DNA from: Camelus dromedarius
Lineage: Eukaryota
NCBI RefSeq assembly: GCF_036321535.1
Contig: NC_087436.1
Location: forward strand, 69,008,001-69,072,000
Reading direction: 5' to 3'
DNA: 64,000 nucleotides
Part shown: positions 1 to 64,000 of the stretch, piece after piece
Numbering within the stretch: position 1 is the first letter of the stretch
How the letters are laid out: each line of letters opens with the position of its first letter
Translations under genes and position numbers: made by a program
Notes under the pieces: generated by a model
The model's input: only the letters and a program-made list of their open reading frames with translations
Told to the model about the DNA's origin: nothing
Database searches by the model: none

Positions 1-943
1 AGATAGCTGGGCCCTTTAATTTTAGCCTCGTGTTTCTTTCCAGTACTAAAATCACCACCCTCCAGGTTAATTCTAGCTGAGATCTTAATCCATTCTGCAA
101 TTCCAGGAGTCCCTGTGAGTTCCAGGAGCAGGAGAAGGGCAGACATGGTTTGGTGGCATTGATGAAGGTAAAAGCAATAATTGCCTTCATTAGTAATGTG
201 TTTATTTGCAAATATTTGCACATACATTGTCCTCTTTGATCTTGAATACAGTTTTATGAGGGAGGTGGCGTAGGTGTTGTTATCACTATTTCACAGACAG
301 GAAAGCAGACTCAAAACGTTATGCTGATTCACCCAAAAGTCTAGGACTACTAAGTGGCAAAGACTGGGCTTGGGTTGTCTAACTGCTATTCTAGGTCTCC
401 CTCAGCAAGTCCGTGCTGCTGCAAACACACGTGCAAAGACCACAGCATAGCTATTTCAGTTCTTGTTATGGTCACTAGAATGATTTCCCTGATGTCAAAG
501 CCTCATGTAGATATGCTCTTTTCTACCCTAAAAGAACTCTAGGGCAGTTTGCCAAGGTGTTTAGCTGACTTGAAGTAAAAGGACGTGAAAAAACAGGATA
601 TATGCTTATGCTACAGTTAAATAAAAATGTTAGGCCATTAAACATTGGTCTAAGGGACTACCTAGTATTTGCTGGACATGAAAACTTTAAAAACTATAGA
701 GATGAGTCATCTGTAATTTAAGGAATAATCCATTCTCAATAGAGCTAATGAATTCAACAAAATAGCTCAAACTTTGCTTCAATTTTTTACTGAATAATTA
801 TCCTGACATTTAGCTTAGGATAATGTTTATTATTAACTTACTGACTAATGACTATAACATACCAATAGACGCTTTTTACAGTGGCACTTGAAATACAATA
901 TTATGTTTGATAGGTTGATCTCTTTTCTGTTATTGTTACTTAC

Positions 944-1011
944 ACTAGTGTGATGACTTGAGAATTGATGTATTGTCTGTAAATGCTAGAACTTTGAAAT
1001 GCATCAACCAT
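944..1011 (-). CDS. TMPRSS11BNL: TMPRSS11BNL-type exon 4 (SEA domain)
   Basis: tttaacag|ATGGTTGAT...CTAGT|gtaagt; 68 nt; MVDAFQSSSIYRQYINSQVITLV. Confidence 0.9.
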
Positions 1012-1109
1012 CTGTTAAAGAGAACACAAAGTCAAACATCAAATTCCAATAATACATTTTTGTTTCTGAGAATTAACAATGAGATAAATATAAGAAAATT
1101 CTAATTTAC

Positions 1110-1228
1110 CTTAGTCTCGAGAATTTTGCTAAGATAGTTATTTTCTGGTGATGTCTCCCTTTCATAATTGCTATTATATGGGATATCCAGCACTGTGAAG
1201 CTGCCTTTGTAATAGTAGGTCGTGTTTT
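1110..1228 (-). CDS. TMPRSS11BNL: TMPRSS11BNL-type exon 3 (SEA domain start)
   Basis: ctcacag|AAAACACG...ACTAAG|gtaaat; 119 nt; ENTTYYYKGSFTVLDIPYNSNYERETSPENNYLSKILETK. Confidence 0.9.
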
Positions 1229-3499
1229 CTGTGAGATAAAGAAGTGATCCAATAATTATTTAAATGAAGTTGATTTCAAATCCAGACATAGATTACATAG
1301 TAATACCAGCTAGTAAATATTGTGCTCATATTAGATATTGCTAAACTCTGTGAATTTTTCTGGCACAGTTGATTAGATAAACCGAGCATTGTGGAAAGCA
1401 TAAGACCAATAATGGAGCAAATATGTATCAGACAAAGGTCAAAAAGAAGAGTAACATCTTGATTGAGACAGATAGAATAGACTATAAATGATATTTTTGT
1501 CTACAATAACCAAATGTCAAACTATAAGTAAAAAATAGTTACCATTTATTACATATCCTATATGAAGTTACTTTGTAAAAACCATGTAAAGTATACCCAT
1601 TTTTCAGGAGAAATGTGGTCTCAAAGATATTCAGTAATTCACCTAGTACCATTCAGCTACTAAAAAGAGCCAAGGCTAAAAACTTGCTCTGACTGACTCT
1701 GAAGCCCAATTCTAATTCATTACATTTTATTCCTAAATTTTCATAGATACTAAGCTGTTTGACATATGATACATCTTACTCCTAATTTGTGGTAGATATT
1801 AAGCATCTAGGAATATGCTAGAAACACTGTATAATAGCACCTAGCATGTAGTAAGCAGTAAATAAATGTTAACATTATTTTGTAATATGAGCATTGCCTT
1901 TGAAGACCATCTTGTGGAAGAGATGGGCTCCATATGGATAAAATCATTATGTGAGATACTAATAAGGATATAATTAAATGACAAAGTTAATTGTTCAACT
2001 AGAAGTTCTATATGAGTGCAGAGAAGGGAGGCACCATAATTAAAATAAAATATGATTTATCATTATAAATGTGGTGAAATATTCTACAGAAAGGTGATGG
2101 AAAAAGAAGTCAGAAACTTTTAAACAAAATGCTGAAAATGTGTTGTTTATAAATAATAATTTGGAATGAACATTGTTAATTGTAGTTAGCTTGTCTGTGG
2201 TTCATGGATCACTACCATAGAGATGAGGCTTTGCAATGGTGGTATATAAGGGTTTACCATAAATAGCAAAAATAGACTTTAAAACTGTTCAACTCTATTT
2301 TTCATAATTTAGTATTCACAATGCATACTTCAGTTTTTATTTAGATTTCTAAATATTTCTACCTATTAAAGTAATTAAGCAGCCATCAATATTCCTCAGT
2401 ATAAATTAATAAATTGGCAAGATACAGAGTTTTTATTACAACTGCATTAAGAACTTCCGCTGAGCTAGTGGATAAACTGAACATTTAATGTCTAAGACAT
2501 TTAAGACTAAGAAACCATACCCTAGAATAAGGAAATGCATTCTTGAGTATCCTATTCTCAATTTAATTCTATGCAACAAGCCTAATAACACCTCTGAGGT
2601 TGCTCACCATGCTGAGGTCACTGTGAATACATCTATGATACTCTGTTGGTACCTGATGAGATGAAAGTAACCCCTTATGGATGAAAACTCTATAAGGCAT
2701 TCTTACACCTTATGATGAACATTCCCATCTCCATAAGTAGTCTAAATGCAAATATGAATTGAGAAAGATAATAAAGGGGCAGAAAGAATTGTTTTGCATC
2801 TTTTTCATCATTTGATTACTTACAACTTATTCCCGTAAAGAAAACCTACAATTTACACACATACATTTTTCATAGTTTTGAGTTTGGGGATTTTTTTTTA
2901 TACTAGGTATCTGGGTGCAAAAACAGGATTTAAGCATGATTTATGGGAGCACTTATATTTAAAACCAGTAGAGCAAAAGCACTTCTAAATTCTCCTTCTC
3001 TATGCCCAGAAAAAGGTAAAAAAAACAAGTGTGAAAGGCTTAATTAAAAGAATCCTAAAAGGCACTGACACTTTTGGACATAGGAGTGGAAATGTGATTA
3101 AAACCAAGAAGATTGGTTGAAACATCTAGATCCCAATGTTTTTTTCCCCAACTTCTAAAGTTTTTAGATTAGGGAAGTTGAGACACAGTTGAAAACAGGT
3201 GCACCATACTAAAAATCAATGTGCTGAATTTTTCCCTCAACTTGACTACAGAAAGCTAGTAGTCCAGAATATACTCATGCATTCCATCTAGGAATTCTGA
3301 CCAATTCAACAGAAAATACCCAAGTATATTGGTAAATTGGCTTCTCTTAACAAAACAACCTAGATAGAACAGCCTATGGTTAAAGCCATTTGTTAACATG
3401 CATTTCTTTTATAGACTTCCAGGCAGCTCTTTAATCCTCATTCTTAAACATTAGCAGACACTAAGCTAAAAGATCAACATATGTTTGAGAAAAGTATCT

Positions 3500-4630
3500 A
3501 ATATGAAATACTTCCAAAATACGCAGAGAAAATCTTGGAAAAAAAGAGACTAAAAATTAAAATAAATTACTATATTCAGAGAAGATTTTGTAAGAAATAA
3601 TATTAACATGTTATATAAAGGAATATCTAGATAATAAAAAGAATATCTTAGCTATTGAATATATCACTGCAGAAATGAAGAATTCAGTAGAAAGATTGGA
3701 AAATAAACTTCAGAAAATGACCAAGAAAGTGATTTTTAAAAATAATAAGGGATGGAAAATACAGAGAAAAAGATAAGAAAATTAAAGACTACATTTAGGA
3801 GGCCTAATGCCCATATTACAGGAGCTCCAGAAAGAGAGTGAAGAGGGTAGAAAATTATCAAAGAAATAATCTAAGAAAATTTTCAGGCACTAAAGTACAT
3901 GAATTTCTAGATTAAAAGGACCCACTAAATGCTAGCACAATGATTAAAAATAATATCTACATTATAGCACCTTATCTATAAAATTGCAAAATACTGGGAC
4001 AAAGAAAAAAATTCAATAAGGTTTCAGAAGGTGGGGGAGTAGGAGAAGAGATTTCATTCAAAAGCTCTAGAATCAAAATGTCATCAGACTTCTTGACAGA
4101 CATTATGAAAGCAAGACAAGTAGAGCTTTAGTTTCAAAATTCAGAGGGAAAAGTTTTTTCAGCCCAGAATTCTGTGCCATTAGTTGAGGTTAAGAGTAGC
4201 TGAGACATTTTCAGACATGTGAATTGTTGAAAGTGTAAACTTCCCTGAAAGCTTCTGGAGCATACAGTCCACCACAACTGAGCGAATAAAATAATTAAAA
4301 ACGAAATATGGAATCTAGGCATTAGGAGACCAAACCCAACAGACAGTTGAAAGTAATACCCAGGATGTTGCTAAAGGGAAATCCCAAATCAACAGCTATG
4401 TGGTCAGGGTGAGAATGAGTACGAGATCCATAGCAGAAAGTGAATACATAATACCAATAACTGAAAATTTAAGGTCTGGCAATGTTAAGAATCAACTTAC
4501 AGAGTGAAAGTGGTTGCCTCTGAGAAATGGGAAATAAAGGTAGTGGAGGAGAAGCTGCATTTCTCATACAAAGCTTTGATAATCTGACTGTTTAAATTAT
4601 GAGTACATGTAGCTTTGGAGGAAAAAAAAG
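3500..4630 (+). mobile_element. Old L1M ORF1/3' fragments in BNL intron 2
   Basis: Degenerate ORF1 motifs (ggagctccagaaagag; aagaaaattttcagg; cccagaattctgtgcc). Confidence 0.6.
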
Positions 4631-5352
4631 TCCAAGCATGACAAAGTGATTAATGGTGAGCATACTCCCCATTTGAATATATGTGTACATATATTTTCAT
4701 TGAAAACTAAACAACTAGTAGTTATGATTATGATTACAAATCAAAATGGAATGTTATAACTGTTGACAATGTAAAAATAATACTGGTAACAAACTACTGG
4801 GAATTGTGGGAGAAAAATGAGAAGTATAAGTGTGCCTATTTTCTTACCTTTCATAGCAGGCTACAAATAAGATAATGTTTAAAGTTAAAACACATGATTT
4901 TCTAAAAATGATTGCAGCTTTCCTCATGTTTTTCAAAGTCTTTTTTAAAAATCTATGTTGAGAAGACTTTAATATTAATGTCTGTTATGAAGAAACAAAT
5001 AGTTAAAATTCCATATTCTTTGGTTTCTCTTCATCACATACAATGAGTGTGGTATTTTAATTATAAAATAACACATATATTCCATCTCAGTAGATTACTT
5101 TTTCTCCCTGTCTATCTGTGCATTCACATCTCTATATGACATACATTCTTTTTTTACCTGTGTATATTAAAAAACATGTCTGTAATATAATGTTTGGCAC
5201 ATGTTAACAATGCTAATTTCTGGGATCTTGGGTCATTAGTGGACATTCCAAAAGGAGATTATTCATTGTTTGCAGTCGTTTCTTTGTCTTGTAGAAATAG
5301 AAATGAAGATTACAACAAACTGTATTTTTTTAAAAATGTATTCTTTACCAAC

Positions 5353-5468
5353 CTACTGCCAGAAAATGAACCAGGAGACCTATGGTAGTTCCCAGGATTG
5401 CCAACACTCCAAACACAATGAGGGCAATCATCCATAGCGGCAAAGATGTACGCGAAGCTGTGACTGGT
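5353..5468 (-). CDS. TMPRSS11BNL: TMPRSS11BNL-type exon 2 (signal-anchor TM helix)
   Basis: ttgcag|ACCAGTC...GCAGTAG|gttggt; 116 nt; PVTASRTSLPLWMIALIVFGVLAILGTTIGLLVHFLAV. Confidence 0.9.
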
Positions 5469-5605
5469 CTGCAAGTAAAGGATGTGAGTAAGAAAGATAT
5501 GTTAGAAAAATCACAGTCATTCCAAATCTTTCTTTCTTTCCTCTTACTCACCCCTAGAGGCTTCACAATTTAGGCACAGTAGTAGCAATAGACATTTGAA
5601 GACAG

Positions 5606-5668
5606 AAAAAGAAAGAAGGAAGGAAAGAAGGAAGGAAGAAAGGGAGGGAGGAAGGAAGGAAGGAGGGC
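5606..5668 (+). repeat. (GGAA)n/(GGGA)n purine microsatellite
   Basis: gaaagaaggaaggaaagaaggaaggaagaaagggagggaggaaggaagga. Confidence 0.9.
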
Positions 5669-7530
5669 AGACTAGCCAATGAGCTTATCTTAAAGCTTAT
5701 GATTAAACCTCTCTGGATCTGTGCTATGGAATTATTATTCAGAAATATGATGGTTGGTCCCAGGTTATGTATACTTAGAACCTAAGTCCCTCCCATGATC
5801 AGTGGTTAGTTACAGAGTTAGTATCAAGTAAAGACCTTGCCAGATGGGGCTGGAGAGGAGGGGAGGAGAATAGAAGTGTCTTAGAAGTTCTCGATGTCTA
5901 CGCTTATCATAATTTTAAAAATTATGGTCATGATCCTATATTATTTATTACATCCTTATATATAAAGAACACACACAAATATGAAGTGCTATATTGGATC
6001 AGAGCAATGTCCATCTCTGCTAGCCATGAACTCTAAATACTACCTTGGCAAAGATTTAAAACACAGCTTTTTTTCTGAGATTTTTCCCATACCATCTTAT
6101 AGGACTACCCTACAAAAAAAGGAAATTGATAAAATATAGTTTTGAAGTCTTTACTTCCACTTTTATTGCTTCTTTCCTACCTGGTGTCTGTACATCAGAC
6201 ACCCATATGCAACCACAAGATTAACAAAATCTCTTCAAATGCACCTGCAGAATCGACCATGTGTCCAGATTCCTCCAGGCTCTCCTGGGCAATCAGATTA
6301 ATGCCTCCCTGAGAAGCTACCCACTGAATTAGGCATGAACCTTTCCTGGGTGACTAGGAGTGCTTAGAAACAATGGATTAATTCTTGAAAATCTTTCAGG
6401 TTAGGGCTTCACATAAGTGTCAAAATGATGAAGCAGAAGGAGGAGGTGCCCTATAAATAAAAAAATTATCCACCCATCATAAGGTGATGACCATCTTACA
6501 TGCAAAACAAAACAAAACAAAACAATCTGTTTTCTCTCCACTTTTAAATGTATGTGATTACTCTTTCCTTTACTGATAGACCAGATGTGTCACTAATAAG
6601 ATATCAGGGTTACAAATAATATAACATCTTTAATAAAAAAGAAGTCACACAATATTTACTTTAGTTCAAGAAAAAATGTTCTTAGTATGTTCTATCACAG
6701 TGAGCATACTCTTTCTAACATTTTTATATGGATGTGGCTATTATGAAAAAATATATGAATATGTCTTGAGGGTCCAACTGTTGACTCAAGATGTACATTT
6801 TTAGAGGAATATTTGCATAAGGTATGAATTTATATTTCAATTCTTGGGACATTAGATATTTTAAATTAGGTTTAGTTTATTTTGCTAATATATTGCATAC
6901 ATTGTGAAGAAAACTCCTTAGGAGCCAAAAGCATGTTTTTAAAAGGTTGGTATTAATGAACATAGTAACTATCTAGTTAGATACTTAAAAATGAATAGCA
7001 CATCTGTACATAGTTATACTATTCTAGGTCATGAACATTTTACAGATAAAAATTTATGGTTTTATATATTGTTCTACAGAGAACAACTATGAAACAATGG
7101 TACGATGAGATTCAAGACAATTTTCATGAAAGCACTTTTGAAAGAACACGATGTGAAACAAAAACAAGGGAGTCATAAGAATCATCACCACCAATAACAA
7201 TATAACATTTGCTTTATGAGAGAAGAAAATTCTCTCTCCGCTTCTTTCTCTCTCCTTTGAGACAGCCACACATGCATATTACTTTTCATTCATAGGATGT
7301 AAAGCTGCATGTTACCTTTCTGAAGCACTCCTCAAATCATTTAATGAAACTACAGATCCCAGATACAAATGCATGTATGTGATAAGGCTGAAATCCAAAA
7401 TGCTGTGAGAAAACTGCAAGTTCCCCCCAAACTCAATTGTTTTACTACAACCTTTGGATGGGAGTCATAGTGGGGAAACAGTGCTAATTCTATTTAGGTC
7501 AGAAATTGAGGCAAGCAAATCTCCACTTAC

Positions 7531-7538
7531 CTATACAT
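7531..7538 (-). CDS. TMPRSS11BNL: TMPRSS11BNL-type exon 1 coding part (ATG TAT AG)
   Basis: ATGTATAG|gtaagt; phase 2 matches exon 2; the family typically has a tiny first coding exon (MYR). Confidence 0.8.
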
Positions 7539-7604
7539 AATGTGCTGATATAATGGCTGTTGATGTTAATAATGATAAAGGAAACTTCTGCACTTCTTTT
7601 GTCC

Positions 7605-7720
7605 TGATCAGTGGTTCTCAGGTAAATGTACTAACCACAGTGATACTTGGGATTTTAAGGGCTGGGTGCAATAGCAGAAAGCAATTAAAAGGAAACTTGT
7701 TTAACAAGTGTTGATGACAG
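7605..7720 (-). promoter_or_regulatory. Proximal promoter block of the BNL-type gene
   Basis: TTAAAA TATA-like element, CACCCAGCCC box and AAACTTGTTT (7693-7702). The block aligns by eye with 28603-28714 upstream of TMPRSS11B. An AP-1 TGACTCA lies at 7860-7866. Confidence 0.55.
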
Positions 7721-9989
7721 CTGTGGATCTGTGGCTTAAAGGAAGACATGAAAATTCTCTTTGAGTGAATACTTAAAAAAAGACACTAGACATAAGCTGG
7801 ATTGGTTGCCTGACAGGTCCACCCAAGAAATATCACCACAAATTGGTGAACCAGTGTTCTGACTCAGATTCCACCCACCCCTTTCACAGAGCTCCTCCCC
7901 AGTGAAACTAGCTATACCCACCAGAGCAGTCTCGGACAAATGACTTCAATATACATTGTTTTTTTAATACAATAATTCTGCCATAGCATTACTCATTTGA
8001 AACATGCTTAATCTAAACATTCTCCCAGGGACTCTGCATACTTTTGTAGAAATGGATTTACTGATGGAGGTAGGTTATGGTATAAGAAATATCGGTTCTA
8101 TTTTGGTGATTCTTTAAAGGAAATGAAACTAATCGATCCAGTCGAGTTGTTTTACTGAGTATGCATTATGTTTTTGGATGACACACCAAATTCTTATGAA
8201 AACAAAAAATCAGGACATCGTTTAGATATTTTGGATACAAATATCTAGAGTCTTGGCATCATATTTCATATCTTTAACCATCCAATTTCTCCATTCACTC
8301 ATTTAATAAATATTTGCCATGTACTTCCTGCAACTATCCATTGTTCCTAGTAGTGGAAATACAACAATGGATATAATAAAATTCCTGCCTTTATGGAGCT
8401 GACACACTAATGGAAAAGACAGACAAACACTCAAAAAATAGTAAATATTTCATTTAATATGAGATATTTATACATGCTATGAAGAAAATAAAGCAGAATA
8501 ATTGGGTAGAAAGTGGGGGTCCTCTCTTTAAGAGGGTCAGGAGAGGTCTCTCTGAGGAGGAGGCTTCTGAATGCAGAACTGATGATGATATTAATTGGCA
8601 AGATACATCTTCCTAAAACACATATTCATGACATTTCTTCATTCAAAAAATCATCAAAACTCTCAGTTGCTTTCAGGATAAAATACAAACTTCTCTGGTT
8701 GATATTCAAGGCCTTTTAGAATGCCATTTCTTTCTTTCTTTATTGCCCCATAATAGCATGGTGTAACATGGTGTAACAGAAAGGGCATGGCCTCTACCCC
8801 AATGCCAGGCCCACTAGTACGAGCTGTTTGACACAAACCTCTCTGAACTTCAACTTTCTCACAGGTAAAAATGGTGTCTAACAAGATTGTATATGTAAGG
8901 TATGTCTCAGCTGAGACCATGTATGCTAAGTGCTTGGCACAATGCCCAGGACATTGTGTTACCCTAACAATGACTTTACCTAAAGCTTGAATTTACTTGA
9001 GTCATTTCTCACAGTTCTGTTCCTTGGATGGCAAGTGCTTTCCTAACTCCAACTTTTTATTCATGTCATTTAATTCTCCCAGGACTGCCATTTCTACCAT
9101 CCAATGTTTATTCATTCTTCATGGTCCAACCTAATTGCCACTTCCTTCATAAAGCCTTCTTTGTAAAGCATTATCCTCTTTGATCTTTTTTTTTTTGGCC
9201 TCTAATATTTACTGTCATCAGTACTCATTTTGGATTTAATAATCTGCTATATTATATTGGTTTCTACTTAAAACTGTTTTGTGGATGGTCCTGTCACATC
9301 AGTGAAAGTGTAAGCTGGTTGAACCCGAAGGCACAAACTATACCTTCTTTTTCATTGTTTTTCATAATGACCATCAGAGTTTTAGTATCCAGTAGATGTT
9401 CAGCAAATAAGTTATATGCTTCAATAAAATGATTACCATCCAAATACACATAGACCTCCCAAAAGTCAGTAAAATATATTAAAAATGCATTATGAAATGT
9501 AGGTAGGATTTTAATAGAGTATTCGCAGAAGAAACAGAGATGGAAATTAATATATAAAAAGATGCTTAATATCATCCATTAGCAATTATAAAAACATACA
9601 TTAAAATAATATAACACTACTAAAATTAAAAGTTAAAGATAGTATTTCATTATTTGGTAAATGTGTGGGGAAATAGACTCTCATATGTTGGCAGTAGGAA
9701 TCATAATTGAGTCAGCAACTTTAGAGGTCAGCTTGGCATCAACTATTTAATTTTAAAACTATCTCCTATAACTAAGCAATTTCACTTCTAAATACATATG
9801 TAGATATTCATCCTGGCACATGTACTCGAACAGAAATATATAAGGATGTTTATTATAATGTTTTCAATAGCAAAAACAAAATGGAAACAAAATGTTAATT
9901 GGCAGAGGAACAGTTAAACTATATTATACTGGTATAGTGGAATATTATTCAGCTGTTGAAAGAAACGAGGTAATAATAGATGCGATGAG

Positions 9990-10547
9990 TTGGCCCCACT
10001 GATCATTCTCAGGTCCCCTTCTATGCTGTAGGGATTAGAAAGCTAAAAATGACATCTCCAAGACTGCCATGCCTTTAGGATTCTGAATGCAAAATAGATC
10101 CTGCCAGCTGGATGTACTCATATGAAACTTGAAAGGAAGAATGTCGTTTAAGGCAGAAATGAGGCTGCTTTGGGATTTATGCTGGTAATAGGTCATGAGG
10201 GTATTCTGTTCTGCAACAACATTCCAGTTTCCATTCTCCGGCTTCCGGGGGCTAAGAAACAGTTTTAGAGTAGGCAGAGACCAGAGCAGTTCATGGGTGT
10301 CAGGAGGCTTTGGTAGTAATATCACTGGTGCTGGTGTCTTACTGGTCCCTGGATTGACTTCAGCATTGCCAGGTGCAGTCTCTTCCCCTGGGCTTTGGTT
10401 CTGTAGTGTTCTGTGGATCATCCTTGAAGCTCAGCCCAGGGCCTGCACAACCAGCACTCTGACAATTTTTGAAGTATGCTGATTTCCTACTTCAAATTTC
10501 TTTCTGCTTAAAAATGCCTTTTCTACTCTGAACTCTGACTGATACAG
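9990..10547 (+). mobile_element. Old MaLR-like LTR within an L1ME fragment
   Basis: End motif ttctgcttaaaaa...gaactctgactgataca; flanked by L1 3' sequence (about 9500-9990 and 10550-10740). Confidence 0.5.
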
Positions 10548-10749
10548 TTATAGATGCATATAGAAAAACTGTAAGAAGAATTAGAGATGCAGAATAATAA
10601 TTCAATATGACATCATTAATAATTAAAAGAGTAAATAATACTTTATATTTTAATGGGTGCTAATATATGCACTTAAATCTGTATATTTATGTATGAAGAG
10701 ATACATAAATATATAAAAAAGATCTGGAAGGATTTCAAAACAGTGCTTA

Positions 10750-10863
10750 AAGGGGGAGGATATAGCTTGGTAGTAGAGTGCCTGCTTCAATTTCCAGTAC
10801 CTCCATTAAAAAAAAACTACCCCCCCCCCCAAATAAAAAGGAATTGTAAAAAAAAAAAAAATC
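10750..10863 (+). mobile_element. tRNA-derived SINE (Vic-1-like, internally deleted)
   Basis: ggggaggatatagcttggtagtagagtg...ccagtacctccattaaaa, C-tract, A-tail; TSD caaaaca(g/a)tgctta at 10736-10749 and 10864-10877. Confidence 0.75.
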
Positions 10864-12859
10864 CAAAACAATGCTTACCCTCAAGGAGAAGAAAAGAGAC
10901 CAGAATTGAAAATGATGACTAAAGAAATTTTAGCCTGATCTATAATGGGTTTATTATTTTCACAAGGATAATGTATTAATCCATTGCTAATATAATTAAA
11001 CATTTTAAATATACTTGTTGAAATGAAATAAAAATTTATCTTTGATACGGATCTGAGTAGAGGGAAAAAGGAGGAATTGGCAATAAAATACAGGTTCTCA
11101 GGGATTAGGGTCAAATTAATACTGGCTAAAAATTAAGTATTGGCTTTGTAGAACTTTCCAGGATGAGATGATGGCTTGATGACAATAAGCACAAAATCCA
11201 TGAGGACACAGTGGATTAAGTTTCATAAAGTTGTGGGTTAATTTTTAAAAGATGGTAGGAGTTTACCAGAAAAAAAAAATATATCAGAGAAGGACATTCT
11301 AGACAAGGAGTACACCATTTGAAAGGCTCCAGATAGCACGTTTCAGATAATAGTGTGATTGGAGCACAGGTTAAACGCGAGGAAACGATGGGAGAGAAAA
11401 ACAGCGATGCATGGAGCAGCCAGATCTTAACAGTGCACTTTAGTTTTATTCAGTTGGACAGGATTATTACCTCCATTGAACCAGCCACTGGTCTGGGAAC
11501 ACAGCGACAGAAAAGAGCCCATGAGAAGTTCAGTCTAGTAGGACATTCAGATGCCAAAACAGATAATGTTTACATGTTGTAGAAAATGCAGTAATAGGTG
11601 AATGCCTGGGGCTATCTGGAACACTAGTCTGGGGATGTCAGGAAAGTCTTCCTGGTAAGAGGTAACACCTGAGGTTTGTCTTGACAAATGAGTTGGAAGA
11701 GTGAGTCAAGCTTTTTATGGATTTGTAAATCATAATAAAGAGTTTAGGTTTTATTCTGTAAGGTTATTGAGACGAAGAGGGGTGGAGTAGGATTTTAAGC
11801 AGAAGAGAGAGGTGCTCCTAGACTTCCTGATTACTAAGACCTTGTACCTGCTCTGATCATGGCTCAGTTTGATGCCCTTTAATCCCTTGTCTTTCATCAA
11901 ATGGTTGGGAAGGAAAATAGGGGGACAATCTCTCATTACCCTGGCTGGAGATTTCTGCCTTGTTGAAAAATTTTTTTTTATTAAATGAGATAAATCTGAC
12001 TTAAAGAGCATAAACCTATGAAACCAAAGATAGAACCAATGGAATTCTTTTGTGATATATACTCATATTTAATTAAAATAAAGTTTGGTTTATTCAACCA
12101 TGAGTGTAAACCGTGACAAAACTCCAAGTGAAGAGAATTAAATTTATTGAGGAAACAACATAGGAAAGCATGATGCAATGATTTTATTTTCATAATTAAG
12201 CATAATAATTGTAGGGAAAACAACATATTATAATAACATATAATTGTCTTTTCTGGAATCCTTTAATTAACCACTATAAACTGCAAATCTGAAATGTGCT
12301 TGACACACCACTATTAAAATATTACAAAAATAGCTTCTTCTGAAACCTCCTCTTGCACTGAAATCATGAAAAGTGAAAACCAGTAACAAACCTACTTTAC
12401 CTCTGTCACTAGCAGGCAGTACTTAAGGTATTTAACAAAACATCTGGCACAATGGCCAGAAAGCTAGTTTGTAATGTCTTGGAATAGAAATTGTGCTCAA
12501 ATTGCATCATCTAGTGAAGATTTCTTTTTTTGTTGTTTTTTAATTTTGAGGGGAGGTAATTAGGATCAGTAATCAAACTGGCTCAGGGGTTGACAGGAAA
12601 GTTTCAGGCTTTAAACCTCACATAAATCCCACTGACCTTATTTCATCCAAGATTCAAAGCCAAATATCCAGGCATTTCCAAAGGTAAGTACGATAGAGCT
12701 TTCCTAATCCAGTTGTAAATCCTATACAAAATACGGTAATTAAAATAACAAAGGATGATATTTTAAATATATATTCCCCAGGATGATTCCAGGGCCATTT
12801 GGGGGTTATGTGAAAGACTGAGGAAAGGTGAAAATTCTGTTTTGACATACTAATATAAA

Positions 12860-14430
12860 TTGCATATTAGATCCTCAATTGGAAATTTTAGATGTTTGCC
12901 ACTGAAGGTGCAGGGAGAAGTCAGAGCTAAAGTTAAAATGTTTGGGAGTTGTCAGCAGATAGTTGGTATTGAGAGTATTGGACTGGAGAAGACCATTAGG
13001 GCATGAGTGTAAGTAGAAAAGAGTAGAGATCTGTGGTTTGAGTCCTGGGAAACTCCAACATTTAGATTTTAGGAAGATGTAGAATAGCCAGCAAAAGAGA
13101 CTGAAAAGAAATAGCCATCAACATAGAAAGATGACCGAAAAAAGTGGCTTTTTTTGTGGAAGCCAAGTAAAGAGTTTTAATAGAGAATGATCAACAGTAC
13201 TAAATGCTTTTAATATTATTGATATTCTTACTTAAGAAGAGGATTGAGAATTTAGCATTGGAGTTGGCAACACAGAGCTTATTGGTGACCTTGACAAATG
13301 TGGTTTTGGAGGAGTTTCTGAAACAACATCCTGATTGGAGTGAGTTTAAGAGAAATGAGAAAGAAAATAAATGGAGACAATACTTTCAACCATGTTTGCA
13401 GAGAAATGTGGCAGGAAGATGTAGGATTGGAAAAAAAAAAACTGTTCTTATCTGAGAAATACTGTATAATTACTGTGTCTATGAAAATGATCCGGTAGAA
13501 AGGGTAAGATTATGATATAGGAGGGATAGGTGACAGCAACAGGAACAAAGTCCTTGAGAAAGGATCTTTTCATAAGTGCAGAGTTTGGCCTTAGAGTGGT
13601 GTTGATTCAATAGTTGATCCATTGTGACAAAAGGAAAGACAGGTGACAATAGTGGCTAACACCAATCTTGCATTTGCTATGTGCTTTAAGGCATTGTACA
13701 TTTGTTAACTCCTTCAAAACTCCGTAACAACACCATGAAGTAGATACTGTTCTTGTCCCCATGTTACATTAAGGAAACAGAGACACAGTGATGTCGAATA
13801 ATTTGCCCAAGATCACACATCTAGTAAGTGACAAAGCTAGGATTTGAACACAAGTAGTTTAACTTGAGTTCACTTACCGATACTACCTTTCAAGAAGGAA
13901 GTAGTTTGACAAATTTTTATGGTAAGCACTAACAGAAACTCTCACCTGATTCCTTCTGTTTTCTTGGTGAAATAATGAGCAAAATTATCAGCTGAGTGTG
14001 AAAAGAAACTGTTGGCATTAAGGAGAGGAGAGAAGATGCGAATGAATAATTTAGGAGAATGAGAGCCAGTTTTGACAAGGAAAGTATAGAAGGATTTTCA
14101 GGAAGTACTAAGAACATATTTGATGTTTGTGATCATAATTTTAAAGTGAGACTAGTCATCATGATGTGTATTTTTCTCCAGCTACAGTCAGTAACTAAGA
14201 TCCATGCACTAGAAAGTTGGAGAGTGGGGTGTTTGCAAGTTTGTGGTTTTGCCCTGCTAGGTGGTAAATGGTGAAAGGGGCAAAGCAGTAGGTATATATG
14301 GCATGGTTGACCATAGTGTGTAGTAGTAGCTCAATGAGAAGAACATAGTGACTCAGTAAGACGAACATGAAGATATTTGTGGGATATGCAAGAGAAGCTT
14401 CAGTCAGTAGGATAGAGTGACTAGTATTTT
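12860..14430. mobile_element. L2 fragments interrupted by a MIR (about 13680-13880)
   Basis: Purine-rich L2 motifs (ttggcaacacagagcttattggtgaccttgac); MIR core (ggaaacagagacacag...ttgcccaagatcacac). Confidence 0.55.
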
Positions 14431-14450
14431 TTTTAATAGAACCATATATA

Positions 14451-14602
14451 TTTTTTAATTGAAGTATAATCAGTCTGCAATGTTGTGTCAATTTCTGTTG
14501 TACAGCATAATGTTTCAGTCATACATATATACACATACTCTTTTTCATATTCTTTTTCATTAGAGGTTACTACAGGATATTGAATATAGTTCCCTGTGCT
14601 AT
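14451..14602 (-). mobile_element. Short 5'-truncated L1 3' end
   Basis: Antisense match to the 3'UTR end of the full-length L1 in this window (tagcacagggaa...ttgacacaacattg). Confidence 0.75.
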
Positions 14603-15009
14603 GTGTCAATGGAATAGAGTTACCAGTGGGTTTTGGACCATTAAGCCTATACCTAAGACTAAATAAAAATGCAAACTTAAAACAATTATCTAAACTTTGC
14701 ATTACTTTATTTTCTCTTTTCTGGCTCACTTTTCAGTGAAAGCATTCCTTGAATGCATTAATATGAAAGTCTGTGTTGCTAAACAAAATACTGTTTATGA
14801 GTTAAAAGATCTAGTTTCTATCTGCTGATAGGTTGACAATGTTTCTATTGTAAATACAATTCTTGAACAAGAAAGTCATTATTAATATTCCATTATTAAA
14901 GCTAAAATGAGTTGGTTTTAGCTTCCATCACTTCTGTGTTAGGGGTATCACTCATTCAGTTCTATCTGATTTCCCCCTGGAATAAGCAGGAGACAGACTG
15001 AGATCAATG

Positions 15010-15354
15010 TGCTATGGGCCAAATGTTTGTGTCCCCTCAAAATTCAGGTGTTGAAACTTTTAATCCCCAGTAGGATGGTATTTGGAAGTGGAGCATTTGG
15101 GAGGTAATTAGGTCATGGGGGTGGAGTCCGTATGATAAAATTAGTGCCAGTATAAGATGAGACATATGCTCTCCATCATGAGAAGATACGAGACAGATCC
15201 TGCAAACCAGGAAGCAGGCCATTACAAGACAATAGATCTGTTGATGTCTTCCTCTTGGACTTCCTAGCTTCTAGAACAGTGAGAAATAAATGTCTGTTGT
15301 TTAAGTCACTCAGTCTATGGTAATTTGTTGTAGTAGCCCAAGCTGACTAAGACA
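15010..15354 (+). mobile_element. MaLR LTR (MLT1A/MST-like)
   Basis: tgctatgggccaaatgtttgtgtcccc...gcccaagctgactaagaca termini with internal AATAAA. Confidence 0.75.
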
Positions 15355-16952
15355 CCATGCTCATGAGTTTGGGGAAGAAGGAAGCAAATTCCCAAATATC
15401 TGGCTTCTAAATTAAGGGACTACTACACAGCCACTAATACCTCTTATATCTCTTAGGAGTAGCATTATCCTGTAAGTCTGTCTTTTCTTCTCTACTTTGA
15501 GTTGCATTATAAAAGGATTCCTTCTGTTCTTATACCTAGATAAGTTCTTGACCCAAGGAAAAGGGTGAGTATCTATCTGTTCATTTCTTTCCAGGAAAAT
15601 TGCAACAGCCTTCTACCTACTCTTCCTGCTTCTCTGTGTAGCCTTCACCTCCAACTCCAGCCCACCCTCGTCATCAAAGCTAAAGCAATCTTCTCAGAGT
15701 ATGTATTAGATCATCTCTCTTGCTTCTCTGCTCAGAAAACTCAGGGGTCTCCCACTGCAGTTAAAATAAAATCCTAGGTCATTAGAAATCCTTATTTGAG
15801 TTGGCCCTCAACTGCCTCTTCCAAATTCTTTCCTACCCATCTCTTACTTACCCACCAGGCTTCAGACACACTGGCAGACACACTGGGCCTTTTTCTGCTG
15901 ACACAACCACCTTGCTCATTTCTCTTTTGAGGCTTTTACACTTGTTCTCTTCGGACTTCTCTCAGATGTTTTATGTTTTGCCTCCTCATTGTTTAGGTCC
16001 AGCTCAAATGCTACTCTTTTGAAAAAGTTTTCATACTACCAGATCTCAAGTACTTCTCATCTGCCCCATTTTTTCTATCATATTACCTTTTCCCCCTTCC
16101 TAACACTTACCACAAACCAAAATTGTCTTATGTGTGTGCTTACTGCCTGTCTTTATCCACTAAATGCAGCATCCTTGGAAGATGATACTGTGTCCATACC
16201 TGACAGTTCCTGGAACGCACTGAGTGTTCAATACATACATGTGACCTGCCTGAGAAAGGAGAGGGGAGGAAAAAACACCACCTTGTCTCACTTAGTTATG
16301 GATTGGCTTCACATCATTATGTACATCATAAGTCATAATTTATAATAAGGAAAAAAAAAGAAGAGTAATATCACAAACAATTGAAGGAAGAGAGTTTTTA
16401 GGTTTGTTTTAGCTGGTTTTAAATTTTTAAGCTACTTTTTGATTTTAGGAAATTACAAAAGGTGAATTATTTGCAGAGATTACAGAGTCTGTCCTCCACA
16501 CCACTGCATATGCACTGTGAGGAGAGCTATAGATGCCATACAGTCCTCTGCCCTCAAGGACCTCACATTATTCTTGCTGCAAAGGAATACAAACAAATGA
16601 CAAAAGGACATGAAGAAATATTATATAAATAATTGCAACTTAAAAATCATTTTAAAATTCCTGACTGATTTTGGATTTGAATTCTACGAGGGAAAATTCA
16701 CATGAGGGTTGCAACTTGTCAGAGAGACTGAAGAATGACTTTAAGGAAATAATTTTTCTTCTTAGTTTCTCGATCTCTATATTGAGACACTCGGTCTAGC
16801 TGAACCTCTGACATTCCCCTCCATTCCAAGATCATATGATTTTACAAGGTACACAAACTATCTCACATTGAAATAAAAAGTGAATATACATTATTTGTCT
16901 TATGTATTTTGGTTTAAAAAAATGCATTTATAATATATAGAATGAAAAATAA

Positions 16953-16958
16953 TTTATT
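16953..16958 (-). terminator. Candidate polyadenylation signal of TMPRSS11B
   Basis: AATAAA on the minus strand about 335 nt after the stop codon, followed by U-rich sequence. Confidence 0.45.
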
Positions 16959-17293
16959 TGGTAGATCCAGCATATGTTCTCATACCAACAAAATATGTAT
17001 TTCTTTAATTCTAAAAAATAAAGGTCTATTCTGAATATAATGGTAAGATACATCAGAACTAGGCTATTAATAAAAATATTACGGTCATCCTCTTTTTTTC
17101 TTCCTGTTTCCTAAATTAGTTAAATAGATCAATAAATAAATGGATAGTGCTTTAGATAAAACATTAATCAAGATATTTATGCATTTTTATATAAGAAAAT
17201 GATTAGTATACCAACAATCAAAAAAGATTTTGAAACAATAGATAAGAATATCCTGTAGTTGTCTTTATGTTCCATTCCAAGGTTACATTTCTT

Positions 17294-17455
17294 TCAGAGT
17301 CCAGTCTTGGAGGTAATCCAGTCACGATAAGCAGTCACCCGAGTGTAGACACCTGGTTTATTCTTTTTACCACATCCTTCACCCCAGCTTACTATTCCAA
17401 CAAGGTGCCATATATTCCTAGAGTTGGGGTAAGCTAGTGGTCCACCAGAATCATT
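17294..17455 (-). CDS. TMPRSS11B: TMPRSS11B exon 10 (catalytic Ser, stop)
   Basis: cttctag|AATGATTCTGGT...; [53 protein letters not shown]. Confidence 0.95.
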
Positions 17456-18092
17456 CTAGAAGAAAAGAGGGAAAAATGTTTCGTGTCTTGTCCAAGAATT
17501 TCCTTTTACCTCTCCTCTGGAGTTGCAATGCCCTGGGCATTGCAAACATCCACCCTCTGGGCTTAGAACTGTGGAACTCTTGGGTTTCTTCAAAACCCAG
17601 GGCAACTACCAACCAGAATACATTGCCTACAGCAGCTAAATATTGGATTGGAAAGACTAGGATTTGATTTTGTTAATGAGTCCAGCCTTAACTATGGAGA
17701 AAGTGCCTCAGCTGCTCCATGAGGAAGCCTCTGAAGAACAGATGTCACGTGCACGTGCTAAACGTCCTGCTGCATCTCTCCATAAGGAAGAGACAGCATT
17801 CTTGTCGGCAGGGTGCCCATAAAATAGAGCCAAACTTATTTTATCACCTTGTAAGTATGGATTCCTAGACTGAAAACTTCATGAGGGCAGGCATGGTGTT
17901 CACCACTGCATCCTCAGCATCTACGCTGGTATCTGGTACATTAATGAGAGTAATAAATATTTGCTTTCTGGATTGAAATAAGAAGTTACTCTGTGAAAAT
18001 CATTAAGACAAAAATTTTTTTGTGTGGTGATAAAAACTACCACTGAATTAGTACTTTGGGAAAAAATGATTTGATAATATTTCTTGAGGTAC

Positions 18093-18235
18093 CTGACAGG
18101 CATCAGCTTCTCCTGACATAAATCCAGCACACAGCATTGTATCAGTCACCAAGCCAGATAACGCATGTGGAGCATTGCAAACTTTGTTATCAATAATCTT
18201 CAGAAAGGCCTGCCGAAGTATTACTGGAAGAGGAC
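18093..18235 (-). CDS. TMPRSS11B: TMPRSS11B exon 9
   Basis: 143 nt, tttag|...CAG|gtacct; PLPVILRQAFLKIIDNKVCNAPHALSGLVTDTMLCAGFMSGEADACQ. Confidence 0.95.
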
Positions 18236-18584
18236 CTAAAGGCAATAAATTCTGCAAATTATAGAGATCTTAACCTTGTTTGTTGATACAAAGAGCTTCT
18301 GTGGAATAAAGCCGATTCTTTGGTCACCAAGAGCCAGCCAGTCCCTGACTAGACTGGTTTCTTTCTGATGTTTATTATCTGGCTGCTGCATACATTATTC
18401 CAATTTTTCCAATTCTCATTCTCAGAGGTATTTCAGAAACTGAAAACAATACCATGCTTTTGGTCCCATCACTTTGTTTTCTTTTCAGTATATTTACTGA
18501 TTGGTTAATTGTGTGAGAAAGTGATTGACTGATTGATTAAATATTATTCCTGTGAAGATATTACATATTTACAGAAAAACTCAC

Positions 18585-18844
18585 CATTCATATAAAGTGT
18601 TCCCCATCCTGTAACTACAACGCTGTCATTTTCTGAGAGCTTCATTTTGGCTTCAGGAAGACAAATCGTACGAACGTATTTCGTAAAAGAGACTTCTTCA
18701 GCAAGCTGCACAAGGGCAATATCATCGTGAACCCCAGCCTTGCTATAATTTTCATGAAAAATAATATTTTGGACTTTCCTTGTCATATATGGTTTATTTA
18801 CTACAGTTCCAAAGTTGACAGTCCAGTCTTCTGAATTATTTTTC
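18585..18844 (-). CDS. TMPRSS11B: TMPRSS11B exon 8 (catalytic Asp)
   Basis: 260 nt, ctccag|...G|gtgagt; KNNSEDWTVNFG...HDDIALVQLAEEV...VVVTGWGTLYMN. Confidence 0.95.
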
Positions 18845-20367
18845 CTGGAGGACACAATTCAATTAAAATTCACTCAGTTTGGGGTGTTCACAGAGGTTAT
18901 TATCTTATAATTTTAAGGTATGAGTTTCCCAAACAATACTTATAAAGCACTTAAATTCTTATTTTTAAAAATTGTCTTTGACGTGGGGATGTTATAAATG
19001 CTGCAGTCACATAAAAATAGTGCTAAGGACTATTAGAGCTGTTAGCTTTCTACAAATCCTCCTGACCAGAGTCACTGATGTTTCCTGCTGCTTCAGCCCC
19101 GTCCAGTTTCTGAGCATTTGAGTTGGGTAGGGCTCACATGAGCAGCCCCAATGGAAGGGGTCCAGAATCACTGTTCTTTCCTACCATACACCCTGCACTC
19201 CTAGAACCTGTGGCAGTCTCCAGGCACTTCCATAAATTTTAAAATTGCAAATTATTTTAACACAGTCACATTACATTTACGAAGTCAATGCCTCTTGGCT
19301 TCTAATTTAGATTTTCTGACCAGTTTCTCCAGTTCCCCTGAGATTCTTTCTCAGTTAGGACCTAACATCCTATCTAACCATTTTTACCTTCCTCAAAATG
19401 TCAGGTATTGGCGGTTTTTTTGGTGGTTTTTTTTTTAAGGGTTTCAAGACCTTCCTATAACTGTGACACTGTTCAGTCTTTCTCCCATTTTAAAATCTTC
19501 AGTGACTCCACATACTCAATAGCTGTGTTTTTCCAGTAAGTTAGCATCTTGTCATTTAGAAGTATTCCCGATCCCAGATATAACTACATTTTCTAAGCAT
19601 ATTTTCTAATGTTTCCTTTTACAAATCCTCTAAGATTCAAATTATTCTCTTTGCTTGCTGTCCACAGAATACAACTTGTGTTGTTTCATGTCAACACATT
19701 TGAAGAAGGCTATTTTCCCAACTCGAAATGCTTATTATCCTTTCTCATCTACTCACCCTATCAATCAAGTCTTTCATCTTTAGAGTCTGGATCAAATCTT
19801 ACAACTGCATACCTCAGCTAGATATGTTCTCTCTTGTCATCAGGTTTCCATCAAACTTAGTACCTGTGTTGTACATACACCATGCCACCTTCTACTTTTA
19901 ATACATCACATTTAAATTTCTTCAAATAGATTGTAACCCCCCAGAGGACAAGACAAATAAGCACCTTGTAACTGGAGTCAGACATACCTGTATTCACATT
20001 CAATTTCTGTTATTTAAGAGCTGTATGATCTTGGTCAAGTTACATCACCATTTCTGAACCCTAGATTTCCTCATCTTTAAATAGGTTAAATTATACCTTC
20101 CATATGGAATTACTATTATGATTAAATAAAATGATGTAAGTAAAGCACTTAACATTGGGCTAAAGCAGCTTTTTAGAAAATGTTAATTTGCTTCCATTCA
20201 CTTTTCCCCCCTTCCAAATTTAAATTTCTTTGCTGCCCTTCAATTATACAAGTATTTGTAAATTTCATATGGCTTGGCAAACTTCACACATTCAAGTTAA
20301 CCCCCACAGACTATCCGAAATAGGCCTGCACCTAGACTCCTACATTTAGTGAAACTTTCAAACTTAC

Positions 20368-20545
20368 TTAGCAAAGCAGTGAGCTGCAGATAGGAGCCAC
20401 CTGCTGCTGATCAGAGAGGCACCACAGTAGTGCTGGCCCTTCCATTGCATGCTTGCCTGCCACGGCCAGGCCCCACCCACGGCTTTTTTCCCATTCACAA
20501 TTCGATTGCCAGATGTAATACTGTTGGCCAGTTGTCTCCCACAAC
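20368..20545 (-). CDS. TMPRSS11B: TMPRSS11B exon 7 (activation site, catalytic His)
   Basis: 178 nt; [58 protein letters not shown]; donor gtaagt. Confidence 0.95.
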
Positions 20546-21353
20546 CTAAAGAAAAGATTTATTTATACAAGAGCAGGTATCTGTGATTATGCTTTATAAG
20601 AAGTATTTTTAAAACATTACTTGAAACCCTTCAGTGATTGTTCAGCACCTCCTAACAATGCTGTCTCTTTCCTGTAATGTATTCATATCATGGTAGTCCA
20701 CTCCATCTTCGTTTGGGTTATGTTTACTTTTCCTCTTTTTCAGTCTTAAACGTCTTTCACTTACTGACTTACATTGTATCTGTCTTATAATTTTACTCTC
20801 CCCAAATAGATTGCAAAGTTCTTGAAGGTAGAAACTTTGCTTCATTAATGTCTGTATGTTGCATAGCATGTACAGTGCTGTCTGTAAAGCCCCATGTGGA
20901 TAATAGATATTCCAGAAATATCCACTGATTGAATGAATGCATGGATGTACCATGTTGTGGGCCCCATGATACTTTAAAGAGAATTTGTTTAAAAGGTACA
21001 GAACTGTTTTTTACCTTATAATAGACGTACTTTTCTATAGCCTAGTTTTGCATTTTCTTATTATCCTAAGTTGTCCTTTTTCCTTCCCTTTTTTTTATAT
21101 ATTAACTAATTCAAACAAGATATTTTTCATGATTCCATTCTTTGCAAACAGTTGTCATTTCACCCTTTTGGACAACCACTTACAAATGGTCAGTGTTTTT
21201 TAAAAAGGAATTCCCAATAAATATCTAGTATATCCAATAATTTTGAAAAACTACTATAGATTTCCACCTGAGGTGCTTCTAGATACTTTCTAGAAAAATG
21301 ATAGAAAACTGTTTGTGAGTGTATTAAATTTATAATAAAGTTTCTAAACTTAC

Positions 21354-21392
21354 AGTTGTTTGTAAGCATTTCAGCATGAGCCTTGCTGATTT
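21354..21392 (-). CDS. TMPRSS11B: TMPRSS11B exon 6
   Basis: 39 nt, tttcag|AAATCAGC...AACT|gtaagt; EISKAHAEMLTNNC. Confidence 0.92.
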
Positions 21393-22793
21393 CTGAAATT
21401 AAAAAAAAATAAAGTTGATAAAATATCATCATGCAATTCTCTTCAACCCAAGGACTAGATTTCCTAACCTAATTACAGCCAACATTTAACTATTCAGGCT
21501 AGTTCGTGTATTGCTTATCAACCCCTCTCACTCTTACTTGTTATATTCTGGCCATCTCTCCACATCTTTACCAGGTAGTACAGGAAAAGGAAATAAAAAA
21601 GCAAAGCTCTCAGTTTTATGATAGTTGAAGTAAAATATTTAGTGAAGTAAGAAGCTTATACTCTTACTAAAAGAGGCACTGGGCATAATCTTTGGATTTC
21701 TTTCCCTTAGATAATTCTCATTACTCTGAAATACTCAGAGTTATCTATATTTTAAAGGAAAAAAATCCAACTAAAATTACATTGGGCCTATCCTACTCTT
21801 TGCAAGTCATCTCATTACTAAGACTGAATTATGAAATTTTGAGAATTTAACTTAAATTCAAGTCTCTTTTCCACTGGGAAGAGACTTTAGAGAGAAAGAG
21901 AAGAGAGAACTAAAAAAGGACACATCAGAAAGTGCTAACTCTTAAATCCCGGGGATACAGAGGGGCAGTAACTGGTACAGTCTTCTTTCCCAACAACTAC
22001 TCACGAAGGAATTGTATTGCTTCTTTCAGAAGCTCTGCCTCAGACTCACTTGTCATGAGTGGCCCATTGGTGACAGGGTCTGTGTTCTGAGGCAAAGGAC
22101 CTGTGACTGGCAGCTGGCAGCCATTATAGCTTTCAAGGACACTAGGATCAATTGTCAGTCTGGAAGAACCACAAAACTGGGCTATGGAACCACAAGCTTA
22201 GACCACCTAAATAGACCTTTTAACAATCCAAGTTAGAGTTTCAGGACAAATGCAGGACCTTCAAGATGCTTACAAATGTTACTTTCTGCACTGAGACAAA
22301 ATTCTGTCATTTTCTTCTCTTGTTTTCTGGGGAATTATTTCAGACAAGTTTTTCTTTAGTAGGATTACTTCCATTCTTCTACAAGAATCAATAAGAGCTC
22401 TCTGTCCTCAATTTCACACTTACTCCTACAATCTTCAGCTCAATGATCAAGAAAACACTTAAGTCTGTTTCCTATAATGAGATCCTGACAAAAGTAGAAG
22501 GTAGGGAGAATAATGCTTCAATTACTACCTTTCACCCCCTTTTCCATCCATAATACCCAACCCTCCCAAACTCACAAGCATATCTGTGGTTCAACACTCC
22601 TTCCTATCACTGTTCAGACAAAGATTCCATAGCACTACCCTTTCCACTATCAACTCAATGGTAGGAGTGCCAGAGTTTGGAAAGACTATTTTTTCCTAAG
22701 TAAATTTTTTCCTAAGTACATTTTTTCTGGTACTTTTTTTTTTAATAGTCTAGATACTTAAGTAGTAGAAAATAATTAAAATAGTTGAAATAC

Positions 22794-22954
22794 CTATAAA
22801 TTTAAGGGAGGTGGGAACTGCATTCCAGGATGCCATGTTGTCTTTCAATATCTGATGTAAGATAGCTTCTATTTCAGGCTTCATGCTATTCTTCTTTGCT
22901 GGAGGAAACTTGAATGTCAGCTGTAACTGTACACTGGAACCACTGGGATTAGGA
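22794..22954 (-). CDS. TMPRSS11B: TMPRSS11B exon 5 (SEA domain)
   Basis: 161 nt; PNPSGSSVQLQLTFKFPPAKKNSMKPEIEAILHQILKDNMASWNAVPTSLKFI. Confidence 0.92.
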
Positions 22955-24185
22955 CTGGACAAAACAGAAATGTTCTCATGTGCTACTTCCTGATTTTTTA
23001 GATGTCTTATGAACATACTGAATTTCCCACATTGTAATTATTATATTGCCTTTACATATATTAAAAAACAATACACAGATATTGTCCCAGTATATATAAA
23101 GTTCAAGGATCCTTAAAAATCTTCTAATTGGTTTAGAGGTATTGTTTGTGAAAGAGGATGTGAACGTTAGAAATCAGAATATTTCAAACATGTATGAGAA
23201 ACTGAGTACTGGCCAACAAATAATTGGCTTGAAATTTCATTATAATACAGTAAAAAAAAATAGTGTTTTGTACAGATGTTTTCTTAATTTTAGAGGAAGA
23301 GATAAATAAGAACTTAAATGCAGGGCTGGGAAGCATTCAAAAGATAAATTCTAGCATATATTCAAGAGCCAGAACTAAGCTTCTTCCCGTAGTTTCTTAT
23401 GAGTGTCCACCCCAATGGATCTATACAATGAGAAGGCTCAGAAAGATAATTCTAAGCATAAGAATATCTCCGTTATCTGTATATTCAGTACATTATTTTT
23501 ATTGATCAGGAGAGACAATTAATTCATTTTGGAAGACTGTCAATGCAAAAGCTATATTAATCACAATTTTTAAGAAACCACAGCTCTATTTTCAAATAAT
23601 TAGGATCAATTGAAGGGCCTTCAGACGTTTTTGTCTGTCTGGGGGTAAGTAGGTTGGTTGGTTGTCTAGCTGGATTTTTTTTTTAGTTTTAAGGAATTCA
23701 GACTTCTCCAGAATAGATACTGACAGTTGCTAAATTACAAATGCTCTCTCCCTTAATCACTTATCCCCTATGCTCCGTGATACCTGCCTCCCCGCATCTC
23801 TCACCACCACCATTACCACTGTCAGGCACACTTACAATACATATTTAGACAAATGTTATCGTAAAGATTCACTTTTCTCCACAGTCATTACAGTGATGGT
23901 GATTATTAAAGAGACCGAAGGAGGATTATTTTAAGAAAGATACGGCCAGACGAGTATGAATGGGAAAAGAGGTGGCTAGTAGATGGATAGCAAGACAATC
24001 TTTATTTTCCGTAGAGTTACAATTGTCTTTTAAATTATCTTTTATCATAGAAGTCAGTTAGAACTGACTGCCACCAACAACCTTACAATTCCGCTTCAAG
24101 TACCGAGATTACAGATTTGTACAGAACACTTCCTACCCTGAACAGAAATTTGTTAGATACAGTGATATTTTAATTTATGGGGAGT

Positions 24186-24297
24186 CCTTCCTTCCTTCCT
24201 TCCTTTTTTCCCTTCCCTTCCCTTCCTTCCTTCTTCCTTCCCTCCCTCCCTCTCTTCCTTCTCTCCTTCTCTCTTCCTCTCTCTCCCTCTCTCTTTC
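24186..24297 (+). repeat. (CCTT)n/(CT)n pyrimidine tract in TMPRSS11B intron 4
   Basis: About 110 bp of essentially pure C/T. Confidence 0.9.
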
Positions 24298-24390
24298 TGT
24301 TTTTCATCACTGTTGTTACTTAAAACCAGGACTAATGTGACATATTACCTACATCTTCTTCCATATAATCTTGAATGAATTTATACTTAC

Positions 24391-24458
24391 AGAAGTTTCA
24401 TGACCTGAGAGTTGATATATTCTTTGTATACCCTAGAATTCTGAAATGTGGTAGATAT
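24391..24458 (-). CDS. TMPRSS11B: TMPRSS11B exon 4 (SEA domain)
   Basis: 68 nt, ttgacag|...|gtaagt; ISTTFQNSRVYKEYINSQVMKLL. Confidence 0.92.
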
Positions 24459-24543
24459 CTGTCAAGAGAAAAAACCAAAAAAGCCATGATGTATGTTTCA
24501 ATCAAATTTATAATAAAGTTAATAAAAAAGATCTCTTACTTAC

Positions 24544-24659
24544 TTTAGTCTCAATATCTTTGCTCAGATTTGTGCTGGCTTCTGAAACTGCTTTTTCACA
24601 ACTGTCATTATATGTGACTCCAGAAATATGAAAATTACCTTGGTAATAGTAAATCTTTC
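24544..24659 (-). CDS. TMPRSS11B: TMPRSS11B exon 3 (SEA domain)
   Basis: 116 nt; GKIYYYQGNFHISGVTYNDSCEKAVSEASTNLSKDIETK; donor gtaagt. Confidence 0.92.
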
Positions 24660-26349
24660 CTGTGAAATAAAGAAATATTCAGAAAATTTTAAAACAGGAA
24701 ACGGCTTCAAGCCCCTCTGTATCTTTATCTCAAAATTAAATTTCAATAGATGTACTCAGTTAGGGCAATTAGTTTACTACCACTGAATGAGATATTCCCC
24801 TAGCTGTCATCCAACTCAAGTTACTCTATTAACAAAGATTGTATTAGCTCCTAAGCCAAAATCCTAGAGCAAAAGGGTTCATCTTTCAAAATGATTTCAA
24901 ACAACCTTTGCAAGTTTGAATGTCCATTTTTACTTCACAAGAAGTCTGGTTCAACTAATTTAACTTTAGGTAATACAAGCTTGTCTAGTCTTATATCTGA
25001 AATGATAGATGGTTGAACATGTAGAGAAATTCAGGGGTGACTTATCATTCCACACACTTCCTACTCAAGCCAGGATGCCTGTAGTTCTCTCTTTTGCATT
25101 ACTCCTTTCCACTAAGTCATTGTTTCTCCAGAAGAAGGGATCTATTAAAATGCAAACTATATTTTGGAAGGTTAACTAATTAGGCTACTGGTCCCCACTA
25201 ACATATTGACAGAACTTCTTCACGGGGGCTTGATATGGAAAACTCAGTACTATCCTTAAGGAAATGATGTGAAGAATGTTATTTTTTAATGAGCAGAGAC
25301 AAAAAGAGGCTAGAAGGATTCAGACTATGGAGAGTTCATGGATAAACATGCCAAGCAAGAGTCTGAGTGTCTACTACACTCATGAAGGACAAGTTTTGAA
25401 ATTTGAAATTAAGATGATTATGGAGAAACAAAGGAGAAGCTAGGTTGAAAGAAAACTTGAATTGTCACTGAATCAAGCAAAATGTGTCCATATGACATTA
25501 TTGTATAGGGTGATATATTTCAGAGGAATAAAACAAAAATCATGATAAAGTAGAATAATACACTTGAAGTATTAAAATGTGGGTTTGTGTTCAGCTATGT
25601 GACTTAAATCCTGTGATATCAAGCAAATCACTTGAGTTGCCTGAACCTCAGTTTCCTGCGTGTGAGACTAGGGATAGTAGTAAAACCTGCTCTCTCAAGT
25701 TCAAAGGATTATTGTGAGGATCAAGTGGAAGAGTAGGTAACAAATTTGTTTAAAAACCTTAAACAGTTACACAAATTTTAGAATTAATTTTTCTGAAAAG
25801 TAAAAATAAACTGGAAAACCAAACTTTCTGAATGTAGGTTTAATAAAAGATACTAAAAATAAGATCAAGTTAGTATGAACATTCAGCCATTTAACCATTC
25901 TTGACTGTCCACTATTAGAAGAACCATTAGTGGATTATCCATTCTTACTTATCAATTATATCTTTAATAATCAATATTAGAAATGAGCCAAGAAGAGTAG
26001 GGATCTCCAAAGCTTGAGGTATATTTACTAAAAATGTACAGCTTAACTGCAAACCTACTATATAAGCTCCTTTATTGACAACAAATATTGGCACCAAAGT
26101 ATTGAATTTTTCAGTCTTGCCCATACTCCCATAGTTGGTGATACAACTTACAGAGAGGATCAAGGAAATACAGAATTCAGAAAAATTTATAAACTTTGGT
26201 GTCAAATTATATAAAATTATTATGTTGAAATAAAATAGTAGTGACAAAGTTTCCATAAGGAAATTTAATATTCATGTTGTTTCTTACCAATTTCTAAGAG
26301 TTAAAAGAGATTTAGTGGTAAGGGTGAAAATTGAGTAGTCAATACTGAC

Positions 26350-26468
26350 CAACTGCCAGAAAATGAACAATGAGACCAATAGTTATTCCCAAGATTGCCA
26401 TCGTTCCAAGGAAGATAAGGATTGTCATCCAAAGTGGCCAAGATCTTCTCTGGGAAAATACGTTGTAC
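26350..26468 (-). CDS. TMPRSS11B: TMPRSS11B exon 2 (TM helix)
   Basis: 119 nt; YNVFSQRRSWPLWMTILIFLGTMAILGITIGLIVHFLAV; donor gtcagt. Confidence 0.92.
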
Positions 26469-28486
26469 CTACCAAAGGAGGAAAACGGCTCAAATCAGAT
26501 GATAGATATTCTAAATCTACCTGTTTCTCCTCCAACTCATACAACACAGTTTATAACTTATGCATTAGGTCTTTATGTTAGTTTAAAACACAGATGCCTT
26601 AACTGTCTCAGTGAGGATGGACATTACTGTTCGTCCATTTAGCAAGTCATCTTTGAGTACTGTGTTACAACAGTGAGTAAAATAGCATGGTTTGTGTTCT
26701 TACGTTGATAAGGAGAAGTTGGTTTACTTTTTTATTTATCTAAAGCAAGTTATAAAACATTACATGTGGTCTGGTTGTATCTTTGTAAACTAAAGCCACA
26801 TCAGATGTGTGGACATATATAGATTTATAAACACAAATATATAACATCATTTATATGTTTAATTGTGTAGGGAAACATCATGATGTCAAAAGCAACTTTC
26901 CCATATTATAAGATTATGGGTAGACTTTTTGTCATTTTTGTTTACTTTATTCTTAACTATGTTTTCTGATGTTTCTATAATAAATATAGATTATTTGTAA
27001 AATATAATTTAACAGACAGGTAAGATTCATCATCAAAACCAATCAATTAGATGAAAAATAATCAGAAAACATTGTGACTTGGCATCATACAAATAGAGAG
27101 GTCTAGGGTTACAGTTAGGCCATATGGCCACCCTTAGTCTAATTTTATAAAGTTTGGACATTGTTTATTCTTTATAGCTTGAAAGATATGATGTCATGAA
27201 ATTGTCCATTTGGACGAAGACCTGTAACACACAAAAAACAAAATCTGATTTCAAGTTTCAAAATAGCCTCAGCTGTTTCTTCAATCTCTTTGTATTCTGC
27301 ATCACCCTAAACAAAACTTGCAAAACAGAAGAGTTTGTAATCAGTGGGTACATTTAGCAAATCATATATTCCCTGTGAGCAGGAGAACCTTTTTGTTCTA
27401 ATCTCTCTAGGACTAACTGATTTTTAGGTAGAGAAGGTCCTTTAAAAATAAATGAGTACCTTATGCCACACCTGTACAACTCCACCCAGTTTTGTTTCCT
27501 CTCTGTTCTCTATTCTTAATCCTAACTCTTCCTTGTATGCTTTTATACTAGAATTCAGTTGTTTAATCTCATCCTCAGAGCAAAACATCTATTTAGGCAT
27601 GGTATTTCTTATACTAGATAAATCACAGTTTAAAAGGAGTATACAGTTAAGGTAATTAATAATGATATTTATAACCTTATTAATATCCAATAATCTGTGT
27701 CTTCTAATGAGTAGAAAAGTTCACTGTGATAGCAAAGTCTGAAATTTGTTTTGGATTAGTCAGTTGTAATGTAGTCTGGTAGCTCAGTCTTTCTGAGACA
27801 TGAAAGTTTGAAAGACTCACACAGGTAGCCTAAATTATGTACATGGCACATAAAGTAGCTGAGACAGTTTCTATGCAAGTAATCACTATATTCAGCTTAT
27901 AAAATGTTTATCGTTGAAAGCCCATTTTAGGTGTTCTTGGAAGTTCTAAAGAATACATATAGTTGACTGCAGCACTGATAAGCTTTTCCCTTTCATTATG
28001 GATTTCTTTCAGTCATAAGCATAATTAGTCCCCCAAAACACACACACACATGAAAACAAAAACAATTCAGCAGTAGTAAACAATCCTATTTTTTAAAAAA
28101 AGAACAAAAGCAGAGTCTACAGAAAGAAAATCATTTGAAAACCTTTTAAATTTTGAGGCCCCCTGTATTTTGCCAGGTGCTAATTTAGAATCTGTGTTGT
28201 AAAGTACATTATTCCAAAATCTATGTACTAGAGAACAAAAATAATAGTTCTTATGGGTGGATATAAAAAGTAAGCAAAATTTTGCTAAAATTCGTTTCCC
28301 CCCCCAAATTTCTGAAAATTTCCCAGAGACTAAATACAGGGCCTTTAGGCCTCAGAAACAATTGCATGGGCCCAGAAATAACAATCTAAATTATAAAAAG
28401 CAACCAATTAACAAAAAACTAGAGGATACGCTATAGCAGCTTGTTAGCTTTTATAGACTTACTCTCCCAATTAAAATCCCATTTAC

Positions 28487-28494
28487 CTGGACAT
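28487..28494 (-). CDS. TMPRSS11B: TMPRSS11B exon 1 coding part (ATG TCC AG)
   Basis: ACT ATGTCCAG|gtaaat; phase matches exon 2; same position relative to the conserved promoter block as in the paralogue. Confidence 0.8.
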
Positions 28495-28504
28495 AGTATT
28501 TTGA

Positions 28505-28577
28505 TAGTTGTGGTGGTGCCACTGGCAATGGTAGTGATGATGATGATGACAGTGGTGACAGTGATAATGATAATAAG
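28505..28577 (+). repeat. Imperfect (GAT/GGT)n trinucleotide tract in the TMPRSS11B 5'UTR
   Basis: gtggtggtg...gtagtgatgatgatgatgacagtggtgacagtgataatgataataa. Confidence 0.7.
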
Positions 28578-28602
28578 GATCTTCTGGTGTAGCTTTTAAG
28601 AT

Positions 28603-28714
28603 GATCAGTGTTTCATAGGTTTATGTGCTACATCCAGTGTTGGTTTGTTTTTTGGGCTGGGTGAAATATGGAGAACAAATAAGATGAAACTTGTCTGACT
28701 AATGTTAATGACTG
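28603..28714 (-). promoter_or_regulatory. Proximal promoter block of TMPRSS11B
   Basis: GGGCTGGGTG (CACCC box on the minus strand) and AAACTTGTCT (28687-28696); homologous to 7605-7720. Confidence 0.55.
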
Positions 28715-29259
28715 TCATATTTCTATTGTTTCAAGATAGGAGTCATCCAGGGAATGACAAACTTCCTTGACTTGGCTATTTTGAAAAAAATAATTGCCAA
28801 GTCTTGGATTTGTCACCTAAAGCTACACCCCAAAAACAGCTTTGTGGTAAGTCGGGATAATCCTAACTCTGTGTTCGGTCAATTCCATCATTCTGGCTTC
28901 TTCTTCCTTAACTGAAACCAGCTGTAACTAGTTAGAAATTTCTGACAAAAGACTTTTCACAGGGTACCAATTTTAATATAACTAATATTGCCATCATTTT
29001 GCTTAACTTTTTAGCACCCCTATGCCACCTGGACTGAATGACCAATGCCCTCTGGCAAGAAACTGTATGTTTGTAAATCTCAGGCAATATAGTCCTTTCC
29101 TTTCATAAACTGACCCTAATACAGTTTTTCCCAGTTTTTGGTCACTCTCTGCTGCCTTCATATGGCTGGTTTTTATGTTTTTTCCAAACTTTGTAATTAT
29201 TAACTCTAAGAGAGCTTGATATAAGACTACCATTGCTGGAAGTGGAACTAATTATTGGT

Positions 29260-31195
29260 GATTTTTAAAAAAAAGATTTTCTTAATTTTAGTTTAAAAAT
29301 TGTCAATATTTCCTTTTAAGGTTAGTATTTTGTGAGTATATGTGTGCAATTCATTTAAGAAATCTTTGCCTTTCATAAATATATACTTCCATGTTTTCTT
29401 CTAAAACCTTTAATGTTTCTTCACTGTCTGCACTTAGGTCAACAATTCACATTGCATTTATTTGTGTGTGCATTGTGAAGTAGGAGTAAAAGATGCATCT
29501 TTTCCCATATGACTATTAATTGACCCTGTACATCTTATTGAAATCATAAACATGCAATCTTTATCCACCGCCCTTCAATGCCACCTTTCTTATAAATCAA
29601 GTATAAATCAAGTGTGGATCTCGTTCTGAACTTCTTTTATTGTTTCTTTGATTTATTTTTCTATTACTGTGCCATATCACACTACTTTGATTATTGAAGT
29701 TATAGAATGTATGCCAACTCAAAGAAAAACACGCAATATAAGAGTTGTGAATTCAGAGTCTTACTATAGCCTGGTGGACAGCCATTCAGTTAGCTCTGAG
29801 GAAAAGGCTCCAAAGAGGTAGGGGAAAAACCAAATTAAATATGATTACCAGATTAAATCTCGGTAAAAGATTACTGCTAGTCACAAAGAACAGATATCCC
29901 AAGTCAGTGATTTTAGTGCTTTTCTGTAAAATGGAAAATGCAAAAATCCAAGGTCATTGAAATTCTTCCTGAGATGTTTATCTATTTAAGGAGCATACTT
30001 GTCCAAAGCACGGAGGGCCTTACTCATTATGCTGTCCTCTTAATTTCATCTCACAGTGCAGTAGGTCAGTGAATATAGTGGGTTGTGACTTAATCCTTGT
30101 AGAACTTGGTGGTGAGCAACACCTTGAGTTTCTCTGTTTACACTTGATGTCTGGTATGTAAGCCCATATTTATTTTCCTTTGTCAAAATTGTCTTTGCTA
30201 TTTTTAGTCCATTACATTTCCTTATAAATTTTAACATCATCTGATTAATTTCCAAAAAAGAATTTCTAGACTTTTGTTGGTATAGTATTGAATCTATAGA
30301 TCTTTTGGGGAAGAACTGACTTCTTAAAATATTGAAGTTTCTAATCCATGAACTTGGTACCTTCTTTGTTTTATTTAGATTTTCTTTAATTTCTCTCAGT
30401 AGTGTTTTATAAGTATCTGAATAGAAGTCTTGTACATGTTCTCCTAGAATCAGTCTTATATATTTGACTTACTGAATCCTACTGTAAATGTCATTATCGT
30501 TTACATTTCATGTCATATTTATTGCTGACATATATAAATACAATTGACTTTTATATATTGACCTTGAATTGAGAAAACTTGATTCATCTATTAATTTCAT
30601 TTTTTTCTATTTGTGTATTCTTTTGGGTTTTTAACATACACTTCCATCTGCAAATAAGAACAGTATTATTACTTCTTTTCTATTGCTTATATTTTTATTT
30701 TGTTTTGGTTGTAGTTGATTTATTGATTACTTCTAGCTTAAGTCATAGAATTCTAGTAAACTGTTGAATAGAGTTGGTGATAGCTGGAGACCTTCTCTTT
30801 TTCCTAATTTCAGGGAAAGGTGTTTGGTACTTCACAATTAAATAGGATGTTTGCTATCATTTTATCAGATTAAGGAAGTTTTCTTTTGTTTTTAGTTTGC
30901 TAATTTTTACAAAAATGGATTTTTAATTAGCCAATGCTTTTTTTGGCATCTACTGAGATAATCATATCCTTTTTCTACCTTTATTTGATCAATATTGTGA
31001 ATTACATTGATTTGTATTTAAATGTTAAACTGATCTTGTATTTCTACAATAGCCCCAACTTGATCGCAAATAAGATACATTTTACATTCCATTGGGTCTC
31101 ACATTTTATTTTGCTTAGGATTTTTGTATCCATACTTCTGAGAAAGAATGACACAATTTTACAGTCTTTTAATGTCATTGTTACATTTTGTAATC
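29260..31195 (-). mobile_element. Old antisense L1 (L1M-type) fragment, host of the young L1 and of an LTR
   Basis: T-rich degenerate ORF2 antisense sequence that resumes after the young L1 at about 38339 (ccttataaaacaagttgggaag). Confidence 0.75.
29712..30142. mobile_element. LTR-like insertion within the old L1
   Basis: TG...CA-bounded block of about 430 bp that interrupts the antisense L1; TSD not clear. Confidence 0.55.
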
Positions 31196-32901
31196 AAAGC
31201 TATGTTGGAGACGGAAAAGATGGCGGAGTAGAAGGACGCTTGCAGGTCACCCTCTACCACAAATACACCAAGACCCACATCTACAGACCCACTCAGCCAA
31301 CCAGAGCACCTGTGGAACTCCGACAGAACATCGCCCTCTTCAAAAGATAAAGACGCCAAAAATCTGGTAGGAGAAAAGGAAAAAAGAAAGAACAAAAGGA
31401 AAAGCAGCACGGGACGGGGCCCGCGGGGAGGGAGCGGCAAAGGAGAACTGGCGCTGGCTCGCTGGGTCTCCCCTCTCCAACTGAGAGGCCAGCGGGACGG
31501 AGGGGGAGCCTCCGAGGCTCGGATCTGTACAGAGCAGCCCTTGACTGACAGAACTAAGTTAAACGGGCACACAGCGTCCCCCCGACACCCAGCCTGAGAC
31601 GCGGGCCGGCAGCGGCGGGCAGGGCCAGGCTGCACAAGCCGGGCGGAGGACGGAAGTGGCTGCACGGAGGCAGCCCCGGGGGAACGCAAGGGGCTGCGCG
31701 CCGTGGCTGTGGGTGCACAGGGCAGAACAACCTGGGCCCTCCATAAAACAGCAAGGTTGATGTGCTCTCGGGGGAAGGGTGCACACCCCCATCTCTGAAA
31801 ACCCACGGAAAGTTTTTGGGGGAAGAGAGGCAGAGCTCAGGCACAGCCGCCATATACTCCGGCACTTAGCACCCAGGCAGAGGCAGGGGCGAAACCTGCA
31901 TCCGCACCGAAGCGCTTAGCAGCCTCAAAGGCCAGACAGACTGGCCTGCAGCCTGGGGCAGATAGGATCCTCCATCCTGGTCCCTCAGAGAACTTGCTCC
32001 ACAAAGACAAACAAGGAGCTGGGTTTTCGCTCGGAGCAGGGACAGGGCTGTCCCTCAGTCTTCCCCGAGCCCACCCGCGGAGCGCCTACCAGGGCGGAGC
32101 GCCGACCAGGGCAGAGTGCGCAGCCGCACAGAGCAGCGGAGCTACCGGCGGTGGCGCAGGTAGAGCGAGAGCGGCCCCCCGCCTTTCGGGCAGGAACACA
32201 GCCCCTGACCGAGGTGCTGGGAGGGGGCACGACCCGCCCTCCTACCCAGCCAGTCTGCAACATCTGACTGCGGCATCCGGAGGGGCAGCGACCCGCCCAC
32301 CCACAGCAGAGAGCTGCACCTGACCCAGTGTTAGGATGAGGCGCGATCTGCTTGCCGACAGGTGCTGGGAGCAGCACAGAAGAGGGCGCCAACGGAGGGC
32401 CTCTGAAAACAGTAAGCTGAGCTTCCAAAACAGGAGACAAAGACAGAAAGACTTCACATTAAAAGCACACAGACTCCAGGAGAACACCGACAAACCCCCC
32501 CCCCCCTTTTTTTTTAAATCTGTTTTTACCTGTTCTCTTTTCTATTACTCTCTTAATTTTTACTTCTTAATTCATTTCTATTTCTCTTGGGTTTTGATGT
32601 CCTGCTATTCATTAGACACAGGTTTCAAATACATCTATTCACCTCCCCCCCCCTTTTTTTGTAAAGGTTTCAAAAGGACGTCTCAACACGATTAATACTC
32701 TGCTTCAACTCACTCTTCTATTATTCATTATACACTGTTTTCAAACCCTCTTTCTCCCTTCTTTTAAAATTCTTTCTCTCTCTCTCTTATTTTTTTTTCT
32801 TTTTTTCCTAAGTTCTATTCCTAAATAGGCATCAGATAGATAAAATCCTTAAGGACCAAAATAAACAACTGATACTCCATAAACCACAGTGCCGGAGAGG
32901 T

Positions 32902-33800
32902 ATGAGCAAGATGAAGAAGCAGAAAAACCTTTCCCAATTAAAAGAACAAGAGAAATCCCCTGAAAGATCAACGAAATAGCCATCGATAGCCTACTAGATC
33001 AAGATTTCAAAAAAGGAGTGATCGAATTGCTGAAGGAATTAAAAGAGATAGTGTTTAGAGATATAAAATATGTCAAAAAAGAAATTGAAGCTATAAAGAA
33101 GAGCCAAGTAGAATGGGTAAACTCATTGACAGAGATGACGAATGATCTAATAGCTGTGCAAAGCCGACTAGATAATGCAGAGGAACGAATTAGTGATCTA
33201 GAAGACAGGGCAATAGAAAGCACCCATTCAGAAGAACTACAAGAGAAGCAAATAAAAAATAATGAAAATAGCATAAGGGACCTATGGGATAATATAAAGC
33301 GTCCCAATCTTCGGATAATAGGGGTTCCAGAAGGAGAAGAAAGATCAAAGGGGATTGAAAAGGTTTTTGAAGAAATCATGACTGAAAACTTCCCAAACTT
33401 AAAGAAGGAATCAGATATCCAAGTACAGGAAGCTCAGAGGGTCCCAAACAGGAAGAACCCAAATAGACCCACACCAAAACATATCATAATCAAGATGGCC
33501 AGAGTCAAGGATAAAGAAATGATTCTAAAGGCAGCAAGAGAAAAGCAAAGAGTAAGTTACAAGGGAACCCTCAAAGGCTCTCAGCTGATTTCTCTACACA
33601 AACACTACAGGCCAGAAGGGAGTGGCAAGATATATTCAAAGCCCTGAATGAAAAAAAGATGCAGCCTAGGATCCTTTATCCAGCAAGGCTATCCTTGAGG
33701 ATAGAATGAGAAATAAAGAGTTTCACAGACAAAAAAAAAGCTGCAGGAGTTTAGCAACACTAAACCCATGTTAAAAGAAATATTGAAAGGGCTATTCTAA
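32902..33800 (+). pseudogene. L1 ORF1p (disrupted)
   Basis: Motifs LWDNIKRPNLRIIGVPEGEE and ILKAAREK. Frame breaks near 32970, 33570 and 33735, plus an in-frame TGA near 33707. Confidence 0.9.
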
Positions 33801-34202
33801 ATAGAAAAGCAGCAGGATGCTACAGAAATGAGAAACACACAACTGGAAAGGTGATAACTCATGAATTACAAATAAAGTAAACATGAAATTATAAAAGAAG
33901 ACATACAAATCACTGAGAGTGGGAGAGGGAGGCAGGGAAATATAGAATTTCTTTTCTTTCTTTTTAAAATTTTTTTAACAGTAGGATGGGTTTGAGATCA
34001 TGTTACTATCAGTTTAATAAGAACAGTTATAGTAATGGGTTGATAGATTTACAAAAAAGGGTAACCACAAGCCAAAAATTTACAAAGGAGTCACAAAATT
34101 AAATAAAATCCATAATAATACAAAGGAAAATTACCAAACCACAAAAGGAAGAAGAAAGGAACAAAGAGGATATACCAATTCAACTGCAAAGATAAGTTCA
34201 AA

Positions 34203-37200
34203 ATGGCAATAAACACACATCTATCATTAATTACTGTAAATGTTAATGGACTAAATGCTCCAGTCAAAAGACACAGAGTGGCAGACTGGATAATAAAGCA
34301 AGAACCTTCAATATGCTGCATACAAGAGACCCACTTTAGGGAGAAGGACACATATAGATTGAGAGTGAAAGGATGGAAAAGGATATTCCATGCAAATGGA
34401 AAAGCCAAAAAAGCAGGTGTTGCAGTACTGATTTCAGACAAAATAGACTTTAAAACAAAGGCCACAAAGAAAGATAAAGAAGGACATTTTATAGTGATTA
34501 AAGGAGTGATACAAGATGAGGATATTACACTCCTTAATATATATGCACCCAATATAGGGGCACCTAAGTACATACAAGAATTACTAACAGAGATAAAGGG
34601 GGATATTGATGGGAATACAATCATAGTTGGAGATTTTAACACTGCATTAACATCACTAGACAGATCTTCCAGACAGAAAATAAACAAGGCAACAGAGAAA
34701 TTAAATACTACAATAGAAAAACTAGATTTGGTGGATATTTTCAGAGCATTACACCGCCAAAAAATAGGATATACATTCTTTTCAAGTGCACATGGAACAT
34801 TTTCCAGGATCGATCATGTACTTGGGCACAAAAGAAACCTCAACAATTTTAAGAAGATAGAAATTATCTCAAGCATCTTTACTGACCACAATGCCATGAA
34901 ACTGGAAATCAACAACAGAGAAACAAAGGAGAAAAAAAGGAAAGCATGGAGATTAAACAATATGTTATTGAAAAAACAATGGATTAATGAGGAAATCAAA
35001 GCTGAAATTAAAAAATACCTTGAGACAAATGATAATGAAAGCACAACCACTCAAAACCTATGGGACACAGCAAAGGCAGTGCTAAGAGGGAAGTTTATAG
35101 CGATACAGGCCTTCCTCAAAAAAGAAGAACAATCTCAAATAAACAATTTAACCCACCACCTGAATGAATTAGAAAAAGAAGAACAAAAAGCCCCAAAAAG
35201 CAGCAGAAGGAAGGAAATAATAAAGATCAGAGAGGAATTAAATACAATAGAGATTAACAAGACCATAGAAAAAAATCAACCAAACCAAAAGCTGGTTTTT
35301 TGAAAAAGTAAATAAAATCGACAAACCTCTGGCCAAACTCACAAAGAAGAAAAAAGAGAGAGCACAAATTAGCAAAATAAGAAAGGAAAATGGAGAAATT
35401 ACAACAAACAAAATAGAAATACAGAATATCATACGAGAATATTATGAAAAACTGTATGGAACCAAACTGGATAACCTAGAGGAGATGGACAAGTTTCTGG
35501 AAACATACTGTCCACCAAAACTGAATCAAGAAGAATCTGAACACTTGAACAATCTGATCACTAGAAAGGAAATAGAAATAGCAATTAAAAACCTCCCTAC
35601 AAATAAAAGTCCAGGACCGGACAGCTTCACCGGGGAATTCTACCAAACATACAAAGAAGAACTCATAACAGTCCTTCTCAAACTCTTCCAGATGATTGAA
35701 AAGGAGGAAATACTCCCAAACTCATTCTATGAAGCCACCATCACCCTGATACCAAAACCAGGCAAAGACACTACAAAAAAAGAGAATTATAGGCCAATAT
35801 CACTGATGAACATAGACGCCAAAATCCTCACCAAAATTTTAGCAAATAGAATCCAACAACACATAAAAAAGATTATACATCATGACCAAGTGGGGTTCAT
35901 CCCAGGGACACAACGCTGGTTCAACATACGCAAATCAATCAGTGTAATACATCACATCAACAAGAGAAAGGACAAAAACCACACGATCATCTCAATCGAT
36001 GCAGAAAAAGCATTTGATAAAATTCAACACCCGTTTATGATAAAAACTCTCGCCAAAGTGGGTATAGAGGGAACATATCTCAACATAATAAAAGCTATAT
36101 ATGACAAACCTACAGCCAGCATAGTACTCAACGGTGAAAAACTCAAAAGCTTCCCACTAAAATCTGGGACAAGACAAGGATGCCCACTATCACCACTCCT
36201 ATTCAACATAGTCCTGGAAGTCCTAGCCACAGCAGTCAGGCAAGAGAAAGAAATAAAAGGGATCCAAATTGGAAAAGAAGAGGTAAAAGTGTCATTATAT
36301 GCTGATGACATGTTACTATATATAGAAAACCCTAAAAGGTCCACACAAAAGCTACTAGAGCTGATTGAAGAATTCAGCAAGGTAGCACGTTACAAAATTA
36401 ACGTTCAAAAATCAGTTGCATTTCTTTACACTAACGATAAATCAACAGAAGAAGAAAGTAAAGAAACAATCCCCTTTAAAATAGCACCCAAAGTAATAAA
36501 ATATCTGGGAATAAATCTAACCAAGGAGGTGAAAGAATTATACCCAGAAAACTATAAACCATTGATGAAGGAAATTAAAGAAGACTTTAAAAAATGGAAA
36601 GATATTCCATGCTCTTGGATTGGAAGAATCAATATTGTTAAAATGGTCACACTGCCCAAGGCAATCTACAGATTTAATGCAATCCCTATCCAGTTACCCA
36701 GGACATATTTCACAGAACTAGAAAAAATCATAATAAAATTCATATGGAACCATCAAAGACCTAGAATTGCCAAAGCATTATTGAAGAGAAAGAAAGAGGC
36801 TGGAGGAATAACTCTCCCAGACTTCAGACAATACTATAGAGCTACAGTCATCAAGACAGCATGGTACTGGTACCAAAACAGACATATAGACCAATGAAAC
36901 AGAATAGAGAGCCCAGAAATGAGCCCACAAACTTTTGGTCAACTCATCTTTGACAAAGGAGGCAAGAATATACATTGGAATAAAGACAGTCTCTTCAGCA
37001 AATGGTGTTGGGAAAACTGGACAGCAGCATGTAAAACAATGAAGCTAGAACACTCCCTTACACCATATACAAAAATCAACTCAAAATGGATTAAAGACTT
37101 AAACATAAGACAAGATACAATAAACCTCCTAGAGGAAAACATAGGCAAAACATTATCTGACATACATTTAAAAAATTTTCTCCTAGAAGAAATAAAAGCA

Positions 37201-38000
37201 AGAATAAACAAATGGGACCTAATGAAACTTACAAGCTTCTGCAGAGCAAAGGAAACCAGAAATAAAACAAGAAGAAAACCTACGGAATGGGAGAAAATTT
37301 TTGCAAGTGAAACCAACAAAGGCTTATCTCCAGAATATATAAGCAGCTCATACGACTCAATAAGAAAAAAATAAACAACCCAATCCAAAAATGGGCAGAA
37401 GACCTAAACAAGCAATTCTCCAAGGAAGACATACAAATGATCAAAAGGCACATGAAAAAATGCTCAATATCACTAATTATCAGAGAAATGCAAATCAAAA
37501 CTACAATGGGGTATCACCTCACACCAGTCAGAATGGCCGTCATTCAAAAATCCACAAATGACAAATGCTGGAGAGGCTGTGGAGAAAGGGGAACCCTTCT
37601 ACACTGCTGGTGGGAATGCAGTTTGGTGCAGCCACTATGGAAAACAGTGTGGAGATTCCTCAAAAGACTAGGAATAGACTTACCATATGACCCAGGAATC
37701 CCACTCCTGGGCTTGTATCCAGAAGGAAATCTACTTCAGGGTGACACCTGCACCCCAATGTTCATAGCAGCACTATTTACAATAGCCAAAACATGGAAAC
37801 AGCCTAAATGTCCATCAACAGGTGACTGGATAAAGAAGAAGTGGTATATTTATACAGTGGAATACTACTCAGCCATAAAAACCGACAACATAATGCCATT
37901 TGCAGCAACATGGATGCTCCTGGAGAATGTCATTCTAAGTGAAGTAAGCCAGAACGAGAAAGAAAAATACCATATGAGATCGCTCATATGTGGAATCTAA
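34203..38000 (+). pseudogene. L1 ORF2p endonuclease/reverse transcriptase (disrupted)
   Basis: APE motifs NVNGLN and GDFN; RT motifs QGCPLSP and YADD (about 36298); C-terminal cysteine-rich region. Frameshift in the A-run near 35270, stop at 36895-36897 (expected Trp) and frameshift near 37325. Confidence 0.93.
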
Positions 38001-40779
38001 AAAACAAAAACAAAAACAAACAAACAAACAAAAACAAAGTGTAAATAAGGGACAGAAATAGACTCACAGACAGAGAATATAGACTTGTGGTTACCAGGGG
38101 GGTGGAGTGTGGGAAGGGATAGACTGGGATTTCAAAATTGTAGAATAGACTACACTGTATAGCACAGGGAAATATACACAAAATGTTACGATAACTCACA
38201 GAGAAAAAAAATGTGACAATAAGTGTGTATATGTCCATGAATAACTGAAAAATTGTGCTGAACAGTGGACTTTGACACAACATTGTAAAATAATTATAAA
38301 TCAATAAAAAATGTTAAAAAAAAAAAAAGCTATGTTGGCCTTATAAAACAAGTTGGGAAGTAACTGTTTTATTACATATAAAATTTTAAAGTTACATGAA
38401 GTGAAAAAAATCTTAAGGAAAAAAATTCAAGTTTCTAAAACTGATATAATCACCAGTATAGGAATTGCTACCTGCCCTTCAAGAATACCACATTTTGAAC
38501 TCTGCACAAACCTGAAATAAACTTTCACTTTACCAACTAACTACGATTCAGAAATTCATTTGTTGAAACAGCTAACAGAAATATAATCTGACTCATATAG
38601 ACATTATATGACACCGTCATTTTATCTTTGTAAAACAAGACAAAGATTTAAAGCTGATGTATGTAATGTATTTATACTAGATATCAATCATCTCATATGC
38701 ATTTCTTTTTTCTTTTTTGATTTGCTTCTAATGTCAAAAATCGCAACTGTGGATTGATGTCGTTCTCCAACATTCCATGAATAAACAGTGTTGCTGCTGA
38801 AACAGTATAAGCCTTTCTTCCATCTTGGACAAAGCCTTAAATGTCAGTGCTTACACCAGTTTTCTCCTCTTGGCACCATTGCCACAAAAATCCTGTCAGT
38901 TGTAAAGGAAAAACACACGTCATGTTAAATTTTTGGTCTTATTGAATCATCATCCTTTACATGAGTACATTTTAGAATTTACGTGTGTTCTAAGAACATC
39001 CTATAAATTGCATGTCCCAGTTTCAGTTCAATTACAAAGTCTCAGTGTCTTAAGCTTGGATAAGAATTATCAAGTGCTATGTAGCAGCTGATATTATCCA
39101 CCACATGACAGCACTTCCTCTTCCTGGGTTTATATTTTCACCCAAAGCTTTACCATGATATTTGCATTCAAATATATTTATTTTCAAATTTTTCAAAATC
39201 TTTCAAATCCGCCTTAAGACTCTCTACTGACTGGCCCACCTTAATTTTATTATTTTCTGTCACGAAGTTGCACATGCCTCGTAACAACTAATACTATTTA
39301 TTGTTCTGTTTGTGCCATACTTTTTCCCCAAGAATCTTATAGGACCCTAAAGTATAGGGTTTATATCTTATACTAATTTTCCATACATTTCAGGTTTTCA
39401 ATAAGCACTTACAGTCTCATTGTCTGATTCTTACAACATGAAACAGCAAGCAAGGGCCTCTTCTTTCTTTTATTTCTACATAGTATTTAGCGCTTATTCA
39501 TACTGTTTTCTTTTGCATTTGCAATAATATTTTGGGTTAGCTTATCTGGCGAGCTAACAGTGGCCTTTTTAATGACGTTGTTCCTTGATAAGCTCACTTC
39601 TAACAGGACCTAGCTTTCAAAAATAGAAAAATGAGAAGCTCAGTTTTATCAATAGCCCATCAAGATCCAGCTCTAAGGAATTATTTCATATTTATTAGAC
39701 TCATGGCATATTTTTTGACCAAGGTGTCAGGTAGTTAACTTAGAATGGGAGCTACAGTATTTTCTATGTATAGAATGCATGAGTCTATTACTAGGAAACT
39801 ACCTTTGTATTCTCAGGGAACCTGGGTAATATACTCAATAGGTCTGTTACTCAATAAGTGACACATATGTGTTAAATCCTATTATTCTGGTACTTGAGTG
39901 CCTACTTACTTCCTATAAACCCTCTAGATTAAAAATGTCATTTCTTGTGCATTGGTAATTTTTGTTGCTAAAAATATAATTTCGTTATATATTCTGTTCC
40001 TACTAACGAAAATTTAGGGGAGATTGACATTCCTTGCCAACCCTTGTAACACAGTGAACTGAAGCCTACATTAATTAAAAGATTGTAAGAGACTAAATTG
40101 CTATTCAATGAGTTTCAGTTTTTTGTAAGATGGATTACATCCCTAGGTACAAAAGGTACTTACGAATGAAATTGTTTGCAGTGTTATAGCTAATGTTTAT
40201 ATAATTTTGATGACTCATAAAATATGAAGAATACGAAAGTGGAGATAACAGTCTACTTTTTTAACTGAAAGAAGTTGTTACTAAAAAATCATTTGCCACT
40301 CAATCTAATAATTCTGGGTAAAAAGAAATCCAGAATAAATTATTAAAAGTATGGCTTGGTCAAATCTAAAAATTGGAAACAATCATTACTTGAAGCCTAT
40401 GTTTGTTCACTTAAAATAAATGTTGTCAGATTAACTTTATATCACTTTTAGATTAGGAGCTCAAGGCAGTGTGGTAGATAGAGACTCATATATTTCTCAT
40501 ATACTCTTCATCATCTTAATAATTATTATCACTAATATGAAAAAAATAATAGTTGCTATTTATTGAAGGGATACTAGTGGCCTTATATTGTGTCTTCCAA
40601 TGTTACTAAGTAACTATTTCATATTAATTTTTTCAACAATTCTATGAGATAAATATTATCACTCTCACTTTATAAATGAAGAAATTGAACTTCAGAGAGT
40701 TTATTTGTCAAAGGTCACATAGACAGTGAGTAGTAAAATCAAGGTTAATTTTTCAAAAATATATGGGACTGGTATTTCT

Positions 40780-42950
40780 TCTAATGATGGACTAAGCAAT
40801 TCAGAACAACACTTCTGATAAGTATAGCAAGAAAGATGGCTAAAATAAATAGTTGAAAATTCTTTTGAAGAGCTCATAGAGCTAACAAGATGATGAATTC
40901 CAGGCCAAGATCTTGGTGAAGATAAACCCAAAGAAGTTAGTTAGCCTGCCATTTGGAGCTACTATTTCTGAAAGAGGACGCCAGAGCTGAGTAGGACATA
41001 TGATAGGATCAGGGCAACAGCATCAAAACTTGGAATCCAGGGCCTGCACTGGGTAAGGGTGGTTGGGAAACCCACCACACTTTGAGATGGGCCTCTGAAA
41101 GGCAACTTCCTAAGTGTACATATATACCTAATGTCTGAATTGGATATCTTTATGAAAAGAACAATGATACTTGACCCCTACATGGCATTCTACTATAGGA
41201 AGATCATAGATCCTAATGTAAAAGGTAAAATAATAAAACTTTAGAAGATCATTTAGGAAATAAGCTTCATGATCTTGAAGAGAGCACAGTTCTCACTTTT
41301 TACAAAAAGTATTAAAAAGTATTAACCGTAAAAGAAAAGATTGATAGATTGGACTACATTTGGAACTCCTGTTTATCAAAAGACACACTAAGAAAGTTAA
41401 AGGCAAGCTGCAGACTGGAATAGATATTGCAAAAAATTTACCTGACAAAAGACTTTTATCAAGAATAGATAAAGCACAGCTCTAAGTTAGTCAGAAAAAG
41501 ACAGACATCTTAATAGAACGCAAAACTTGAATATGCAATTCTGAAAAGTATATAGATATTTATAATCATATGAAAAGATATTCAACCTCATTAGTCATTA
41601 GGGAAATTGGAATTAAAATCACTACATATTGACCATTTTGGCTTAAACTAAAAAAAGTAATAATGACAAGGGTTGGGGAAGAGGAACTAATAAATCACTG
41701 CTGGCAGGTGTGTGAATTGGTCAGCCACTTGGGGAAACTGTTAGAGCAGGCAGATAGCAGGTATGAGCAGAGAAAGGGGGACACAGACCAAATGGCAGGA
41801 ATTGGGCAGAAAGGAGGGGCACAGGCCAAATGAAGGAAACCACACATCCTGTGAGCAGCAGGGATCCCTGGGCAGAGAAAGAAAAGCTGGAATCTTTGAG
41901 CTGATAAGGGGCCACATCTTTTGGCCTGGAGACCAACAAAGAAAGGTCAGAAAAGGCAGGAATTTCCAATGTCCGAATGTAACCTTTTACTCATTATGCC
42001 CTCATTTCAATAAAATTAGCCTTGCAGATCAGAAGTACCCATCATGCACCGACACCATGACAATTCCGATCCAGACTAAATAAGGACAAAAATCCCTCCT
42101 CCCTTTGGGAAGGTGTAGTCAGGGAATACGACCCCAAACCCTTCCCTCCCCAATGAATATTCCGCCCATTCATTTTTACACCCTATGTAACTAACTTGCC
42201 AAAGAAACTCAGGGCAGCTGCTCACCTGAGCCTGCCCACTCTCCCCTGAGAGTGTACTATCCATACTTTAATAAAGCCTCACTTTACCTTTTTAACCTCT
42301 AAGTCTTGTCTCTAAATTCTTTCTGGGACGGGACAAGAACCTGGAACACCAGTTGCACCTATCGGCGACAAAACTAGTTGACAGTTTCTACTAAAACAGA
42401 ATGTGGGCATGCATAGCAACCCAGCAATTTCACTCCTGTTCTAAACCCACCAGAAGCAGCATACATATGTGCACCAAAATGATGTGGAGGGGCACTCCCA
42501 GCTACACTATGCATGATAACCCCGAAGGGGAAGCAACTCAGATGTCCATCAGCACTAGAGTAGCTACAAACTTTGTGGTGTTTTCACATAACAAAATGTT
42601 CCACGGCACTTTAAGTAAAAGAACTTCAGATACAAGCAGAAACATAAGTGATTCTCAAACGAAAGGATTAGATTCAAAATAATATACACTAAATGATTTT
42701 ATTTCTGTAATAGTCAATGACTGTTAGATGTATAGAGTTAGAAGTTCAGGATACCATTTGTTTTTGTGGAGAAAAAGGCACATTGATTGGGGGGAATTGG
42801 GAGAGTGTGGCTTCTGGGATGCTGGCAAAGCACTATTTCTTGACTAGGTGGTAATTATATGCCTGTTCACTTTGTGACAATTTATTGATCTGTATATAGT
42901 CTTCTGTTTTCTGTGTTACAGTTAACAGCAAAATTTCTGAAAAAAAATAT
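40780..42950 (+). mobile_element. Old L1M fragments flanking the solo LTR
   Basis: Degenerate L1 ORF2 3' end and 3'UTR motifs (caacctcattagtcattagggaaatt; cccagcaatttcactcctg). Confidence 0.65.
41739..42370 (+). mobile_element. ERV1-class solo LTR (632 bp)
   Basis: TGTTAG...GCGACA termini, 4-bp TSD AAAC (41735-41738, 42371-42374), AATAAA near 42270; splits an old L1 3' region. Confidence 0.85.
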
Positions 42951-45287
42951 GTCATCTATTAAAAAGGGAAATATTTCTATATAAAAGCAAAATAAAAAGC
43001 TTGTCAACAATATGTACCCAAAACTTAATATACTGCAGAACATCTTTCAGGGTTCTGTGATGGTAGATACAAAAGATACAGTAAAGAATGTGTCTGCTGT
43101 TTAAAGAGGTTACATGTAATAAGAGAAATAATATATCTGTAACACATGTAGGTATTTTATTGTAGTCGCTAAATGACTTTCCAAGATAACTGCCATGTCT
43201 AAGAGATTCACATTTCAATATATTTTCAAATGGAGTTTTCATAAAAAAAGAAAATGAGTACTCAGTATTTATTTAACTAAACATGTAAATATTTATGTAA
43301 TAAATGTGATTTTGTTCATACAATTAAACATTTTAAATGTATCCTTAGTAGCAAATACTTTCCAAGTTACTGGGGAAAGAACGACTGAAATCAGAGATAC
43401 TACATATTTTCTTATGGTTTGCAAAATATTTTCAGCTTTCTGAAAATACTAGTATTTTATATTACTTTGCACGAGTCTTTTTAAAGTGCAGACACAAGTA
43501 GCAGTTGAGTTCTATTCTATTTTCTTTCTTTCTTTTTTTCTTTTCTTTTATTTACTTGTTTATTTTTAATATAGTTATCCTAATTGTCCTCTCAGAATTA
43601 GTCCATCTGGACCAGGTTTTCTTTCCTGACTGAAACTCTGATTTTCAAATTAGTAGCGCCATCTAGAGTCCTACCGACATATTTCTCTATGGGGAAAAAA
43701 AGCCCATCTTTTAATGTTGCACAGAGTACAATTTATTTAGTACTGTCCTCATATCTATTTTTAAACATAAATTGCTTTTTAGTGTTAATTGTATTTATCA
43801 TGTTGTACATTACATCTGTAGTACTTATTTATCTTAAAACTAGACTTACCAGCCCCCAGAACTGCCAGAAAAAAATATTCTGTTGTTTATAACCCACCCA
43901 ATCTGTGGTATGGCTGCTTTTTTGCAGGAAAAAAAATGGATATCAGCAGTATTTGTTCATTTACACCACAAGAAGTGCTAACACTAACAAAATAAGTATT
44001 CTAGTGTTGCTAAAACACCACTGCTACACTTGTTTTCTGCTAAAAGTTGTTCCTTTGAAAATGTTTTGTGAATTTCTTGGATGCCACAAAATTTAATTAT
44101 TAAATTCCCTATGTTTACAAAAAATATATTATTAATTTAATAACCCTATTATTAAGATATTATATTTGAACATGTAATAGGCCCTGCAGAGTTTCTAAGT
44201 GACTACACAGGATGGTGCAGCAGGAACAGTGGTAAATGTAAAATTTGTACAAAGAAGGTTAGAATTGGAAATTGTGCATTTGCAGAGTACTTTGTATAAA
44301 ATTGGGAAGGAAATGGGAAGATACAAACATTTTGGTGCTGTGCTCACTAGGAGTTAGTACCTTTTTTAATGTGAGCTATCTACTTCTCTGCCTCTAGAGG
44401 CTGGATTTTCCTTCCTTGAAGACATTTTACAGAGTCTGTGGTTGCTGGGATTCACCTTGTATCTTGTTCCCATTCTCTTGCACCAGGTAGCTACTTTATA
44501 ACAGGAAAAGAAAATAGGTAACATATGTGTTTTACCAAGTAGTATATGTGTTTTAATACTAAAATATGAAAATTGATATTAGAACTTTAAAAAAATTAGT
44601 GCTTCTTTAAAAAAAAATCAATCTGAAAGATAATTGATGACAGCTAGGCCTTTCAAACCGCCCCCAATATACCACATTGATTTCTGCCAAATTGGCCTTT
44701 AAGGCCAGATTTATCAAAGAGTGAATAATCAGCAAATGCTTGTTTAAAATGCAGACTCTTAAGCTCCCCTAGACCAACTATATATGAGTTTAAGAATGAG
44801 GCTCAAGACGTGCTTTTGACAAGTACCTCTGATAAATTTTATAGACAAGAACATTGCTCTGAGAGTACTCGAATGAGGTATAATAAAAATAAGCTCTAAG
44901 ATCTAAGAGTTCCTTTAAGACTTCAAAGGATTTTTGTCCTCAAAGAATGAGACCAATAGGTTTTGGCATATATTAAAATTAGTGAAGTAAATTATTAGTA
45001 CACCCTTGTACGACCAACTGCCAGAATTTTTAAAAATTCAAATAAGAGCTACAGCTTAATTAATAATGTTGTACTAATGTTAATTTCCTGTTCTTGATCA
45101 TTGTACTATGGTTATGCAAAATGTTTGCATTAGAGGAGGTGGGGTGAATTTTTTTTACAACTCTCCTATAAGTCTAAAATTAATTCAAAATGAAAGTTTT
45201 TTTGTTTAAAGCTACTAAAGTCTTTGAATAATTCCCTCGTAGACTTTATTGCAGAGATTAAAAAGTAAGGCCAGTATCTTGAACTAC

Positions 45288-45985
45288 TGTTGCTTGTGTA
45301 ATCAGAGGGTCCCGTGACCCGCTCCTGGGGTTTGATTGATTTGCTAAAGTGGATCACAGAACTCAGGAATCTACTTACTAGATTACCAGTTTATTACAAA
45401 GATACTGAAGGATTTGAATCAACAGTGAAATGAAGAGATACATAGAGAAAAGTGTGGAGAAAAGGCATGGAGCCTCCATGCTCTTCTCTGAGTGCCACTC
45501 TCCCCCAAATCTCCATGTGTTCATCATCCCTGAATCCCTCTGATCCCTGTTCTTTTGGACTTTTATGCGACCTTCATTACCTAGGAAAGATTGATTAGAT
45601 CATTAGCCATTTAAGATCAATTCAACCTCCAGTCCCTCTCCCCTCCCTGGAGGTAGGTGGGGTGTGGAGTGTCTAAAAGTTTCAACCTCTATTCATGGTT
45701 GGATCCCCTGGCAACAAACCTCCATCCTTTTTGCTTTCCAGAAGTTACCTCATTAACATAAACCCAGCTGTGGCAGAAAGGGCTTGTTTTGAATAACAGG
45801 ACAGCCATTTCACTTTGGACTCTGAAGCTATTTCATGAAGTGAGGACAGGAGACCAAATATTGTAACAAAAGATGCTCCCATTGCTCTTCTCAGTCAGAA
45901 AATTCCATGAGTTTTGGGAGTTGTGAGCCAGGAAGTGTGGACGAAGACCAAATATATATTTCTTATTATAAATCAAAATATCACA
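45288..45985 (+). mobile_element. LTR element (MER21-like)
   Basis: Characteristic gatttgctaaagtggatcacagaactcagg start and aatatcaca end. Confidence 0.65.
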
Positions 45986-47061
45986 GATTAGGTTAAAGAC
46001 AGTACATCATGAAAATATTTTCACGTTTCTTTTTTTATTTTTTAAAATATGTCTACTAGAAAATTCAAATTACATATGTAGCTTACATTTTATTTGTTAT
46101 GAATACTTCTGTTAGATAATATTCATCAGCAGATGATAATCACTTATAACATTTTGGCTTTTTTCCTTTCTATCTTTTTAGGTCTACATGTACAAAAAAT
46201 GACCATGATATAAAATGAATAGCCCAGACTTGTAAGACCAGTGCCTTTATAACAAGACTGTTATATTTGTGTTTGTGAATATGTATTGGAAGGATTTGGG
46301 GCAAGACAATGCTTAATCTAATCAACAGTAATTCTAGGGTAGGAAATGGTTGGCTCTTGTACAGGAAGAGAGGAATAATTTTTAGTCTTGGGGACTAAAA
46401 TGAGGTGTTGTGGGCCGGTAATGTAGGTGAACTGTCTCTGGTTTAGAGAAGGCAAACTTTCATTATGGAACTTTTTTTTCCCTAGCATCTTTCGTGGCAT
46501 CATAAATCTCTCAGGCACTGCTTTATATGTTCTTGGTCTCACTTCAATTCCAGATACAACTATGGTGAAGAGTTCCACACACACCTCAACCTCCTTCAGT
46601 CTGACATCACCTCACCTCAAGTGTTCCAGGACTTTTCTAAAAACTTCAGCGTGGGGTGCCTGTGGAATTCAGATGAGCGCTTACATTTGCAGAGTCTGGA
46701 AGTGCAAACAGGTAAGTCACCATACGGCAGCTCTCAATCAATGGGAGAAAATATTCCTCCTTTAATTTCTCAAGTGGATAATTCTGAGAAGTGGTCTATA
46801 GGGCTCTTCAGAAAACCCTGAGGGATGGAACACCTTCCCCCAAAGGTGCCAACTCAGTAACATATCCAGCCTAGGCTTTTCCTTCTCTGTTTTTAATTCC
46901 AATCCCCCATTCCTGGGGTTGCTTTTAGGAAACTATCTGCATGGAAGTTGTTTCAGGCTCTGTTTTCAGGGGAACCAAAGTTAAGATCATGGAGTCAACT
47001 GGAATCACAAAAGCAGGGTGGAGTCTTGACTTCAGAGGACCTCTTCCCACTCCATGTTCAT

Positions 47062-48062
47062 TGTAGGCAGCCTCTAAAATGCCCCGAGTAGTGTCAGCCT
47101 CCTGAAATGCATACCCTTGTGTAATCTCCTCTCCCAAGTGTGGACTAGACTTAATGATTCACTTTTACAAAGCTGAATGAAGTTGAGGTGATGGGATGTT
47201 GTTTCTAAGATTAGTTTAGGTCACTTCCAAGGATACAAAAAGACTGTAGCTTCTGTCTTGGGCACTGTCCTGGGCTGGATAGTGTCCCACAAACATTCAC
47301 GTCCGACTGGAACTTAGAATGTGACCTTATCTGGATAAAGAATCTTTGTGGATGTACTTAGTTAAGATGAGGTTATACTGGAGTAGGTGGGCCCTAATCC
47401 AATACCTGGTATCCTGATAAGAAGAAAGAAACACAAGAAGCAAAACCCAAACACATGGGGAGAACCTCTGTGCTGACAGAGGCAGAGAATGGAATATGAG
47501 AAAACTACAAAAACAAAAAAAAAGGGAATACCAAGGATGGCCGGCAACCCCCAGAAGGTAGGGAGAGGCAAAGAAAAACTCCTCCCTAGAGCCTTCGAAG
47601 GCAGCGTAGCCCTGAAGGAAATTTGATTTCAGACTTCCAGCCTCCAGAACTATGAGACAGAAAATTCCTGTTGTTTGAAGCTGGCAAGTTGAAGGTACTT
47701 TTTTATGGCTGCCCTAGGAAACTAATACAGAAGCTTTCTCTCATTCTGTTTCCTGCTCCCTCTGAGGAAACCAGTTGCCATATTGTTATTTGCCTGAGTA
47801 AAGGCTAATGGTGACTCTGGCTAACAGCCAGCAAGGACGCAATGGCCATGTAAGTGAGCAGATCCTCCAGTCAAGCCTTGAATTGACTACAGCCCTGGCG
47901 ATGCCCTGATTAAAGCTTTATGAAAGGTCCTGAGCCAGAGACACCCAACAAAGCTGCACCCAGGCTTGTGACCCACAGAAACGACTAGATATTAGATGTT
48001 TGTCGTTGTACGTTGCTAAGTTTTGGGGTGACTTGTTTCTCAAGCAATAGAAAACAAATGTA
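47062..48062 (+). mobile_element. Nested MaLR LTRs: an MLT1B/C-like copy (about 47265-47730) inside an MLT1E/F-like copy
   Basis: Outer start tgtaggcagcctctaaaatg; inner tgtcctgggctggatagtgtccc...gccctaggaaactaataca; outer end gcaatagaaaacaaatgta. Confidence 0.7.
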
Positions 48063-48459
48063 ATGCTCTGCCATGAAAGACAAGAAGGACTCTTGGTGGC
48101 CTGATGTAAAAGAAGAGGACATGTTTCTCTCCAGTCTCAGTGGGGAGACTAATGCTACAACTCCACCTGACAACAAAGCCATTCTCATACCTGGGGCAGG
48201 TGAGGAACACATGTGACTGTGGGTTCACACACTTAAAACAAATGGCCCAAAGCCAAAACGTATTTGTGTAATGTCTACTAACAGAGTTACTGTTTAACCA
48301 AGTTTTCTGGTCTCAGGAATATTAAGAAAACTAATCAATTAGAATAGTACTTGAATAATGATAAACAGTGTAATTTTAAGACAAAGAGAAACAATGCATT
48401 CATCCTAGCTGAGCATTCTGAGCCCCACTTCTTCTAGATTGCTTCTCAGAGTATCTCAG

Positions 48460-51400
48460 GGTTTGAAGGCACTGTTTTATTCATTTAATAAATAATAATT
48501 GAATAATTGCCATGTGTCACACACTGAAATACAACAAACAAGAGAGGAGAATTTCTTACCTCACAGAATTTATATTTTAGTGTAGAATATAGGCAATAAA
48601 TATTTGTGTGTGTGTATGTGTGTAGTATAGGGTCAGGCAGGAATAATTGCTATAAAGAATGTAAAGTAGGGTAAAAAAATGAGTAACAGAGGCTACTGTG
48701 AGAGATAAGATCATCAAAGTAGGCCTCTCTGAGAGACTGATATTTGAGCAGAGACTTGAATGAAATGATAAGGGGGACAAATCACATGACTATCTAGGGA
48801 AATACCTTTCTAGGTGGAAAAAGCAGTAAAAGCAAAAATGCGGAGGCACGAGAATTAATGAGATGCTTGAGGGACAGCAAAGTACCCAAAGAAGTTGGAG
48901 AGTTAGAGAAAGAGCAGAAATATAAGAAGTTACAGAGGTAATGGCCTAAGGAAAAATAGTTTTCATTGAACCTTATAGGATGTGATGAGAACTCTGAATT
49001 TTATTTGAGTTTGGTGGAAAGCCATTGTAAGGTTTTAAAACAGAAAAGAATGTGATCAAAGTTGTATTTCAAAAGACTACCAGCGGCTGCAAGAAACTAG
49101 TTCCTTGTGAAGCAAGAAACTATCTGTCAAGGCTGAGTGGGAGGAGGCAGGGAGTTAAGAGGTTGTTGTGTTGCCCAGGTGAGAAAAATGGCTATTTGGA
49201 CTGCAGAGATAGTAACAGTGTTGACATTGGGTATAGTTTGATGGTCCAGCTGGCGGGATCTGTTGATGGATTGGTTGTGGCAGGTGGTTTGGGGCCTGAG
49301 TAATAGGTTTGTGGTGGTGCCGCTAAGTAAGAAGGTAACTCGCAGAGAAAAATAGGGAGTGGAAGTCAGAAAGCAAGACTTCCCTTTTAGGCATGCGCCA
49401 TTGAAAAGGGCTTTTAGATGTCTTTTAGATGAAAAGGGAGCTGTTAAATGGGTCATTGTTTATATGAAACTAGAGTTCTTTGAAGAGCTTTCAGCTGGAA
49501 ATGTAAATTTCGGAGGCTGAGGAAACTGGAGACCAACTCTTGTCACTAGATGCACTGACAGGTTGACTGTTCTAGTTGAAGGAGACAAGCAGCAGACCAA
49601 GTGAGGTGGCTTGACAACCATGAACAGGAGGTTGAATTGCAGACGGCAGAAGCTCACAAGGAATGAAAAGACTTTAGGAAGCTATTATGCTGTGATAAAT
49701 GCTTTCATGTTTCTTTTCCCAGAATGAACTCTATTTCATGGTAATGAGAATAATTGAAAATGATTGCTGAACTACTGAAGCTAATATCTCTGGAATTATG
49801 GATTTTCAGACAATGGGAGAAGTGGCAAATGACATTCTTTTCAAAAGAGCAGAAAATTAATTTACAAACAATAGACAAGTGAGCTTCAGTTCAGGCAAAA
49901 TTCTAGAGAATATTAATATATTAGAAAAGCTTTAGATGTGGGATGGGAGAGAAAGAGAGGAATCAAGAGGATGTCAAAGTTTGGAGACCGAAAAAACTGG
50001 AAGAATGACATTGATGGAGATGGGGAAGACAGTGGGTATGAGATGTTTGAAGAAAGGACATGCTGTGTTTAAACTGGTATTAGACATCTGACTGGAGATA
50101 ACCAATAGGCAATTGGACATATGAGTTTGGTTTTGGGGAGAGAGGTCTGGGGTAAAGATAAAAATCTGGAGAAGTCATCATGTAGATGGCATTAAAGACC
50201 ATGAGACTGAATGGGATCTTGACCAAGGAAGCGTAACAAGGTGTTAACTCTGAAGTAACCCAGCACTAAGGGGTCAAGGACAAGGGTAGCTACCAGAAAA
50301 TGAGACTAGCCTGTGAGTGGAGGCTGAGAGTAGTAGGAGATCAGGAGTTCGTGGTACCCTGGAATACAAAGAAGGTTTATGAAGGAGGGGTTGGGGGGGG
50401 GAATCAACTGTGTCAAATGCTCTTGATAAGACGTAGAAGATGAGAATCCACCATTAGATTTACCAACATAGAGATTACAAATGTTCTTGCAAAGAGTAGT
50501 GTTAGTGAAATTATGAGGCATTTGATAATGTGTTTAATGGATATTGGAACGAGAGGTATGGGAGATGGTGAATATAGACTTATTTTTTTCAGTACACTTT
50601 CCCTTAAAGTCTTGGAACAGTCACTGGTGGGGAACATAGGATCAAGATAATTTTTGATGTTTGCTTGTTTGTTTGCTTTAAGATGGAGGAAATAACAAAA
50701 AGAAAAGGGAGGGAGGGGAGAGTTGCTGGAGCAAATTCTTTAAGTGAGAGGAAGAGATCTAGTGTGTAGGGGAGCAAAATTTGCCACCTCAAAATATGTC
50801 TCTTTGGCATAAGGATTAATTGTGACTGATATTTTTTTAAGAAACAGAAGATTCAGGAAGTCTTTTCTGTTTATCTCCTTCTCTTCCTGCCTAAGGAATT
50901 TAAATAAAGGGGCTGTTGCTGAAAGGGTTATCACCAGAGATACCTGCAAAGAATATGAACTAGGTGTTGTGAGGAAAACTCAGCAGGGCCTGGAGATCAG
51001 AGTCCACTCTGTGTCTGATTTGTCCCTTGTGACCTAAGTAAACATTTATTTACCAAACATTTGCTTTTCCACTTCCTCGTGAATTGCCTTCCCCTCCTTT
51101 GAAGTCCCAGACCACTACCCTCAACATCCTCTTTTGTCTTTAGCTGAAGATGATATCTAAGATGACGGCTTCTACCATCTTGGCCAGTTTCTCAGTTTTC
51201 CTGGGTATCTCCCATGCTTACATGTTATTAAACTTTATTTGATTTTCTCCTGTTAATCTGCCTCATGTCAATTTAATTCTTAGGCCAGCCAGAAGAACCT
51301 AGAAGGGTAAAGGAAAAATTCTTCCTCCCGGACAAGTTGGAGGATCGGCTTTCAATCAGAGCACCTGGGACAACAGGTAGGCCGGCTGAGTGTGCGGGTG

Positions 51401-51840
51401 AAGCTGCTGCTAAGTAAGTAGAAGAGGTGGAGGGTTTCCACAGAATGCTTCAATCTTCAGTGAAGGAGGGAGGAAGCAATATCATCAGTGGAGAATGGGG
51501 ATGGATAAAGAGGTGCTAGGGGAATTGAGGAGAGGAGAAGATATGAAATAGACAGCTGGAGAAGGGCAGAGTGAACAGAGACACATAGTATGTTGTGGGG
51601 AAACATTAAAAGTGTATTGGAGGTTTGTGATCATGAATTTGACATTGGACCAGTCAACATGGTTGTGTATGACTGCATGGTATAGGAAGAGCAGATGGAG
51701 ATTTGGACTTTATTAGGGTTGTTGTAAAAAGCAAATGTCACATAGTAGTGAAGCAAGAGAGAAGCCCAAGAGTCAAGCATATGTGCAAGGCAGTGATTAT
51801 AGTGATTGACTGTGGTATTTATTTAAGCTGGATACAGCTA
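48460..51840. mobile_element. L2 fragments (host of the solo LTR at 50765)
   Basis: L2 motifs (gaatcaactgtgtcaaatgct; gagagaggaatcaagaggatgtcaaagttt). Confidence 0.55.
50765..51334 (+). mobile_element. ERV1 solo LTR (MER34/MER39-like), 570 bp
   Basis: TGTAGGGGAGCAAAATTTGCCACC...CCCGGACA termini; near-TSD agtg/agtt; inserted in an L2. Confidence 0.75.
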
Positions 51841-52539
51841 TGCCCAAGAGGTACTGATTAATGGGTCATTGTCAACTAAGGGAGATATTCCAACTGTGTT
51901 TAACAGGCCTCTCTCTGTATTTCACTCCCCAATATGATAAAAATTATATTAGGACAAGCAAATTATAGTGTCATGGTTACACAAATTAAGAGCAACAGGT
52001 ATTTATTGAGTATATCTCTATACTGAAATCCATTTCACAACTACAGTATAGAAGCTGATACAGATACCATTAAGTATTATGTATCAGGAAATTTATTTAG
52101 GCACAAGAATAGAATGATCATCTAAATCATACCTTTAGACTATGTTTGATAGGATATCATGTGGGAAAGTGGAAAACAAGATTTTACATCAACCTGCATG
52201 AGATACTTGGAGGTAAAGTCCAGAATTATAGAAATTAAGACATAATACATTCATGAAAACATTATGCAATATTGTTCATTCTTTTCTACCCAAACTAACG
52301 TCTTCTTTTTCATTTTACATACAGTGCCATGTTTGCTTGTTTTTATTACTATCTTCCCTCTTAATTTAATAAATCTTTATTGAGCATGTGCCATAAATAT
52401 ACTTTCTTATAAACTGTGAAGTTTATAAAAATGAGTTAGTCATGGTCCCTACCCCCACAGAGTTTACAGTGTAGTGTTGAAATCAGATCTATTCACACAT
52501 GTCTTAAAATATGGGGAGAGAGTAGAGGTACAGAGAGAT

Positions 52540-53330
52540 TTAAAAATGGTAAGAAATCATCTGAAAAGAATATGACAGTTTCTTCAGAAATCAAACATAA
52601 GCTTACTATATGACCATGAATGCACTCTAAGCCATTAATCCCAAAGAAATGAATACTTATGTTCATACAGAAACCTAAACACAAATGTTATAGTACCTTT
52701 ATTAACAGTAGCCAAAAATTATAACCAAGTCAAATGCCCTTCAGTGGATAAATGGTAAACCAACTGTGGTACAACCATACTGTGGCTGTGGAATAATACA
52801 CAGCAGTAAAAAGGAATAAACTGTTGACACACACAACCTGCATCGATATCAAGGGAATCATGCTGAGTGAAAAAGCCAACCTCAAAAGTTTACATACTTT
52901 ATGATTCCATTCATATACCATTCTTGGAATGACAAAATTATAGATGGAGAATAGATTAATGGTTGCCAGGGGTTAGAGACTGGGGATGCTGCTAAGGAGG
53001 GAGCCAGGTGTCTGGATCATATGAGGAATCCTTATGATCAAACTATTCTGCATCTTGACTGTGGCGGTGGCACACAAATCCATATGTGAGACACATGGAA
53101 CATGCACACACATCCACATGTATAATTACATGTTTTAAAAACTGATAAAATCTCAAAAGGTTGATAGATTGCCTCATTGTCAACTTCCTGGTTGTGATAT
53201 TGTACTATAGCTAAACAAGATGTTACCATTTCCAGAAACTGGATAAAGGATACACAGGATCTCTCTGTATTATATTTTACAACTCTACATGAGTCTATGA
53301 TTATCTGAAAATAAAAAAGTTGTTTTTAAG
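52540..53330 (+). mobile_element. Old L1MC-type 3' end
   Basis: Typical 3' motifs (aaatgcccttcagtggataaatgg; ggttgccaggggttag; aataaaaaagtt). Confidence 0.65.
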
Positions 53331-55676
53331 TGGGTAAGGAATTTCAGAAAAGAGGATGTTATGGCCACTTGAGGGAGTCAAGGAAAGCTTCACGGAGGAG
53401 GCATCATTGGAACTAGACTGTAGCTCTTGATATGATCCAGTCACTCCATGGTTAATAAGGTTTATCATTTTTGAAAGTTGAAATGAAAAATTAGAATAAC
53501 AGTCGGAGAGCAACTTGACAGAATGTTTTAGAATGACCCCGATAAAACTTCTTTTGCAGAATCAGAATTAAAGAAGAAACAAGCCCATTCTGTTGCTCTA
53601 ATTATGTTTCAAAAATAATTATTTAACCTATTATAGTCAAGATAGTCAAGTAGCAATCATATAAAACAAGACTGTAGTTTTATTACAGTAACAGTTATAA
53701 TAGCACCATTTCTTGAACACCTACTCTGTTCCAAGAACTTTGCTAGAGAAGCACTTTCAAATATTATCTCATTCTAATTCACACTACAGTCATTTGAGGT
53801 AAATATTATTATCCTTACTTTATGAATGAGTATACTGAGGCTTAGAGTGTTTATGTAACTGGCTTAAATCACATATTTAGTGTAAAATCTGGGATTATTT
53901 CTTAAAAATCAATGTGTAAAAATAATAAAGCTGTATTTTCTACATAATACAAAAGTAAAAAGGTAGTTCAACAACATTTATTGAAAGACTACTATGCACA
54001 AAGCACTTCACTAGGTGCTGTAGGAAGAGAGATAAAAGACGTAGCTGAGGAACTGCCTGCTTTTTTCCACAATAAATAAGTATTATTTCAGCCATGACTT
54101 CTTAAACTTTTCCAATGAAGTGGTTAAAACAGACAAGTCCAAGAATGCTGAAACTTTTATATGTTATCTCTCAAAAGAAGCTGTCATTTAAAAAATCCAA
54201 TACTGTATTATCTATTTCTCTGTGCACACAAAGTTTCAGCTGTTGCTCACATATTCACTATGGCTTTAACTCTACTTCTCAAATCTTTCATTAAAATATA
54301 TATATATATATATCTCCCTGAGAAATATGATGCCATTTTGAAATTAAACATCTAAAATTTGTCCTTAATTTAAATCTCTTCAAATGTATTTGCAGAAGAA
54401 ATTACTTACATCACATGGCTTAAATTTTATTTTAGTTTGGAAACTCACCTCCAGATACCTGAAAAATACTATTCATAATGTCACTTTACCTGGATTCACT
54501 TTTAAACGCCTTCACAAAGATGAACTGTGTTCTTTCTGTTTTACAAGACCCTAACATAGAATGTCTACTGCAGTTTTCATTATTACTTGATGGTCCTGAC
54601 GTCGTTCTTCCCTGTATCTACCTATAGCTGTGGGTGCCATCTAGAGTCCCAACGGCAAAACATACTCCAAGGGAAATCAGTTTTTAACGGAACACTGAGA
54701 GTAATGTGGTTTGAAATGTACTTGTCTTTGTTTAAAATTCATCATTTTCCTCAATTTTTAAAAAGTATTTCATTAAATAGAATAAAAACAGCTTATGCAA
54801 AATGTTTAACACTGTCGATTCTTGTCAGATTTCATATCTTATTTTAGCCAAGTGCCTAAAATTTGATCAGTTCATATGCCAATGTTATTTGGGCTAATAA
54901 ATGTCAGATTTTTCCTACTAATGTTACTTTCAAAGTGGTTATGGTACAATACAGAATTTGTATGAGTAGCTGTATACGATGAGGAAAGGGTAATGGAAAG
55001 ATTGAGTGAAATCTCACCATTAACATGTACGTGTGCCATGGCACCAGTGCTTACTTCATAATGGCCCGGGTCACTTGAATGTTGTGTCTCTAACAGCCCA
55101 GTAGTGGTTTACCAAAGCCAAAATTATGAAGGTGGTTGATATTAGGCTTTCTCTTCAGTTTTCTGTCCAGGCAGTGAGCAACTCGGTGCCATGCTAGATG
55201 TAACAGGGAGGCAGTTTCCAGGATGAATTCCCTCTGATATCTTTCCATCTAAGCCCAGAGGAGTCTAAGAGGCCCATGGTCCAAGTGTGGAGTGCAAATG
55301 CGATAGGGGGAGGAACCTGCAATCATCTCAAAATAGAGGTCCCACCTCCAGCTTTATTTGCACAGCTGCAATTACACACTAACACTGGGTCCTTATTCCC
55401 CTTCAAGGCTTTGCAGTTTGGGAAAGCTTTAAATATAAATACACAAGCAATTGGTCATAATCCTATTTCATCCATTAGTTTGTACTGAATCTATCTTCAT
55501 TCCCTCCTATTCAACTGTACAAAAATCTCACCATATAAGGTATGCTGGTTGATCTTAAGTGAATTTTCATTCTAGTGAATTTTCAAATTTTAAAAGAATT
55601 TGCAATAAATTGATTATTGACATTTCCCCATCTTTCCCTTCTTCATCAATTATCATAATGTCAAGCAAAAGGATGA

Positions 55677-55720
55677 TTTATTATTATTATTATTATTATT
55701 ATTTATTCTTATTATTATTA
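55677..55720 (+). repeat. (TAT)n microsatellite in the likely TMPRSS11E 3'UTR
   Basis: ttattattattattattattatttattcttattattatta; it creates minus-strand AATAAA hexamers about 700 nt after the stop. Confidence 0.8.
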
Positions 55721-56408
55721 AATATTGATATTCTTAGTAGTGCAATGTTACATAATTATTATTTGCTAGAACTTAGAATAAGCCCATTATATAGAGTTTG
55801 TATACTTAGCGTTGGCCACAAGAAAGCAGAATCTTCCCCACATTTATCTCTGTAGTTGTTTGCTGGAAATAAAAATAAAGCTGTATCTTGGTTTCTCTTT
55901 AGTTCCTTAACTTAGTTCCCATTCTTTTTCCATCATGAAGTATTTGGTATTCTGTTGTCTGTTTGCTTGACCTTTCGTAATGATTATGATCATTTTCCTC
56001 ATTCCATAAAGAAAAAAATACTAATGCTTTTCTACACATGAAAAATGTAGTTCTTTCCTTTTCATATTTCCTTTCAGTCTCTGTCCTACACCTTGAAAGT
56101 GGAAATTTACTGATATGAGAGAAGCTGAGGAAATGAAGGAAGGGATCACTTCAAATTGTGTACGTGCATGAGAAATTGATGTTAACAAGCTAAAATCTGA
56201 TGACAGTAAACTTCTAGAGAACAAGTGAATGCAAGTTGGGACGGAATCCATCTGGCAGAAGTTAGGAAGGACATATATGCACATACAAGCAGACAGTTTA
56301 GTTCGATCAGACAAATCTAGGTGATCTGCAAGGCTTCTTCTGCAATTCTGTATCTTTAAGAATGGCCTGTATATAAAAATGTGTTCTACTCTACTGGGTT
56401 TTTCTCTC

Positions 56409-56570
56409 CTAGACACCGGTTTTGGAAGCGATCCAGCCCCGGAAAGCAGTCACTCTAGTATAAACGCTGGGCTTATTGGGTGCCCCGCAACCATCGCCCC
56501 AGCTCACTATTCCAGCAAGGTACCAGGTATCTCTAGCATCTGGAGTAACCAGTGGTCCTCCGGAATCACC
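56409..56570 (-). CDS. TMPRSS11E: TMPRSS11E exon 10 (catalytic Ser, stop)
   Basis: cctttag|GGTGATTCC...; [53 protein letters not shown]. Confidence 0.93.
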
Positions 56571-58599
56571 CTAAAGGAAAAGGGAGAAAGTAGTCATTAA
56601 TAATTTAGTTCGTTACAGAGAAATCTACTACTTTTCTAATTTGAGTTTAATGAAAAGGGCGATTTTCAAAAGTCTTCTATGTGCTCCCCTCTACCTATGC
56701 CAGTGACTCACGGTAAGGAGGAACTCCCCTACCTGGAGAACTGGCTTAGACTCAGGGTTCAGAAAACTGAGATTAAAGGCGCCATCTCTTTGCAGAATGG
56801 TACTTATCTGATACATCCGTCAAAGCAACTGTCCGTTTTCTTTATGAGTGTGACACAGTTCCCAAAAGAAAGGTGAAGGGTTTATTACCGATGAAAAGCA
56901 TGGACATTAAAGTCAGACACCTGGGTTTAAATCTCAAGTCTGGCCCTTCCAAGCTAAGACCTTTAATTTACTTCTTTGTAATGCTTCTAATAATACCTAC
57001 CTCCAAGGATAATTTTGAAGATTACGGAAGACAGTGTATGTAATGTGCTTACCATGGAGCCTGGCACAAAACAGAACTTAGTAAATATGTATATAAAATC
57101 ACAAATTCCACACAATTGTTTATGTCTTGCAAACTCCAAAGGGCTGTTTCTTTATACAAGTCATAAAAACAAGGTACTGGATGATCTTTCTGAAAAATCC
57201 TGGGGTCTCTATTCACTGACCACCCGTCAACACTGGAACAACAAGCTGGAAAATAAGGTGACATCCAGCAAGTATCAAATAGAGAAAGATGTAATCTGCT
57301 CTGCTAACACTAGTTAGCTCACACTCGAGGAAAAAGGAAAAGGGGAGTATGGACGTTGCGATGACTTATACGTGTTTTGTTTTAGTAAAGGACAGAATAA
57401 TGGGAGTAGAAGTACAATCTTCAGGAAAAAAAGGAAAAGGTCTCAGCTCCACTACTGCACAGGCAGAAGCCTTTGAGGCTTTATTTTAAGAAAATGTTAA
57501 AAGAATCCCTGTGCCTGGGAACCTTCTCCCTGCCCAGAGAGACACACCCCAGACTTGCTTAATTCTTGGGTCCTGGCAGGTTACACTTCCTCCTCTACTG
57601 AAGCTACATTCCCATGGGCATTGTCTAAGCCTCTGCAAGCTGGTATTTCTACTCTGTTGTTTCTGTGCATTTTTAACTTCCTCTAAGTCAGCCACCAGCC
57701 ACTCCGGGCATTCTGCCTACCTACACTGTCCACGTTGTTTTTCAAGGTCCAGTTAATTGTTGTTAATTCTCTGCTTACAAAATTGCACAGCCTTTGAGGG
57801 GGGCTTTTGGTCTGTATCTAACCCTATTTTTCTCATAAATCCAGTTATTTTTAGCGAGTGGTTTAGTGAGAAACAGAACAAGAAGCTTATTCAAGAATAT
57901 ATATATACCACAACAGAAACTTTTAAAACGAGAAAAAGAAAGTCAAACCAGGAAGCAATTAAGGTGATCAAAATATGAAGTAAGGTGATGGACTAGATGA
58001 GGATGTTAACAGAAAGAATGGAGACAAAGAGATAAATTTGGAAGAAATGGTAAAGGGGAAAAATATTCTATAACTTACTTGATTACACGTGAAGGAGATT
58101 TAAGAGTAAAAGAAGATTCCAAGCATAATAAGATCCAACAACACAAATGAGAAAGTTGAAAATGAAAAAACAGGTAACATTTCATGATGCCTGTTGAGTT
58201 TAAGATGGCACATACACACATTTTAGTCTTATACTAACAATTTAAAATATATAAATGGAAATGGTTTTGAAGTGGGTGGAAACGTGAGACTGAATTTGGG
58301 CAAGAGGTTGATTTTGGAGATATAGGTTTGGAAGTCACTAAAGTGACAGCTGATTTAAAGAAAAGAAAAGATAATTTCTTTGAGTGAGTATATAGAGAGC
58401 AGAAAAAAAAAATGAAAAGATTCTTTAGGAATAGCCAAACTTAGAGAGAGGGAGAGAAAGAGAAACCATAATAAGTAACCAGAAAAGAGTGATTGAAGAA
58501 AGAGGGAGATTAGGAAGTCAGCATATTTCAGGATCATAGAACCCAAAGAAAGATCATATTTTAGGAGGAGGTAGCCACATGTACCATCATGTTTGAAAA

Positions 58600-60100
58600 A
58601 AATGAAAAAATAAGAAGTTTCAGCAAAGAAATGCCATATATAAAGGATCAAATGGAAGTCTCAGAACTGAAAGATATAATAATCAAAAGAAAACTTCCCT
58701 ATATGTGCTTAGAGAAGAATGAAGATGACAGAAGGAAAAAAAATCAGTAAACTTAAAGATAGAACGATAGAAATTTCTCAGTTTGAACAACAAAGAAAAG
58801 GCAGAACAGAAAAAAAAAAATGAACAAGAACTCAGGGACCTCTGAGAGTATAACAAAAGAGGTAACATTCCTATCATTAGAGTCCCAGAAAGAGACAAAA
58901 ACGTATAGGGCTGAAAAAGTATTCAAAGGAAAAAAATGGCTGAAAATCTCCCAAATTTATCAAAGGACGTAAACCTGCAGATTGAAAAGCTAAGCAAACT
59001 CTAAACAGGATAGCCCAGAGAAAGCCATGCTAAGATACATAATCAAACTTCTGAAAACTAAAGACAGAGAAAAATTCTTGAACACAGGGAGAAATGACAC
59101 CTCACCTATAAAGGGAAAACAATTCTAACAGGGGAATCCTCATCAGAAATCCCAGAGGGCATGATTTAAGTGCTGAAAAAAAAAGAACTGTCAATCTTAA
59201 ATTCTATATCTGGCAAAATCACACTTTAGAAATGCATAGGAAATAAAGAATTTTGAAAATGAAAAAAAAAAAAGATCTAAGGAAATTTTTCACCAGCAGA
59301 TCTACATCAAGAGAATGGCTAAAGGAAGTTTCTGAAACAGAAAAGAAATGATAAAGGAAGAACCTTAGAAAACTAGAAGGAAAGAAAGAACAGACTTCCC
59401 TTCTCCTCTTGAGTTTTCTAAGTTATGTTTGGCACTTGAATCAAAAACATTGTCTGCTGTGGCTCTCAATATATAAAGGAGAACTATTTAGTATTTGTAT
59501 TTATTAATATTCAATATTATAAATGAGAAAGGGTAAAGAGCCTTAAGGGGAGGTAAGTTTTCTATTCTAAACTCCACTCAAACTAGTAAAATTCCAATAC
59601 CAGTAGACTGTTGATAAGTTATGTGTATTTAGCTAAGAGGAACCACACAATTTTTCTACAGAGAGAATCTTTTGTAGGTCAAAAACACAAATAGCTAAAT
59701 CAAAATGGAATTCTTGAAAAAAAAAAGTTACTGTATGGTTCTGTTTACATGACACTCTCAAAATTACAAAAGTATAGAGATGGAGAACATATTAGTGATT
59801 CTCAGGTGTTAGTGATGGTGAAGTGGTGGGTGAGGAGAGTGAATGTTATTATAAAGGGAAACCTCTATGCTGATAGAAGAGTTCTCAACTGCAGTGATGA
59901 TTACACAAATCTGCACATGTGTTAAAAAAAAAAAAAAACCCAAAACCTAGAAGCACACATTGTACCAAGGTTCATTTCCTAGCTTTTACATTGTGCTATA
60001 GTTATGTGAGATATAACCATTGGGAAAAACTGATTGAAGGGCCTCTCTATACTATCTTTGCAACTTCTGTAAAGCTATAATTATTTTAAAGTAAAAGGTG
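58600..60100 (+). mobile_element. Old L1M (ORF1 plus 3' end) in TMPRSS11E intron 9
   Basis: Degenerate ORF1 (agtcccagaaagag; atggctgaaaatctcccaaattt) and an L1MC-type 3' end. Confidence 0.7.
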
Positions 60101-60129
60101 AACAAAAAGTTATGCAGCAAACCACTTAC

Positions 60130-60272
60130 GAGGCATGCATCTCTATTTCCCTTCAAGGAGCCAGCACATAACATTCTAGGAGTTATGGTATTATTGTAAA
60201 TTTGTGGTTGGTTACAGGTTTCAGTGTCGATGAAATCCACTTGTACTTGCTGAAGACAATTTTGACTGATAT
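60130..60272 (-). CDS. TMPRSS11E: TMPRSS11E exon 9
   Basis: 143 nt; [48 protein letters not shown]; donor gtaagt. Confidence 0.93.
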
Positions 60273-60868
60273 CTAAAGGGAAGAAAATAGACTTTATATT
60301 AATAGATATACATATATTCTGTAAACCTGTAGAAAATCTTTTATAACTATTGGATAAGATGGTGGCACAGAATCTTAGGATATGTATTTTGTCAGATACA
60401 GTAATATTTGTGAAAATTTTTTTCTATTTTAAATGAAAAGTTAGGTGCCTAGGAAAGGACCTCAAGTTGTTTAAGTAATTTTTATTCCATTGTTGGGCTT
60501 AGAAGGTAATTTCAGTAGGTAAGAATGGTGGCTTTATGAGTCTCTGATCCTCACAGTTGGGTATGTGTGTTAATGATCCCTAATCTCTGATGTAGTTAAT
60601 TCCCTAATACAAATTTCAGACATAGTCACTCTTTCAAACACCTTACCAAGCACCATGACTAAAGTAGTAGTGATGAACTTGATAGTAACCTAAGGCATGA
60701 AGGAATTTACGTGTCTTCTAAATGACTTGGTTCACAAGTAGAGCCTGGCTTGGCCCACGTCCACATGACCAACCATCAACATATTTCGGCATAATGACAT
60801 TCCATTCTTTAAATGCATTAGAATACTGAATTAGATTACTATGACTTGACTTTCTCCCAGATGCTCAC

Positions 60869-61128
60869 TTTCATTTCGCAGTGCTCCAAATCCTGTCACG
60901 AACATCACATTATCGGGGTGGAATTCATAGGATGCATCAGGGAGACAAATTCTGTGTACTGCATTTGTGTAAGGAACGGGGCTAGAAAGCTCTGCAACCG
61001 AAATATCATAGTCGTGCGACGGGTATTTGTAATTTTCATGGACAATTATCCTCCGGAGGCCCCGTTCTATTTTCGGAGGCATTAATGTTACTCCAAAGGA
61101 AGCAGTCCATCTGGCTGGGTCCTTATAC
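60869..61128 (-). CDS. TMPRSS11E: TMPRSS11E exon 8 (catalytic Asp)
   Basis: 260 nt; [47 protein letters not shown]...[11 protein letters not shown]; donor gtgagc. Confidence 0.93.
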
Positions 61129-61516
61129 CTGAGGAGAAAGTATGAGGAACAAATTTCACTTTGTACATGTTATCAATATAACCATTTATATTAAATAATT
61201 CAGTGGACAGGTGTCAATATAAGTTTTATTTGTTAAATTATAGTTTCTGTATATAGAAACAAATTCCAAGCTAATGTTCGGAGGACAGATCTTGTGGAAA
61301 TACCATGGTGGCATGTTTCTCAGGCTATGCATGCCTCTCTGCATGCTGAGTCACCCCCTCTAGACCCTAGGATTGTTTGACATTGCTGGGCATCAGTGTC
61401 TCCAAGGGGCATTTGGAGAGCAAATCCTGGACAGAATGAGAGAACAGAATGTCTTATTTTATGTGCACCATGTTGCCTATCTATGAACATACACAATTCT
61501 CTAAAAATCAAAAATG

Positions 61517-61603
61517 CTGGAGGCAAGGGTATAGCTCAGTGTCAGGGGACATGCTTAGCATGCACAAGGTCCTGGGTTCAATCCCTAGTACCTTCATTTA
61601 AAA
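61517..61603 (+). mobile_element. tRNA-derived SINE (Vic-1-like) in TMPRSS11E intron 7
   Basis: A box (tagctcagtg) and B box (gggttcaatccc); TSD aaaaatcaaaaatg at 61503-61516 and 61604-61617. Confidence 0.8.
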
Positions 61604-62135
61604 AAAAATCAAAAATGGTACACAATAATTTAACAAGGCATTACTTATCCTGTATACTGTAGACATTTTGCACTGGATTGGAAGATTGAATTGAAATTCC
61701 TTGAAATATAACTAGTCAGCCTATTCAGTTGTATAATTTTTTTCATATTTAAGTTTTCTCTTACCATGTGGAATTTCCCCATTGGTGTCAAACCTATAAT
61801 CTACCTGGCCTCCATCGCTGATAGATATGCAGTAGAGATATACAGCTCTTCTCTTTAACACCAAGCTCCAAATCCAAAGATGACTTTAAAATTCCTGCTT
61901 CCTTTGACCAACTGTTGTGTAGTTGTCAATGGATAATTTATCTACATGTACTTTGATGTCACTTCCATTGCCAGACTCTAAAACCTCTTACTAAGGTTTA
62001 TGAGTTCCCCGCTCTCTTTGTGATGTATGTATTATCTTTAATTTATATTGAACTCGTCTCTCATGAGGTATTTCCTTCCTGCCAAGCCCACAATCCTTTG
62101 CTGACCCTCAGTCATTCTCATGGATCAGGATTTAC

Positions 62136-62313
62136 CTTCTAAAGCAGTGGGCAGCACTCACAAGCCATGTGCCATTAATTAAAGTCGCTCCACAGCGATG
62201 TCTCCCATCCCATCGCAGGCTAGCCTGCCACGGCCATTCATCCTCTTGTGCCTCTGTCCCACCAACAACCATGACCCTATATTTTGCAGTTTTGTTCCTT
62301 CGTGTCCCACAGC
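62136..62313 (-). CDS. TMPRSS11E: TMPRSS11E exon 7 (activation segment, catalytic His)
   Basis: 178 nt; [58 protein letters not shown]; donor gtaaat. Confidence 0.93.
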
Positions 62314-63525
62314 CTGCCAAAGAGAGATGTTGCATTAGTTAGCAGTCGCTTTTAAGTATCAAATTGTGTCATTATGTCTCAAATTTCTTATACTTTGTAT
62401 TCCAGTAGTATCAAACATTTTTTCCTACTCTTACCTTTCCTTAAATTGTAGTGTTTCATATTTAACTCCTATTCATTTTGTAAGAGTTAAATCAGTCATT
62501 ACTTCCTCTAGAATGCCTTCTCTAATAATTCCCCTGCCTCCAAACTGGATTAGTTACAACTTTCTTGATTCTTACAGAATAATAATAAAAACAGTAAACT
62601 CTTTCTTTCTATGTGTGTGTATATACATATGTACATATATCTCCGTTTATATATTTCTACTAATATATATTAGTAATATATTATATATATGCTTATGATA
62701 CTAACATATTAGTACTAGAATATATACACATATATATTATATCCTTGTTGCCTAACACAGCACTGGCACATAGCAGGTTTCCAATAAATAATGGTGGCAA
62801 AAATATATGCTGTTTAGGTAATGAGATCATCCTTTGGTTTTATGTTTAGTTAGGTTTGTGAACTAACCAACTTTCTGAGCTGGTGAGTAGCACATTTCCT
62901 TCCAACTTTCAAGATAAATGTATTGTGTGCTAATTCTGTTGACTATGAAATGCATTCTCTAAATCAGAGTAGGGTACTATGCTATAGGGGAAGGGAAACA
63001 CTAGGCCTAGAGTCAGCACTTTTAAAATATGGGTGAAGGTATTATCTGGACCTTCAACAATTTCATCAGTATATACCCCAATCTCATAATTGTCTGCAAT
63101 TTTTATAATATGGGATTAATATTATCAAGATTTTATTTAGTGTACAGTAACACTGCTTCTGTCTCTACCTGAAAAAATATCAACATACAGACCACTTTTA
63201 TATAATCTTTAGAAAACTTTCATGAGGGTATATTGTAGATATCTGCAATCAAAACAGTGAGAATTTTTTTGCCTTTTCTTGAAAAACTGCACAACTCACT
63301 TCCACTACACATCTGCCACTGGCTCCACACATCTGTTCCAAAGCCCTCCCAATTTTTATCCTTTTGCAATAAAATGTGCCTCAAATATAAGATAAAACAC
63401 CATAGATGTGTACAGATCAAACTTTATTCTGACCCTATAATACCAACAAAGTAAGCCTAAATAATCTAGAGTTAACTTTTTACATTCAGGTAATGCATCT
63501 TTAATAAATAATGTATTAAACTTAC

Positions 63526-63564
63526 AATTGCTCAGAAAGTCGTCTGTTTCTGTCTTGTTGATTT
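63526..63564 (-). CDS. TMPRSS11E: TMPRSS11E exon 6
   Basis: 39 nt, tttcag|AAATCAAC...AATT|gtaagt; INKTETDDFLSNC. Confidence 0.9.
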
Positions 63565-64000
63565 CTGAAACACAGAAATGGTGAATAGAACAGGGTCAGC
63601 GTATCAGAATTACATAATGCCTCTGAATACTTCAACAACTAAAGGTTGCTCAATTCCATTATAAGATAATAGCTCTAGATTGTTTAAAAAACAAACAAAC
63701 AAGGAACATAGGTAGTTTATCATAGACTTAGTATGTTCACTGCCTTGAGGAAAAGGGAGGTTTGAACAGTGTTTCCTAAACTCAAGTGTGACTGAAAGTC
63801 ACCTAGAGAGTGTTGTTGCTGTAAATGCCTGCTCCTTCCCGGTAATTCCAACTCGGCAGCTCTGTGCTGTGAGGCAGGAACCTGAGTGTTACAGCAGGTG
63901 CAGATGTTCCACAGCCTCTCTGCGGGCAGTGCCGCGCTATAGTGCTGATCCCCCAAATACAGTGATATTTTTATTGACCATTATTTCAGATTTTGTTTTT

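Follow-up and report, generated by a model that had tools for sequence, protein, structure and literature searches.

Methionine at the activation site of camelid TMPRSS11E is accompanied by substitutions in the S1 pocket

The 64-kb window, meaning the whole stretch of dromedary DNA that was analysed, contains exons 6–10 of TMPRSS11E on the minus strand, with AG/GT ends and in-frame joins. Exon 6 (63526..63564, 39 bp) encodes stem linker, exon 7 (62136..62313, 178 bp) holds the catalytic His57 (62147–62149), and exon 8 (60869..61128, 260 bp) holds Asp102 (61005–61007) and contributes, as its last base, the opening of a codon (60869 and 60271–60272) in which Gly has become Asn322. Exon 9 (60130..60272, 143 bp) encodes the resulting N322-I-S sequon, an unpaired Cys327 (60256–60258), the retained Asp189 (60139–60141), and Leu192 (60130–60132). 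Exon 10 (56409..56570, 162 bp including the stop codon) encodes Asp194 and Ser195, both intact (56562–56567), the substitution E219G, and Ser226 (56466–56468). The activation motif, K-Y-R-V-M↓V-V-G-G (62258..62284, minus strand; the arrow marks the expected cleavage position), is encoded in exon 7 and is read in the assembled sequence from the codons AAA TAT AGG GTC ATG GTT GTT GGT GGG at 62284–62258. Met (ATG, 62270..62272) occupies P1, Arg occupies P3 (position −3; 62276..62278), and Val16, the predicted mature N terminus, is encoded at 62267..62269. The initial annotation of this DNA had described exactly this arrangement, with Met before the mature N terminus, Arg two residues upstream, and the exon length, reading frame, and catalytic triad intact, and each of these points is borne out.

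The gene is, judging from its sequence, a true TMPRSS11E orthologue, a member of the HAT/DESC group of TTSPs and not a kallikrein. Its product is closest to TMPRSS11E, the gene is placed in the TMPRSS11 cluster, the source records name it 11E, and the triad, Asp194, and conserved cysteines expected of an orthologue are present. The closest PDB match of the camel protein is human TMPRSS11E (2OQ5), and the earlier assignment was sound in this respect. Camelid and human TMPRSS11E are 76–78% identical over the protease domain, with shared cysteines, triad, D189, and D194, and full-length records from other camelids have the same anchor–SEA–protease layout (Pfam PF01390 and PF00089); exons 1–4 are absent here, at a gap. 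The camelid protein differs from the human one in P1 Met, Arg(−3), Val16, Leu192, Gly219, Ser226, the N322 sequon, and Cys327. The codons for H57, D102, S195, D194, and D189 are all intact, and the loss of a catalytic residue that would define a pseudo-protease was not found. Chymotrypsin numbering was set from standard motifs (GDSGG, SWG, and KP-x-VY) rather than from a structural alignment, and residue 322 can be assigned to the autolysis loop only approximately. An AlphaFold2 prediction from the 47-row alignment described below (mean pLDDT 54, pTM 0.43) was too poor for use. In six RNA-labelled runs from two reproductive-system studies, 0.11–0.41 of the words of 56300–62400 were present; exons make up ~12% of this interval, so that most of these shares include intron, from pre-mRNA or DNA, and they constitute no evidence of expression.

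A DNA search of this dromedary assembly returned a single match for the TMPRSS11E exon, and a protein search with exon 7 returned 75 matches, the next best of which were 47–59% identical. Seven other cluster exons on the same contig encode paralogues of 47–61% identity, all with Arg or Lys before residue 16. No second, canonical copy of TMPRSS11E, for which the initial annotation had advised a search, was found in the assembly by either method, and a canonical camelid TMPRSS11E was absent among the best 120 matches of each of two protein searches. The description of the gene as a “TMPRSS11E copy” was thus correct as to identity, but “copy” was misleading, this being the only TMPRSS11E found in the assembly.

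Exon 5 lies ~3.3–3.4 kb past the right end of the window and is interrupted by a 200-N gap. Exons 1–4 were not found in 120 kb of adjoining DNA, nor genome-wide in this assembly. TMPRSS11E models from other camelids are 420–422 aa long in both tribes, and one dromedary model, of 316 aa, lacks the same part. A true deletion of exons 1–4 was rejected in view of the 200-N gap in exon 5 and the full-length records, and the missing exons are read as an assembly gap. The gap would cut any gene model from this assembly to the protease half. Exon 5 here carries the Camelus-type Arg139, not the His of alpaca.

The activation site was compared across 237 proteins, of which 174 match the TMPRSS11E motif: six from camelids and 168 from other species, the latter including isoforms and close kin, so that they are not independent events. 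The six camelid records, members of a 90% cluster, come from C. ferus/bactrianus, dromedary (two), alpaca (two), and one more. All six, which are the camelid records with this exon, combine M↓VVGG with Leu192 and Ser226; a seventh camel model skips exon 7 yet has Leu192 and Ser226. In the non-camelid records, P1 is Arg, residue 16 is Ile, and P3 is Ser, Gly, or Thr without exception (168/168 each), residue 192 is Gln in all 164 that contain the segment, and residue 226 is Gly in 165/165. The usual mammalian motif, found in most of the others, is x-Q-S-L-R↓I-V-G-G. The comparison of exon 7 among camelids and cetartiodactyls that had been proposed earlier separates the camelids from every other record at P1, and the basic P1 residue of a canonical trypsin-activated TTSP is replaced by Met in all six. 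Arg(−3) is equally distinctive (6/6 camelid versus 0/168 other records), and the Tyr that precedes it is nearly unique, occurring in one of 44 other orthologues. The camelid arrangement R-V-M↓VVGG, in which a dipeptide separates a basic residue from the cleavage position, is that of tryptase/granzyme-type sites. Neither the newness of this Arg nor the S1 substitutions Q192L and G226S had been recognized in the initial annotation. Old and New World camelids are dated to a split ~16.3 My ago, and camelids to a departure from other artiodactyls 55–60 My ago (PMC12127551); because the changes are shared by camel and alpaca, they arose on the camelid stem. Either substitutions or the duplication of 6 nt combined with a deletion may have formed the motif. 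TMPRSS11E of hippopotamus has a separate change at the same site, a two-residue deletion giving Y-S-P-R↓IAGG, in which Arg is kept.

An alignment of 47 records chosen from 214 (three camelid and 44 others, approximately one per species) contains 104 columns in which the 44 non-camelid orthologues do not vary, and 88 of these columns fall in residues 176–422. Camelids have altered exactly five of the 104, R190M (P1), I191V (residue 16), G322N, Q369L (residue 192), and G404S (residue 226), all of which lie in the activation site, the autolysis loop, or S1. In a leave-one-out control, zero to three such changes were counted in 42 of the 44 others, the exceptions being platypus, with seven, and rhino, with 10 in a record that has an aberrant N terminus. 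Other camelid changes are E219G and the acquisition of the N322 sequon and of the extra Cys327, each of the latter two being found in 0/44 others. Gly is described as the usual residue 219 of TTSPs (PMC12065894), so that E219G is not unusual on its own. G18, G19, and D194 are retained together with the triad, as are G193, G216, D189, and Ala190. Measured against the canonical trypsin-like pocket of Asp189, Gly216, and Gly226, camelid TMPRSS11E keeps the first two and has Ser at the third. A sequon at N348 is common to camelids and four of the 44 others. In the membrane-anchor region (residues 18–42), 6–7 of 18 conserved columns are changed in camelids, and His40 of this region has become Asp in camels and Pro in alpaca.

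The best 150 distant representatives of the wider family yielded 357 domains, and in 239 of them the triad and Asp194 are both present. Asp189 is found in 190 of these 239, and within that group Gly226 occurs in 184 domains, Ser226 in one, and Leu192 in one. The 49 domains without Asp189 have Ser, Ala, or Thr at 226 in 26 cases and a large apolar residue at 192 in 17. By these frequencies, the camelid residues Leu192 and Ser226 are typical of non-tryptic pockets. The activation site is readable in 163 of the Asp189 domains, and P1 is non-basic in 18 of these, two of them with Met; a Met P1 is thus uncommon, though not unique, among unnamed S1A proteases, and unique among the TMPRSS11E records examined.

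Relative-rate tests over residues 176–422 assign 28–33 changes to camel versus 8–15 to pig, cow, or porpoise (p 0.0002–0.018 in nine of nine tests), and the N-terminal part, comprising the anchor and the SEA domain, has 23–28 changes in camel versus 6–12. TMPRSS11E has evolved ~3-fold faster on the camelid lineage in all domains. Neighbouring genes are not faster in camel (5–6 versus 10–14 changes for a TMPRSS11BNL-like gene and 5–8 versus 8–12 for a TMPRSS11B-like gene), and the rate rise looks specific to TMPRSS11E. When just two TMPRSS11E exons were tested, with horse and bat as the comparison, significance was not reached (p 0.20 and 0.06). Between camel and alpaca, 0/257 residues differ in 166–422 versus 5–6/152 in 14–165 (Fisher p = 0.0025 for six). 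Twelve canonical species pairs have 154 protease and 163 N-terminal differences, and against these pairs, which are not independent, zero versus 5–6 has a p of about 0.02–0.04; the freeze exceeds the canonical-pair ratio and hence normal constraint. For the six motif residues taken by themselves, the comparison has next to no power. The absence of differences in 257 residues over ~16 My argues against decay, and the stops, frameshifts, or neutral divergence of a pseudogene were not found in exons 6–10, which are open. A burst of change followed by a freeze suggests, at the level of sequence, a function that has been changed but maintained. In the camelid records examined, the pattern is a real, lineage-fixed, and conserved rewiring of the activation site and the S1 pocket.

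Three routes by which such a protein might act were put forward in the initial annotation, namely a zymogen-locked protein, cleavage after Met, and a two-step route, and all three are sound enough to be retained, each with its own weight. The reading that we prefer, tentatively and at somewhat less than an even chance, is that the protein becomes active when cleaved between Met and Val16, with the enzyme itself as the probable agent of the cut. The pocket is predicted to be kallikrein-like and would accept Met as well as Arg: Ser226 would partly shield Asp189, Leu192 would make the pocket entrance more apolar, and the Met side chain would fit. Residues 189, 216, and 226 are described as the main determinants of P1 preference (PMC8537139). 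The cut would free Val16 to pair with Asp194, as described for the freed residue 16 (PMC10707025). The cutter would be another molecule of the same enzyme, as in human TMPRSS11E, for which self-activation is indicated by the failure of S372A to yield a catalytic fragment (PMC12675585), and in TMPRSS11D, which is described as binding and cutting its own motif (PMC12065894); alternatively, a chymase-, elastase-, or KLK-type enzyme could make the cut. If an enzyme reads its own motif, changes in motif and pocket should go together, which matches the camelid pattern and provides one cause for both, and consideration of Leu192, Ser226, and the new Arg(−3) shifts the odds toward a cut after Met. The outcome would be a surface protease with altered substrates that is no longer directly switched on by other trypsin-like TTSPs.

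A partial parallel to the predicted pocket is found in tissue kallikrein KLK1 (PDB 1SPJ; pig 2PKA/1HIA), in which Asp189 is likewise combined with Ser226 in S1 and the NKPS motif is shared, human and pig KLK1 both having Ser at the same NKP-x position. KLK1 belongs to another subfamily, such that any likeness would be convergent, and is secreted. It has WG-x-x-P-C in place of the camelid WG-D-G-C, and this longer segment, with one more residue between Trp215 and Cys220, makes the analogy partial. KLK1 also has a long 99-loop and is itself activated after Arg. In pig KLK1, Ser226 is described as binding the P1 group and loosening its contact with Asp189, and the enzyme as being of mixed specificity (PMC3014083). 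A dual Arg/Tyr preference is given for KLK1 (PMC12786316), and tissue kallikreins are described as cutting kininogen after both Met and Arg (PMC10242079).

Several features count against a cut after Met. With Asp189 and Ala190 kept, Arg may still be what the pocket prefers. Trypsin becomes less active with a larger residue at position 226, and KLK2 has Ala226 yet is listed as tryptic. The speed-up spans the whole protein and includes the changes in the anchor, which also fits a period of relaxed constraint, and the N322 glycan site and the unpaired Cys close to the active site are just as compatible with a disabled enzyme. A more far-reaching version of the preferred reading is correspondingly more doubtful, although possible: that this camelid TTSP no longer belongs to the Arg-triggered cascade, and that co-evolution of its activation site with its S1 pocket has produced a private, Met-specific self-activation switch that converges on the tissue-kallikrein pocket and brings a new substrate range on epithelia.

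Next in weight, and on the whole unlikely, is the possibility that the activation site always goes uncleaved and that the protein acts either as a single-chain zymogen of low intrinsic activity or without catalysis, as a cofactor or as a partner that binds inhibitors. Loss of cleavage would then have left the motif and the activation loops free to drift. The five changed columns sit where constraint from activation and S1 would be lifted, and the new sequon and free Cys fit this view. A precedent is the zymogen-locked matriptase of engineered mice, a TTSP described as functional without activation cleavage; it differs in being engineered, S1 changes are not mentioned in the part of that report cited here, and the zymogen activity of matriptase is itself called unusual (PMC5452369). 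None of the essential residues H57, D102, S195, G193, D194, D189, and G216 has changed, however, and residue 16 has changed only to Val, which is still beta-branched. Leu192 and Ser226, moreover, occur in non-tryptic domains with an intact triad, and no report of single-chain activity of TMPRSS11E was met in the literature consulted here for other questions.

Somewhat less probable again is a two-step route, in which a tryptic cut after the new Arg(−3) (K-Y-R↓V-M), made by the enzyme itself or by another TTSP, would be followed by removal of the Val-Met dipeptide by cathepsin C or aminopeptidases, freeing Val16. The fixation of Arg(−3) in camelids and its absence from the 168 other records, the nearly unique Tyr before it, and the retention of D189 are all in keeping with such a route. 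The initial annotation had called it granzyme-like; the spacing is as it described, but β-tryptase provides a better precedent than the granzymes do. The tryptase pro-site has the spacing Arg-Val-x↓IVGG, like the camelid site. For β-tryptase, an autocatalytic cut followed by dipeptide removal by DPPI has been described, in a review that also states that the route has been strongly challenged (PMC7957558), and this granule enzyme differs from TMPRSS11E in that it needs heparin and acid pH. The S1 subsite of cathepsin C is described as favouring hydrophobic residues, but the enzyme is lysosomal with an acidic optimum (PMC11337848), whereas TMPRSS11E is a surface protein. The two-step route also leaves Q192L and G226S unexplained, and Arg at P3 could instead provide an S3 contact for the preferred cut after Met.

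Decay of a gene in which a stop or frameshift is yet to come is improbable. It would account for the ~3-fold faster evolution of all domains and for the change near the membrane anchor that went on after the camel–alpaca split, but the camel and alpaca protease regions are identical, zero versus six has a p of about 0.02 even when set against normal constraint (from pairs that are not independent), and models in both tribes are full length. On these sequence comparisons, decay is largely excluded, and the simple decay that the initial annotation had named as fatal to its claim was not seen. An assembly error, a private allele, or an extra duplicate that exists alongside a canonical gene, the first two of which the annotation had also named, is hardly credible and is largely refuted, since, although the codon is known from assembled records and this assembly has a gap inside the gene, the identical motif appears in 6/6 camelid records, one copy was found in the assembly, and no canonical camelid TMPRSS11E was among the matches listed.

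To our knowledge, the HAT/DESC proteases have been treated as uniformly trypsin-like and Arg-activated. No report of the camelid change was found in the literature on TMPRSS11E and camels, as covered by titles and the beginnings of abstracts and with few subscription papers included, and TMPRSS11 genes go unmentioned among the matches listed for camelid selection literature. Of the genes in this cluster, only TMPRSS11A and 11F appear in the six supplementary files of one camelid study (PMC12127551); the supplements to other papers on camelid genomes might list TMPRSS11E. With switch and pocket both changed and fixed in one lineage, the camelid enzyme serves as a natural experiment in the alteration of S1A specificity while Asp189 is kept. 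Any of the routes considered would be new for the subfamily, whether the enzyme activates itself after Met, is a surface protease trimmed by a dipeptide, or represents a naturally occurring zymogen-locked TTSP that purifying selection maintains, and data from human and mouse TMPRSS11E may not transfer to camelid epithelia. Human TMPRSS11E can process some viral entry proteins; any camelid link to viral entry is speculative, and the change is older than the camel/llama split of 16 My ago.

Other serine-protease genes provide several further observations. In the TMPRSS11BNL-like gene (window 17297–26461, minus strand), the protease exons are open and Gly193 is replaced by Asn (CQ-NDSGG), a residue that is also present in deer and bat records. 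TMPRSS11B-like exons at window 943–5470 (minus strand) and in another contig stretch (L017) encode the activation site R↓IKGG. A fused model from Sousa chinensis has, in its TMPRSS11F-like part, the motif S-T-E-S↓VVQG, without the P1 Arg that is kept in the camel paralogue; this motif possibly reflects decay or a model error. The last exon of a camel KLK1-like gene (L048:3999-4151, minus strand) encodes Ala at 226, a position occupied by Ser in human and pig KLK1. Dispersed, near-identical serine-protease exons of the K↓VYG or K↓IYG type were observed on several contigs, at least two of them with stops.
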